Origin: Sphyrna mokarran
Taxonomy: Eukaryota
Direction of reading: 5' to 3'
DNA: 64,000 bases
Assembly (NCBI GenBank): GCA_024679065.1
Contig: JAGIQG010000013.1
Location: 19,220,001-19,284,000 of the forward strand
Below are positions 1 to 64,000 of this stretch, in pieces; the stretch's first letter is position 1, and the number at the start of each line of letters is the position of its first letter. The notes under the pieces are model-generated. The model was given only the letters and a program-made list of their open reading frames with translations. It did not search any database and was not told the DNA's origin. The position numbers were made by a program, and so were the translations under genes.

Positions 1-149
1 GCATTGTCATTTTCAAATGCCATGCCCCAGCCTCTTAATATCCAACAACTGTTAAATGGCAGGAAGAGTCACACACTAGTGCTATTTAAAGTGATTGTGA
101 ACCATTATGACTTAGTTAGATGGAGCCGAATAAGTGGTGAATAACACTG

Positions 150-764
150 GTGAACCCAAGGAGAAATATTTATGTGACTATGAGGGCAACAACTGAGGTA
201 GAGAGTGCAAGGGAGGGGGATCTAAATGCCCCAGAGGACGGTAGGAGTGAGGGATGTGAGATAGTGGTGGGGGATGGGAAGGTCAAGGGGATCGACAGGC
301 GGTTCTGTGGGCAAAAGCGGGACTCCAGGATGGTAGTCTGCCTCCCTGGAGCAGGGGTCCAGGATGTTACGGAGAGGGTAGAGGGAATTTTAAAGGGTGG
401 AGGGGCTAAGGCTGATGTAATAGTCCACGTGGGAGAGAAAGATGTAGGAGCAAAGTGCAGGGGGGACATACGTAGGCAGTTTAGGGAGTTGGGGGCCCGG
501 CTGAAGTGTAGGGCCTCCAGGGTGGCAGTCTCTGGGCTGCTGCCGATGCCTGGGAATGACAGGGTTAGGAACAACAAAGTGCTCCAACTGAATGCGTAGT
601 TGAGGGATTGGTGTAGGGTGGAGGGATTCAGATTCTTAGACCATTGGGAAGTCTTCAGGAGGGAGGGGCATCTATACAAGAGGGACGGGGAACAGTTGTC
701 TGGGAAGGGTACCCATATTTTAGCTGGGAGGTTAGCTGGAGTGTTTCGGCAGGGTTTAAACTAA
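150..764 (+). pseudogene. CR1 ORF1 remnant, SGNH/GDSL esterase-like fold
   Basis: Frame of ORF 150..599 continues past TAG (597-599, probably ex-TGG) as LRDWCRVEGFRFLDHW...DGEQLSGKG...GLN to TAA 762-764; motif spacing IVVGDG / LPGA / HVGEKD / DGEQL matches SGNH blocks I, II, III, V. Confidence 0.85.
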
Positions 765-811
765 TATGGAGGGGGGGTGGGGAGATAGAGTGAACTGGGA
801 GTGGGAGAGAG

Positions 812-3555
812 ATGGGTGACAGGGTAAGTCCGGAGGGTAGGAGGGAAGATCAGAGAGTGCCTGAGGGCCTTCAGTGCATGTGTTTTAATGCAAGGAGTGT
901 GACTGGCAAAACAGATGAACTGAAGGCAATAATGTTCGAGAGGAAGTTAGAAGTGGTGGCGGTGACTGAGACGTGGCTAAAGGAAGGGCAGGCCTGGCAA
1001 TTGAATATTCCGGGGTATAAGTGTTTTAGGCATGATAGAGGTGGTTTGAGGAGAGGAGGGGGAGTGGCGTTATTAGTTAAGGATCACATCATAGCAGGGC
1101 AGAAGGAGGGTGGTATGGCTGAGTTAGGAATTGAGTCGCTATGGGTGGAGTTGAGGAATAGGAAGGGAGAGGTTACTATGTTGGGTGTGTACTACAGACC
1201 GCCCAACAGTCCACGTGCCATGGAAGAAGGGATACGTAAGGAAATTTTAGATAGGTGTAGGAAGAATAGGGTAGTTGTAATGGGAGATTTCAATTTCCCT
1301 GGGGTAGATTGGAAGGTGCCGAGAGCGGGAGGTGCAGACGGGGAGGAATTTGTACAGTGTATTTTAGAAGGGTCCTTGGAGCAGTATGTGGATAGCCCGA
1401 CTAGAGAGGGGGCTATACTGGATCTGGTTCTGGGGAATGAGCCAGGGCAGGTGTTTGACGTTGTAGTAGGAGAGCATGTGTCTAATAGTGACCACAACTC
1501 TGTCTGCTTTAGGGTATTAATGGAAAAAGATGAAGCCTGCCTTAAGGGGAGGGTGTTAAACTGGGGGAGGGCTAGATATAGCCAGATTAGTCAGGATCTT
1601 AAGGATACCGACTGGGATAAGCTGTTCGAGGGTAGGTCGACGCTGCACATGTGGGAATCTTTCAAGGGAAAACTAAAATTTTTGCAGGATAGACACGTGC
1701 CGGCAAGGAGAAAGGATGGGAAGGGTAGGATTAGAGAACTGTGGGTTACTAGGGATGTTGAGGACTTGGTCGGGAAGAAGCAGGAGGCGTACGTTAGATC
1801 CAGGCAATTGGGGACAGAGGCAGCGCTGGAAAAATATAGAGAGTGTAGACGGGATCTTAAAAGGGGTGTCAGAAAGGCAAAAAGGGGCCACGAGATGGCT
1901 TTGGCATGTAGGATTAAGGAAAATCCTAAGGCATTTTACTCCTATGTAAGGAGCAAAAGGATGTTTAGAGGGAAGATTGGACCTCTCAGGGACAGAGGAG
2001 GGGAACTATACTTAGAGCCTGAGGGAATGGGGGAGATCCTGAATGAATACTTTGCGTCAGTATTCACGCGGGAGAGGGGCCTGATGTCTGATGCTGGCTT
2101 TGAGGATTATGAGGACCTGTTAAAGGAAATAATCATTACGAGGGATGAAGTGTTGGGGCTTTTAGGTAGCATAAAGACTTATAAAGCTCCGGGGCCTGAT
2201 GGTATTTATCCCAGGCTGCTAAGGGAGGTGAGAAATGACATTGCTGATCCTCTGACGCAAATCTTTGTCTCTTCTGTGGACACAGGTGAGGTCCCAGAGG
2301 ACTGGAGGATTGCAAATGTAGTACCGTTGTTTAAAAAGGGTCAGAGGGATAACCCAGGGAACTATAGGCCTGTGAGCTTGACTTCAGTTATAGGTAAGCT
2401 AATGGAGAGGATCCTCAGGGACAGGATGTATGAGCATCTGGAGCGCTGCGATCTGATCAGGGATACGCAGCATGGCTTCGTTAAGGGGAGGTCGTGCCTT
2501 ATGAACCTAGTGGAATTTTTTGAAGAGGTGACAAAAACGGTTGATGAAGGACAAGCCGTTGATGTCGTCTACATGGATTTCAGTAAGGCGTTTGACAAGG
2601 TTCCCCATGGTAGGCTGATAAAAAAGGTGAAGGTGCATGGCATACAGGGCCAGGTATGTAGAACTGGTTTGGGAGGAGGAGACAGCAGGTAGTAGTGGAA
2701 GACTCTTTTTCCAACTGGAGGTCAGTCACTTGTGGTGTGCCACAGGGCTCAGTACTAGGACCTCTTCTATTTGTGATTTATATAAATGACTTGGAAGAGG
2801 GGGTAGGTGGTGTGATCAGCAAATTTTCTGATGACACTAAGATGCTTGGATTGGCGGGGACTGAGGAGCAGTGCCAGGCAATACAACAGGACATAGATAG
2901 GCTGGTAGATTTGGCAGATAGATGGCAAATGGAATTTAATCCGGATAAATGCAAGGTGATGCATTTTGGCCGGAATAATGTAGAGGGGAGTTATAGGATA
3001 AAAGGTAAAACTATCTGGAGTATAGAGACACAGAGAGACCTGGGGGTGCAGGTTCACAAGTCTCTGAAGGTGTCAGTACAGGTGGAGAAAGTGATAAAGA
3101 AAGGAAGGGGTATAGAATACAAGAGTAGGAGTTTGATGTTGCAAGTGTATAGAACGTTGGTTAGGCCTCACTTGGAGTACTGCATCCAGTTCTGGTCGCC
3201 GTACTATCGGAAGGATGTGGAGTCCCAGGAGAGAGTGCAGAGGAGATTTACCAGGATGCTGCCTGGTATGGAAGAGCTGTCTTACGAGGAAAGGTTGAAC
3301 GCACTGGGGATGTTTTCCCTTGAAAGACGTTGGCTGAGAGGGGATCTATTAGAGGTATATAAGATTATGAGGGGTATAGATAGAGTAAATGGTGGTAAGC
3401 TTTTTTCACCATTAGATTCGGATAGAACGAGGGGTCACGGCCTTAGGGTGAGGGGGGCTATGTATAAGACTAATATTAGAGGGCATTTTTTCACACAAAG
3501 GGTAGTGGGGTGTGGAATGCACTACCAAGTAAGGTGGTGGGAGCAGGCACGCTAG
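812..3555 (+). pseudogene. CR1 ORF2 (APE endonuclease + reverse transcriptase), frameshifted near 2655-2695
   Basis: ORFs 812..2692 and 2695..3555 are consecutive parts of one pol. An in-frame loss of about 8 codons near 3100 is visible against the copy at 18875-19546 (KKGRG vs KKAYGVLAFIGRG). Confidence 0.93.
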
Positions 3556-3774
3556 GGTTGTTTAAGGGTCTCTTGGACAGCCACATGAGCGGTCTGCAGA
3601 TAGAGGGATATAGGATGACTGTTTAAATACTTTAATTGTTTCCACAGGCTGTTCGGTCCACCTTGTTGACCAACAAGGTGCATGCATTCGGCAGGTCGTG
3701 TGAGGGCTGCTCCTGGATGTTACTTCAGGAGTGGCCTAGTGCTTCACGTCGTTAGTGTATGCTTAAACTGGACC

Positions 3775-4060
3775 ATCAGATGGCAACATGACAGCTCAGA
3801 GACTATCGCTGTTGCTGTGCAGACACATGGATTTGGGCCTGTGTCTGCGGGAGTTTGCGCGTTCTCCCCGTGGTTGCGTGGGTTTTTCTCCGGGTGCTCC
3901 GGTTTCCTCCCACATCCCAAAAATGTGCTCTTAGGCTGATTGGGTAACAAATTGGCCCTATATTGGTCTCTATATGTCATTAAGACGTTAGGATGGCGGC
4001 GCGGGCTCGTTGGGCCGAAGGGCCTGTTTCCCGTGCTGTGTTGTTCTTTGTTCTTTGTAC
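3775..4060 (+). mobile_element. V-SINE/HE1-like SINE core with CR1-type 3' tail
   Basis: Core GGAGTTTGCGCGTTCTCCCCGTG...CCGGGTGCTCCGGTTTCCTCCCAC; ends in GGGCCGAAGGGCCTGTTTCCCGTGCTG and TGTTCTT repeats. Confidence 0.8.
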
Positions 4061-4169
4061 TATGCTTTAGGGCAATAATGAAACTTATCTCAAAAGTGGT
4101 GAGAGCTGGACATGTTTTATTCAAGAATATAAAATCCTCAGGAAAGATTGGGAAAGAAAGTTGGGAGGT

Positions 4170-4520
4170 GTAGGGCAGGGCTGATTAGTGAAGATCTGGC
4201 AGTGTTAGAAAAGGAGGAGGTCCTTCAGGGGTAAAGAAAGAGTCCATTTGGTTAGAGTTGAGAAATGAAAAGGGTATGATCACATGGTCAGAATTACTCC
4301 ATAGGTCTCTGGATAGTGAGAGAGGGATAAAGAAGCAATCTGCAGGGAAATCACAGAGATGTGCAAGAGTGATAGTAATGAGGAACTTTAATTACCCAAG
4401 GATTGATTGGAATAATGTTAAGATAAAGGATAAGCAGGAGGAGGAAATTCTGGAATGTCATCCATCAAATCCCCTTGACCAGGATATTTTAGGTCCATTG
4501 AGGATGGAGATATTGCTAAG
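4170..4520 (+). mobile_element. Degenerate CR1 endonuclease fragment
   Basis: ESIWLELRNEKG...VIVMRNFNYPRIDW is homologous to the ORF2 N-terminus at 1130-1320. Confidence 0.75.
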
Positions 4521-5110
4521 ATAAATGCAAATTGCTGCAAATGCTGGAATCTGAAACAAAAATAGAAAGTGCTGGGAAATCTCAGCAAGGTCTGACAGCT
4601 TCTGTGGAGGGAGAATAGAGCTAATGTTTTGAGCGTAGATGATTCTTTATCAGAGCTCTGTTTGAGGTTCCAGCACTCACAGTAGTTTGTGGTATATACT
4701 GGCCAGTTAAGTCCCCTCAAAATCTTTTCCAAGGCCTCCTGTGAATTTTAATTCTACATTTTGCTCCTCTTTCTTCAGCCTCCTGCAATGTCCTATGAAG
4801 CCCAAGGAAAGGTACCTCAGCTTTCAATAAGAACTCAACAATTTTAGATTGTAACCTCTGCTTCTTTCTGTTGCTGGTTTTAATATTAATCTCGTGTTTT
4901 TTCTTTGTTTTCTTACTTAGACGGCAGCTAGTCATCATTCTGCCATTCACACCTCCTCTAGACATAGAATGTTAAAGCAAATTACTAAGGGTGCCTGGAA
5001 TCTGAAAGAAACACAGAAAATGCTAGAAATGCTCAGCATGCTTAACAGCATCTGTGGAAAAAGAAACAGCGTTAAGGATTCCGATTAGTGTTCTTTCATC
5101 AGAACATGTA
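4520..5110 (-). mobile_element. Two Penelope-like terminal-repeat fragments (about 4520-4690 and 4975-5105)
   Basis: Shared AAATGCTGGAAAT..CTCAGCA..CAGCATCTGTGGA..AGAAACAG..GTTAA motif; the minus strand shows a degenerate CTGATGA...GAAA-like hammerhead core. Family assignment from recall. Confidence 0.5.
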
Positions 5111-5399
5111 AACATATCTTTTTGTTTCTTTTCTTCTCCCTCTCACTCCCTTTAGCCTTCCATCACTGAATCTTCTTGTCATTTAATCTCTCCCCCTTTC
5201 CACTCTAACATGGGTCTTCTCCTTTTGCTCTTTTTCTAATCCTCCCCTTTTTCACTTAGTTAAAACCGACTGAGACTTATATTTTCCCCAGTTTTGATGA
5301 AACATCATAGAGCACAATCCTAGAATTCCCTACAGTGCAATGGGTATTCATCCTATTGAGTCTGCATAGGATCTCCAGTAGAGCATCTTTACCCAGGGC

Positions 5400-5645
5400 T
5401 TTCCCCTGTGCATTTACCATGGCTAATTCTCCCTAACTACACATCTTTGGACATTAAGGGGCAATTCAGCATGGCCAACCCGCCTAATCCACACATCTTT
5501 TGGGAGTGCAGGTGGAGACAGGAGCACTTGGAGGAAAGCCACGCAGACATGCAAACTCCATACAGACAGTCACCCGAGGCTGGAATCGAACACAGGTCCC
5601 TGCCGTTGTGAGGCAGCAGAGCTAGCTACTGTGCCATCATGCCGT
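5400..5645 (-). mobile_element. HE1-like tRNA-derived SINE
   Basis: Reverse complement of the GGCACAGT..GCTGCCTCACA..AGGGACC..GTTCGATTCC head and V-SINE core. Confidence 0.85.
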
Positions 5646-5834
5646 TTCATTGACATGAAGCAATGACTCCCCATAGATTCTGCCTGACTTGCTGAATACT
5701 TTCAGCATTTTCTGTTCTTATCCCAGAAGGACTTGCTGCTGTTATTTTGCATAATATAGAGTCCTTTTTTAAATCAACCTGAGATGGACTCTTGATTTAA
5801 TATCTTATCAAAGGTCAGCACTTCCAAAAAATCA

Positions 5835-6170
5835 GAACAAAAGAATGTGATAGGAGCAGGCATAGGCTACTTGGCCCTTCAAGTCTCCTTCACCATTCAA
5901 TTATATCATAGCAGACCTGATTGTGGCTTAAATTCTATTTTCTTGCCCATTTTCCCACAATGTCTTAACTCCCTTGTCGATCAAAAATCTGTCTAGCTCA
6001 GCTTTGAATATATTCCAAGACCCAGCCTCCACTGCTCACAGGGGAAGCAGAATTCCAAATATTATAAACCGCTGGAGAGAAGAAATTCCTCCTCATCTCC
6101 TACTTAAACAGGACAGCCTTTATGTTTAAACTGTGTTCCATATTTCAGTGTTTCCCAACATTGGGAAACA
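5835..6170 (-). mobile_element. CR1-type LINE 3' end fragment
   Basis: Inverse of the 3' UTR/tail of the element at 24870-25815 (AGGAGCAGG..TAGGC..GGCCCTTCAAG, GAAGAAATTCCTCCTCATCTC). Confidence 0.65.
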
Positions 6171-6544
6171 TGAGGTTACATTTTATCTGTCACCGCCAGG
6201 TGCGTTTTTGGCAGGGGAGGCATGGGGAAGGGGATAGGGGCAGGGCTAGAGGTAGGGGAGGGGATGGCAGTAGGGGTAGTGGTGGAAGGGGGCAAGTAAA
6301 TAAGTTAGGTGTCCTCCCCACCACCTTTACACCGTCAAAATTGACAACCTCCTCAACATATTGAAATAAATAGCCAAGGTTTGGGCAGACTTGTTATCAA
6401 GACAATTAACTCTGGTACTACGCTATCCATGCCTTAAAACATTTGGTGTGGGAAGGCGAGCAGGAGTGGGTGGCCCAATTCTTTTATAAACTTCTTCGAG
6501 ACCTTTCCCTATCCAAGATCCCAGATTCACCAGACCTGGGGATC

Positions 6545-6745
6545 CATGGTGTTGCTCAGTTGGCTGGAAGCTGTTGTACCTGACGCAGGCCGATGTGTGG
6601 GTTCAAATCCAATACCAGCTTAAGGTTATTCATGGAATTCCTGCCTTCTGAACCATGCCCCTTGCCTGTGGTACAGTGATTCTCAGGTTAAATCACCTCA
6701 AAGGAAGAGCACCCTCTGGTCACTATGGCAACTGTACCTTTTACT
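6545..6745 (+). mobile_element. tRNA-headed SINE, second family
   Basis: A-box-like GTTGCTCAGTTGG and B-box GGTTCAAATCC at 6600-6610, followed by a body unlike the HE1 core. Confidence 0.5.
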
Positions 6746-7026
6746 TCCATAATCGAGCCCTCTTGCAATCTAGGCCAATAAAAGCAGCATTCTCTCCCTC
6801 ATTGGTACCATGGAATGGCAATTCAATTGAGGTGGCTAAAATTAACCACAGATTTTATCACTATGTCTTTCTTATCTGTTTGATTATCATAAAGCTTTTA
6901 ACTCAATAAACACATTTAGGAAGAATAATTTCCATCATATTGATATGCGTCTTCCAGTTCACAATGCTATGTATGCACCTTCTCATTTTTTCATGATATT
7001 GCAAAGAGTTTTTAAAAAATTCTTTC

Positions 7027-7031
<5 letters not shown>

Positions 7032-7059
<28 letters not shown>
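7032..7059. repeat. (GT)n microsatellite
   Basis: Direct reading. Confidence 0.98.
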
Positions 7060-7069
7060 CTGGCTTTTG

Positions 7070-7300
7070 AATTGATTTATTATTGTCATATGTATTGGTA
7101 TACAGTGAAAAGTATTGTTTCTTCATGCCATACAGACAAAGCATACTGTTCATAGAGAAAAAAATAAGAGAGTGCAGAATGTAGTGTTACAGTCATAGCT
7201 AAGATATGGAGAAAGATCAACTTATGCAAGGTATCTCCTTTTAAAAGTCTGATGGCAGCAGGGAAAAAGCAGTTCTTGTGTTGTTGATACGTGACCTCAG
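7070..7300 (-). mobile_element. Rex1/Babar-type LINE 3' UTR fragment
   Basis: Inverse of the tail at 45800-46000 (GAGTGCAGAATGTAGTGTTACAGTCATAGCT; GATTTATTATTGTCA). Confidence 0.75.
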
Positions 7301-7600
7301 GCTAGGCCAACATTTATTGCCCACTCCTAATTGCCCTTGAGAAAGTGGTGGTGAGCTACCTTCTTGAACTGCCATGATACAGATACACCCACAGTGCTGT
7401 TAGGAAGGGATTTCCAGGATTTGGGCTAAGCAATTATGAAGGTATTCAATACAGATTCAGGATGATGCAAGGCTTGGTGGGAAATTCTCAAGTGGTGGAA
7501 TCTGTATCTGCTGCTCTTGTCCTTCTAGGTGGCAGAAGTCACAGGTTTGGAAGGACAGCAGTCGAAGGAGCCTTGGTGAGTTGCTGAAGTGCATCTTGTA
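7300..7600 (-). mobile_element. LINE 3' end (family also at 52830-53180)
   Basis: GGCCAACATTTATTGCCCA..TAATTGCCCTTGAGAA..GTGGTGAGC is shared with 52850-52920. Confidence 0.7.
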
Positions 7601-8214
7601 GAGCAGGGGTGCCCAGACTTTAGTAACTTGAGATCTACCTTTTCGACAGTTACGTTCTACCTATGTGTCTTGCTACCATCCTGCACAAGGCATCCAATGT
7701 TGCACAGTGTAGGCCTAATACTGCCTGTCTATGAATAAAAAGTAGCAAGGTGCACCAGAGACATGTTTACACACAATCATGCAAAGATGCCATTCTCTAA
7801 AGGGCACTGGTAAAGCAGGTAGGTTTTTACAACAATCTTGTACGTTTGTGGTTAATAGTTCCAGAATTTTACCCTAACTAAATTCATGGGATATAAATTC
7901 TCCAGCTGCATGATGGGATTTATCTTCCAGATTGTTCATCCGGACCTCGGGATAACAAATACTGTGACATCACATATGTTTCTGTCTCCCAGGTTTAGTG
8001 TTGTGCCATATTCAACTGGCACTTATTCTGTGGGTCCAGGATGTCTTTTATTTTTAACATGATGGCAAGTAAGTGAGGAAGGTTTGGCACTGAAAACTGG
8101 GTTGAAACCGAAAGGTCAAGTCTTACAATAACGTAGTGAAGACTACATTACATAAGGCTTTTGCAGTCTACAAGGATGGGTGGGAATTACGTTTCTTCAG
8201 CCTGAGTGAAAGGG

Positions 8215-8405
8215 CGGATGGTGACGCAGTGCTTAGGACTGCTGTCTCATAGCGCCAGGGACCTGAGTTCAATTCCGCCCTTGGATATCTCTCAATGTGA
8301 AGTTTGCACATTCTCCCTGTGTCTGCATAGGTTTCCTCCGAGTGCTCCGGTTTCCTCCAAAGATGTACATGTGGATTGACCATGCTAAATTGCCCCTTAG
8401 TGTCG
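8215..8405 (+). mobile_element. HE1-like SINE
   Basis: tRNA-like head plus GTTTGCACATTCTCCCTGTGTCTGC..GTGCTCCGGTTTCCTCC core. Confidence 0.85.
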
Positions 8406-8409
8406 GGGG

Positions 8410-9170
8410 GGATCTGCTTTCTTTACCCAAATCAATTTTGTATCTATCTTACCAGCTCACCTTGGATCCCATATAACTTCATCTTCTATATCAGCCTCCC
8501 ATGAGGATCCTTATCGAAGGCTTTACTGAAGTCCATGTATACAACATCCACTGGCCTGCTCTGTCAATTTTTTCTTATCACTTCCTTAAAGAACTCAATC
8601 AAGATTGTGAGACACAACCTCCCCTTCACAAAACCATGCTGCCTTTTGCTAATAAGCCAATTCTCTTCTAGGTGTAAGTATATCCTGATCCTAAGAATCT
8701 TCTCCAATAATTTCCCCACCACTGATGTAAAGCTCACAGTAATTTCCCGAATTATCTCTTCTGCCCTTCTTAAGCAGAGGAACAATGTTAGCTACTCTCC
8801 AATCCACTGGTACTTCACCCGTGGCTAAAGAGGATTACAAAGATTTTAGTCAAAGCCTCAGCAATTTCTTTCCTTACCTCTCCAGGATAGACTATCTAGC
8901 CCTGGGGACTTGTGTGCCTTAATGTTTTTCAAAGCCTCCAATTTTATCTCAACATGCCCTAGAATGTCAACATTCTCCTTTCTACATTCACCATTCACCA
9001 CAGCCTTCTCCTTTGTGAATATTGATGCAAAATACTCATTAAGGACCTTACCCACCTCATCTGCTTCTACACACAAATTCCCTCCACTGACCTTGAGTGG
9101 ATCTTTCCCTAACTGCCTTCTTCCTCTTTATACAAGCATAAATAGCCTTGAGATTCTCCTTAATCCTGTC
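8410..9170 (-). mobile_element. CR1 RT fragment, degenerate
   Basis: LNEYFASIFTKE, KSPGLD, SFTSVVGKLLEKILR, QHGFVKGRLCLT. Confidence 0.9.
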
Positions 9171-9409
9171 TTCACCAAAATGACAGAACAGTAAGTATAT
9201 AATTTAGTTTCTAATATATCATCACATAAAGTTTTCGTTTACCTTTTCCACAAAAAAAGTACGTATAGAAAACACGCACCATGTATATGCCAATTCTGCA
9301 TACACGCAGTTTGCAGAAAGCACACATAGTTGATGCCATGGTCAACTGAGAACTAGTTCGCAATCAGCCTGGCACTCACTGCTGTCACTGTGGATCGGAG
9401 ATGAATGGA

Positions 9410-11940
9410 ATTAATATTGAATGGGTGAATGCAATGCCAGTTAATCAGGCTGCTTTGCCCTGGTTTGTAAGTTCCTTGAGTATGGTTAGAGCTGCACTCA
9501 TTCTTTCAAGTGGATAATAGTCTATCATACTTCGGACTCTTGCCTTGGAGATGATGGACAGACTTTGGGGTATCAGGAGAAAAGATTTTATGCCACCGGA
9601 TTCCTACCCTCTGACTTGCCCTTGTAGCGCAATATTTATATGGCTAGCCTAGTTCAGTTCCTGGGCAATGGTGTGGGGATTCAGCAATGACAATGCTCTT
9701 GAATGTCAAAGGAAGATCTTTGGATTTTCTGATTGATGATGGTCATTGCCTGGCACATGTGTAGTGTGAATATTACTTATCACTTGTCAGCCCAAGTCTG
9801 GATATTGTCCAGATCTTGCCACATGTGAACAAGAACTATTTCCGTATCGAGGAATTTTGAATGGAGTTGAATATTGTGCCAACATCAGCAAACATTCCCA
9901 TTTCTGATTTTATGATGGATGGAAGGTCATTGATGAAGCTGCTGAAGATTGTTGGACCTAGGAACTACCCTCAGGAATTCATGCAGTGATGTCCTAGGAC
10001 TAAAATGACTGACATTCAACAACCACAACCATCATCTTTTAGGTTGGTTATGACTTCAACCATTGGAGGGTTTTTCTCCTGATTCCCATTGACTCCAGTT
10101 TCACTCGGGCTCCTTAATGCTACATCCAATCAAATGCTGCCTTGTATCGAGGGCAGACACACTCACCTCATCTCTGGCATTCAACTCTTTTGACAATGTT
10201 TGGATCGAGGCTGTAATAAGGTCAGGACTTGAATGACAGTGCCGGAACCCAAACTGAGCGCCATGAGCAGGTTATTGCTGAGTAGGTACCGCTTGATAGC
10301 ACAACCAATGACCCCTTTCATCACTTTACCGAAGATTGAGAACAGGCTGATGGGGTGCTAACTGGTCAGGTTGGATTTGTCCTGCTTTTTGTGGACAGGA
10401 CATACCTGGGACTACTCCACATTGTCGGGTAAATGTCAGTGTTATAACTGTATTGGAAGTACATACCAGGAACATAGGTAATTTTGGAGCACATGTCTTT
10501 AATGCTGTTGCCAGAAGCTTTCAGCCATTTTCTGATATCATGTAGAGTGAATCAAATTGGCCAAAGACTGGCATTTGTGATAATAAAGACCTACAGAGGA
10601 GGCTGAAATGGGTCATCCACTCGGCACTTCTGAATGAAGATGATTGCAAATGCTTCATCCATTTCACATGGGCCGTTCCATCATTAAGGATGGGATCACT
10701 GGGGAGTTTCCTCTTCCTGTTAGTAGTTTAATTGTCCTCTATTATTCTTGACTGGATCTGGCAGAAGTGCAGAATGTAGATCTGAACTGTTGGTTGTGGA
10801 ATCGCTTAGCTCTGTCCATCACTTGCTGTTTATGTTTCTTGGAACGCAAGTAGTCCCGTGTCATAGCATTACCAGGTTAGCACCTTAGTTTTAGGTGAGC
10901 CTGGTATTGTTCCTGGCATCTCCTCCTGTACACTTCATTGAACCAGGGTTGATTCCCTGGCTTTGTGGTAATGGTAGAGTGGGGGATATGCTGGGTGTTA
11001 CGGTTGCAGATTGTGGTTGAGTACAATTCTGCGACTGCTGATTGTTCACAGCCCCTCATGGTAGCAAGGTGACACAGTGGTTAGCACTGCTGCCTCACAG
11101 CACCAGGGACCCAGGTTTGATTCCTGGATTGGGTCACTGTGCGGAGTTTGCACTTTCTCCTTGTGTCTTTCCTGTAGTGCTCTGGTTTCCTTTCACAGTC
11201 TAAAAGACATTGTGGTTAGGTGCATTTGCCATGCTAAATTCTCCCTTAGTATATCTGAATAGACACTGGATTGTGGCGACCAAGGAATTTTCATATAACT
11301 TCATTGCAGTGTTAATGTAAGAATCATGTGACACTAATAAATAAACTTTCAGAATTCCCTGTCTTGATTTGCCAAATCCGATTACAATCTATCTCATTTA
11401 GCATGGCGATAGTGCCACATGATATGATGGAGTGAATCCTCATGTGAAGACAGGACTTTGTCTCCACAATTGGTCATTCTTACTGTCATGGGCAGATGCA
11501 TCTTGACAGGTACATTAATAGGAACAAAGTCAAATAAGTTTCTCCCACTTTTCGCTCCCTCACCACCTAGCAGCTATATCCTTTGATGAGTACTCTTAGC
11601 GATGGTCATTGAAGTCTCCCACTCGAGATACCTTCTGAGTCCTTGCCACCCTCAGTGCTTTCCCTAAATGTGTTCAACCTGGAGGAACATTGGTTCACCA
11701 GTTGAAGAGATGGGGCAGAGGAGCTTGGGAGGGGGGGTGCAGGGATGGGTTTAACATGAGATGTCCTGTCAGCAGGACAGTACATGCCCAGGGATGGTGA
11801 TGGTGTCTGGGCCATTGCCTCTAGGGTGTGATTCTATGCGCAAGACTATGTCAACTTTCCCAATTTTGACATAAAGCCCCAGATGATTGTAAAAACTTTG
11901 CAGGGTTGACAGGACTGGGTTTGCAGTTTATCATTTCCAG
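9410..11940 (-). mobile_element. Degenerate LINE ORF2 (endonuclease-RT), interrupted by a SINE at about 11062-11348
   Basis: HIPHSTITTKPGNQPWFNE; long homology to 53690-55170; many stops and frameshifts. Confidence 0.8.
11062..11348 (+). mobile_element. HE1-like SINE nested in a LINE
   Basis: CACAGTGGTTAGCACTGCTGCCTCACAGCACCAGGGACC head; CTAATAA(T)AAACTTT tail. Confidence 0.9.
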
Positions 11941-14724
11941 TGCCTGTTTGGATTCATTCCTTTCAGACTGCTAGGCTGCTTGGCCATTTCAAAGGGCATT
12001 TAAGAGTTAACCATTTACGAGTTAATTCTGAGTCTGGATTCACATGTAGGCATCTTCCTGAAGAGACAGGGGCAGGAATATTTGGCCTCGTTCAACTAAA
12101 AACTGGAAAATCCCGTCTGAGGTCAACAGGCCTTTTCATTGTCCATCTGCCACAATCCCCCACTTCCCCCCACCCCTGCCCTCCATTCGCTAAGATTCCT
12201 ACAGTGGGAAAATTTCCCCATATGAATGAAATATGTGGATGGTTCCAGATGTTTTTCAGTTCCACTGACTGCCACAGTGGGATTCGAACCCAATGTCCCC
12301 AGATCATGAACCTGGGACCTCTGGATTGCTTCTCTAATGAAAAGATTTGTGGAATAATGCTGCAATAGGCTGTAACATAATTGCTGTGGACTGTGGGGGC
12401 ACATCTGTTTTTGTCTTCTGCATTATCTTTTTGCAAGATTTGGACTGATTTGGATAAATACATCATTTATGGGAATACGCGGCAATCAGACATGACAATA
12501 CAGTGAATTAAGTAACACGTACTGAAATGTGACCTATTTAACGCTCAAGTACAGCAAACCACTTATCTACATGGAGATGAAAAAGATTAATCTGTTTTAA
12601 ATGTTCAACATTTCTGTTAAAATCCGGTGGATTTAATCCACTGGTATAATTTAACACCAATGCCTTGGTGTTATTAGCTGAGTTTCTGGATTAATAGTCT
12701 AGCAAAGTAACTATAATCATATCTGGGAGCTGGGTTCGAATCCGAGCTCCCCAGTAGTGTTAGACCACTAATCCATCGTTGCCCACCCACAGTTCAAAGC
12801 ACTATAAATGACTAAATAATATCTTGCCAAGATATTGTAACCTTATCATTCATAATGCATCAAGGATACAAAGTAACGTGAGAATAAAAGCATGATAACT
12901 GCCAAAGATACCAAATTAGGCATTTGCAAAGGAGCACAGTGAGATTTTCTAACTTGCGACAAATGTGAAGAAAGAAACAGCTTGCACCCATATACTACAT
13001 TACATTACTGTTACTTTCCTTCAAACAAGCTGCTAGGCTAATGAGATAATGACACTCTCTCTGCTGGCTCTAAAGATATTTATATTCCTGTGAATGAACG
13101 ATCTTGGGATGTTATATTATATTAAAGGTGCTATATTAATATGAATTGTTGGCGTTGAGTGGAAGATGAGTTGGGAGCCATCTCAGCACACTTTCTTATA
13201 GGTGAAAAATTGCGGCACCAAAAGTCTTATAATAAGTATTAAGGCCACAATGCAGAAAGTTAAAAACTTTGAACATCACACAGCAGCAACTCTTCTGCAG
13301 TTGTAATTGATAGCTCATGATCAGAACATAAGAAAACATGGGATAAGAAAAGGACATTTCTTTTTAATTAGTATTTATTAATTATTATTTATTAATGAAA
13401 AACATTTAAAATATTATTTCCAAAGATCATGTACATCTGATTTTATACTGGGTTCTGCTCAACCACTTCACATTCACAAGGGGATTTCAGTTTATTGATT
13501 CCAAAAGATGGATTAGAAGTCTGCCCTCTGCAAGGTGGTTTGTCATTTATGAATTCAAAAGTAAAAGCTGTAGAAGTATACGTGATGTTTAGTTTGCTTC
13601 AGTTTATTTGCTGCAACAAAATGCATGTTTATCCCAGGGTTAAGTGTCGCCCATGGAGCTCTATGCATGGACAGAACATTCTGGGAAGATACTCTGTGGG
13701 ACATGACCCCTGTGATGCTGTGTAGATAGACTGCTGGCTTTGTTCTAAAATAAGGTTGAGGTCTAAATGGATTAATCTCTAATATCAATTGCGAGATCTG
13801 GAAACCATTGACTTAATTCAAAATTTTATCACTCAATCACGCTACGGAACTCAGAGATCACAGTCAGCAAAGTTATAACCATATTACTAACGCTAGTCCA
13901 GGTTATTAAGACGTTTGCTAGAACATGACAATTTAATACTTTGCAGTTGGGAGTTGTCAACTTTCTTCTGTAGTTTTACAGAACTTGCTGCTTTGACATC
14001 TTGCTGCTAGTTGATTTTTGCTATTAAATCTGAATAGAATACAGGATAAGGTGCATCAAAGTTATTTCATTGCCCACGCAGCAATGCAAGAGAAATGCAA
14101 GACTGCTGTGACCTTCACCAAATAATAACTTGATATGCTATGGTTACAGAACAGATAGACGCTGGAGATTGTAACTAAGTTGCATTAATCAGATTCATAC
14201 TGTACTCACAGTATCAAGTTACAAACTTCTTCAGTTGTTTGAGAGCGGTGTGTAATACTATTCTGTTGAATTAGCAAAACTTTCCCTGATAGCATTGTGT
14301 GTAGATAATACTTCTATCACTTTCACATACATGCTTTTGTCTAGCTCTTGTACTTTCAGTAAACAATTCGCTATCATTTGCATGTTCTTGATTTATTTTC
14401 TTGTCCAAAGATAAGTGTAAATGAGCCAAAGTTTCCTACCAGTTAGCATCCTAGAAAAAGAGATCATCTTGTTTTGTTTTTATTTCTATATCTGTGGTTC
14501 TGGTTGCATCAATCTCCAGACTGTCCATTGAGCTTGCACCAACCATTTGCAAGAAGAATTTCATTTGTTCCACTCCCGTGCGCTGCTATTTGGGTGCTTA
14601 TCCATTTCCCTGTTTGATAGCCACAACTGAATCTGTTCCAACTTCGTTCTCAGTGAATGAAAACAATGAAAACTTCCAATAAAATTCAACAGTGCAAGTT
14701 ACCTCTAATAACTGAAAACTTCTG

Positions 14725-15008
14725 AATAAAGTTTATTCATTAGTCACAAGTAAGGCTTACATTAACACTGCAATAAAGTTACTGTGAAAATCCCCTAATT
14801 GCCAGAGTCTGATCTCTGTTCGGGTCAATGCACCTAACCAGCACATGGGTAGAAACTGGAGCACCAGATCTATGAGAGGTTTACTTGGAAGAAATCTATA
14901 CATATACAGGGAGAATGCGCAAAGTCTGCAAAGACAGTGACTAAACCAGGAATAGAACCCCAGTCCCTGGCACTGTGAAGCAGCAGTGCTAACCACTATC
15001 CTACCATA
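14725..15008 (-). mobile_element. HE1-like SINE
   Basis: AAAGTTTATT..TTAGTCACAAG tail and GCAGCAGTGCTAACCAC head, inverted. Confidence 0.85.
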
Positions 15009-15899
15009 CACCCCGTGGAGGGCTGGAATCCTCATTGTCTTTCTTTGACGAGTTATCAAGCACACATACTGATTTTTGAAGTTAAAAATGTCTTGCTAAG
15101 TTACAAATAATGGACCATCCATGATCAATGGTCAGAATATCTGACTTGCTGTACAAAATGTGACGTCCCAATGACTAGCAAAAGGTGGGAACAACTCATT
15201 TCTTTGATATTTACTGTGAAACTGGCACAGTCCACAGCCAAGACAGACTAGTGCCAACATATTCCTAGCTCTCAAATAGACAAGCACAAAAATCATTCAC
15301 AATGTAAATGTTACTTACACTTTTCAATTCCAGAGCCAGCTGTTTTATCTTCACCAAAGAAGAAAAAGGCACCAGAAGCAATTGGCTGACCGTTAATTCA
15401 GTTCAACTCTCCTGCAAACTGCCGGAATCACTCTGAAGTTCCAATGTTGAACATGGCATGCACGTAGCAGAAATGCACAAGAGGTGTTGGGCTGAAATTT
15501 TCCTTTAAAACTATATTTGTTAAGGGTTGCAGCAAAACCAGAGAATAAGTGATGTAATATGGCTGTGATTACTTCCTTCCTCCTCCAGCACTGCAATCAG
15601 TTTCACAAATACATTTCCAAAATGCCAATAGTATGCAGTTATCTGTTCTCTTTATCTGACTATCTTAGTGCTTAGATATAATCAATTAATGTTCACATTA
15701 CAGTGGAAACAGTATCACGAATGTGTACATGCACTGAAATAGCACATGCATTGGCTACAGTGCTAATTATTTTTTTACAGTAGAATTCTGCTTTTTATGC
15801 CCAAGTCCTTGCTCCATTTAGAATAATGTTTCCTCCATATCATCTCAGATTACTGCAATTCAATATTTTCATACTAGATCACATTTTTTCCATTAAAAG

Positions 15900-16172
15900 A
15901 AGTTTATTTATTAGTCACAAGTCAGGCTTTATATGAACACTGCAATGACGTTACTGCAGGATTCCCCTAATCACCACACTATAGTGTCCATTCCGGTCAA
16001 TATACCTAACCAGCAGGTCTTTCAGAATGTGGGAGGAAATTGGAGCACCTGGAGGAAACCCACGCAGTCATGGGGAGAATGTGCAGATTCCACACAGTCA
16101 GTGGCCCAAGCCGGGAATCAAACCTGGGTTCCTGGCACTGTGAGACAGCAATTCTAACCACTGTGCCACCAT
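15900..16172 (-). mobile_element. HE1-like SINE
   Basis: Same head, core and tail motifs, inverted. Confidence 0.9.
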
Positions 16173-16681
16173 GACATCTTCACCCACCACATACACCACC
16201 ATCACTGCAATATTTTCTGAGCATAATGAGAGATGGGTGGAATTGCACGGTGCAGCAAACATCAAGGGACATTGGAAAAGTCTCTTAAATTCTGATTTTA
16301 AAGGGCTAGAATTGGTGTGTCGGCATAGAGTTTAAAGAGTTATAATTTACACAGGAGCAAATGTTGAGTTTGGATTTTACTATTCTTATTTCAGATATTG
16401 AATCAGATACAGTTGATTGTATTAGAACATATGTCTCACTTTTTTAATTCTGTTTTTCAGACTTTGCCCATTTGCTTCTTGTTAATTACCAGAAAGTCAA
16501 CTGTGGTCTTATCCAATACCATTGTGTATTTAATTAAATCTTTATACTCTTCCAATCAGATCAGTTACATTGCAATCAATTTAGTAGGTGACGCCTCCTT
16601 TTCTATAGTATCTTTATATGGACTGAAATGGTAATTGCAATGAAAAGCATCCCTGGCAGTGTGAGGCAGCAGTGCCTTTGC

Positions 16682-18467
16682 TTGCTTGCTATTTCACTCT
16701 GTTTACATAAATTTGACTGCTATTATTAAAGGATTGGTGCTGCATGACTGATTTCATAAATTATCATAGTTGGGTGCTCATCAGTTCACAGGCTAATTGA
16801 TAGCTCCAAATGCTTACATAACATGGACTATGAATACAAATGCTTGTTTTTATAAGGGATTACAATAAGTTAAAAGTATTGAATGAGTATTTAATCAATG
16901 AGAGCTTTTGTCTTGCAATAGTGAATTTATCATTAGATGCTTAATCTCTTTATGTAATCACAGCATGTGTCCGAGGGCTATCCATGATGGATACCAAATG
17001 AGTTGGTATAGAGAGTGTAAGGGAAAAGGCTGGTGAGCGGAGGCATAGGTTGGCACAAGTGGGCACAGGAGTTATAAAGGATCATTGGGCTGAGTAACAA
17101 GTTTGGATTAGCATGGAGGATATGAGGGCCTTTGGGGTGAGTAGAAGGAATAGAGTGCCAATGTTTGGCATGGATGAGGTATGAGGAGTATGTTGGGGGT
17201 GAAGAGCTGTGAGAAATATAATTGGAGGGCTGCTTTTGTTTTATTCCTTTCTCATATCTTCGACAAAGCTCCATGGCAGCACTTTTCACCCAGTCAGGTT
17301 CCCTGGCAGTGTGAGGCTAACCACTGTGTAATGTTTCACTCATTGATATGTCAAGCAACTAAAACTCTTTGGTGTCTTAAATTTCTGTTCCACATTTATT
17401 TAATTCACAAATTGAGCAATAAAGTGTTGAAAGTTAGAGTATTTGCATTAACTCAACCTTCAAGGAACCAGTGGAGTATGAAAGGTCAGTAGAGTATGGA
17501 ACTAAGAAGAAGTGATTGGGATACAAGTCTTGACGTTTTCCTTTGTGTATTTTATTGTATTTTCAGCTTGGATTTATGTGAAGCTTTTACATTTCAGTTG
17601 TGCAATGTTAAGAACAATTCAATATTTTCATATTAGATCACTTTTTCCATTAAAAGAAGTTTATTTATTAGTCACAAGTCTAAATTGTTTATTTTGTACT
17701 TTAGCTGGGAATGAGTTTCATGCAGTAATTGCTGGTGAATTGCTTTTAAAAAAGGTGCAATTAGTTGTTCAGTTTGCAGCTTTACCCTTGGTTGTTAGAT
17801 GTGTGAGCTGCCATCCCCCAGAAACAGTACAGAGGCTGCCAGGTACGGAACCTGACTGGGTGAAAAGTGCTGCCATGGAGCTTTGTCGAAGATATGAGAA
17901 AGGAATAAAACAAAAGCAGCCCTCCAATTATATTTCTCACAGCTCTTCACCCCCAACATACTCCTCATACCTCATCCATGCCAAACATTGGCACTCTATT
18001 CCTTCTACTCACCCCAAAGGCCCTCATATCCTCCATGCTAATCCAAACTTGTTACTCAGCCCAATGATCCTTTATAACTCCTGTGCCCACTTGTGCCAAC
18101 CTATGCCTCCGCTCACCAGCCTTTTCCCTTACACTCTCTATACCAACTCATTTGGTATCCATCATGGATAGCCCTCGGACACATGCTGTGATTACATAAA
18201 GAGATTAAGCATCTAATGATAAATTCACTATTGCAAGACAAAAGCTCTCATTGATTAAATACTCATTCAATACTTTTAACTTATTGTAATCCCTTATAAA
18301 AACAAGCATTTGTATTCATAGTCCATGTTATGTAAGCATTTGGAGCTATCAATTAGCCTGTGAACTGATGAGCACCCAACTATGATAATTTATGAAATCA
18401 GTCATGCAGCACCAATCCTTTAATAATAGCAGTCAAATTTATGTAAACAGAGTGAAATAGCAAGCAA
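16682..18467. repeat. Inverted duplication: arms 16682-17302 and 17847-18467 (621 bp each), 544-bp spacer
   Basis: The arms are reverse complements wherever checked; ORF 16978..17289(-) matches the last 103 codons of ORF 17512..18171(+). Confidence 0.95.
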
Positions 18468-18782
18468 TGATTTTTTAAAACAGTGACTTTTTAAAATAGT
18501 TTAAAAATGAAAGATTTAAACTCATCACAGCTTGACAGCTCAGTCTGAAAGATCCTTTTTGCAATCCTCTTGATAGTTCTTTTGACAGTTGTCTTTTGGA
18601 GAATCTGTATAGACTCAATGGGCCAAATGGTCTTCTTCTACACACTAAGGATTTTATGCATTCTATATCAGAGAGGGTACAGAAGGGATTCATAACATGT
18701 TTTCAGGAATGAAGAATTTTAGCTCTAAGGAAAGATTGGATAGAGTGGCTTTGTTTTCTTTGGAACAGGGGTAGCTCAGAGA

Positions 18783-19535
18783 TAGAACATAGAACATAGA
18801 ACATTACAGCACAGAACAGGCCCTTCGGCCCTCGATGTTGCGCCAACCAATATAAAAAGCAATGACCCTCCAAACTAAACCATTCCCTTCTCTTCCATAT
18901 ACTTATCAACTAACCTCTTAAACGCCACCAAACTTGGCGCATCTACAACTGCTGCAGGCAGGGCATTCCACTCCCGAACCACCCTTTGGGTAAAGAACCT
19001 ACCTCTGATATCCGTCCTATAACTATCACCCCTTAATTTAAAGCTGTGTCCCCTCGTGCTAGCTTTCTCCATCCTAGGAAAAAGGCTATCACTGTCCACC
19101 CTATCTAAACCTCTAATCATCTTATATGTTTCGATAAGGTCCCCTCTTAGCCGCCTCCTTTCTAACGAAAACAACCTCAAATCCCTCAGCCTCTCTTCAT
19201 AAGACCTGCCCTCCATACCAGGCAACATCCTGGTAAACCTCCTCTGTACCCTCTCCAATGCCTCCACATCTTTCTTATAATGTGGGGACCAGAACTGCAC
19301 ACAATACTCCAAGTGCGGCCGCACTAGAGTTTTGTACAGTTGCAACATGACGTTGCGGCTCCGAAATTCAATCCCCCTACCAATAAAAGCTAAGACTCCA
19401 TATGCCTTCTTAACAACCTTCTCAACTTGACTGCCTACTTTCAGGGATCTATGCACATACACACCAAGGTCCCTCTGTTCATCAACACTACTAAGAATCC
19501 TACCATTAACCCTATACTCTACACATTTATTATTG
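18783..19535 (-). mobile_element. Young 5'-truncated CR1 LINE
   Basis: Uninterrupted ORF2 C-terminus 18875..19546 (RDLGV, LVRPHLEYC, LERVQRRFTRM, FFTQRVV..WN.LP) plus (TATGTTC)n tail at 18783-18802. Confidence 0.95.
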
Positions 19536-20234
19536 ATTAAAATCAAATTTAGGAAGGCCTAGAGAGAATTAAGATAAAGGAGCTAGTTCTGTTAGCAGAG
19601 ACATCAATAATCTGTGGAAATAGGCTTTAAAGTCTTTAGTGAAAGAATTGGAGGCAGATTGAGGAGTTTGTACTCGATTAGCGGTGGTGTGGTTTGGAAC
19701 TGACTCCATGAACCAAGCAGTAAAAGTAATAAACTCAATCAGATCTTAAAAACATTTGGACATCTTAGCTTCAAACTGAGAGCCAGAACTAGATATCTCT
19801 TAGCACAGACATGATGGGCTGAATAGCTTCCTTCTGTGCAATGCACCTTTGTGCTTTTCAGCCATGATGAGCAAATTAGACACGTTTAATATCTTCCCTG
19901 AAACAAGTCAGTGGATTTTGCTGTGTGTGTGTGAGGCTTTGGTGAGCGTAGGGAACAGCAATTACCTGTAGTATCATTACATCAGAGATAAGGAGAGGTT
20001 TCTGGATTGTATGATCCAAAACAGTGTCACAGCTAGAGGCAGTGCTAGATAATTCAGGACACAAAGACAGTACAGAGTGGGAAGTGAATAACTATCCACA
20101 GGAGCAGTGAGATAAACATAACTAAATGCTATAGGTGATATACGAGCAAAAGTATAGAAACTCTGTCCTACTACTAACCTGTTTTGCTAAATTGGTGGAC
20201 AAAAGGATAGGGGGTGGGCTTCCAACAGGATTCT

Positions 20235-20585
20235 CACTGCAAGGGAGTCTTGCAGTGCTGCAGCAGAACAGTGCTGCAGTGGAAGTCTTGCAGTGTTGCA
20301 GGGGAGCCTTGCAGTGCTGCAGCAGGAATCTTGCAGTGCTGCTTGCAGCTGAAGTCTGGCAGTTCTACAGCAGGAATGGTGCTGCAATAGGATTCTGGCA
20401 CACTGCAGGGGAGTCTTGTAGTTTTGCAGCGGTAATCTTGCAAATGCTGCATTGGGAGTTTGGCAGCGCTGCATTGGGAGTTTGGCAGCGCTGCATTGGG
20501 AGTTTGGCAGCGCTGCAGTGGGAACCTTGTAGTGCTGCAGGGGAGTCGTGAACTGTGATAGTGGGAGTTTGGCAGTGCTGCAGCG
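20235..20585. repeat. GC-rich minisatellite, about 21-22 bp unit (GCATTGGGAGTTTGGCAGCGCT)
   Basis: Three near-exact 22-bp units at about 20449-20515 with diverged flanking units; explains the overlapping repetitive ORFs. Confidence 0.9.
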
Positions 20586-21559
20586 GACAAACATGAGAAG
20601 TTTCAAGATACGCTATCATTCCTCAAGTCTCAAGTGAGTAATCAGTTGTTCCCTCATTTATCCTTTGTATCTCCCTTCTTGTGTAGGCAAAACAGCCAAG
20701 CAACCTGGACCATTCTCGTCCCTCGGACCCTCTGGACACAAGCAGCTCCGAGGGAGACTTCTCACACCCTACAGATGAAGATGTGTCACAACCGTAACCC
20801 ACACCAACACCAGTGCGGATGCTCACACCACGGTAGGTTCATTAAGTAAGGAGGTAAATAGGTGGGGCTTCTGGATCACTCAATGGTGAGCACTTCACAG
20901 CTGAAAATCCACAAGAGGTGGAGGCAGGGATGTCCCAGTGAAACTGGTCTCAGAGGGAAGCTGGAAGCCAGGACTCTGTTGGTTTCCTTTCTGGTAATGT
21001 GCCTCCACCCATGGATGTTGGGGAAGCAGCAAGATGTAGTGGTAGGGTTAAGAAATATGTAAAATATTAGGAGCCCTGTGGTGGCACAGATATTAACCAA
21101 ATGTTTCTAAAGTTCATCAGTGTACACACAATGCAACACACTTTACATTTACTTTTGTGCATTCCTCTCCTTTATGATGAACCTTGTCTCTGTAAAATAT
21201 ATGCGTCACTAAGGTCCCTCTCCTCATTTACCATAAATTTCACTATCTGGTGCCTCTCATCTTGTGTTCTGCTTCCATCGCAGCAAGGTGTGTGTTCATT
21301 CATCCATCATTCCCAAAAGTGTGATGCATTATCCTTCATTTCAGCTTTCCTTGCGGGAGAACTTGCTTCACATTCTTTACAGATCATGCATTGCTAATTC
21401 TTGCCTGTCTAAGACTGTGACTCATGCGCATTCTCACTTTGTCTGCTTTTAGCAAAGGTCAAGGTCTAGTGCAGTAGGAGAGCTGTTAAGTGGGGTGGAG
21501 AAGGGTCATGTGTACTGGAATTCCCCGTACTCTCTGCAGAACAGTCTCGCTGCAGAGGA

Positions 21560-22145
21560 ATTCATCAGGCAAAATATCTTACTCAAGACAATTCACATCT
21601 CTTTAACCTGTGATTAACTCTCTCTCCACTTGCATTGTTTGCACCTGTAAAGACTTGATTACCTATTAAAACTCGCATAATGGGCAGAACGATGCCATAG
21701 TGGTTAGCACTGCTACCTAACAGTACCAGGGACAGGGATCTGGGTTTGATTCCTGATTTGAGTCACTGTCTGTATGGAGTTTGCACACTCTTCCCATGTC
21801 TGCGCGGATTTCCTCCGGGTGTCTGGTTTCCCCCCACAGTCTGAAAGACGTGTTGGTTGGGCGCATTGACCTGTACAGGCTCTGGGGTGTGGCGACTAGA
21901 AGATTTTCACAATAACTTTATTGCAGTGTTAATGTAACCGTTACTTGAGACTAATAAATAAACTTTTCAACTTTAATTGATTCTGTGTCTATACGTGCCC
22001 TGTTTGTGAACCCAGTTTTCCATTCACCTGATGGAGTAGCATTCCGAAAGTTCATGATACCAAATAAACCAGTTGGACTTTAACCTGGTGTAGTGAGACT
22101 CCTTACTGTGCCCACCCTAGTCTAAGGCCAGCATCTCCACATCAT
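21560..22145 (+). mobile_element. Penelope-like 3' segment interrupted by a SINE
   Basis: Terminal motif CACCTGATG..CCGAAAG..AAATAAACCAGTTGGACTTTAACCTGGTG is also present at 32470-32550; family from recall. Confidence 0.55.
21680..21965 (+). mobile_element. HE1-like SINE
   Basis: Head, V-core and CTAATAAATAAACTTT tail. Confidence 0.9.
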
Positions 22146-22499
22146 CTGCAATGTGGCAAGAATTCCAAGTTATGGGTCACTCCTCAGAGCTTGTGTGCAC
22201 TCTGTGTGCTGGTCACATGTGGCAGGCTCATCAATAATTGTGAGGATATGCCACCTCAATGTGCCAAGGTTATACCTCTCTCAGCACTAATAATGGTCAT
22301 GCCACTAATGTCTACATCCTTGAGATTGTCCATCCAGTGGCATCAAGGGTCTATTCGCATTGTCCCTTCCCGAGTTGGAGTCTCACCCTGTGCTGCCACA
22401 GCCCAAATTCCCAATCCCCCACCCATACCCTCATAGTTTCCTTTGTTTAGATTTAAGATCAGACTAGAAGTTTCTGATATTTTTTCAAAGTGTTGGTCC

Positions 22500-22945
22500 C
22501 AGTGACAATCCTGCCATGGGCAGTAACGGGAAAAGTTGCTGCATGTTCAATTACTTTAACAAAAAACTTTTCCCATGTGTTTCACACCCACGCGCCTGGT
22601 GGCTTGCCTCTGATTTGCTCACTCCAGTAAGACTTAATCTCTGTAATAAGCAGGGTGCTCCTTGTAAACGTCTGCTCCAGCACTTGTTACAAATCCACAG
22701 GATATGAGGGATGGAGGGGTGGTAGATGCTGACCTGGAAAACAGCTCCATGTTTCCTGGAGGGTGATCTCACTAAACCTCCAGAGAGTGTGGAGCAGAGG
22801 CGTGACATCCTGCACCTGTGATTGGCCAGGCATCCAGCAAGCAAGGTCACCACCCCCGCCCAGGAAGCTGTGGGTGTGATAGTGAATGCCAACTGAAGAT
22901 GGGGGCAACAGTGCTGGAAGAAAATGAATGAGCTTAAAGTTCAAA
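22500..22945 (+). mobile_element. PIF/Harbinger remnant, Myb/SANT-like ORF fragment
   Basis: From 22726: MLTWKTAPCFLEGDL...VEQRRDILH, resembling the APRFS..L..V..RRD.L start of Harbinger Myb/SANT proteins. Confidence 0.55.
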
Positions 22946-23189
22946 GCTTATTTATTAATCACAAGTAAGGCTTACGTTAACACTGCAACTAAGTCACTGA
23001 GAAATTCCCCTAGTTGCCACACTCCAGCGCCTGTTTAGGTTAACCAGCACGTCTTTCTGACTGTGGAAGCCTCTTCACACAGCCAGGGTCAGTCTGCCTC
23101 CTGATATCTCTCACTGCACCTTTGCACATGCCCTTCACACTTCCAAAGTGATCTCTCATCCAGATGCCTCACGTTTCCCAACAATTCTC

Positions 23190-23480
23190 ATCCCGGACCT
23201 TCTCTCTGTTGGGAAAAAGATGCAAAAGTTTGAGGTCACATTCCAATTGACTCAAGAACAGCTTATTTCCTGCTGCTGTCAGACTTTTGAATGGACCTCT
23301 CTTGCATTAATTTGATCTTTCTCTGCACCCTAGCTATGACAGTAACACTACATTCTACACTCTCTCCTTTCCTTCTCTACGAACGGTATGCCTTGCCTGT
23401 ATGGCACGCAAGAAATAATATTTTTCACTCCATGCTAATACATGCGACAATAATAAATCAAATCATGTCAAAATCAAATG
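23190..23480 (+). mobile_element. Rex1/Babar-type LINE 3' end
   Basis: Homologous to 45730-46000; ends in AATAAATCAAATC. Confidence 0.8.
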
Positions 23481-24869
23481 TAGCCCAACCCTCCCACGCC
23501 AAACTCCCTCCCCCAGCTCCCAATGGCCCTCCAGTAGATCCCAGTTTGCTCCTCACATCTCTGCTCCCATTCATGTCCCACGCATACCAGACTTCATCAC
23601 GATCTGAACTGGCAGGACTCCCTATCTGAGTGTCTCACTGCAGGTCGTATAGCTGGCATGAGCGGGCACAGCCAGCTGGGGTCATGCCCAAGCTGAGAGC
23701 CTTGATCTGGTCAGCGAGGAGCAGGACTGCATGTGTTCAGAGGGTAAGATAGAGGCGACAGACACAAGAGAGAATTCGCAACACACAGTCACGGTGCAAG
23801 CTTCTGGAGACCACTAACCCGAGCAGCTCCAAATAAGACATTGAACCACAGAGGAATCCTTACAGCTTAGAAGGAGGCCATTCGGCCCATCAAGTCTGCT
23901 CCATCTCTCCAAAAGAGGGTCTTACTCCCTATCCCATTGACAGACCTAACTGCCATGCTAAGCATTAGAATTTCCATCACCTCAATTTCTGAATGACTGA
24001 ATATGACCTATAATAAACTTACAAACACATTTTTCGGTGAATTGGGGGTATAAAAGTTAATTCCTTTGTAAATTTATAAACAATCACTCAAAATCTTTCA
24101 GAATATGTCTGCTCATAACTTTGCACACGATTGCAGCTTAATGTTTAGAGCTACTGCACTGAAGCCTGTAGATTAGTACAATGAATGGAAACTCGCAATG
24201 ATTATTCACTAACCTTGCCGCCACCATAGCTGCTTCTACTGTAAAATCTTTTCAACTAATGTAAAAAAAACATAGAAACTCAAATTGTACCTGACATTCA
24301 TTTGAGCTTAAAATTCTGCAATTTGTTCTGTTAATATTGAGGGAATTGGGGCAGAAACTCCAGGCTATAATCTTTGTTTCAGTATTGCAATGTCACACTA
24401 AGCAGCTGTCAGTGCAAGAAAGCCGTCTTTAAGAAAAGAACCTTCAGCAAACTGATTTTGCCCGGCTATTGGCACAGACTTGGTGGGCCAAAGCTCCTGT
24501 GTTGTTGAAGAGTGAAAGTTTATTAAAGTTTATTTATTAGTCAGGCTTATATTCACACTGCAGTGAAGTTACTGTGAAAATCCACCAGTTGCCATGCTCC
24601 AGCGCCTGTTCGGGTACACTGAGGGAGAATTTAGCATGGGTAATGCATCTAACCAGCACATTTTTGGACATCAACAGCACCTTGCATGCATTTAAATTGA
24701 AGAAACCTTCCGAACAATCATGCATGCAGAACTCAGTCTCAATTCAATACGTTTGCTGTCACCGTGTTTGTTCTTGTATTTTATAAATGCTGAATGCAGA
24801 GATATTGAAGCAGAACTTTACCAAAAATGACAGAAAAATAACTTTCAGATGAGGCTCCCTCTGCTGGAC

Positions 24870-25815
24870 CCCCAAGTATAGTGTGTCAAAATTCACAGAT
24901 GACACTAAGATGAACAAAGGCAGAGCGCAGTGTGCAGAGGACACAAAGTCTGCAAAAAGAACATAGATAGTTTTAAGCCAGTGGGCAAGGGTCTGGCAGA
25001 TGGAGTACAATGTTAGGAAATGTGAGGTCATCCATTTTGGTAGGAACAACAGCAAAATGAACGATTATTTAAATGGTAAAAAATTGCAGCATGCTGCAAT
25101 GCAGAGGGACCTGGGTGTCCTTGTGCTGTAGTCTCAAGGAATTGGTTTGGAGTTACAGCAGGTAATTAAGAACGCAAATGGAATTTTGGTCTTCATTGCC
25201 CGAGGGATGAAGTTTAAAAACAAGGAGGTTATGTTGAAGCTGTATAAGGTGCTGGTGAGGCCACACCTGGAGTATTGAGTATAGTTTTGATTTCCTTACC
25301 TGAGAAAGGATATACTGGCACTGGAGGGGGTGCAGAGGAGACTCACAAGGTTGATTCTGGAGTTGAGAGGTTTGCTTATGAGGAGAGACTGAGTGGACTG
25401 TGACTATACTGATTGGAATTCAGAAGAATGAGGGGAGACCTTATAGGAACATACAAGATGATAAAGGGAATAGATAAGATAAAAGCAGGGAGGTTGTTTC
25501 CACTGGCAGGTAAAACTAGAATAGAGAGCATGACCTCAAAAGAAGGAGGAGCAAATTTGGGACTGAGTTGAAGAGGAATTTCTCCACCCAAAGTGTTGTC
25601 GATCTGTGGAACTCTGTGCCCAGTGAAGCAGATGAGGCTACCTGATTGAATGTTTTTAAAGCAAGCATAAATAAATTTTTGAACAATACAGGAATTAAGG
25701 GTGACTGGGCAGATAAATGGTGCTGAGTCCATGAAGTGATGAGCCATGATTTTATTGAATGGCGGAGCAGGCTCAAGAAACCAGATGGCCTACTCCTGCT
25801 CCTAGTTCTTATATT
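24870..25815 (+). mobile_element. 5'-truncated CR1 LINE, degenerate
   Basis: KFTDDTK, WQMEYN, RDLGVLV, LVRPHLEY remnants; tail GATGGCCTACTCCTGCTCCTAGTTCTTAT. Confidence 0.88.
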
Positions 25816-26134
25816 CTTCTGTTCTTTGAATTTGGTTCTCAATCCTTCTGTGAAATACATTATTCCAGCAGATGAGAGAGAGGCTGAAAAAGCAGTTTTG
25901 CCCTTGACCCTCTGGCAGCTGAATAGCTGGACAAAATAATGGAGCCAATTTTAAATTTGTCAATGGCAACAAATGAACGATAACTGTTCGACCACTTATG
26001 CAGAGTCCCATCTGATTTTCCTTCCTATCCGTTATCTCTAGCTATCTATCAAAACATTTCCTTCTTCATTTATGAATATTATCACCTCCAGCGTTCCTTT
26101 GGCCGCCTGAGTCTTGTTCCTCCTGAGTTGTTTA

Positions 26135-26418
26135 TTTAAGTTTATCTGCTTATTAGTCACAAGTAAGGCTTACATTAACGCTGCAGTGACGTTACTGTGA
26201 AAATCCCCGAGTCACTTGAGGTAGAATTTAGTGTGACCAATTCATCCAACCTGCACATCTTTGAAATGTGGGAGGAAACTGGAGCACCTGGAGAAAACCC
26301 ACGCAGACATGGGGAGAATGTGCAAACTCCACGCAGATTGTGACCCAAGCCAGAAATGGAACACAGGTCCCTGGTGCTGAGAGGCTGCAGTGCTAACCCC
26401 TGTGTCATTGTGCCGCCC
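26135..26418 (-). mobile_element. HE1-like SINE
   Basis: Head, core and tail inverted. Confidence 0.9.
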
Positions 26419-27044
26419 TCTGTAATAAAGCCTACATTGCTTCTAGCGTAAAATCTCATACTATCTCCCCAATAGAAGCTAGTTGTGCTTTATGACGGCT
26501 AAGTCCGAGAACTGACACTTTATTTAATCTTTCCTTCAAACTTTTAAGTTCAATATATGCATCAGTGTATTATCATTCTTATCTTCTTTAAATCTGTGAT
26601 GTATTCTGTGCTGCGCACCTTGCCTCTTTTGAAAATAGATTTCCTTTAAGAAAACATTTAAAACTGCAAAACCACATTCTTACGCCTCCTTCACCTGACA
26701 TCACCCCTACTTATCTCCTCTTGACCAAAGTTTTGGTTTTGGGGCCGTTTCTAATTTCCTATCCTTCTCATGTGGCTGTTATTAAATTTAGTTTGATAGC
26801 ATTCCTCTGAAGTGCCTTGCACCTAGTATATTAAAGGTTTTATTATATTAAAGGCAGTACCTCTGTATAATTGTTGTTATTCCCCCAAGAAGATTAGCAC
26901 GATTTGATATGGCATTGTAACATGCGACAAGTGTGAAAACATCCGTTTCTTTTCAAAATGGGGAAGCAAGAAATATAGCTAACAATATTTGGTCAAGGAG
27001 TTTTGCAAGAAAGAAAGCATACGACTGAAGGTTTTTTAAAATTC

Positions 27045-27405
27045 ATTTGTGAGACATGGCTATTATTTATTGCCCATCCGTAGTTGCTCTTGAACCTTGC
27101 AGCTTGCTAAGCCAATTCCAGGAACATTTGAAAGTCAACTACGTTGCTGTTGCTCTGGTGTCACATTGAGGCCAGTCTGGGAAAGGACAGCAGATTTCCT
27201 TCCCTAAAGGGCATTAGTGAACCAGATGGGCTTTTCCTGACAATTGACAACTGTCTTCAGTAGATTCTTAATTATAGATCTTTGCAATTGAATTCAAATT
27301 CACCATCTGTTGTTGTTGGGAATTGAACTCAGGTCCCCAGAACATTAGCTAACATTCTAGATTAATAGCCTAATGCAATCATACCACTAGGCCATCATCT
27401 CCCCT
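27045..27405 (-). mobile_element. tRNA-headed SINE (family of 29680-30050)
   Basis: Inverse of 29680-30050 (CAGATTTCCTTCCCTAAAG..TTAGTGAACCAGA). Confidence 0.75.
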
Positions 27406-29314
27406 GTTCCATTATTAGCCATCTGAATGCCTTCTGCTCCTTTGCCAACAGTAAGTTGGCTTTAAGTTAATAAAGCTGAGAAAATGATTCAACTTGCAAA
27501 AACCCTGCAAGGGTGATTAACAGAAGAGACCTATAACCCTATGTAATCGTGAATACCAACTCCCAAGAATGATGCGTCTCAGAAGTGTTACTTAGTTCGC
27601 AGAGAGGCTGGTGTGGGATCAGGAGTCTGGGAGATTGGGTTTCCCAATTGTGGAGTTTAAATGCAGACTTCCCCCCTGCAGACAGCTGTATGAAGAGGGT
27701 TTGGCAGATTCTCAAAGTCAAAGCTAACTACAGCATGTAGGTAGGAGAGTAAAAGAGATTGTGGTGAGGAGGGGTAGGGTGTGTGTGGGTCTGACAGCCT
27801 GGTGCCTGATCATGGGGACCGATCCAATGGTGGGACAGAGTGTGGAGGTTCCCATTGCTGAGAAGGTAGTGGCTGAGCAACCAGACCACACTGGGATGAG
27901 TGCGAATGTAGGAGTGTGAGAGAGTTCCCGTGTAGACTGGGAAGATTAGAAGATAGCCTGGGTGATTCCAATAGTGGTGGAATAAGTCAGACCCTGGGAG
28001 TGGTGTGGAATAGCAGAAGGAGGGAGATTGGCAGTCCACCAATTGAGATGGGGAAGAAATTGGTCATTTGGGAGTGGAAGTGTCAGAGAGTCCAATTATG
28101 TTCGGTGTGGGGGGAGGAGACAGATTGCAGTGTTTACTCATAGCTTATTCGGAAATATCTCTGCTCCTGCAGCACTAATAAAAGATCTGCCCTCATGAAT
28201 TTAGCACTTCACACCTTCACTGAGCTTTTTCTGAACTTAAGAAGCCTCGTGGCCTGTGGTTAAGCGTACAATGCCTCATTATAATATTTAAATAACCAAT
28301 CATTTTCCCCTGAGCAGATAGGTCACTTACCCCATCATATTGCCGTAGAAACTTAAAGCACTTCCGATTCTTTGAAAGAGTCGTTGTCCTCATTCCCACA
28401 CCCCGACTTTCTGCTGGTAACCCTATGAACTCCTCATTCTTAAAAATCTGTCCAACTCCCACTGAAAAATATTTACTGAGTCAGGTTGCAGAAGTCACCT
28501 TTGCAGGTCACGTGACTCCAATCCTGATGATTATATCCCAACTTTTCCAAGGACAAGCAGGAATTCATAGTATCCATGCAGCATGAAAATGGACCTTGTT
28601 CAAGGGATCCAAAACTTTGAAATCAGAGATTTAATTTTCAGACAGAGAATGTTGTGCATAGAGGCATATTCAAATATGTCACTTACTTTCTTGCGAAAAT
28701 ACAATGAAGAAAATGGCTGCGTGTTGGATTCACAAATTCGCAGCAACATCCTTGAGAGATTTTGATACATGTTAGAAGTGTAAAGGTTCATGCTCGTACG
28801 GTGACTGACGTTAGGGATTTCCACTACATGCAGTAATAAATCAATGGGCAACAATGGCTGATGTTGGCTATATCATATTGCACATTTGGTCTCAGTGGCA
28901 TTTGAAAAGATAACATTGGAGACTTTTCGATAAGTACATGGGATTTAATAAGACAGAGGGTTATAGGTAAGCTTAGTAGGTAGGGACATGTGAAGCACAA
29001 CCTGTGGGCCAAAGGGTCTGTTTGTGCTGTAGTTTTTCTGTGTTTCTATGATGATTAGCACAGTCTGAACATTGGGATTTTCAGTGTGGCTGGACAATCT
29101 GAGTGCTAATACATAGAAATACACAGCTAATGTGTAGGCAGCAGGACTTTAGCTCACTAGCAGTATAGCTCACTAGTAGTGCACTATGCTGCAAGTTATA
29201 GAGGTCCCGGGTTCAAATCTGGGTGCCCTCTCATTTTGAATTGCCACTGAAATGTTTTCTTGTCTTTTGTGACAAATATTATTTAGCATGTTGTAAACAG
29301 AACATATTCTATTG

Positions 29315-29615
29315 GGGGCAGCATGGTGGCACAGTGGTTAACACTGTTGCCTCACAGCACCAGGGATCCGGGTTCAATTCCAGTCTTGGTCTGTGTGGAG
29401 TTTGCACATTCATCCCACGTCTGTGTGGGTTTCCTCTAGTTTCCTCCCATACTACAAAAATGTGCAGGTTAGCTTGATCAGCCATATTAAATTGCCCCTA
29501 GTGTCAGTGGATTAGCAGGGTAAATATGTGGAGTTACGGGAATAGGGCCTAGGTGGGATTGTGGTCGACGCAGGCTTGATGGGCTGAGTGGCCGCCTCCT
29601 GCACTGTCGGGATTT
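29315..29615 (+). mobile_element. HE1-like SINE with CR1-derived tail
   Basis: GGGGGCAGCATGGTGGCACAGTGGTTAACACTG head; tail GCAGGCTTGATGGGCTGAGTGGCC. Confidence 0.9.
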
Positions 29616-29679
29616 ATGGAAAATAAGATCAGAAGCACGTGCTCAGAACTAAAAAAAGTAGTTCATCTTGAACAGGAAG

Positions 29680-30050
29680 TGATAGCCTAGTGGTACTATC
29701 ACTAGACTCTAAATCCAGAAACTTAGCTATTGTTCTGGGGACCTGGGTTCGCATGCTGCCATGGTAGCTGGTGGGATTGAATTCAATTTAGAAAAAAAAC
29801 TGGAATTAAGAATCTACTGATGACTGTGAAGCCATTATCGATTATCAGAAAAAACCCCGTCTGGTTCACTTTAGGGAAGGAAATCTACCATCTTTACCTG
29901 GTCTGGCCTACGTGTGACTCCAGATCCACAGCAATGTTGTTGACTCTCACTTGCCCTCTGAAGCGGCCCTAGCAAGACAGTCAGTTCAAGGGCAGCTCGG
30001 GACGGGCAATTAGTGCTGGCCTAGGCAGTGACGCGAATGAATGAAAAAGA
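29680..30050 (+). mobile_element. tRNA-headed SINE whose 3' end matches a LINE 3' end
   Basis: TAGCCTAGTGGTA..GGGTTCG head; 3' CAAGGGCA..GGGCAATT..TGCTGGCCTAG; other copies at 27045-27405(-), 34330-34640(-) and about 11960-12340(-). Confidence 0.75.
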
Positions 30051-31289
30051 TCTGGTATTTTGACTAGAGCAGGAGTGAGGAGTTTGTTATGCTGCTTACT
30101 TGTACATTCGGCTGCAGAATATCCCACGTATACTGAGAAAGGATGGGGGAGCATCGGACAGACCTGACACAATCTTATAGAATTAATCCTCATAAAGTCA
30201 AACTTTGCTTTAATGAAGCCAGCAGCAAGTTTTAGACGAACTGTGTAATTTAACTAGGAAAACAAAAAGAAATACACGGTTTTTAAGTAAAGTTTGTGTT
30301 CATAACTTTAGGAGGGCTCAAGGAAGAACTGACCCATGTTGCATCAACCTTGCTTCCTGTATAAGGTGTTCTACTGTGAACCATAACGCCACCACATCCT
30401 GCTTTGTGCTATCTGCTATTGTTCCACCTCAGGAAATTAAAAGATTACATTTTAAGTCCCCTACAAATGAGTGGGTTGAAATGAGTAGGTTTAAGGCGAC
30501 TGCTGTCACCTCTGGGTTCAGCAGGCATGTTTAGAACATGGTACTCCCCAGAGTCAGAGTTTTGACTTTTGCAGCGGGCAGGAGTTTGTTTACTTGTACA
30601 GTTGGTTACCCGAGGAGAGGTCAGTCAACTGTTTTAAATATGATTTGCCGTGCATGATATGGGTTTAGCTGGGTGTAGAAAACCATGCAGCAAATGGGTT
30701 TGCGCCAGTGTTCAGTTGAGCAATTAAACATTTCACCATCTGAACAGAAGGCTGCTTACTACAGTTGGTGTATCCATCTCCTCTGGCAGAGAGCGCGCGC
30801 GCGCAGTTACAGCTTTTCTCCAGCTTGGAGGCTTTCAAACTGATAGGATCAGGATGGAAGGTGGACTGGATGTGATTGTCAGCAGTGGAAGGACATCACG
30901 GTTGATGGCACTGGCAAGGTTCTGCACTGGGTGCACAGGACAGAGATGTAGAGGCTAGGGATGGACAGGGTAGAGATGCTTGGGAGAGAGGTGGATTTGA
31001 TTATACCTCTTTGCATCCTGCTTTATGTCGACTCCAAGCCTCCAATCCATACTCCATGTTTCTGCATCTCTGTCCTATTTATTCTGATGATGTAACTTTC
31101 CATACCAGCACATCTGAACCATCTTCAACCAAGGTTATTCCACCCCCTCCCACCCCCTCAAGCACTGCTGCTGCCACTGTGGTTGATAACAATCCGCTCA
31201 CACAACTAACTGTCTGTTTGTCAATGCTTTACCTCCTGGTAGCTTGACCATTCGCGTGTTCTCTTAAAGTGATGTCACAACACAGGCAG

Positions 31290-31860
31290 GATTGATAAGT
31301 GCAATGCTATTGATGTGATATAAATGGACTTCCAAAAGGCATTGGATAAAGTGCCACTTGTGAGCAAAGTTATAGTTCATGGAATGAAAGGGGCAGTAGC
31401 AGCATGAGTACATAGTTTTTTGAAAGATTGGAAACAAAGGATAGTGGTGAGTGGTTATTTTTCAGATTGAAGGAAGGTTTGTAGTGTAGTTCCCCTGGGA
31501 ATGGTGTTAAGATTGCTACTCTTCCTGATTTATATCCAGGATTTTGACCTTGCTGTACAGCACATAATTTCAAAACTTGTGGATGATCCAAAACTTGGAA
31601 ATACTGTGAACTATGAGGGAGATAGCGCAAAACTTCAAAAGGATGTAGACCGATTGGTGAAATGGATGGAGCAGTAGCAGATTAAATTTCATGCAGAGAA
31701 ATTTGAAGTGATTCATTCTGGTAGGAAGCATGCAGGGAGATAATATAAAATTAAATGTAAAGGGGTAGAGGAGCAGAGGACCTCCTTAGTTTTGTGTGTA
31801 ATTCAATGAGTGTGGCAGGGCAGGATGAGAACACAATGAATTAAACATACAGACCTTTAT
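31290..31860 (+). mobile_element. Degenerate CR1 RT fragment
   Basis: DVI.MDFQKALDKVP and SKLVDDPKLG remnants. Confidence 0.75.
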
Positions 31861-32089
31861 CAATTGTGGCATGGACCTGGATTTTTGTGGATTCATGTAA
31901 TCAGTCTCTTGGCACTTTTAAAAATGGTGGGTGGATCTCAAATCTTGAAGACCCAACTGCATTTCAAACAGATTCCAATTTCCCCATTTGGAGAAAGGGG
32001 CAGCAACATGACTCACACCGGAGAAGTCTGGGCTGGGATTCTCCTAAAACAAAACTAAATATCCAACAGGCGGGAAAACGGGAGAACTT

Positions 32090-32355
32090 GCAGGTTTAAA
32101 GGAGATGTACAAGGCAGATATTTTACACAGAGAGTAGTCGGTGCCTGGAACTCATTGCCAGGGGAGCTAATGGAACTGGATACTGTTGTGACTATTAAGG
32201 GGCGTCTTGACAAGTACATGAATAGGATGGCAAAAGAGGGATATGATCCCCAGAAGGGTAGGGGGTTTTAGTTAAATTGGGCAGCATGATCGGTGCAGGC
32301 TCAGAGGGCTGAAGGTCCTGTTCCTGTGCTATAATTTTTCTTGTTCTCTTTGTTC
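32090..32355 (+). mobile_element. CR1 3' end
   Basis: FTQRVVGAWNSLP remnant and GGTGCAGGC..GGGCTGAAGG.CCTGTTCCTGTGCT tail. Confidence 0.8.
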
Positions 32356-32569
32356 AACCACTCCCAGTGGGATCGGGGGGAAAGGAGACGTTAGCAGAAT
32401 CCGAGAATATCGTCCCAAGTCTGTTAATCATATGGAGATGTCAATTCTACTCAGATTCACACAAATGCCACTGACCTGATGAAGGGGCAGTGCTCATGAT
32501 ATCAAATAAACCTGTTGGACTTTAACCTGGTGTTGTGAAACTTCTTACTTTCACTTGATTTTGTGCAAT

Positions 32570-33650
32570 CATGCTCTTCAAAGAGTGCAGGAAAGTTACA
32601 TCTTACTGTGTACAAAGGCAACCCTGCTGACTGACCATTAGCTTCTACCTGAAGCATGAAATATCCCTTCAGTGGAACAACATCCTCAGTATAAATTCAC
32701 AGAATTATTATTGAAGGTTTTCATGGTAAATAAAAAGCTTCAGGTTTATGCATCTTCTGGGAGAAGCGATACAGCAGCTCCCATAACTACTTCCATCTTT
32801 ACTTCTTGTCCGTCTAACTTTGGATAAACCAAAACTTATGTGAATCCCCTTTCATGGATAGGACACCTAGTTTAACTGGGATTTTTCCTAGTCTGATATC
32901 ATCTTGGAAATTTTCACCTGCATCAGATATTTTGTAGATTCAAATTTTATGTTGTGATGTACTTTTGTATTTGCACATCTTCAGGGTTTGAGAAGTCTAT
33001 TGTGTCCAACACACCATAGTTATGCAGCCTTTCTTGACACAGCTTCAAAATTTATTTTCTTTACTCCAACATTCATGTGAAAAATGCCCTATCTGAGCAC
33101 ACCTATGACATGATTGAGTTTTAAGAGATTTCTTCTTGTTCATTCCCATCTTGTGTATTTTGACTCCAGCTCCAACTTGGGAAACTCCTTCCGCTGTCAA
33201 CTCTGTGATCTCTACACAAACTTTAGTGTTAAAGCACTTTAGGTGATTGCTTCATTTTGAAGTCCACGAACCAGTTTGTTTTGCAGAATGTCTTTGAAAG
33301 TTGATCCAAACTCATAGTTCTTCGCTAACCTTCTTAGCATTGCAACAAATTGCAATGTATTTTTGCCCTTTTCTTGGCTTTGGTAACGAAATCAGAATTT
33401 CTCAGCAATTATCAGTGGTTTAGGAGAGAAATTAACTTTCAAGAATCCTTGTAGGTTTCTTTACTTGGCTTCTCAGGGCGGACAAGACTCTGTAACAATG
33501 TAAAGATTTCACACCCTATTACGTATTGGAAAGTGACTACTTTATGTTTATCTGGTATTTTGTTCATGGGCAGATACATTGAAATCTCTTTTTGTAAGTG
33601 TCCAATACTTCCACGTTTCCTTTCAATGCGTCATCTTTGCCATTACCAGT
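32570..33650 (-). mobile_element. Ty3/Gypsy LTR-retrotransposon gag-protease remnant
   Basis: Manual minus-strand translation: LLQSLVRPEKP, FSPKPLIIAEKF, QFVAMLRRLAKNYEFG..ILQNKLVRGLQNEAI; zinc knuckle CHRCAQIGHFSHEC (CX2CX4HX4C, about 33069-33110); degenerate protease MEVVMGAAVSLL (about 32760-32795); stops and frameshifts. Confidence 0.85.
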
Positions 33651-33820
33651 TATTAAATCCGGGTTACTTTCTTTAACTTTTCCTTTTCCTTTAACTTTAA
33701 TGTACTCTTATTTTGCAGGCTTTGCATCCTTCAGCTCTTCTTTTTGTAACAGTTGATAGTTAAATGTGACTGTTATTTTGTAGACTTTGCAAATCTTACC
33801 TGTTTATATTAATTGGACAT

Positions 33821-34262
33821 TGTTACACAGATGGTAGTTTACGATACCGGCTTTTAACAGCTGCTGATAGCAGATCACGATACTGGCTTTGAACAGGAAT
33901 AGTCCTGCTGCAACAGCCACGATTGCACAAGAATTTCTAGGATAAGATCTGGTACTGCTGCAGAAGAGGTTTTAAATCATGACTACATTAAACCTGTGTC
34001 CTGACTGCAGAACTGTGATTCCTGATTAACTCTGGGCCTGCATCACGACACAGGAAGGAAGACCCGAACTTCTGGCTGGAATTGAGGATTTGCATCACGA
34101 GCAACACTAAAACCCATAATGTATAAATGCCCACTTTTGTTTGTGTTCGAGGAGAAGTCAGGTGAGCTTTAATTGGAACCAGGTTTCTCCCAAAGCTTTG
34201 GAATAAAAACCACTGTATTTTGACTGATTAACAGTCTTCGAGGTATTACTTTACCTACAACA
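33821..34262 (+). mobile_element. Solo LTR-like unit
   Basis: TGT...ACA ends, internal direct repeats (ACGATAC.GGCTTT.AACAG twice), TATAAA 34122-34127, AATAAA 34202-34207; target-site duplication not clearly resolved. Confidence 0.55.
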
Positions 34263-34929
34263 AAGCAATTGTTCTTTTTCCAGAGTCCTCACAGATTTTC
34301 TTGCAGTATTGAATTTTTCAATCTTTTTTTCATTCATTCATGGCCAATGAACGTCAATGTAGGTCAGCATTTATTGCCCATCCCTAGTTGCCCTTGGAGG
34401 GTAGTTGACAGTCAACAACATTGCTGTGGATCTGGAGTCACATATAGGCCAGATCAGGTCAGGATGGCAGATTTCCTTCCCTAAAGCACTTTAGTGAAAC
34501 AGGCAATAGTTTCTTTATTCCAGATATTTTTTGTTGAATTTAAATTCTGTCATGATGGGATTCAAACCCGCATTCTCACAACGTTAGCTGAGTTTCTGGA
34601 TTAATAATCTAGCACTAATATCACTTGGTCTCCCTGGAGTCAAGAAGCTGATTTTTTTTTCCATTTTGACTGTTGTGGTTGAGTTTGTTCTGCAATGACA
34701 CAGATAGGGAGAGTGTAGGTGGGAATATTTAAGGTGGTGATGAAATGTGTTGGACATGGGGCTTGAGTGGGAGCTGGAACATGAGGAATATAGCAGCTCC
34801 TGGGGGAACATGCCGATTCTGCGAGGGAGGAAAAGGATCCTGGAGCCTGGTATTGGCAGAGGCCAATGTGGCTGAGTGAGAGAAAGAGTTGAGAATGCAA
34901 GGAGGTTCAGTGGGAGACTGAGGGTGGCT

Positions 34930-35620
34930 CACTTACACTGACTGAGTAAAGATGATCATTCACCTTCTTCTGACACGGCTGCTCCGCCCTCTTCTAGCGT
35001 GCACAGGCATTGATCAGGGCTGTCCGCAAGACCCATAGAACCACGACAATGCAGAACGAGGCCATTGAGTCTGCACCGACCACAATCCCACACAGGCCCT
35101 ATTCCCGAAACCTCACATATTTACCTGGCAATACCTTTAACATACACATCCCGGAACACAAGGAGGCAATTTAGCAATGACCAATCAACCTAACCTGCAT
35201 ATCTTTGGACTCTGGGAGGAAACCAAAGCACCCAAAGACACACAGACACGGAGAGAATGTGCAGACTCTGCATAGATAGTAACCCAAGCCGGGAATCGAA
35301 CCTATGTCCCTGGAGCTGTAGGGCAGGAGTGCTAACCCAATGTGTCACCCTGTCACTGCATCCCAGGTTGGGGTGGTGACTTTACTGGAATACCGTCTCC
35401 TGGAAAAGGCTGTCTGAAGGAGTGGGGGCAGAGAATATCCCATTTCTACTGCATCCTGCTGAGGGCCCCCCTCTGAAAAGCGTGCTGCTGCCTTCCTGCC
35501 TGCCATCTCCTCCAGATTTTGTGAAACAAGAGCTGGGGAGCTGTTTTTATGAAATCCCCCCTCAACAAACCCCACCCTCTGTGTTGCTTTTATCAATTAA
35601 GCTGTTATGAAGCAGACAAA
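34930..35620 (-). mobile_element. PIF/Harbinger Myb/SANT-like remnant split by a SINE (35035-35350)
   Basis: MAGRKAAARFSEG...SKVTTPTWDAV, then after the SINE ..KRAEQPCQKKVND. Confidence 0.6.
35035..35350 (-). mobile_element. HE1-like SINE
   Basis: Inverted head and core; CR1-like tail GAGTCTGCACCGACC. Confidence 0.85.
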
Positions 35621-37249
35621 TCAGAGGCAATGCACTGTTGGGGCACCCTAAAACTCCTGGGCATAAAAATAATCACTAATGAAGCAGAAGATATGGCCCC
35701 AAAACACACCAAAACCAACACTGCCATTTTTTGGTGAGATTTTCCACGTCAACTTTGTTTCTCTCGCCACAGACACTGCCTGACCTGTTGAGTAGTTCCA
35801 ATATTCTCTGCTTCTAATCCCAGACTTGGAGGATTGACTGACAATATGGATCCCTCAAGCTTAGCTCAGGATTCCCTTGAGGAACACCTCACAGGAATGC
35901 TCCAATCAGAGTCACATGATGGCCAGTTCTCTTTTTTGCAAAAATATACTTTATTCATAAAATATTTGAAAAAAATTACAAACATTTCAAAATGGTCATC
36001 ACACAAAGCACAATAATATCCGGATTCTCTACACACACTCCGAGGTCCTTCAATGCAGTCGAGAAATATTACCGACATTCCAAAATGGTCATTACAAATT
36101 GTATTTAAGTTGTCTAATGAGTCATATGACCACCAATTATATAAGAGAGCAAGTTCTTGGAATGTTAAAGATGTGCTGTGACAGGGTCTAGAATTAAGGG
36201 CGCTTCAAAACTCACTAGTGAAGGTATCCAAAATAATAGAGGTTTGTTACAATCTGCAGAAGTGAGGAGAAGGTCTAGTATCATTTCCCCTCATGTTGGA
36301 TCTTTCATTATCTGTGATGGATTTGAATGAATCCTGTATTATGTGCTCCTGCTCATGTCTGCAAGAATTGTTCATTACTGCAATAGAAAGATAGCCATTT
36401 CCTGTTTTTATTGCAACTTGTCTTCCTCAGCCCGCTCCCCTCTCTCCTCCGCCCTTACCCTCAACAAGAATGAAGGGCCGTCAAAAGTCGCAAAAGTTGA
36501 GACTATTTATTTAGCTGCCTCAGTTACTTATCTCCATCTGGACTAAACACCTCAAATGTTTTCACTTCTCTTGCTCCGAACTAGTACATTCTCTACTTCC
36601 CCTTCTGCCCTCTCTGAACTCATCTTGAGAATGAGATCCACCTTCCCTCCTTGCCTTTCATTTTGCTGATATGGTTAAAGCTTCTCTCTCTTTAGTACTG
36701 CCCACCTCTTCTTCAAACCTGCCATTATCACCCCCTCATCAATAAAAAAAACTGTTCCCATTCCTCTTCCCAAATTTGTGTCCGGGTTTCCTGGAACAGT
36801 ATTGAAACCCTCCAATCCCATTTCCAAATCTGCCAAAACTTGTTGGGGGTGGTCTTCCCATCCTGCTGTGCAGTTGGTGATCCACGCTGGATGTACGAGC
36901 CTCCTTGCGCCTCCCAGCGTTGGATTTCCAGCATCGTCAGCTCCACACTGGAAATCGGTGTGGAGCTGCCTAATGAATACAGCCTCCCATTATCATCTGT
37001 TCCAGTATATCATCTGGAAATCTCCAGGTCCACTAGCCTCTCTTTCTGTTGGGAGTGTTTCACTCCAGTGGAGTTTACTATAGCTCCCTTCTTGTGGGAA
37101 ATTGGCAGCCCAACCCCACTGATAATAGCAAACAGCACTTACCTTTCTCATAATTTTCTGTCCATTAAATGTAATTCACTCAATTCAATTTAAGCTTAAA
37201 GTTTGGAATGTTATGCATTGTATTTTCCCCAAATACGTTCCAAGGGGAT

Positions 37250-37500
37250 GGCACCGTGGCACACAGTGCCAGGAACTTGCATTCGATTCCTAGCTTGGGT
37301 CACTGCTACACGTTCTCCTCGTGTCTGTGAGGGTTTTCTCTGGGCACCCCAGTTTCCTCCAAAGTCCAAAGATGTGAGTTAGGTGCATTGGCCATGCTAA
37401 ATTCTCCCTCAGGGGCACCAGAGTGTGGTGATTGGGGGAATTTTGCAGTAGCTTCACTGTAGTGCTAATGCAAGTCTAGCTGTGACTAATAAGTAAATAA
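37250..37500 (+). mobile_element. HE1-like SINE
   Basis: Core and GACTAATAA tail. Confidence 0.8.
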
Positions 37501-37935
37501 AATTAAAGTACAGGGTAGGGAGCACAAGTTGAAAAATTAGCCTAATAACTAAGTAACCAATTACAAATGTTTTTATTTAAAAGTTAGAACAAAAGTTTGT
37601 GATGTTTCTGTTAATGGAAGTACATATTAACAGTTGTTTTCTTCAAAAGTTTTTTTTTAAATGGTGAGATATAAATCATTTGATAACAGGCTGTGCATGC
37701 TGTTTAAGGAGTTTGTGTTCAGAATGTTATGTGGCTTTTTCACATGTTCACACCTTCCTCTAATGAACCAATCTTGGAGCATCATTACCACTGCAACTGG
37801 AGAAGCAGCTAGTGCTGAAAGCTATCCTTTTCTGGCTGAAGATTAGCTGGAGATACCGTGGAGTAAAATACAGCTATTTGGCTGAAGCGTGCTTTGCTCT
37901 CTCACTCTCGAGCAAAACAAGACAAAGGACTCTTT

Positions 37936-38783
37936 GGGCCTGATTTTACCATCAGGTTACACCCGTTTTTGGGCACGAAAACTTGGTAAAATCGGGCATG
38001 AGGCGAGAAGTGCGATCTACGCTCACATCCGTGCCAGTCCTGCCCATTACCAAGGTCTGAAAATAGACCTAATGGGGCCCATGCCAGAAACAGGCTCGAC
38101 AGCCGATCACCCAAATGCATGCATTTAAATTGATTTAATGAACTGTATGCTTAACTTTACCAGCACGTCCCCCTTTCCAACTGCATTTACCTGTTCAGAT
38201 TTGGCGCAAAACAAACATTATCCACAAAAGTCTGATTCGGGCACTCCAGCTAGTGATGAGGTAGATACCGAGCATCTGACAGCCCTCTGTCGGTGGGGTG
38301 GGGGGGGAGGTTGGTGTTGGTTGGTTGGTTGCAGCAGTGTGGGTCTGATGGTTTTCTGCTTGTGATCTGTGTGGGGGAGGAAGGGGGGTTTCTGCTGCCA
38401 CTCTGCCTGTGATCAGAGGAGGGGAGGGACCCACAGTCGGTCTGGGCTGCAGGGGGTGAGAGGATAAGGGGGTCAGTAATATAAGGGGGTAGGCCAATAC
38501 CTGTGGGGGGCTTTGGGGATGCATTAGCCGACCCAGAAGGATGTAGGGGAGAGCTGCAATCTATATTTTTTCCTACGCTTGTGCAGTCGGAGGTGCTGAT
38601 TGGAGCTGCAGAGTTTCGGGCATGTTAAGTCTTGCCCACAGGCTTGTGTCGCATGATTCAAATTGCTGATATTTTTTCAGGTGGAGTGTGTCCGGGGGAG
38701 AGAACCCATCTGAAAGTCAGATTTGAAACACTCCCAGTTTCAAGTCCACCAGCACTTAGAATCAAAATGGTAAAATAAGGCCC
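37936..38783. mobile_element. Non-autonomous DNA transposon (PIF/Harbinger-type MITE), 848 bp
   Basis: TIRs GGGCCTGATTTTACCAT / ATGGTAAAATAAGGCCC (16 of 17 match), flanked by TTT on both sides (3-bp TSD). Confidence 0.8.
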
Positions 38784-39756
38784 TTTGAATTTCAGCCAAT
38801 ATCTTTATTATAAACTATAGTACATGCTGGGCCCAGTGCTCAACTAATGGTTCACAAAGGAGAACCTCAATCCAGGAATTAAACAGTCATTTATAGTTAA
38901 GGTCAAGTTTTAAGAAATTTGCATATACAAGAATGTATATTTGCACAGGAGTTTATATCAATCCACTCACAACTATTGATTAGGTTTACATCATACATAA
39001 CATAAGGATGCAATTCTCCAATTACAACTTGTGCACATCTACCTAATTATATCATACAGTATGTATTTCTTTCCACACAATTATGAAGTTATTTTTCTAA
39101 CCAATGGTTCATAAATTCCCCTGTCCTATTGTCTTTGGTTAGATTTGTGCTTTATTCAGTGGAGGGCCTTGTGTATAATTTTATGGTCCATGACTCTCAT
39201 CTGGGGGCCTGTTTTAATCAAGACCTGAAGTTCTCTCAGTCTAATAGGTTACAGCTTGTATGATTTTCAAACTTGCATTATTATTAACCCTTTTAAGAAC
39301 ATTCATATGTTGTTATAGCATTATTTGAGCGTTTTTTAACTGTACAGTATTTGAATGAGAATTTCTGTGACTTTGCTTGAACTCTTTACTCTGTAGAATA
39401 TTATATTGAGCAATTCCAAACAAAACAAAAGTTAACTTATAAGTAAGACGTTATAGTAATGAGTAACTTACAGTAACAGAAATGTTGTGGAAATGTTCTA
39501 TATTGTGAACACAAGTGAAACATTTTAAGTTCTCTGACAAAGTGGCTTGGTATGAGTGAAATACAAATTCCAAGAAGCTGCATGTTGGACCATTGCAACA
39601 CATTGGTGAAATATCTCTGCTTTGGTTATGCACAACTCTTCACAGTTTTTCGAGATTGTCCACAGAGATGGGCCACAGCCCAGTTCCATGACAGCAGTTG
39701 ATGAAGCAGAATCATAAAATAACAACCTCCCCTTTTTAAACTGATGCCATTTTATT

Positions 39757-39974
39757 TTAAAAAGTACTTTCATATGTCCGCTTTGAAACGTGCCCAATAA
39801 AACTATAATTAGAATTAGAACTGCGATTTAAATTTTGATTGCTGTACTGACACTTTGGGGTGGTCGCTTGATTTTGATTTAGTTTTCGATTCAAGTTTGG
39901 CTGTGTTGAGATTATCTCTGGATTTCTTGATACAGTGTCAATATTAACATAGATCTCATTAACTTCAGGAATTG
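39757..39974 (-). CDS. Exon 5, cytoplasmic tail (A)IPEVNEIYVNIDT...CQYSNQ...SNYSFIGHVSKRTYESTF*
   Basis: Acceptor tttcttccatttcag|CA; open for 72 codons to TAA 39759-39757; AATAAA immediately after the stop (39756-39751); four Tyr motifs. Confidence 0.8.
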
Positions 39975-42900
39975 CTGAAATGGAAGAAATATGAATTAAA
40001 AAATGTGAAGTGTGATTTAGTTTATTCTGTCTTATAGGATGATACAGTCACAGAGAAACAACCATCATTTCTGCAATGCTGGAAAACACATGCCAAACTG
40101 ATGCACAAAGTGGATTCCAATCATTTTGCACTAGTGTGTGAAGCTTGTCTTCTGTTTATGAGGTTCTCATTTTAGCTTGCTCACAAAATCTATCATTTTC
40201 AGAAGCTACGCATTCAACGCATCAGGAACAATATAGCACAGTGGTTGGCATTGCTGTTTCACAGGGGTCCGGGTTCAATTCAAAGCTTGGATCACTGTCT
40301 GTGTGGCATTTGCATATTCTCCCCATGTCTGCATGGGTTTGCTCCGGTTTCATCCCACAGTCTGAAAGACGCCGTGGTTAGGGTGCATTGACCCGAATAC
40401 ATGCCAAATTGCACAGGAACTTCATTGCAGAGTTAATGTAAGCCTGACTAAAAAATAAACTTTTACTTTTAAATTTTGCAAACTCAGTTTTAAATTTGCA
40501 GCTGCCTGCCAATTAATTACTTTGAGAAGAATGATCCAATTGTCCAATTAAAACTGAGGGTTATAATGTCAGAATGTTCACAAATTGTTCACTCCATAAT
40601 GGGTGGTTGATTTATAAGTCATAGAAGTTATCCACTGCTGCTTAACAACTTATAGATTTAGGATGTTGGCTGGGATACTCCCAGAAAAATTCAAAGTGCC
40701 GAATTAACGCAAAAACTGGGATAAATCCTGTTTTTCTCAGCAGGATTTTAAAAGAAATCTCCCACACTCTGTGCCCTGCACTGTGCACTCATTAAGAGTC
40801 AATGGGCAGTAGCCCCGCACTGCCGGCCTCCCGATCATTCCCACGACCCTGCAGAACTGGCCTTGCAACCCCTCACACCCCAATCGCTCGGCTTCTGAAC
40901 GTGTCTCCTGAGCTTCCCTGACTCCCGACTCCCCCCCCACCCCAATGCCCCCTCAATCTTGCTCGCTCCCGCAGCGGTTCCAATCTCCCAATCCTACTCC
41001 CCACCAATCACTGGCAGCCCCTCAATCAATCCCTCCCCCTCTTTCCTGCAGTCCTGACCTTCCCCCCCCCACACACACACAGCCTCGATCCGCCACAACA
41101 CACTGACGGACGCATATATAATTCCCAATATTTGCACCCCTTTCTGTTGAGTCCACTAGAAGTAGATAATAACGTTGAAGATCGACGAAAGACATAGACA
41201 AGGGTCATGGGTGGAAGTAGGATTGTTAAAATGGGCGGCATGAGCTTGTTGGGCCGAAGGGCCTGTTTCCTGTGCTGTGCTGTTTTTTGTTCTTTGACTC
41301 CACTCAATGACCAGCTTGTTCATTGCTGAGTGCGGAGTGGCAGCAGGACCCCCCTCCTCTACCCATACCCATCTTCCCTTAAAGACTCCACCCCCACTAT
41401 GCTCCCACCCCCTTTGGCACCGCTCCTTTAGCAATGCCCGGTAGGCAATCCCAACCTGACCTCCTGGCACTGCAAGACTGGCAAATGGCCAAGGGCATCC
41501 CCTAACTGCCCCCCCCCCAACCCTCCATGGCCTCCTTTGACTTCAGCAGGGTCAGGCTGCCCGCTTCCTGCTAGTGGGGAGCTGTTGTAAACCCTGGTGG
41601 AGTGAAACACTCCTGTCCGATGGGGGAACGCTCACTGGCCCAGAGATTTCAGTCCCAGGCCCATTAATAATATTACAATCAGCATTAGAATAATTTATAT
41701 GGCTCCATGCCAATTTCTGTTTCGGAACTGGCGGCACTTGAAATCCAGTGGCTGGGTATGCGTGGAGGCCATGATACCCATGGGAGAGCCCACTACATGG
41801 CCTCTGCTTGAGTCTCCTGATCTGTTACACTGCAGCGGGCTGGGAGAATCACTTGCATAGTCTCAATACTTTTGGAGGTTTATGCCTTTGCTGGAAAGGT
41901 TGGTGAGACTTAATAACAGGGCAATTTCCATGTGGTCCATAGAGGAAACAGTTTGTCGATGAATGATCAATGAGCTTCATACCTCTTTTTCTTATCTAGT
42001 AAATTCCTTTTAATATAAAGTGCTGGCTACCCATCTCCTTTTATGTTTCTCTGCAGCAACCTCAGATTCAATGTTGTACCTGAGGGAATGTGCCTACACT
42101 GAACTCCACAACAAGTTTAACTGTGTAAGTTATACACGTATAGCATCGGAGAATGATAGACCTGATCGGATAATGCCTTAGAAGCTAGGGCAAATTCAAT
42201 GTCAACCCAACATTTTGACTCCGAATATCTTTGTGTAAAGTAATTACAATTTGGGTTTTATGGCTAGGATGCATTTGGAGACAGTTTAATACAAATGGTC
42301 AACATCACAAAATCATTGATCTGAACTGTTTCTTTCCCCCAGTCTGCTGAGTACTTCCATCATTTTTTGTTTTTACTTAATGCAAATGTAAATAAATTTA
42401 CAAGTAGATCATTTCTGTTAATACCAGGCATGAAACAAATATACAGTTTTTTACTTGTACGCTGTATGGGTGGAATCTTATGGCATCACTCCAGCGAGAC
42501 TGGAAAATCTTGCCCAAAGTCAGCAGACATTCCCGTTGTCCGCTCCTTGCCCATTCTGATTCCGTGACCGGCAGGGCAGTAGAATTTCAGCATATGGGTG
42601 CAACCTTCCCAACCTGCCCGCCACTGGAATTGTTACAGGTAGGATGGAAAATTTGATGGACCATTTAAAGATCCATTGGTCTTGGGCGGGAGTTTCCAGT
42701 CTGGGGGCAGGAGTTGTTGGAAAACCCCACCCTGTATCAGACCAACAATTGTTCCAACTTATACAGGGCCTGAAACATAACATATCACAAGGCACTTCAC
42801 AGGAGCTTTATGAAGGGTCAAATGGTCTACTCCTGCTTTTATTTTTTAAATAAAAAGGAAATCCAGACCTAAGGGCCGAGGCAGCTGAAGGCACAATCCA

Positions 42901-45900
42901 TCATAGTGTTTAAAGATGTCAGTTTTATCGCAGGGGAAGAGGGAGGCCCAATCATTCTCTGAGGGATGGAGGTGGGGGCAGCGAGCCCAGATGGTTCTCT
43001 GGTGGAGGGGGACAGAGGAGGAGAAGGGAGGTGGTCAGATGGATCTCTGATGGGCAGGGGGTGATCCCGGCCACTTTACGGGTGATTGGTGGGGAGGGGG
43101 GGGGGAGCAGGGGGTCGCAACCAGTCTGGGTAGCAGGAGGTGGACAGTTCTGTTGTGGGGATGCGGCAATGTCTGTGGGGGTCATTGCTCCCACTTCTTG
43201 CTCCCAGGCTGCTTTATCTGCTTTTTGCAGCTCAGGAGCGGTGTGACAGGGGAGCGTTTTTCAAATGCGCAGTTGAAGACTCTGATCGGAGAGGCAGCGA
43301 TTTGGGCAATAAAGCCTCCGCTCACGGCGGATTCAAATTCGCGACTTTTATTTCAGACTAAGTGCCTATGGGGGTGCCTGAGAACAGGTTTCCAAGTCAG
43401 ATCCTAATCACACTCAGAATCAGCACTCAGAATCAAAATCGCCCCCCTATGTTTCGCTTTCAACTATATTTTGTGGAAGTGAATTCCACACATTCACCAC
43501 TCTCTGTGTGAAGAAATTTCTCCTCACCTCAGTCCTAAAAAGTTTATAAGACAGGGCAACTGAATAAGTCAGGCTCTACACTGCTTGTGCCATAACCCAG
43601 TGTCACATGAATATGCCCACTGCCCCACTGTGACATCTTCCAATTCCTACAACAGGAACGCTGTCCACTCTCTGAATGTCAAAGGGCAGTCTCATACTGT
43701 GGGGTCATGTCCAGTTGGAACTGGGATGACAATATTGGTTTAAAACATGAAAAGACAGTGTTGTGACCCACTACACCAGGCTATTAATTATACAAATGAC
43801 ACAGTTATCCTGAAAGCTGACTGTGTAAGTGCACTAAGTCCTTGTTGGACCCACCTACAGGAACCTGGATTAAGTTGTGCAAACAGTAATAATGACTCTA
43901 TTTCCCCATATGTCAATTAAAACCTATCTACAAACTTCAACTTTGATCTTTTAAATTATCTGGATCTTACCTTTTCTTGAACGTTTCAATAATAGTAAAG
44001 AGATGACCCCAGCCACTAGAATTGCACACAAAAAAGCAAGGACCACCCATATATACATTCTGTCTGCAACAAAAAAAACAAGAAGGCCTTTGAATTAACG
44101 GCTTCAACAATATCAGGTCATCTGATAACCAATACAATAAATTTCTTCCCAAATCAAATAAATCTTACTGTTCTTCTTCATATTGGTCTGGAAAAAAAAT
44201 ATGAAAGTAATTGTGTTGGAGAAGCAGTAATTGAGAATAAAGCTATCAAACATCAAGCAAGATTTCAGAATATATTGAGTGTATTTCAAGTAAAACAGCT
44301 AGTACTATTTCACTGGACTCCTGGATAACCAAAGACTGCACAAAATCTGGTTGAGGATAAGCCTGAAGTTTATAAACATATTGCCCTTAAGTCCGAGGGA
44401 ATTTATGAAGGATAAGGCAGAACAAGGCTTAGGGTAGACACCTATTTGTGCAAAGGGAAGAAAGCGCTCAATGATTTGCGAAGGGTGTAATTTGAGGCAG
44501 ATGAGGTCTATCCACTGACCTGGTGGGACTTGAAAAACCCTTTTCAGTCTTCAGCCCAGTTTCTTGTTCTTTGGGGCAGGCTCTCCACTAACTTCCAGTT
44601 TAAGGCGACGTAACTTTACCTCAACCCGAGCCACGGGAATGGGAGAGTTCTCCAATGCCATTTAATTGCCGGATAGGTGTGGGAGATCGAGATTCCCATT
44701 CGGTTTCTTAATTTTTATGAGATTGTGGATAAGCGTAATTCATAAAATATAAACCTAACTTGCAGTTTTAGCCTGAGCAATCAGAGGGAATAGTAACAGG
44801 TTATCAATATTTTAGTAAAAAAGTTATGTCTAAGCTTTTCATATCCACAACCATTAAAGCAGTAAATTTTAAACATAAGAGAGATCAAGTCTATTTATTA
44901 AACCTGCAACCTTTTCCTAAGTACAAACAAAGAGTGGGAATGTAGAATGAACCTTGAAAGTACTGAGACAATTTCATTTTCCAGTTAAAAGGAAACAAAA
45001 AGTGGTTTTAAAGTGAGGGAAGAGACGGAAACTGTAAAGCTGTAAATACCTTCATTTAACGGTATGGTGAGATTCCTAATGATAGGGGTTTGCAACATGG
45101 AGTAATTCACGTGACATGAATATACATCACCGCTCTCCCAGTGAGAGAGGTTGACATAACTTGTTGTGAGATTGCTGTAGTTTGTGGTTGTAGTAACACC
45201 GGACTGAATCCATACCGAACCTTCTTTTCCTTTTTTATGCCACCTCAGTTCGATGTTGCCAGGGTAGAAGTTCTCTGCTCTGCAAACAAGTTGTATGCAA
45301 CACCCACTTTCAGGCCAGGAATGAATTTTAACTTCCACCGTTGGAGGAGCTTGGGAAAGGAAATGTAACAAGTTTTACTAACTTTTGATTTTTTAAAAGA
45401 ACTGTGTATATAATGATGTTGTTCTCTCAATTAAATGGTTCAATAACACATAGCTATACATGTTGGTTTTTATGTGAACAGTAATCTAAAAAAATTTCTA
45501 CACAAAGATGTTCATATTTCAAACTAGTTTGTGACCAGCTGATGTACAACATTTGATTTGGTATGGTCCCTGCTCTGTCCAAGACCGCAAGAAACTACAA
45601 AACGTCGTGAATGTAGCCCAATCCATCACGCAAACCAACTTCCCATTCATTGACCCTGTCTACACTCCCCATTGCCTCAGAAAAGCAGCCAGCATAATTA
45701 AAGATCCCACGCAACCTGGACACTCTTTCTTCCACCTTCTTCCGTCAGGAAAAATATACAAAAGTCTGAGGTCACGTATCAACTAATTCAAGAACAGCTT
45801 CTTCCATGCTGCTGTCAGATTTTTGAATGACCTACCTTGCACTAAGTTGATCTTTCTTTACACCCTAGCTATGACTGTAACACTACATTCTGCACTCTCT

Positions 45901-48486
45901 TGTTTCCTTTTCTATGAATGGTATGCTCTGTATAGCGTGCAAAGAACAACATTTTTCATTTTATGCTAATACATGTGACAATAATAAATCAAATCAAATC
46001 AAACAACAGAATTTTGTTACCGAATGCATTAGCATATTGATATGTTGTATATTATATATTTACAGGCATACTTAAGATTCTAATTATACCTTCTACTGTG
46101 AGGCTTGTTTTGTTTCCACGTAACTTTTTAGTAGGTGGTGGTACAGAGAATTGAATCATGCAGTAGTAAAGATCTGTGTCATTCAGTTGGAGATCTTGGA
46201 TAGTAAAGTCGGTAACTGCATCATTGATCTTCAAAGTAACGCTCGCTCGATTATCACATCCAGGACTCAGTTTCAGTGTATCATTCATGTACTGTATTCT
46301 ACACACAGGCACTTTCCACATATCCCGCCACCAGGAGACAGACATTGATTCTATCTCATGGTATGGGTAGGAACAAGTGATTGTCACGTTGTCTCCCTTG
46401 AATGCTCTGAGTACTGCTGGGGTTTGGGAAATTTGGACTTCACCATGTGTCAAAGCTGTTCCTATGAAAAATCAAAATAAATTAGCACTATTGGTTTAAA
46501 AACTATTTGAATATCTCTCTCTCTCTCTGAATCCATCTATTCATCAAAGACAGGGCTTTAAAATTATGATTGAACAGTGGCACAGTGATTAGCACCGCTA
46601 TCTCACGGCGTCAGGGACCTGAGTTCAATTCCTGGCTTGGGTCACTGTCTGAGAAGTTTGCACAATCTCTCTGTGTCTATGCAGGTTTCCTCTGGGTGCT
46701 CCAGTTTCCTCCAATGGGCCAAAGGTGTGCAGGTTAGGCGAATTGGCCATGTTAAATTCTCTTCTGTGTACCTGAAAAGGCGCCGGATTGTAGTGACTGG
46801 GGAATTTTCACAGTAACTTTATTGAAGTGTTAATGTAAGTCTACTTGTAACTAATAAATAAATTCTGAAATGATCATCCTTAATGAGCAAGAGCTCTGCA
46901 GATCAGCAAAAGTTGCCTTTTTTTTTCCACTTTTAATCATGATTTGATTCCAAGAAGAATGTAATCAAGGTATGAAACCTTCGCCAATCAATTAAAAATC
47001 TATCATGGAAAAACAAGAGGCTGTTTACTTTAATCATGTAAATTAATTGTGGGATTTAAAATAGCCATTTGAAAAACTAAGCAGTTTGTAATATCAATGT
47101 GTTTTATCAGAAGATGTTTATAATATCCTTGTCTGTTCAATGACAATTTAATGTCTTTAAATTTAATGTCTTTCTAGTTAAATGGGTTAGATTGAGAGTG
47201 CATCACTGAGATCATTGCCAGCACAACAATAGATTAGGATATTTCTCAATATCCAATACCTTCATGGTCCTGCTTAAATGCCTGGGGTGGTATGGTGACA
47301 CAGTGGTAAACACTGCTGCCTCACAGTGCCGGACCTGGGTTCGATTCCCGGCGTGGGTCATTGTCGGTGCAGAATCTGCACACTCTCTCCCTGCATCAAA
47401 GAAAAGTAAAAGTTTATTTGTTAGTCACAAGTAGGCTTACATTCACATGTCAATGAAGTTACTGTGAAAATCTCCTAGTTGCTACACTCTGGTGTTTGTT
47501 CGGGTATACTGAGGGAGAATTTAGCATGGACAATTCACCAAACCAGCATGTCTTTGACCTGTGGGAGGAAACTGGAGCACCCAGATGAAACCCATGCAGA
47601 CGCTGCATAGACAGTGACCCAAACCGGGAATGGAACCTGGTTTCCTGGCGCTATGAGACAGCAGTGCTAACCACTGTGCCAGAGTGCCACCCAGGATTTT
47701 CCTCTGGGTGCTTTGGTTTCCTCCCATATCCTGAAAGATGTGCTGATTAGGTGCATTGGCCGTGCTAAATTCTTCCTCACCGTGTATGTGAACAGGCTTC
47801 GGACTGTGGCGACTCAGGGATTTTCACAGTAACTTCATTGCAGCATTAATGTAAACTTATCTGTGATACTAATAAATAAACTTTAAAATGCCAATATATT
47901 GTCTATTGTTTGGCCTATGTCCCTTACTGTCCTCGGTAGCAACTAACAGTAATGATGCATAGAAGAGTAATGTAAAATGATGGAACTGCCTACTTCACAG
48001 ACATGTACTACCTTGCTAGCCATGAGGATACATTCACTATGCAGCAGTGTGGAAGACTTAGAACAAAGGTTTTTGAATTTTAATTGGTTTTTGGTTAAAA
48101 TAACATGAAAAATTTCACAGATAGTAGGAAGTAAGATTGATAAAATTAATACTGCTGTACATCATGACTATTTGCAGCACAACATATTATTTTCCCCACC
48201 GAAATGCAATGTGCAATTTCCTTTCAAATTCATGACAGATTCCTTCCCAATTCACTTGCTGTGAAATGAATACGATATATAAGCACCTGAGAACTTGACC
48301 AAAAACAGAAATCTTGCAAGCTGGCGCCTTTGATGATAGGAAGGTAACCAGCAGTGCTAGCAGCAACTTAAAACTATTACACAGATATTCTCTCAGCTTC
48401 ACTCATATTGTCAGAAAGAAAGTATCCTTACCTAAAGGAACCATGAGAACAATCCACTTGGTAAGACAATTAATGAACAAAGACAT
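39757..48486 (-). CDS. IgSF type I membrane receptor, Leader-V-C1-TM-Cyt, 345 aa; CD28/CD28H(TMIGD2)-like V plus Ig C1-set domain; join(48486-48432,46461-46090,45349-45050,44063-43971,39974-39757)
   Basis: Five exons with GT-AG boundaries, all phase 1, total 1038 nt in frame without internal stops; one domain per exon, as is typical of IgSF genes. Additional small cytoplasmic exons cannot be excluded. Confidence 0.85.
40228..40460 (+). mobile_element. HE1-like SINE (intron 4)
   Basis: Head, core and tail. Confidence 0.85.
40667..41855. mobile_element. GC-rich non-autonomous DNA-transposon-like element with a nested CR1 tail (about 41195-41297)
   Basis: Imperfect TIR-like ends (GGGATACTCCCA / TGGGAGAATC), C-rich core; nested GGGCCGAAGGGCCTGTTTCCTGTGCTG tail. 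Confidence 0.5.
42930..43450. mobile_element. Partial MITE related to 37936-38783
   Basis: G-rich core and terminal CACTCAGAATCAAAAT..GCCCCC similar to CACTTAGAATCAAAATGGTAAAATAAGGCCC. Confidence 0.55.
43971..44063 (-). CDS. Exon 4, transmembrane (D)RMYIWVVLAFLCAILVAGVISLLLLKRSRK
   Basis: Acceptor tttttttttgttgcag|AC, donor AAAAG|gtaaga, 93 nt; hydrophobic stretch followed by a basic stop-transfer sequence. Confidence 0.92.
45050..45349 (-). CDS. Exon 3, Ig C1-set domain
   Basis: APPTVEV..QLVCRAENFYPGNIELRW..TSYVNLSHWESGDVYSCHVNYSMLQTPIIRNL: C-x4-FYP-x2-I-x3-W and WxxGxxYxCxVx signature; acceptor tttcccaag|CT, donor GAAG|gtattt, 300 nt. Confidence 0.93.
45540..46003 (+). mobile_element. Rex1/Babar-type LINE 3' end (intron 2)
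   Basis: WYG.CS.QDRKKLQ.VV..AQ.I..IIKDPT.PGH..F.LLPSG; tail (AAATC)n. Confidence 0.88.
46090..46461 (-). CDS. Exon 2, V-set (VJ-type) Ig domain
   Basis: EVQISQTP..GDNVTITC..VSWWR..FTIQDLQLNDTDLYYC..SVPPP..RGNKTSLTVE; acceptor tttttcatag|GA, donor GAAG|gtataa, 372 nt. Confidence 0.95.
46575..46862 (+). mobile_element. HE1-like SINE (intron 1)
   Basis: Head, core and tail. Confidence 0.9.
47286..47885. mobile_element. Nested SINEs: a minus-strand copy (about 47408-47692) inside a plus-strand copy
   Basis: Plus head 47286-47392, inverted complete copy, then plus core and tail resume at 47693-47885. Confidence 0.85.
48432..48486 (-). CDS. Exon 1, signal peptide MSLFINCLTKWIVLMVPL(G)
   Basis: AAAATG start, 55 nt, donor TTAG|gtaagg; splices in frame to GTALTHG/EVQISQ, giving a plausible cleavage site. 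Confidence 0.85.
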
Positions 48487-48602
48487 TTTGCCCAGCACCA
48501 ATTGATTTGGCAAGTTCTGATCTGGAACAGGGATAGCAATAGCTCTGATATTGTAGGTGGGGGTGTACAGTTACATTTTGGTAAGAATGTGAAGCGCAGT
48601 TT

Positions 48603-48632
48603 TGTGGGTTCCTTTGACATCAGCCTTCCTGT
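48603..48632 (-). promoter_or_regulatory. Putative lymphoid proximal promoter module (ETS, CRE-like, TCF/LEF-like, RUNX-like)
   Basis: Gene strand reads ACAGGAAG-GC-TGATGTCA-AAGG-AACCCACA within 30 bp, about 120-150 bp upstream of the ATG. Confidence 0.55.
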
Positions 48633-49129
48633 TTGAAATGAACTTTCGGTGTTTAATTTTTGTTTTTAAATATATACCAACAATCAAATAACTTACTAAA
48701 AAGTTATTTTTAACTTAAAAAGTTAAAAATAAAACTTTTTTTATTTTAAAATAAAACCATATGTGACAATTAATGACATGTTTCTCTAAAGCCCAGCAAA
48801 TCTTATGTGCTTTTCATTCTGGTATCATTCCATTCTTTCTGAATCTACCCTGTAAAACCCTGTTAGAATTATATGCTTCTATGAAATCCCCTCTCAATCT
48901 TCTAAACTCCAATGAATACAATGTTAACTGTTTAGTCTTTCCTTATCCCAGGAATCATTCTAGTAAACCTTCGCTGCACTCCTATTACAGCAAGGATATC
49001 ATTTCTCAAATAAAACTACATGCAATATTCCAGGTGTGGCCTCACCAATGCCATATACAATTGCAGTGAATTGTTTTAAGAATTTTTTATTGTGAAATTT
49101 TGTGCAGACTTACGCTAATGAATGAACCG

Positions 49130-49900
49130 TGGGGCTAAATTAAATATTCTCCCCAAATTAGGGTTTGGGATTATGTTATGTGATTCACCATCATGTTCAA
49201 GCAGACACAGGCAGAACACAAGTATCATGCCCCTATCTGTTTCCATGACAGAGTATGCAGCCCAGCAGTAACAGTAGTGCTGTGTTCATACCACAGCAGG
49301 AACCTGCACTTGCATAAGGCCAGCACTACTAATCTAATCTGCACTACTTAAAAGTCTAACTGCACCAATTAAAGCAGAGGTGAATTCTGCCTGCAGTAAC
49401 ACTTAGGCAACATTTGAAGGCCTTTAGGAAAGAGTCCAAAAGCATAATGCTTGCTCCCAGGTTTTCAGATGTGGTCCAGGAGTTGTTGGTGTTGGAGACT
49501 GACCAAAGGAGAGACAATCTCACCCACCTAAAGACCAGGAGACTGTCCAGACAAGTGCCTGGAAGGGATGAGCAGTAAATCACTGTGGTGGTCAATGACA
49601 ATATTCTGGAGATAGGACCTGGAGTGAGTGCCACAAGAGATTTAACGATCTCATACGCAAGTGGATGCATTTAAATGTGACATATCCTTCTAACAGCACC
49701 ACTAGTCTCAACAGCACTCCATTCATACCATCTCCACTACTAATCAACAATCAGTGTCAATTACAACTCAAACCTCAAATTCATATTCTTTAAATCACAC
49801 ACTATCACAGCTTCCTGATGCTACCAGCTATTCAACTGTGGCAGGCACACCACAAAAATATATTGTACTACAATTACTGGCATGTCTTCCTCTCTGTTTC
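49130..49900 (+). mobile_element. PIF/Harbinger Myb/SANT-like remnant
   Basis: MLAPRFSDVVQELLVLETDQRRDNL (about 49447) ... ECHKRFNDL (about 49626). Confidence 0.6.
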
Positions 49901-50449
49901 TCATAGGAAAGTGGCCCACTTTCCACATGTTCTTTGCAAGTAAAGCTCACTTATCCCCCACAGCAATATAAAAATCAGTGCAAGCTGTATCAGAAGTGAA
50001 TAGTAAAAGTCCACTTGCCTGTAACATAAGAGTAATCAAAAATGAAAATACTTAATTGGAGGAGGATTATTTCTCATTGAGCTGAGGAGGGATCTGTCTT
50101 GAATAACTTGGGAGTCAAAAATTAGAAGACAGAAATGCAATGGGGCAATGGACGGCTTTTCAAGAGGTGATGACTTGAATATGTTTTTGGCTCATTCTAC
50201 CGAAGGAAGAAGGGAGCAGAGACATAGAATCACAAGATATAGGAGCAGAAGTAGGCCATTCAGCCCATCAATTCTACTCTGCCTTTCAAAGATACTACAA
50301 ATGATCTGATATAAAGTTATTACATATGATGTTAAAACCCTAGAGTACAAAGCAGATTTACCAATATTATGCAGGAATGAGGAAATTTGGAAACAAGAAA
50401 AAATTGGAGTCATTGGGCTTACTCTCAAAGAAAAAAGTATGAAGAAAAT

Positions 50450-51595
50450 TACAGCAGAGGAACAGGCCCTTTGGCTCTCCAAGCCTATACAATCATGTTG
50501 TCTGACTAAACTAAAACCCCCACCCTTCCGGGGACCATATTCCTATTCTATTCATGTATTTATCAAGATGCCCTTAAAAGTCGCTATCATATTCACTTCC
50601 ACTACCTCCCCTGGCAGTGAGTTCCAAGCACCCACCACCTTCTCAGTAAAAACTTGCCTTGTACATCTCCTTTAAACCTTGTTCCTTGCACCTTAAACTT
50701 AAACTCCCTAGTAATTGACTCTTCTACCCTGGGAAAAAGCTTCTGACTATCCACTCTGTCCATGTGCCTCATAATCTTGCAGACTTCTGCCAGGTTGCCC
50801 CTCAACCTCTGTAGCTCCAGTGAGAACAAACCAAAATTTCTCCAAAATCTCCTCATAGTTAATGTTCTCCATACCAGGCAACACCCTGGTAAATCTTTTC
50901 TGTACTCTCTCTAAAGCCTCCACATCCTTCTGGTAGAGTGGTGACGAGAATTGAACACTATATTCCAAATGCAGCCTAACTAAGGTTCTACAAAGCTGCA
51001 ACATGACTTGCCAATTTTTAAACTCAATTCCCCGGGTGATGAAAGTAAACATTCCATATGCCATATGCCTTCTTGATTACCTTCTCCACCTGCGTTGCCA
51101 CTTTCAGTGACTTGTGTATCTGTATACTCAAATCCTTTTGTCTATCAGTATTCTTAAGGGTTCTGCTATTTACTATATTATATATAGTAAATATTTTAGT
51201 AAATATATATAGTATATTTTCTATCTATATTAGACCTTGCAAAATGCATTATTTCACTCTATCTACCATTTCTCTGCCCAAGTCTCCAACTGACCTATGT
51301 CCTGCTGTATCCTCTAATGGTCCTTATCATTTTTGACAAATCCACCAACCTTTGTGCCATCCACAAACTTACTAATCAAACCAGTTCCATTTTCCTCTAG
51401 GTCATTTATATATATTACAAACAGCAAAGGTTCCAGCAGTGATCCTGAGGAACGCCACTTCTCACAGCCCTCCATTCAGAAACACGCCCTTCCACTGCTA
51501 CCCTCTGACTTCTATGATTGAAGAAATTCTGTCTCCACCTTGCCAGCTCACCTCCAATCTCATGCGGCTTTACCTTCTGCACGAGTTTGCCATGA
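50450..51595 (-). mobile_element. 5'-truncated CR1 LINE, degenerate
   Basis: AYGMFTFITRGIEFK..LVRLHLEY..LERVQKRFTR; SGVPQ; CR1 tail at about 50450-50485. Confidence 0.9.
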
Positions 51596-51609
51596 GGATG
51601 CCCCAGTCC

Positions 51610-52820
51610 ACCAGGAGACAAGGAAGGCTAGGAGGTGACATTATTAAAATGTTCAAGATTCTGAGGATATTCTGTTTCCACTCGTTGGTATGTCAGTGAG
51701 TAGGGAAGATATAATTTCAAGATGGTCAGTAGGAGAGCTGGGAATGAGATGAGGAGAAACTTCTTTACTCAGACAGTTGCAGGATTTGGAATGTGCTACG
51801 GGGGAGAGTGGTGGAAGTGAATTCCACTGGAGATTTCAAAAGAGAGCTGGATATTTGCAAGTGATGAATTTAAAGAATGATGGAGGAGATAGGGTTGGAG
51901 AATGGCCCAAGCTGGGTTGCTCTTTCTGGAGCTAGTGCAAATACGATGGTCCGAATGACCCCTTTCAGTGCTGTAAAAAGGTTTGATTTATAATCCTTAT
52001 CTCCACTTTCCTGCCTTATCCTCACAGCCAAGGCCATTGCTCCCTGGATAACAAAGGCATGGGAGAGTAGGAAAAACAGAAAGGGAGAGCGTGTGACAAA
52101 CTTCAACTTAATAATACAAGGGAGACTCAGGCTGAAGGTGAAATGGAAATGAAAAGGAAATAAGAAGGGCAAGTTGATGGATGCAAATAGCTTGGTGATT
52201 AGCAAAAAGGTTCAGAGGTTTTCAATGGCATATGAAGAGTAAAAGGTTACCATTGTTGGGCCTTATTAGGGACTAAAATAAAATTCTATTAGTGAATAGT
52301 GGGAGGTATGGCCTAGGTACTTAAACAAGAACTTTGAATGCATATAAACTAAGGAAGTGGGTTTTGACAGAGTTCTGGTAAATGAGAAAGTTGTTGAGAA
52401 AAGTAAATATAGAAGAGGGGCCAGAAAGGCTGCATTGATTAAAGTAGGTAACTGCTCTGATCCTGATTATTATGTTGCTAAGAGAAGTAAGAATAGATAA
52501 TTATAGATCTCTGACCAAGTTTCTCAATTCTTCTCAGATATTAGATTGGAGTCAAAAATATTGAAATCTGCAACTATTATACTCTGGATTAAAAAGGAGT
52601 GAGGGTAAACCTGGCAACTCCAACTATCAGCTGAACACTGATAGTATGGAAACATTTATAAATATTAATAATATTGAAGACAATTAACAGCCACTGGGAC
52701 AAGCATAGGTAAGAAAAGGAGGACCAGCACATATCTGTTAAGGAAAAATTATATCTCAATAAATTCACTGAGTCTTTGATGAGTGGGGTAACAGTGGGAG
52801 GCAACATAGTTGACATGGTC
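51610..52820 (+). mobile_element. Old CR1 fragments (3' end 51610-51990; RT region 52200-52820)
   Basis: RLGGDIIKMFKI, FFTQTVAGFG remnants and GGCCGAATG-like tail; highly degenerate. Confidence 0.6.
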
Positions 52821-52829
52821 TTTTACTCA

Positions 52830-55170
52830 GTTATGGACATCACTGGATAGCCAGCACTTATTGCCCATCCTGAATTACCCTTCAGAAGGTAATGGTGAGC
52901 TTCCTTCTTCTTCCACTGCAGTTTCTGTGGTGCAGTTATAACCACAGTGTTGTTCGGGAGGAAGTTCCAGGATGTTGGCCCAGCAGCACTAAAGCAACAG
53001 AGATACATTTCCAAGTCAGGATGGTTTGGAAAGGAAATTGCAGCTTGTGGTGTTCCATTGTGTTCGTTTCTCTTGTCCCTCTCAATAGTAGTTGTTGCAA
53101 TTTGGAAGGTGCTGTCTAAGGTATCTTGGTGAGCTCCTGAGGTGCATCTTGTAGGTGGTACACACGGTTGCCACTGTGTGGAAAAAATGGTTCGGACCAA
53201 TATTCTTATTTCCCCATGTTATTGTTAATCCATTTTAAAGTATACAAGTAAAGTTTATTTATTAATCACAAGTAGGCTTACATTAAAACTTCAATGAAAT
53301 TTCTGTGAAAATCCCCTAGTCTCCACACTCTGGTGCCTGTTTGGGTACACTGTGGGAGAATTTAGCACGGCCAATCCACCTAACCCATTCATCTTTGGAC
53401 TAGTTGAGATCAGTATTCTTATTTTCCAGTTTTACTAGTTTTTCCCTTCTGGGGAGGGATTCATAGAGTCATAGAAGTTTACAGCATGGAAACAGGCCCT
53501 TCAGCCCAACTTGTCTACGCTGCCCTTTTTTTTAACCCTCCTCCCCCCAAGCTAATCCCAATTGCCTGCTTTTGGCCATATCCCTCTATACCCATGGTAC
53601 CCATGTAACTATCTAAATGCTTTTTCAAAAGACAAAATTGCACCCGCCTCTACTACTACCTCTGGCAGTTTGCTCCAGATCCTGAATGTTTATGGAAAAG
53701 ATAGAAATCAAGCAGGCTGCTTTGTCCTGGAAGGCATCAAGCTTCTTGAGTATTGGAGCTGTACTCATCAAGGCAAAAGAGAGCATTGCATTATACTCCT
53801 GACCTATGCTTTGAAGATGGTGGTTAGATTTTTGAGGAGTCAGGAGTTGAGTTAGTCACTGCAAGATTCCTAGCTTTTGGCCTGCCCTTGTTGCTACATT
53901 ATTTATATGGTTAATCCAGCTCAGTTCCTGATCAATGGTAACCTCGCAGGACATTGATAGTGGAGTATTCAGCAGTGCTTAAGGGACAATGCTTAGATTC
54001 TCTCTTGTTGGAGATGGTCATTGCCTGACACTTCTGTGACACAGATGTTACTTGCTGCTTGTCAGCCCAAGTCTGGATAGTGTCCAGGTCTTGCTGCAAA
54101 TGGATATGGACTGCTTCAGTTTCTCAGGGGTCATAAATGATTCTCAATATTGTGCAATCATCACAAAACATTCCCACTTTGGACTTTATGTTGCAAAAAC
54201 ATCATTGATGAAACGGCTGAAGACAGTTGGGCTGAGTTCACTACCCTGAGGGACTCCTGCAATAATATCCTGAGACTGAGATGTTTGACCTCTGACAACC
54301 ACAACCATTTCACTTTGTGCTAAGGTATGACTCCAACCAATACAGAATCTTCCCCCTGAATCCCATTGATTCCAATTTTGCAAGGGCTCCTTGATGCCAT
54401 AATCAGTCAAATACTGCCTTAATGTCAAGGGCAGTCACACTCACCTCAGCTCTGGAGTTGGTTCCTTTTGTCTATGTTTGAACCAAGGTTGTAATAAAGT
54501 CAAGGACCCTTGCAGAACCCAAACAGAGGTTAGTGATCAGGTTATTGCTGATAGTATTGTTGATGACCCCCTTCTATCACTTTGACAATTCAGAGTAGAC
54601 TAATAAAGCAATAATTGGCTGTGTCTGTCAAGACATACTTGGCAGTTTTCCACATTGCTGGATAAATACCAGTGTTGTAGTTGTACTGGGACAGCTTGGC
54701 AAGATACATGACAAGTACTGGGCACAAATCATCAGTATCATTGCCAAAATAGTGTCAGGCCCACAGCCTCTACAGTATCCAACACGTTCAGCTATTTCTT
54801 GATAATCCATGGGGCGAATCAAATTGGCTGAAGACTGGCATCTGAGATGATGGGAATCCCCAGAGGAGGTTGAAACAGATCATCCATTCAGCATTTCTGG
54901 CTGAAGATCGTTGCAAATGCTTTAGCCAAATCTTTTGCACTGATATCTGGGTTCCTCCATCAGTGAGAATGAGGGTATTGGTGGAACCACCCCCTCCATT
55001 AAATTCATTAATTGTCCCCCACCATTCACAATGGTGGATGTGACAGGACTACAGAGCTTAGATCTGATCCGATGATTGTGGGATAGCTTAGCTCTATTCA
55101 TTGCTTGCTGCTTATGTTGTTTGGCATGCATGGAGCCTGTTTTGCAGTTTCATTAGATTGATACCTCATG
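52830..55170 (-). mobile_element. Degenerate LINE (same family as 9410-11940) with 3' end at about 52830, interrupted by SINE and CR1-tail inserts (53250-53685)
   Basis: AGVPQGSELSPTVFSRFIND; AKQHKQQAMNRAK..HN.RIRSKLCSP. Confidence 0.8.
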
Positions 55171-56384
55171 GATGAGTCACGGGGAGTGAGAGGTTAGACT
55201 GAAGGGATGTTTTATATAATTTTAAAACTTTTGGATACGGGGTCAGAGCCCTGAGACAAGACTTCCACCATCTCAGCTCTGCATTCAATTCCCAGCATCT
55301 TTTTCATTACTTCTGGAGTTAACCACTCCAAGGTCTAGTATAGCCCACAACCCCCCCTCCATCCCTCACCCCCCAAAAGGTTTGGACTTTTTCTTGCCAC
55401 TGGGACATACTTATTGATCTCCTTCTAATTTCACTCATCCCTTCCATCCGTGGGCTCATCCGGTGAATCAACTACCAGACTCATTCCTCAGTTACCTTCA
55501 GCTTATTTGTTCATTGATAACAGCCTTACTGTGGACATGGTGCAGAGACAGCAGGAGGAAAGCAGCAGTGTCATACTGGTGTGGGGTGAAAGATTTTGCA
55601 TTTGAAATAAGAAGTGAGAGGGGTACAATAACCCAACAGGAAAGAACCATTCAGACCAGTGTTCTTATTTCCCAGTTTTTATTCCCCTTCTGGGAAGTTT
55701 AGGTGCTCATAGAAGAAGACAGTGATAGAGAATATGGGGCAGACTAAAGTATGGTACTGGCAACAACACCACTGCTGCAAGTTGGACAAGATATCTCCAA
55801 ATAGGGAAGCTTTACTAAAGGGAAGGAGTCATAATCACTCAGTCAGATTTCTATCAAGATCACAATGCTGATACATCAACACCACCCACTATGTGGACAT
55901 ATTGCAGTCTTGACAGAAACCTGTTTGAGTGAGTGCTTATGACTCCCTCCCCACAATGAAGCTTTCCTATTTGTGGAAGGATAACGTTTCCAGTCGGATC
56001 ATCCTGACTCAAAATACTGTCAAGATTTTCCGGTCTTGTTTGCCCCGAAACCAGAAAGTTCTGCCCAAGATCAATGGTCTCTTCCATGGTCTGCCCCTCG
56101 CCCAATTCCTGTGGCGGCTGGGATGGTAAAATGCGCCTCATTAACTCTGTTTCTCTCTCCGCAGATGCTGTCAGACTGGTTGAGTTTTTCCAGCTGTTTT
56201 CATCCCACTAACCTTATTGATTAATTTATGCACTACTCATTACACTTTAGTGATTGGTGTGCACGAACCTTCAATCTCTTTTCACCTCCAATGACCTAGA
56301 TTTTCGCCATTTGGGAATTACTTAGATTTAGCTCTTGTGGATCCAAAATAGACAATGTCAGAATTAACTGTATCAATCTTTAGA

Positions 56385-56675
56385 AACATAGAAATATGGA
56401 AGAGGAGGAGGACTCTACCTGGCCCTTTGAACCTGCTCCACCATCCCTTACGATCATGGCTGATCATCCAACGCAATCCTGCTTTTCCCTCATAACCTTT
56501 GATCCTATTCATCCCAAGTGATATATCCAGCCGCCTCTTGAATAAATTCAATGTTTTGGCATTGACTACTTCCTACTGTAATGAATTCCACAGACTCACC
56601 ACTCTTTGTGTAAAGAAATGTCTCCTCACCTCTATCCTAAATGGTCAACCCTGAATCCTTAGACTGCGACCCCCA
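56385..56675 (-). mobile_element. CR1 3' end
   Basis: TAGAAACATAGAAA tail and ORF2 terminal remnant (FKRRLDI.L). Confidence 0.75.
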
Positions 56676-57565
56676 TCACTTCCCCACTTTAGCCTCATAG
56701 CTTGAGATAAGTGGAAATTATTGGGAACATTGTCTTAAGCCATGTATAATATGTAACCCATGAGGATTCATTCTACAAACTGAATGGTCCCGTGAGACAA
56801 AATGTTTGAATATCTTTGACCTAAACAGTTCTCATTAAGGTTCATTTGGTTTACCAGCTGTGGTTAAAAGTAAATGTCCTTCTGCCTCTCAGTAGCCCAA
56901 TGCTAGCCCGCTGATCATCTCGATTAGTGAATCAAATATACCAGAGACCTGCTTAAATATCACAGACCAGCCTGACCTTCTTTTGTGTTTATTTATGTTA
57001 TGGTGGTCTACCCACATAGCAGCTATCCTCAGAATTAGTCAAGCTCTTTAAAACCATCAAAATTCAAACATGCATTCGAAACTAGGGCTGAGAATTGAGA
57101 GAGCTTTGGATAATTACGACAAAAGCATTACAACTTCCTTACCTAATCTATTTAAAATCCTGAGGTGGAAATTATCAGATCCTGCAGTTTATTGCTCTTT
57201 AGTACTTATTTTTCCTAACATTGATTTGATCTTGCTGATGTTAAATTAAGTGAGTTCCTGTCCTTGGTTGATCATCAATATTCTTGGAGTGACAGAAAAT
57301 CTTGTCAGTTTCTTGTTTGCATTTATGGTGTTGCCCACATCTGTTTCATAAAGGACCCATGTTATTTTTGGTTATCATTTACTTCCCAGTCTAATTGTAA
57401 AAACTGTTCTGCGTTAGTCTCTTTGTTAGAAGTGTTTGGCATGTCATGCGCACTTGGGAAAGTGTTTTTGGGGAACACAAAGTCACATTACATGTAATAC
57501 ATCTAACTTAATCAGTAAAATCTATCAGAATATGAGGTTGAGCTGCAGAGGGCTGGAGAACAGTG

Positions 57566-57826
57566 GGCGGTATGGTGGCACAGTGATTAGCACAATAGAT
57601 AGCATTGCTGTCACACAGCACCAGGGACCTGTTTAAACCCTGGCTTGTCTGTGTGGAGTCTGCACATTCTCCCTGTGTCTGTGTGGGTTTTCTACAGTTC
57701 CCTCTCACAGTCTGAAAGACACGTTGATTAGGTGCATCAACCCAGAATTTGGCGACCAGGATAATTTCATAGTAACTTCATTGCAGTGTTAATGTAAGCC
57801 TCGCTTGTGACTAATAAATAAACTTT
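57566..57826 (+). mobile_element. HE1-like SINE
   Basis: Head, core and tail. Confidence 0.88.
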
Positions 57827-58984
57827 ACCTGTTTTAAAAAAACTGAGGGAACAGACAGCCCCTGACCCTTCAAAGTAGGCAGCCTGGAATTGGAACATAA
57901 GCTAACACCTACATTTGTTGTTTCACAGGACTGTTCACAGGACAAAATTTAACACTGGGCTACATGAAGAAATTTTAGGTTGGTGACCAAAAACTTGGCC
58001 AAAGAGGTAAATTTCCAGACTGTATCTCCCCCACCACCCACACTCCTGCGATGCAAAGGTGGCTTTCCATTGGCTGGCAGTCGGAACTTCCTATTCCGCC
58101 AAATTTGCCTGGCTTGCCCGTCCCACAGCCTGGGAACTCGTGGGTGTGGGGGGTTGGGGGTGAGACAGGGGAGTGGGGGGCACTTCAGCAGGAACAGAAG
58201 ATCCTGCCCCTTAGTTTTTAAAAGGCACTTTAACAAAAATGGGGGAAGCGTAGGGAGGGAATTCCATAGCTTGAGGCTCACACAGCTGAAGGCACACCCA
58301 GTGTTGGAGCTGGTGGCATTTGCTCACTTTTCCAACATGAAACTAATAAGATTGCTGACACTAGGATAAGGAGCCATGTAGACAAAGGGAGATAATTTGC
58401 AGAAACCCTGAGGAGTGATAGTAACTGCTGACAACCAAAGCCATACTCAATTTGTTACTGGGTCTAATAATAAAAAATAAACTCTTGTCTACTGACATCC
58501 TAGATTCTCAAAGCATGTGCAAATTTAATGTTTAAAATATATTGGTTATCTCTGATGTGGGTTGTTGAGCATTACACCGATAGATATGAAAGAAAGCCAG
58601 ACTCAATTGTGACCTTTAAGCTGATCTACAAGTTTGCTGATTCTTAAGATGATCCACAGGTGATGAATGAGTTAGAATTGATGCACCGAGATGGCAGAAA
58701 GATGTTTGCTGAATGCAACCAAACTGACATCCGGAACACAAGACACCATTAACTAGTTAAATATTCTTTAATGAGAAAGGATATCTAGAACAGAAATATT
58801 CAACAATAACTATCATATGCATTGCATCTCTTCTCCAATTCTACGCTCAAAGGGAATGTTCACAGCAAGAAGAGGACGTCACAAACGCTGCAATATTGAA
58901 ACTATGTGCATAATGGGACATTTGATAGTTTTGATATCACACAAGTTAGTAGGCAATCTCACACTCTGCTGAGCATGAATACAT

Positions 58985-59410
58985 GTCACAGGAAATTACA
59001 AAAGATTGTGAATGTAGCCCAATCCATCACACAAACCAGCCTCCCATGCATTGACTCTGTCTACACTTCCTGCTGCCTTGCCAAAGTAGCCAGCATAATT
59101 AAAGACCCCACACACCCTGGACATTCTCTCTTCCAGCTTCTTCTATCGGAAAAAAGATACAAAAGTCTGAGATCACATAATAACCAACTCAAGAACAGCA
59201 TCTTCCCTGCTGCTATCAGACTTTTGAATTGTTCTGTCCAGCATTAAATTGATCTTTCTCTACAGTGTAGCTATGACTGTAACACTACATTCTGCGCTCT
59301 CTCATTTCCTTCTCTATGAATGTTATACTTTGTCTATATAGTGCGCAAGAAACAGTACCTTTCACTGTATGCTAATACATGTGACAATAATGAATCAAAT
59401 CAAATCAAAG
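58985..59410 (+). mobile_element. Rex1/Babar-type LINE 3' end
   Basis: RKLQKIVNVAQSITQTSLP..IIKDPTHPGHSLFQLL; (AAATC)n tail. Confidence 0.88.
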
Positions 59411-59729
59411 CAAAAATCTTATCAATTTTGCACAAATTATGTGGGGAATAATGAGGCCAGTCAGAATGAGGAGGTGCCCAGCTTTGTGGCGCTGGTTGAC
59501 TTCCCACAGGTCGAGGGATTGCACATGTGATAATCAAGGAGCTCCTGGATCACCCTAGAATCTTCCATAACTGATAGAGCCTCCACTCTATCACTAATGT
59601 ACATCTTATGTGTAACCACAAAAAAAGTTAGCAGGATTTGCAGGGGGCAGCCATGATAATTTCATCCTACGTTGGTCAAGCGTCCCTGTGAGGCCACAGC
59701 TAAAAGCAGAGTGTGTGGCTGCCTCCTTG

Positions 59730-60103
59730 GAATTTATGAGGGGCACAGATAGAACGAACAGATGGAAGCTCTTTCCCAGGTTGGAAATGACAAACATGGT
59801 ATCACAAATCCCTTGTTGTGTTGTGGTTTGTTCTTTGTTCAAGGTAAGGTTTGTGGGGGGGACAAGGTTCAATGCAGACATGCGGGGGACATATTTTATA
59901 CAGAAGGTGGTGGGACCTGGAATGCACTACCAAGCAAGGTGGATGAGGCAGACATGTTAAGATCATTTAAGACTTATCTAGATAGCCACACAAACAGACT
60001 GGAAATAGAGAGATACGAACAAATGGTCTAGTTAGGAACACATGATCGGTGCAGGCTTGGAGGGCTGATGGGCCTGTTTCTGTGCTGTATTGTTCTTTGT
60101 TCA
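59730..60103 (+). mobile_element. CR1 3' end
   Basis: MRGTDR..KLFPRLE..WNALPSKVDEA; tail GGGCCTGTTTCTGTGCTGTATTGTTCTTTGTTC. Confidence 0.85.
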
Positions 60104-60244
60104 CTCCAGACTAGGCTGATGACGCCCATTAGGCAACCAGACAATGATGCCCAGGAAAGGGACAATAGCAACCGCCTGACTACCAGAGTTGTCATTGAAT
60201 AAGTATGGGGAAACTGAAAATGCATTTCCAAGGGGTGGAAAAGT

Positions 60245-60520
60245 GACCACAATGATTAGCACTGCTGCCTCACAACACAAGGGATCCAGGTTCAATTCTG
60301 ACCTTGGGTGACTGTCTGTGTGGAGTTTGCACATTCTCCAAGTATCTGCTTGGGTTTCCACTGGGGATTTCAGTTTCCTGCCACACTTCAATGATGTGCG
60401 GGTTAGGTCGATTAACCATAACCAATTGTCCTTTAGTGTCCCAAAATGTTTTGGTTAGAATAAAAAGCCATGATATTTATGTGGGGCTGAAAGGCCTCCT
60501 TCTGCATTACTCTATGAATT
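60245..60520 (+). mobile_element. HE1-like SINE
   Basis: Head and core. Confidence 0.85.
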
Positions 60521-62281
60521 CTAAGTGCCTGGCCTGATCTATGGGGTGCCCTTCAGTATGTACCAACTTGGATTAGCAATGATAATGATCCGTTGTGCAT
60601 TAGCCCAGCAGCCGAGACTGCGGGAGAAAGAAGGTGCTGGGAGCGCTGTCTCTTTGAGGCAGTAAGAGGAGAAGGAACATAATGAGAATTAGGAAGAGGA
60701 GGAGGAAGTTGAAATGGCACAGGCAGCCATGCCAGTGTAATGACTGCTGGAGACGCCAGGGGCATCTGAACTTAGACTGAATCAGTGAACCCACCTAACA
60801 GACAACTTCAGCGCCAGTTTGGCCCAGTGCTCACCATCCCCCAACATAAAGCTACCCCACAATCAACACAGCATCCCTGTCACAGACCTCCACTGCCCAT
60901 CTTTAATTCCCAATTTACTCTAAGCTACTTACCTGGCACCAGACAGAAATAGAAAATACGTAAAAATAACTAGAAATGTGCAGAAAAATTCAACAGAAAA
61001 TGAATAACCTTAACATTATTAAACACTCATTGTATACCCTAATGTATCACAATTCCTTACTCTTCCCACAGCTGGATCCAGCAGAGATACAGACAGAAAG
61101 CTCATATCCTGACTCAGGCTGTTGAGATACTTTAGGTTATCATTCTCTAAGAGACCTGTGAATTATGTTCAGTCTGCACCAGTGCAGGGACAGGCTTAGC
61201 CAGCAAGAGATAGCATCTGTGGCTTTAATGGAGGGAGTGTAAGGGAGAAGGATTGAGATTGCTTTGAGCAGAGACCCCCACCTCTAAGTCCCTTCTTCCA
61301 ACTTCCCTCTCATGATCCATACTTGCCTGTCTGCTATCAGCGAGCTTGAGAGCAGTTTGCTGCAAACCAATGTGGTTCTGAAGGACTAAGATGATGTTTT
61401 CATTGTTCCTGTTTTAGCTGCCTGTTTGACTTTTACTGCCCATTAGTGAGGACCAACATGCACTCCTTTGCCAGCAATGTCAGATGTTTCATGTAAGTGG
61501 CCATGCTTTGTATGGAACTAGATAGACATCAGTGTGAAAGCTTGAGATACCATGGCATTGCTTCCAATTTCTGTCCACATGCACAGAGTTCAGCTGGAAT
61601 GGCTGACAGAACCTTCACATTCCAGAACTGTGTTGTTCATTAAAACCCCAAGTTTAGGACCTGCATTCAAGTGAGCAGAGCTTGGAGTATTCTGCTCCTT
61701 CCAATAGGATTTTCCATTGCTGTACCTGTGGTGTATGAGACACCAGATAAAAACCTGTCTTGGTAATCTCACACAGTGCGTGTGTCCAACCTGGTGAATG
61801 GTGCAAATGTTCCTTGTTTCCTCCCTCCTTTTCTGCTTCTTTCTTTGGTTGTGTTATCAATCCACTAAGACCATTCCAAAATCCACAGAGTTTATCAAGA
61901 TCACAAATCAACCAGGCACATTCACCGCTCTGTACCCATCTCTTTTAAAACTTGGGATGTCGGTCATTAAGTTCAGACTATTTGGTCCCATTAATTCCTA
62001 TCTACTATTTTATTTACCAATATTAATCACTTCAAATTCTTTCATTAGCCCATTGATTTCCCAATATATCCGGTATTTTTTTTGTATTTTCTATTCTGAA
62101 CACTGATACAAAATATGTGTTTCTGTCTCTGCCATTTCTTTATTCTCCATTATATTTTCTTCTATCTCAGTCTTGAAGACATTTACTACTCTCTTCCTAT
62201 TTACTTACTTGTAGAAGCTCAGAAAAACTGGTTTATATTTCTTGCTAGTTTACTTTTCTATTCTGTACATCCCTTATGTCA

Positions 62282-62580
62282 ACACAGTGGCACAGTGATT
62301 AGCACTACTGCCTCACAGTGCCAGAGACCTGGGTTCAATTCCTGGGTTGGATCACTGTCTATGTAGAGTCTGCACTTTGTCTGCGTGGGTTTCCTCTGGG
62401 TCTTCTAGTTTCCTCCCACAGTCCAAAGATTTGTTGGTTAGATGCATTGGATGTGCTACATTGCCCCATCATGACAAGGGGTTTAGCAGGGTATATATGT
62501 GGGGTTATGGGAATAGGACATGAGACGCATTGTCATCACTGATGCAGCCAAAAGGCTTTCTTCTGTATGATAACGATTCT
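62282..62580 (+). mobile_element. HE1-like SINE
   Basis: Head and core. Confidence 0.85.
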
Positions 62581-63219
62581 AAGATTCTAGCTATATAATT
62601 GGTTTTATGTAAGTTTAACACTAGATTCAGGTTTAAGTACATCACTCTTGAATTAAATGTGAAATTCTATTATTTTATCATGATCACTCTTCCCCAGACG
62701 ATCTTTTCATGTGAGACTACTAATTGCCCCAGTCTCAAATATACTCTTAAAGCCAGCCCTTGTAAAACCATTTCTACACAGGCACGTAAAAAGATGTGCT
62801 CTGTAGGGCTCTTTAAGAACACAGTAGATTTATTTACAGTTCTCATTTGATCAATTATGGCTATCTGATTATTAATCTAGGTCAAAGATATATAAAATGG
62901 CAATGCTACCTTCTGTTATTTCTTTATCTGCATATCTAGAACTAATTGAAAACAAATGCATTCTCTAGGCTATTGTACATGACTTTATTGTGTGCCATAG
63001 TGAACGGAGAGATCAAAATCCAAGTGTGAATTTGGGAAAATTTTGATTTCAAGAGCAACTAAGATGATATTAAAAATCAGAGCCAACTCATATAATGAGT
63101 CCATGTGATACCAGTTGCTTCTCAGAGGCTCAGTTTCGCCTCTGAGAAAGATTAAGAAGAAAGAAAATTGAGAAGGAAGAAAGATTGAGAAGGAAAAATT
63201 CCACTTCTCGCTCACTAGA

Positions 63220-63430
63220 AATGTTAACAGCTTCTTCCCTGCTGCTGTCAGACTTTCGAATAGAACTACCTTGCATTAAGTGGATCTTTCCCTACAGCCT
63301 AGCTACAACTGTAACACTACATTCTGCACTGTCTCCTTTCGTTCTCTACGAACAGTATGCTTTGTCTTTATAGTGCACAAAAACAATACTTTTCACTGCA
63401 AGTGGCAATAGTACATTAAATCAAAAAAAT
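63220..63430 (+). mobile_element. Rex1/Babar-type 3' UTR fragment
   Basis: AACAGCTTCTTCCCTGCTGCTGTCAGACTTT..GTAACACTACATTCTGCACT. Confidence 0.75.
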
Positions 63431-63499
63431 CAAAAACATTAAACATAAAGAGAAAGCATACTATTGCCCAAAGTTGGGTGGCAAGTCAGAAAGTGAAGC

Positions 63500-63865
63500 A
63501 GAATACAAAATAAACTAATGTGTAAAAGGTTAATATGAGGAACAGCTAGCTAGAAGTATAAAGATAGAGTGTTGAAATTATTTAAAAGAGAAACAAGTTA
63601 TGAAGTGAGCATTGGTCTTATAGAATGTCAGTCTGGGGAATTAATGGAAAATGAGGAGATGGCAGATGACAGACTGGAACAGGTATTTTGCACCAGCCTT
63701 CACTGTGGAAGAAAGAAGTAACATCCCAGAATTAGCTGCAAATCAGGAATTGGAAGGGGGTGAGGAAATTAGGAAAATCACAATCACCAGGGAAGCAGTA
63801 CTTAGAAAATTACAGGGTCTGTGGGCTGACAAGTCCCTGGGTCCTGCACTCTATCCCCGTGCATT
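63500..63865 (+). mobile_element. CR1 ORF2 linker fragment
   Basis: NRYFAPAFTVEE..ITITREAVLRKLQGLWADKSLGP..YPR. Confidence 0.8.
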
Positions 63866-64000
63866 TCTAAAGGGCATTTTGTTTCTCCCAGGTCACAAGA
63901 TGCAAAGCTGAACAGTCTTCCATGGCCCATTGAGATCTCCCATTACAGGCGAGCAATTCTGACAATTGGTTTTGAACTGTCGGGCAGCTTCCCCCCTTTG

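Follow-up and report, generated by a model that had tools for sequence, protein, structure and literature searches.

The V-set exon that drew attention to this stretch belongs to a predicted gene for a V-C1-TM-tail receptor, which likely acts as a CD28H-type co-stimulator: with a probability of roughly 55%, judged from sequence, it binds a B7-family ligand and signals through YxN tyrosines. Within the window (the whole 64,000-nucleotide stretch of Sphyrna mokarran DNA that was analysed), five exons on the minus strand join through canonical splice sites into an open 345-aa frame. The leader exon (48432..48486; ATG at 48486, phase-1 donor) was placed by tblastn with shark orthologues and by its GT donor and frame. 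The V exon occupies 46461-46090 exactly (372 nt, AG/GT, phase 1 at its 5′ and 3′ ends), includes its G strand, scores 45 bits on PF07686 and yields a model with a pLDDT of 92. The C1-set exon (45050..45349) reaches 41 bits on PF07654 (cut-off 21), aligns with orthologues at 61-68% identity and has two extra adjacent Cys ahead of the B-strand Cys. Two splice paths are possible at the C1-TM junction, each leaving the frame open; a possible 19-nt stalk mini-exon seen in the sequence (44169..44187) keeps the frame solely if the second acceptor is used, where the next exon starts at 44059. The transmembrane exon (43971..44063; sequence, tblastn with orthologues, frame) encodes a hydrophobic span in which the predicted gene has neither a charged residue nor YxxxxT. 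The last exon and stop (39757..39974; tblastn with orthologues, frame, orthologue tails) encode a cytoplasmic tail with the motifs YVNI (39951-39940), YSNQ, SNYSFI (39813-39796) and YEST. The predicted protein is 54-61% identical to all 5 orthologues compared, across ~350 columns, and the gene is almost certainly real and conserved.

Counted from 46441 as residue 1, the V domain has C23 (B strand), W37, C47, C62, C94 (F strand), P101-P103 and G109-N-K-T. The second Cys pair, the FG-loop PPP and the C-strand Trp that the earlier note reported are thus all in the sequence, with two corrections of detail: the 14 residues between the extra Cys were counted rightly, but the segment should be written VPVC-x12-PGC; and PPP is present (SVPPP, 46133..46141), but the loop given as SVPPPT in place of MYPPPY is more aptly taken for a variant of EIPPP, the CD28H type. 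The extra pair, C47-x14-C62 (46256..46303), would form a CD28-type second disulfide; in the predicted model, built from 61 rows, C47 lies in strand C′ and C62 in the C″-D loop. The G strand reads GNK, without the GxG that is optional in the CD28 family (GNG and GKG in the paralogues described below), and the J motif FGxGT is absent from the V sequence, which has RGNKT instead.

How well are these features kept? Well enough to speak against chance. The family alignment has 41 rows: three for the window gene and its paralogues and 38 for database proteins, 31 of which were chosen by eye among 150 listed of 1379 profile matches; 7 more family-like matches were left out. C47 and C62 are jointly present in 40 of the 41 V domains and jointly missing in the remaining one, with no single-Cys row, a count biased upward because the 31 rows were hand-picked from matches of a profile containing these Cys. 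The pair is kept better than the canonical B-strand Cys (32/41), which is lost in most shark orthologues; a C47-C62 bond could hold the V domain where the canonical pair is gone. Pro stands at the three PPP columns in 41, 40, and 40 rows, respectively. A Cys stands at the C62 column in 1/28 non-family V domains, and the Cys at the C47 column is shared with the C′ Cys of 3/3 shark CD28/CTLA4 genes.

The earlier note saw CD28-family signatures in the V domain; does the domain descend from that family? A genome profile search, a family profile, Foldseek and the paralogues' scores on PF15910 (ICOS V-set, cut-off 28 bits) favour this, whereas the window V misses that cut-off. The note had named as a refutation CD28-family profiles that rank no better than generic V-set, and this is partly the case: the window V scores 14.1 bits on PF15910, as do CD28X and HL1, vs 45.3 on generic V-set. 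Among 22 candidates scored in the genome search, the PF15910 cut-off is passed at three places only, both paralogues and a CD28/CTLA4 gene. Outside the cluster, the window V and a paralogue V find their best matches in CD28H, HL1, HL2, CD28X and one more gene with a comparable PPP, the first four named by motif match to supplement 4 of Quiniou 2024 (PMC11599192); with the window V as query, three of these PPP-type genes outrank every TCR V listed. On the family profile, 16 PPP-type V domains score 57-74 bits vs 33-41 for 3 TCR V and 35-36 for 4 SIRP-like V. The margin vanishes when the FG loop and G strand are cut off (34-38 bits for the genome's own CD28H, HL1, HL2, and CD28X vs 32-40 for TCR), and three shark CD28/CTLA4 V domains reach 36-39 bits on the uncut profile, no better than TCR. 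With the 61-row model, Foldseek ranks 1-8 are all CTLA-4 chains; this model superseded an 11-row one (pLDDT 59, G strand unfolded) that matched CTLA-4/CD28 partly via strand-swapped entries. By geometry alone, CD28 and CTLA-4 do not stand out: Ig, TCR-alpha, and PD-1 tie in VIA (Z 15-16.5); there, CD28 stands at rank 33 (Z 14.2, rmsd 2.5, 114 aligned) and CTLA-4 is in neither top-50 list. The Atlas does not discriminate either, since its top match, a PD-1-family cluster, scores 0.96 and generic V-set clusters 0.95. PDB sequence searches were swamped by antibodies (Ig light chains), and V trees did not recover the family as a single clade, leaving its deep placement open. On balance, sequence and model comparisons argue that the V domain is quite probably of CD28-family descent, an affinity supported, not proven.

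If the PDB matches are Ig light chains, could the gene instead encode a non-rearranging VJ-C1 receptor (PRARP-, VJC1- or SIRP-like), with the PPP and Cys due to convergence or remote ancestry and a ligand other than B7? This is unlikely, though a V encoded together with its G strand by a single exon, a true C1-set domain, UrIg2 at rank 6 on the full-length profile and the geometric tie of the model with TCR-alpha all fit it. A quick C1 tree even groups the family with shark SIRP-like C1 (SH-aLRT 93 and 80, unstarred), and a joint clade of family and SIRP-like V is not rejected (p-AU 0.085); yet SIRP-like V domains lack the PPP and both extra Cys, stay at 35-36 bits on the family profile where PPP-type V reach 57-74, and form their own clade (100/99) with the window V outside. 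The paralogues, which have EIPPP and GxG and exceed the ICOS V-set cut-off, also speak for the CD28-type reading, as does a neighbouring B7 gene.

The window gene is the middle of three V-C1 paralogues: one has an ITIM, the middle one the YxN tyrosines, and one a transmembrane Arg; a tail exon was looked for in the last and none was found. Both paralogues combine an EIPPP FG loop with GxG, and they share 97% DNA identity across their C1 exons vs 66% across their V exons. Their V domains are only ~30% identical to that of the window gene; therefore, a common ligand for the three is not a given. The cluster is flanked by BBX on one side and, on the other, by a V-C-V B7 gene, whose three exons encode a B7-type V (best PDB matches CD276 and B7-H4), a B7/butyrophilin-type C and a second V; beyond it lie CIP2A and then DZIP3/TTC3. 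Human HHLA2 is located among BBX, CIP2A, and DZIP3 at 3q13.13, and the shark gene, by the order and strands on its contig, has the matching position. Because of this gene order, the neighbour is likely HHLA2; IFT57 is not in the neighbourhood of the cluster and lies on C771 of the same genome. The accessible text of PMC10173190 places human HHLA2 in band 3q13.13 and describes an IgV-IgC-IgV ectodomain that binds TMIGD2; the neighbour likewise encodes the B7-type IgV-IgC-IgV ectodomain of HHLA2/B7-H7.

With a likely HHLA2 gene next beyond the cluster, the guess of an HHLA2-like ligand made in the earlier note gains an argument. Against this reading of the linkage, the genes of most known B7 ligands do not adjoin those of their receptors. 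A second V(PPP)-C1 gene adjoins a B7-type gene on another contig. Complex prediction for the window V and the first V of the neighbouring B7 scored 0.34, and one unrelated control scored 0.76, which gives no support either way. The third domain of HHLA2 likewise has two extra Cys, but derivation of the family V from it was rejected (31.8 bits vs 32.0 for an unrelated B7 V). From sequence, the chances that some B7 protein is the ligand are slightly better than even; HHLA2 specifically is a tentative candidate, with the odds against it.

How would such a receptor work? The V domain would likely bind a B7-family ligand, the neighbouring likely HHLA2 being the best candidate, and the PPP loop would contact the V domain of the B7 protein; the tail would likely signal via Grb2/GADS-type YxN tyrosines. 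The ITIM paralogue would inhibit and the TM-Arg paralogue activate through an adaptor; the three genes would therefore respond to one class of ligand in opposite ways. The tail does contain a cytoplasmic tyrosine motif of the kind expected in the CD28 family: its YVNI agrees with Y-[EGVTA]-N-[VIMT], the consensus that the accessible text of PMC11599192 gives for CD28H. Across the family, 14/39 tails have at least two YxN and 16/39 have a Yxx[LVI] motif without YxN; activating YxN signalling by the window-gene tail is fairly probable on its motifs.

The same tail raises the question of whether a CD28-type receptor could here be inhibitory, modulatory or adhesive. SNYSFI is ITIM-like (S-x-Y-x-x-I), is conserved in 6/6 complete shark orthologue tails, and might recruit SHP/SHIP; alternatively, the protein might be homophilic, as TMIGD2 doubles as an adhesion molecule (PMC10173190, accessible text) and the loss of the canonical B-strand Cys in most shark orthologues hints at an altered domain. 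Such a role is improbable, given that bony-fish relatives of the YxN type mostly lack a SNYSFI-like motif and keep two YxN, and that the cluster has a separate ITIM-bearing paralogue. That the V exon is left over from a gene now silent or decaying, its motifs functionless in the present species, is very improbable: a C1-TM junction unlike that of the orthologues, with its two possible splice paths, and a last tyrosine (YEST) without the YxN asparagine would suit decay, but the five exons give an open frame of 345 aa with canonical splice sites, 8 other shark species have orthologous models, and bony vertebrates have relatives.

The orthologous shark models include the C1 domain, and relatives are found among database proteins of chimaera, sharks, rays, lungfish, caecilian, turtles and ray-finned fish; no mammalian member is among the matches of the searches made. 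The labels of these relatives (Ig light chain-like, SIRP-alpha-like, MHC-like, CEACAM-like, uncharacterized) are wrong or empty, hiding them from name searches. A close-homologue (“near”) search gave no match, and one among 600-2000 aa proteins gave 1, unrelated-looking. A literature search, with subscription journals mostly outside its coverage, found no description of the family; the accession stems searched for it are in none of 9 supplements of PMC11599192; Ohta 2019 (VJC1 genes) may list a member.

The three genes are likely an overlooked on/off receptor set, whose ligand may be the neighbouring B7-family protein, likely HHLA2. A doubtful but far-reaching extension is that an undescribed, C1-bearing CD28-type branch has stood beside HHLA2 since the jawed-vertebrate ancestor as a co-stimulatory, inhibitory and adaptor-coupled set for HHLA2; if true, this would be an ancestral HHLA2 checkpoint system predating KIR3DL3, and would connect the CD28 family, in living species, with VJ-C1 antigen-receptor precursors. 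On this extension, the second neighbourhood of a V(PPP)-C1 and a B7-type gene hints that CD28-type receptors and their B7 ligands may have started out as linked genes. The cluster offers candidates for an inhibitory HHLA2 receptor where KIR3DL3 is absent, and its position beside HHLA2 makes the receptor-ligand linkage directly and cheaply testable. The V-C1 branch, spanning chimaera to turtles, ties CD28-type V domains to antigen-receptor VJ-C1 architecture, and the single-V definition in the accessible text of PMC11599192 would have filtered it out.

As defined there (PMC11599192, the latest survey), the CD28 family has nine published members, each with a single extracellular IgV followed by TM and tail, and an unresolved origin. 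The window gene breaks this definition because of the C1-set exon between V and TM, which the earlier note had missed; the family's proline motif in the CDR3/FG loop is matched by SVPPP here and EIPPP in both paralogues. No gene of the BBX-HHLA2-CIP2A-DZIP3 locus is among the synteny markers named in the accessible main text of that paper. Likeness to CD28H/TMIGD2 lies in the C-strand Trp, an FG loop of (EI)PPP type, and the juxtamembrane Y-V-N-I, with GxG in the paralogues only. The second Cys pair that had been ascribed to TMIGD2 holds for amniote CD28H, where the human C-x13-C resembles the C-x14-C of the window V; the CD28H of shark, skate, chimaera and lungfish lacks the pair. Other contigs of the same genome carry better orthologues of CD28H, HL1, HL2, and CD28X, which are without the Cys pair. 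Orthology to CD28H/TMIGD2 was rejected: a V at C838:32.59 Mb fits the epaulette-shark CD28H motif far better, and the window loop is not EIP. CD28HL3 (prkab1b/pla2g1b/tmem233 block, ITIM and ITSM) was rejected too, with AMPK-beta and group-I PLA2 matches together on C772 and none on C335.

With CD28/CTLA-4/ICOS the window V shares a Cys in C′ and another ahead of strand D, the PPP loop and N-x-T-D-x-Y-x-C; it differs in keeping W37 and in a Cys spacing of 14 vs 15-19 in the shark trio. The gene lacks their [MLI][YF]PPPY (its loop is SVPPPT), YxxM tail and TM YxxxxT, and they lack its C1 domain; a three-gene CD28/CTLA4 cassette sits on contig C113 of the same genome. Non-rearranging VJ-C1 genes are reportedly known, PRARP from the work of Fu in 2019 and the Xenopus VJC1 genes from that of Ohta in 2019; the matches included no sequence named as either. 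Like PRARP, VJC1 and UrIg, the window gene joins a one-exon V with its G strand to a C1-set domain without rearrangement; UrIg, in the accessible part of its description, is MHC-linked and multi-C, unlike the window gene. The shark SIRP-like family (contig C993) resembles the window cluster in its V-C1-TM plan, in having activating and inhibitory versions, and possibly in a related C1; it differs in lacking the PPP and extra Cys pair, in its separate V clade, and in forming a large multigene array, whereas the window cluster has three genes.

The V-set exon (46461-46090, minus strand; 372 nt, AG/GT ends, phase 1; PF07686, 45 bits) is part of a real, conserved gene. On the same strand, tblastn with shark orthologues places a leader exon at 48486-48432, a TM exon at 44063-43971 and a last, tail-encoding exon at 39974-39757, while the C1-set exon, also found by tblastn, lies at 45349-45050 (PF07654: 41 bits, cut-off 21). 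Joined by coordinates, the five exons form an open 345-aa frame with 11 sequons in the whole chain and 54-61% identity to each of the five orthologues compared; models in eight other shark species are labeled “uncharacterized,” “hypothetical” or MHC-like. Four tyrosines lie in the tail (YVNI, YSNQ, SNYSFI, YEST). A candidate 19-nt mini-exon (44187-44169, minus) gives a second in-frame splice path; judged from sequence only, reading through its donor leads to an immediate stop (after DQYEEEQ) and would yield a secreted V-C1 form. Elsewhere in the window, frameshifted or truncated LINE-type endonuclease/reverse-transcriptase fragments (794-3555, plus; 18875-19558, minus; 45530-45990) are ordinary shark repeats, and two plus-strand ORFs (~16978-17316 and 17830-18171), which end in the same ~105-residue translation ~855 nt apart, reflect a local, almost perfect duplication of non-coding sequence.

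In the V domain (residues numbered from position 46441), C23, W37, C47, C62, C94, P101-P103 and GNKT can be read from the sequence. The earlier note described an extra Cys pair and an FG-loop PPP correctly, but its formula for the pair, VPVC-x14-PGC, is two residues too long, since the true spacing is C-x14-C. C47 and C62 are both present in 40 of 41 aligned V domains (the window gene, two paralogues and 38 database proteins) and both missing in one, a count that leans upward because 31 of the 38 database rows were hand-picked from 150 listed matches of a Cys-containing profile. The F-strand Cys is kept in 38 of the 41 and the B-strand Cys in 32 (one of the nine misses is a truncated model). 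The B-strand Cys is lost in all shark orthologues seen other than that of Sphyrna mokarran, which keeps all four cysteines; both catshark orthologues and a caecilian relative have lost both canonical cysteines and keep the extra pair alone (P0002, P0004-P0009 and P0037 are the proteins concerned). This conservation, including the members that retain only the extra pair, is the best evidence for a putative C47-C62 bond.

V(PPP)-C1 relatives range from chimaera to sea turtles. Run against 1.84 billion representatives, a profile yielded 1379 matches, 150 of them listed; the 20 top V(PPP)-C1 hits, whose names were looked up, come from cartilaginous fish (chimaera, sawshark, white shark, zebra shark, sawfish, stingray, skate), bony fish (lungfish, sturgeon, paddlefish, gar, bowfin, arapaima, conger, cyprinids, a loach) and tetrapods (a caecilian, sea turtles). 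The NP_ and AFK accessions of one chimaera member presumably mark cDNA. The tails fall into types: 14 of 39, in sharks, paddlefish, bowfin, gar and arapaima, have at least two YxN motifs, like the window gene; 16 have one Yxx[LVI] motif and no YxN, only some being canonical ITIM/ITSM; nine are truncated, mixed or blank. Among YxN-type members, C1 domains from cartilaginous and from bony fish fall together (SH-aLRT 87, unstarred) and mostly have an additional Cys ahead of strand B in common; in the larger tree, no such grouping is seen for the V domains of these members. Fish relatives P0032, P0128, P0115 and P0033 have tandem (V-C1)x2 or a duplicated V within one model.

Two V-C1 paralogues flank the window gene on the same contig (C335), one on the minus strand at 19.17 Mb and one on the plus strand at 19.30 Mb; each carries EIPPP, GxG and the extra Cys pair and is ~30% identical to the window V, and no additional Ig exons were found between the three genes. 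The minus paralogue combines a plain TM with a last exon bearing VIYSLL, a canonical ITIM; the plus paralogue, whose tail was not found, has an Arg near the outer end of its TM, as does stingray relative P0022. Because their C1 exons (19,170,341-19,170,679 and 19,309,212-19,309,550, on opposite strands 139 kb apart) share 97% DNA identity over 339 nt, vs. 66% for their V exons, gene conversion in the style of paired receptors is likely. Another contig (C760:36,897,135-36,946,800) has a second V(ISPPP, GKG)-C1 gene, whose V shows no extra Cys pair in the family columns; a B7-type V exon, followed by a NACHT-LRR-like gene, is ~38 kb away. The V-C1 layout of this gene is common to relatives P0090 and P0153, and gene and exon may be a paralogous receptor/ligand pair.

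Past the minus paralogue lies a set of three Ig exons. The first, at 19.135 Mb, encodes a B7-type V (best PDB matches CD276 and B7-H4), the next, at 19.134 Mb, a C of B7/butyrophilin type, and the last, at 19.128 Mb, another V. The next genes are CIP2A (plus) and DZIP3/TTC3 (minus); BBX (minus; HMG box and DUF2028, identified via P0049) is on the opposite side of the cluster. Order and strands mirror the human order (BBX, CD47, IFT57, HHLA2, MYH15, CIP2A, DZIP3), with IFT57 elsewhere in the shark genome; from gene order, the V-C-V gene is taken to be HHLA2. P0049 itself, a model 90% identical to the paddlefish protein over the Ig part, fuses BBX to a family member, implying that BBX adjoins a family gene in that fish too; zebra shark has two family proteins with consecutive accessions. 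The HHLA2-like gene's third Ig domain (L032:8185-8490, minus) likewise carries two additional Cys, at a distance of 12 residues, but scores no better on the family profile than other B7 V domains. A short exon between DZIP3 and CIP2A (L087:6297-6446, plus; ~19.006 Mb) has no Pfam match and looks like the end of a SAP/EAT-2 (SH2D1) SH2 adaptor.

Is the V domain CD28-like, as the earlier note proposed? Profile, fold and motif comparisons favor this: the best genome matches outside the cluster are V domains with published CD28H (TMIGD2), HL1, HL2 and CD28X motifs, and the family profile gives such domains and their kin 57-74 bits, TCR V 33-41 and SIRP-like V 35-36. Foldseek rows 1-8 are CTLA-4 (E-value 2.9e-10, antibodies close at 1.2e-9) for a V model (pLDDT 92) built from an alignment that included CD28H-like rows. 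In the genome search, three places pass the ICOS V-set profile (PF15910, cut-off 28 bits): both paralogues and a CD28/CTLA4 gene. The window V, at 14.1 bits, is the one cluster V below this cut-off. Furthermore, removing the FG loop and G strand abolishes the family-profile margin over TCR, geometry-only comparison ties Ig, TCR-alpha and PD-1, and V trees (69 and 34 rows) leave deep forks open, with neither a single family clade (p-AU 0.22) nor a joint clade of family and SIRP-like V (p-AU 0.085) rejected. CD28 likeness thus rests mainly on the Cys/PPP motifs, the tail and the ligand neighbor.

By the published definition of nine single-V members, given in the available text of PMC11599192, the window gene falls outside the CD28 family, and none of the accession stems searched for V(PPP)-C1 members has a match in that paper's nine supplements. 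The literature searched, including the accessible parts of PMC10751288 and PMC12227049, holds no description of V(PPP)-C1 receptors; a member may figure among the VJ-C1 genes of Ohta 2019 or Fu 2019, in which case the CD28/HHLA2 link would be less novel but still new.

If not a CD28 family member, how might this receptor work? Probably like CD28H, by an analogy that covers every step. Held up on a glycosylated C1 stalk, the V domain would use its front sheet and the PPP loop to contact the V domain of a B7 protein; phosphorylated YVNI could recruit Grb2/GADS, adding to antigen-receptor or NK signaling. The ITIM paralogue would provide an inhibitory reading and the TM-Arg paralogue an adaptor-coupled one. 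HHLA2 is the candidate ligand because of gene linkage and because it is the known ligand of TMIGD2: an IgV-IgC-IgV protein encoded at 3q13.13, it binds TMIGD2 through IgV1 (PMC10173190, available part). The C′ Cys of the window V is common to CD28, CTLA-4, ICOS and amniote CD28H, whereas shark CD28H lacks it in the portion available of PMC11599192 supplement 3.
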